Source: a virus
Taxonomy: Duplodnaviria; Heunggongvirae; Uroviricota; Caudoviricetes
Direction: 5' to 3' (one strand)
DNA length: 5,025 bases
IMG/VR virus record: IMGVR_UViG_2681813313_000011
Of the stretch, positions 1-5,025 are shown in pieces. Numbering within the stretch: position 1 is the stretch's first letter; each line of letters begins with the position of its first letter. The notes beneath the pieces are model-generated. The model saw only the letters and a list, made by a program, of their open reading frames with translations. It was not told the origin of the DNA and ran no database searches. Both the position numbers and the translations under genes were made by a program.

Positions 1-4825: not shown

Positions 4826-5000
4826 TCAGGCACCGTGACATTTTTTGTACTTTATTCCCGAGCCACAGGGGCATTGTTCATTCCGGCCGACCGCACCAAA
4901 AACTTCAGTTAATTTAGTCTTTGTGAACCGCCCCGGGTTTCCTGGAGAGTGTTTTATCTGTGAACTCAGGCTGCCAGATCATCGTTTCCGATGGAAGCAT
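4826..5000 (-). other. Frame-split small ORF carrying a SecA-type SEC-C zinc-binding motif (possible pseudogene or sequencing frameshift)
   Basis: Frame ending at 4826 encodes ...[33 protein letters not shown], close to the SecA C-terminal motif GRNDPCPCGSGKKYKQCHG, but has no in-frame start. An ATG at 5000 in the adjacent frame encodes [28 protein letters not shown] and overlaps it. A 1-nt change in the AAACCCGGGG region (forward 4929-4936) would fuse them into a protein of about 57 aa. Confidence 0.3.
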
Positions 5001-5025
5001 AATAAGCTTTTTCTGCTTCTGCCGG

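Follow-up and report, generated by a model that had tools for sequence, protein, structure and literature searches.

IS629 is the most active insertion sequence in EHEC-type Escherichia coli. A complete IS629/IS1203 element has a programmed −1 frameshift (orfAB) and is flanked by a target-site duplication of 3–4 bp. The zinc tail of SecA binds SecB or the ribosome. In the Qin prophage of E. coli K-12, the slot directly upstream of hokD is occupied by relB–relE, with DUF968 (ydfU) and the antiterminator gene Q downstream. The window analysed here, a stretch of 5,025 nt, belongs to the late-early region of a Qin-like lambdoid prophage and carries a SecA-like zinc-finger motif upstream of hokD. 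Almost certainly, this motif belongs to what remains of a prophage gene for a 932-residue protein: IS629 has cut the gene and left its final 31 codons, a case of ordinary gene decay.

The motif lies on the minus strand, with its residues encoded by 4888..4829 and a TGA stop codon at 4828..4826. It matches the Pfam SEC-C family (PF02810) with a score of 44.3 bits and an E value of 1.5e-11, against a cut-off of 20.4, over profile positions 1–18 of 19, and the CPC...CH ligands are present. The Cys-x-Cys-x8-Cys-His spacing and the flanking GRN...GSG.KYKKCHG are the same as in the SecA zinc domain (PDB entries 1sx0 and 1ozb), and the tail of the intact parent protein is matched by these zinc-binding peptides in a phmmer search (E value of 3.5e-5 to a 22-residue SecA peptide). 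In contrast to SecA, the motif sits on a nuclease–STAND protein in the parent and is an orphan fragment in the window. The reading frame of the motif opens at 5023 and contains no ATG, GTG or TTG past the preceding stop codon, and the ORF listing of the window reports no ORF in this frame. The initial annotation had described a SecA-like motif in a frame without a start codon, and this description is correct. A missing start codon is also compatible with a SEC-C-like motif that arose by chance in the non-coding DNA ahead of hok, as had been raised as a possibility; however, the Pfam score is more than twice the cut-off, the DNA matches the end of an annotated gene without a single difference, and a Cys-x-Cys...Cys-His tail ends 108 of the 120 best-scoring homologues. 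Coincidence on this scale is vanishingly improbable, and the motif is, as judged from its sequence, real and far beyond chance.

A second frame, initiated by an ATG at 5000, overlaps that of the motif. It comprises a 28-aa ORF (5000..4914, minus strand) in the adjacent frame, and both frames would be joined into a product of 57 aa if the CCCCGGG run (4931..4937) were one base shorter, as the initial annotation had calculated. The arithmetic of a stand-alone SEC-C gene of about 57 codons, split by a 1-nt indel or a sequencing error in a C/G homopolymer, fits in so far as the ATG and the SEC-C frame are one base apart with the CCCCGGG run between them. However, IS629 supplies both the homopolymer and the first 23 codons of the fused frame (5000..4924), with 100% identity to other copies, and the SEC-C part matches the tail of the 932-aa protein gene at 100% identity. 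The run lies inside the terminal inverted repeat of IS629 (TGAACCGCCCCGGG), where it is conserved and identical in other copies, and it is therefore not a sequencing error. A tblastn search with the fused 57-aa product, the check that had been proposed, was carried out against 50,697 phage records and retrieved right ends of IS629 only, with unrelated continuations; the first 23 residues align with the ends of IS629 at every occurrence of the element. The 28-aa ORF, which has no Pfam match, begins out of frame within the transposase gene, crosses the inverted repeat and ends 10 nt into the gene stump. It is a spurious, chimeric product of the junction, and the one-base fusion is coincidental. 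A decayed or mis-sequenced small SEC-C protein is refuted by this evidence, and the proper annotation of the feature is that of a gene fragment, not of a small zinc-finger ORF.

The insertion sequence is represented by its last 102 nt (5025..4924), all of which are identical to a copy annotated as an IS3-family transposase; the element ends with ...GGTTCA. The frame from 5025 encodes the C-terminus of the transposase OrfB (19 residues; 4966..5025, minus strand), which is cut by the window edge and shares 100% identity with the 3′ end of the IS3-family/IS1203 transposase gene in NZ_CP027445.1. The next 42 nt (4924..4965, minus strand) form the right terminal region with the right inverted repeat, which contains the CCCCGGG run and reads TGAACCGCCCCGGGTTTCCTGGAGAGTG... 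on the plus strand from 4924. The reverse complement of the right end, TGAACCGCCCCGGGTTTCCTGGAGAG..., mirrors the left end of the NZ_CP027445.1 element, TGAACCGCCCCGGGAATCCTGGAGAC.... The inverted repeat, the terminal CA of the 5′-TG...CA-3′ pattern and the OrfB C-terminus place the piece in IS629/IS1203. RefSeq labels such copies as ‘IS3-like element IS1203 family transposase’, and the VT1-Sakai record AP000400.1 labels the identical sequence as ‘inverted repeat from right end of IS629’. Whereas a complete element has a left end and a target-site duplication, the piece in the window is confined to the right end; it is oriented in the same way as the truncated gene, toward the stump.

The boundary of the mobile element is located at 4924/4923, between the ATG frame and the SEC-C frame. 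When the minus-strand segment 5025..4600 was compared by megablast with 5,426 complete E. coli genomes, it never matched in one piece and was split exactly at this position. The portion 5025..4924 matched 3′ ends of IS3-family/IS1203 transposase genes, and 4923..4600 matched, with 100% identity, the end of a gene for a ‘SEC-C metal-binding domain-containing protein’ together with the region upstream of hokD. Base-by-base alignment shows a clean switch: the window follows the IS copy of NZ_CP027445.1 through ...CCCGGGGCGGTTCA, which ends at 4924, and from CAAAGACTAAATT..., which starts at 4923, it follows the E. coli AR_0089 locus with the intact gene. The exact junction occurs in none of the 5,426 complete E. 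coli genomes, and exact-pattern scans detected neither the 40-nt nor the 22-nt junction pattern in genome contigs, nor the 22-nt pattern in metagenome contigs. The junction rests on this one assembly.

The stump itself (4826..4923, minus strand; 98 nt) is composed of 2 nt of the Ala901 codon, codons 902–932 and the TGA stop codon, and is 100% identical to positions 3001..3098 of the AR_0089 locus, the end of the gene encoding WP_023352600.1 (932 aa). The suggestion in the initial annotation that the motif might be a remnant of a larger gene is thereby borne out. The 932-aa proteins WP_023352600.1 and WP_000264572.1 are encoded in E. coli lambdoid prophages whose loci share with the window the last 98 nt of the gene and the downstream hokD, DUF968, RusA and Q genes; in the window, by contrast, codons 902–932 are kept and IS629 replaces the rest. 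The nuclease, ATPase and repeats that characterize the family are absent from the window, and its sequence is a fragment of a family member, not a member.

The arrangement is almost certainly accounted for as follows. The normal place of the 932-codon cargo gene is downstream of the replication module and ahead of hokD. In the window, IS629/IS1203 has the same orientation as the gene and ends at 4924, abutting the stump at 4923; the gene end has thereby lost its promoter, its start codon and 97% of the coding sequence, and codons 902–932 and the stop codon persist as a non-functional 3′ stump. Most likely, then, the stump is an inert remnant of an IS629 insertion, possibly with an adjacent deletion. 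In a promoter scan, the stretch from the IS end to the stump was free of promoter-like sites; the only such site (4752..4724, minus strand) is downstream of the stump and serves hok. We infer that the stump is not expressed. The finding in the window is in this respect routine, an IS629-made pseudogene stump.

Expression of the stump as a zinc-finger micro-peptide, by way of transcripts reading out of IS629 and a non-canonical start codon, would be favoured by the orientation of the IS toward the stump and by the open frame, which reaches 50 codons back into the IS. However, this frame lacks ATG, GTG and TTG, the interval up to the stump is devoid of promoter-like sites in the scan, and the junction is unique to this genome, which implies no conservation; we consider such a peptide very improbable. 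Translational coupling of the stump with the transposase was also considered and rejected, as OrfB stops at 4966 and is in a different frame.

The intact parent gene (2,799 bp) occupies positions 300..3098 of the E. coli AR_0089 locus and ends 278 bp before hokD. The gene also directly precedes hokD in a 99.9%-identical prophage of strain Z1323HEC0108. The gene is rare in E. coli, being found in 16 of the 5,426 complete genomes, with at least 99.5% identity and a position just upstream of hokD in all cases. The family comprises 935 homologues at E ≤ 1e-5, from Serratia, Providencia, Klebsiella, Yersinia, Vibrio, Shewanella, Pseudomonas and other genera. Among the best 120 of these 935 homologues, lengths range from 731 to 961 aa; 75 are exactly 932 aa long, a length that recurs across Enterobacterales, Vibrio, Shewanella and Pseudomonas.

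The parent protein contains three Pfam domains: Cap4_nuclease (residues 25–77), AAA_22 (residues 239–364) and SEC-C (residues 914–931). An alignment of 37 family sequences shows an invariant Walker A motif, GxxGxGKT (G248–T255), a nuclease motif, E53/D55/D57/E59...Q70-x-K72, and SEC-C residues that are at least 90% conserved. The AlphaFold2 model of the protein has a pLDDT of 80.6, and its best fold match in the PDB is the STAND-TPR protein 6mfv (Foldseek E value of 5e-13), with further matches to plant NLR resistosomes, Cdc6, Hachiman HamA and Cap4. In the parent, an N-terminal Cap4/LmuA-like PD-(D/E)xK nuclease is thus joined to a STAND P-loop ATPase, which is followed by a helical sensor of the TPR type and, at the C-terminus, by a SecA-type zinc tail. 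In a UK blood isolate, a second IS3-family insertion, ISEc52, splits the parent gene near codon 200 (NZ_OZ546984.1 2501..6552), and RefSeq annotates both halves as separate proteins; two IS3-family elements have independently struck the gene among the 17 E. coli copies seen.

The order of parts in the parent (nuclease, P-loop STAND NTPase, winged-helix/helical domain and TPR-like sensor) is that of Avs proteins and of 6mfv, and the Pfam, AlphaFold2 and Foldseek results together recover the effector, STAND NTPase and repeat sensor of the Avs architecture. Relatives of the parent likewise reside in a defence-island context: homologues in Vibrio cholerae adjoin Gabija-like OLD/UvrD, AbiH and PIN genes, and those in Pseudomonas adjoin AbiH. 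Unlike Avs proteins, the parent has an additional SEC-C tail, and its sequence matches no Avs model (Avs1–5) of PADLOC or NCBIfam at E ≤ 0.01. It corresponds to no named defence system in PADLOC 2.0, NCBIfam or PHROGs, whose profiles gave, in addition to the SEC-C tail, just a weak N-terminal signal of the LmuA/DUF4297/HamA type, including a weak N-terminal match to LmuA in the PADLOC scan. Because its relatives are found next to Gabija-like and AbiH genes, and given its architecture, the parent is probably an Avs-like single-protein anti-phage sensor-nuclease. Literature searches on SEC-C in combination with anti-phage defence and STAND/Cap4 returned no account of the parent family; they retrieved only the lactococcal SEC-C protein ‘Rugutis’, whose architecture is unrelated. 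Widespread in Gammaproteobacteria, constant in length and associated with defence islands, the 932-aa family represents an uncharacterised candidate Avs-like system. The wider interest, namely this nuclease–STAND–SEC-C family and the variable slot that it occupies, lies outside the window.

Whether IS629 entered the gene by simple insertion or mediated a deletion bears on what is located beyond the window edge, and the two are equally plausible. A deletion is plausible because an IS629-type element is found beside hokD without the early region in NZ_CP027445.1 (integrase–IS–hokD). In the case of a simple insertion at the tail boundary, a 901-codon body beyond the window might still make a working tail-less protein, with the stump inert; such a locus would be trimmed rather than dead. 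The far flank would then read ...CATAAAGCAGCAA, that is, codons 1–901 followed by CAA or a 4-bp duplication, and the predicted tail-less protein would end with ...AHKAA-MNRPGNPGD*, as obtained by reading the left end of the NZ_CP027445.1 IS629 in frame under the assumption of a 3-bp CAA duplication. Such a product has natural counterparts, as five family members among the best 120 of 935 homologues stop at 901–904 aa, just short of the SEC-C tail. Target duplications of 3–4 bp, as are typical of simple insertions, were present at 21 of the 47 IS629 sites studied, but matching duplications were missing at the other 26 (PMC3271280). Moreover, the visible sequence ends at 5025, 102 nt into the IS, the loss of the early region in related prophages argues for deletion, and the conservation of the tail across the family (at least 90%) suggests that it is important. 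A working tail-less protein is, on balance, unlikely.

Since some natural members stop at 901–904 aa, the break by IS629 at codon 901 removes exactly the linker and the zinc finger. That the element is a simple insertion at this codon, with a complete but ‘de-tailed’ nuclease–STAND protein beyond the window, is a doubtful proposition, and we give it little weight. If it were true, the de-tailed protein would offer a ready comparison for the role of a SecA-type zinc tail on an Avs-like sensor; the roles to be compared would include, for example, tethering to SecB, to ribosomes or to the membrane.

The window is 99.8–99.9% identical to prophages with the intact gene from two Korean human isolates. 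On the minus strand, the IS629 end and the stump are followed by hokD/sok, an ORF without assigned function, DUF968/HNH, RusA and the antiterminator gene Q, and then by three tRNA genes, a broken TerB gene, DUF3927, an STnc100 match and the start of a SASA (nanS-p-like) esterase gene. In intact relatives, the 932-aa protein gene follows cI/cro-like, YdaT and DUF977 genes of the replication region. The slot directly upstream of hokD is the same as in K-12 Qin, with the same downstream DUF968 and Q genes, but the cargo differs: relB–relE in K-12, the 932-aa protein gene in the relatives, and IS629 with the stump in the window. The initial annotation had placed relBE upstream of hokD in Qin and had proposed different cargo here, and it was right on both counts. 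In Qin-like lambdoid prophages, the cargo of the slot that precedes hokD is thus interchangeable. A literature search for hokD as a defence hotspot found none.

The hokD/sok type I toxin–antitoxin locus downstream of the stump is intact (4393..4752, minus strand), as indicated by Rfam, Pfam, the promoter scan and annotated relatives. It consists of the promoter-like site described above, a hok/sok RNA region at 4717..4543 (Rfam sok, RF01794; 110 bits, with a gathering score of 59) and the hokD coding sequence at 4548..4393 (Pfam HOK_GEF; 79.9 bits), all on the minus strand, and accordingly combines a Hok/Gef toxin ORF with the sok antisense and hok leader. An overlap between the stump and hok regulation was considered and rejected: the limits of the Rfam region and of the promoter-like site are 4717 and 4752, respectively, approximately 75 nt downstream of the stop codon of the stump. 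In several STEC-type genomes, an IS629-type element is situated approximately 350 bp upstream of hokD, directly after the integrase gene and with the early region missing (NZ_CP027445.1 1794..3102), which suggests recurrent IS-associated deletions around the hok locus, with a breakpoint that differs from that of the window.

Between hokD and DUF968, a 135-aa ORF (3947..4354, minus strand) has no Pfam match, and relatives annotate just a 92-aa hypothetical protein there. The segment 1376..2533 (minus strand) contains the antiterminator gene Q followed by tRNA genes for Met/Ile (CAT), Arg (TCG) and Arg (TCT), with the nanS-p-like esterase gene further on. This Q–tRNA–esterase layout is as in Stx-converting phages, and no stx genes are present between the tRNA genes and the esterase gene. 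A match to the gammaproteobacterial small RNA STnc100 (433..605, minus strand; Rfam score of 100.8 bits, with a gathering score of 47) is flanked by the DUF3927 ORF (610..777) and the beginning of the SASA/nanS-p-like esterase gene (approximately 1..297). The TerB-family (tellurite-resistance-like) gene at approximately 776..1204 (minus strand) is broken by an internal stop codon into ORFs 774..920 and 1068..1235, and the same TerB pseudogene is annotated in a 99.9%-identical prophage.
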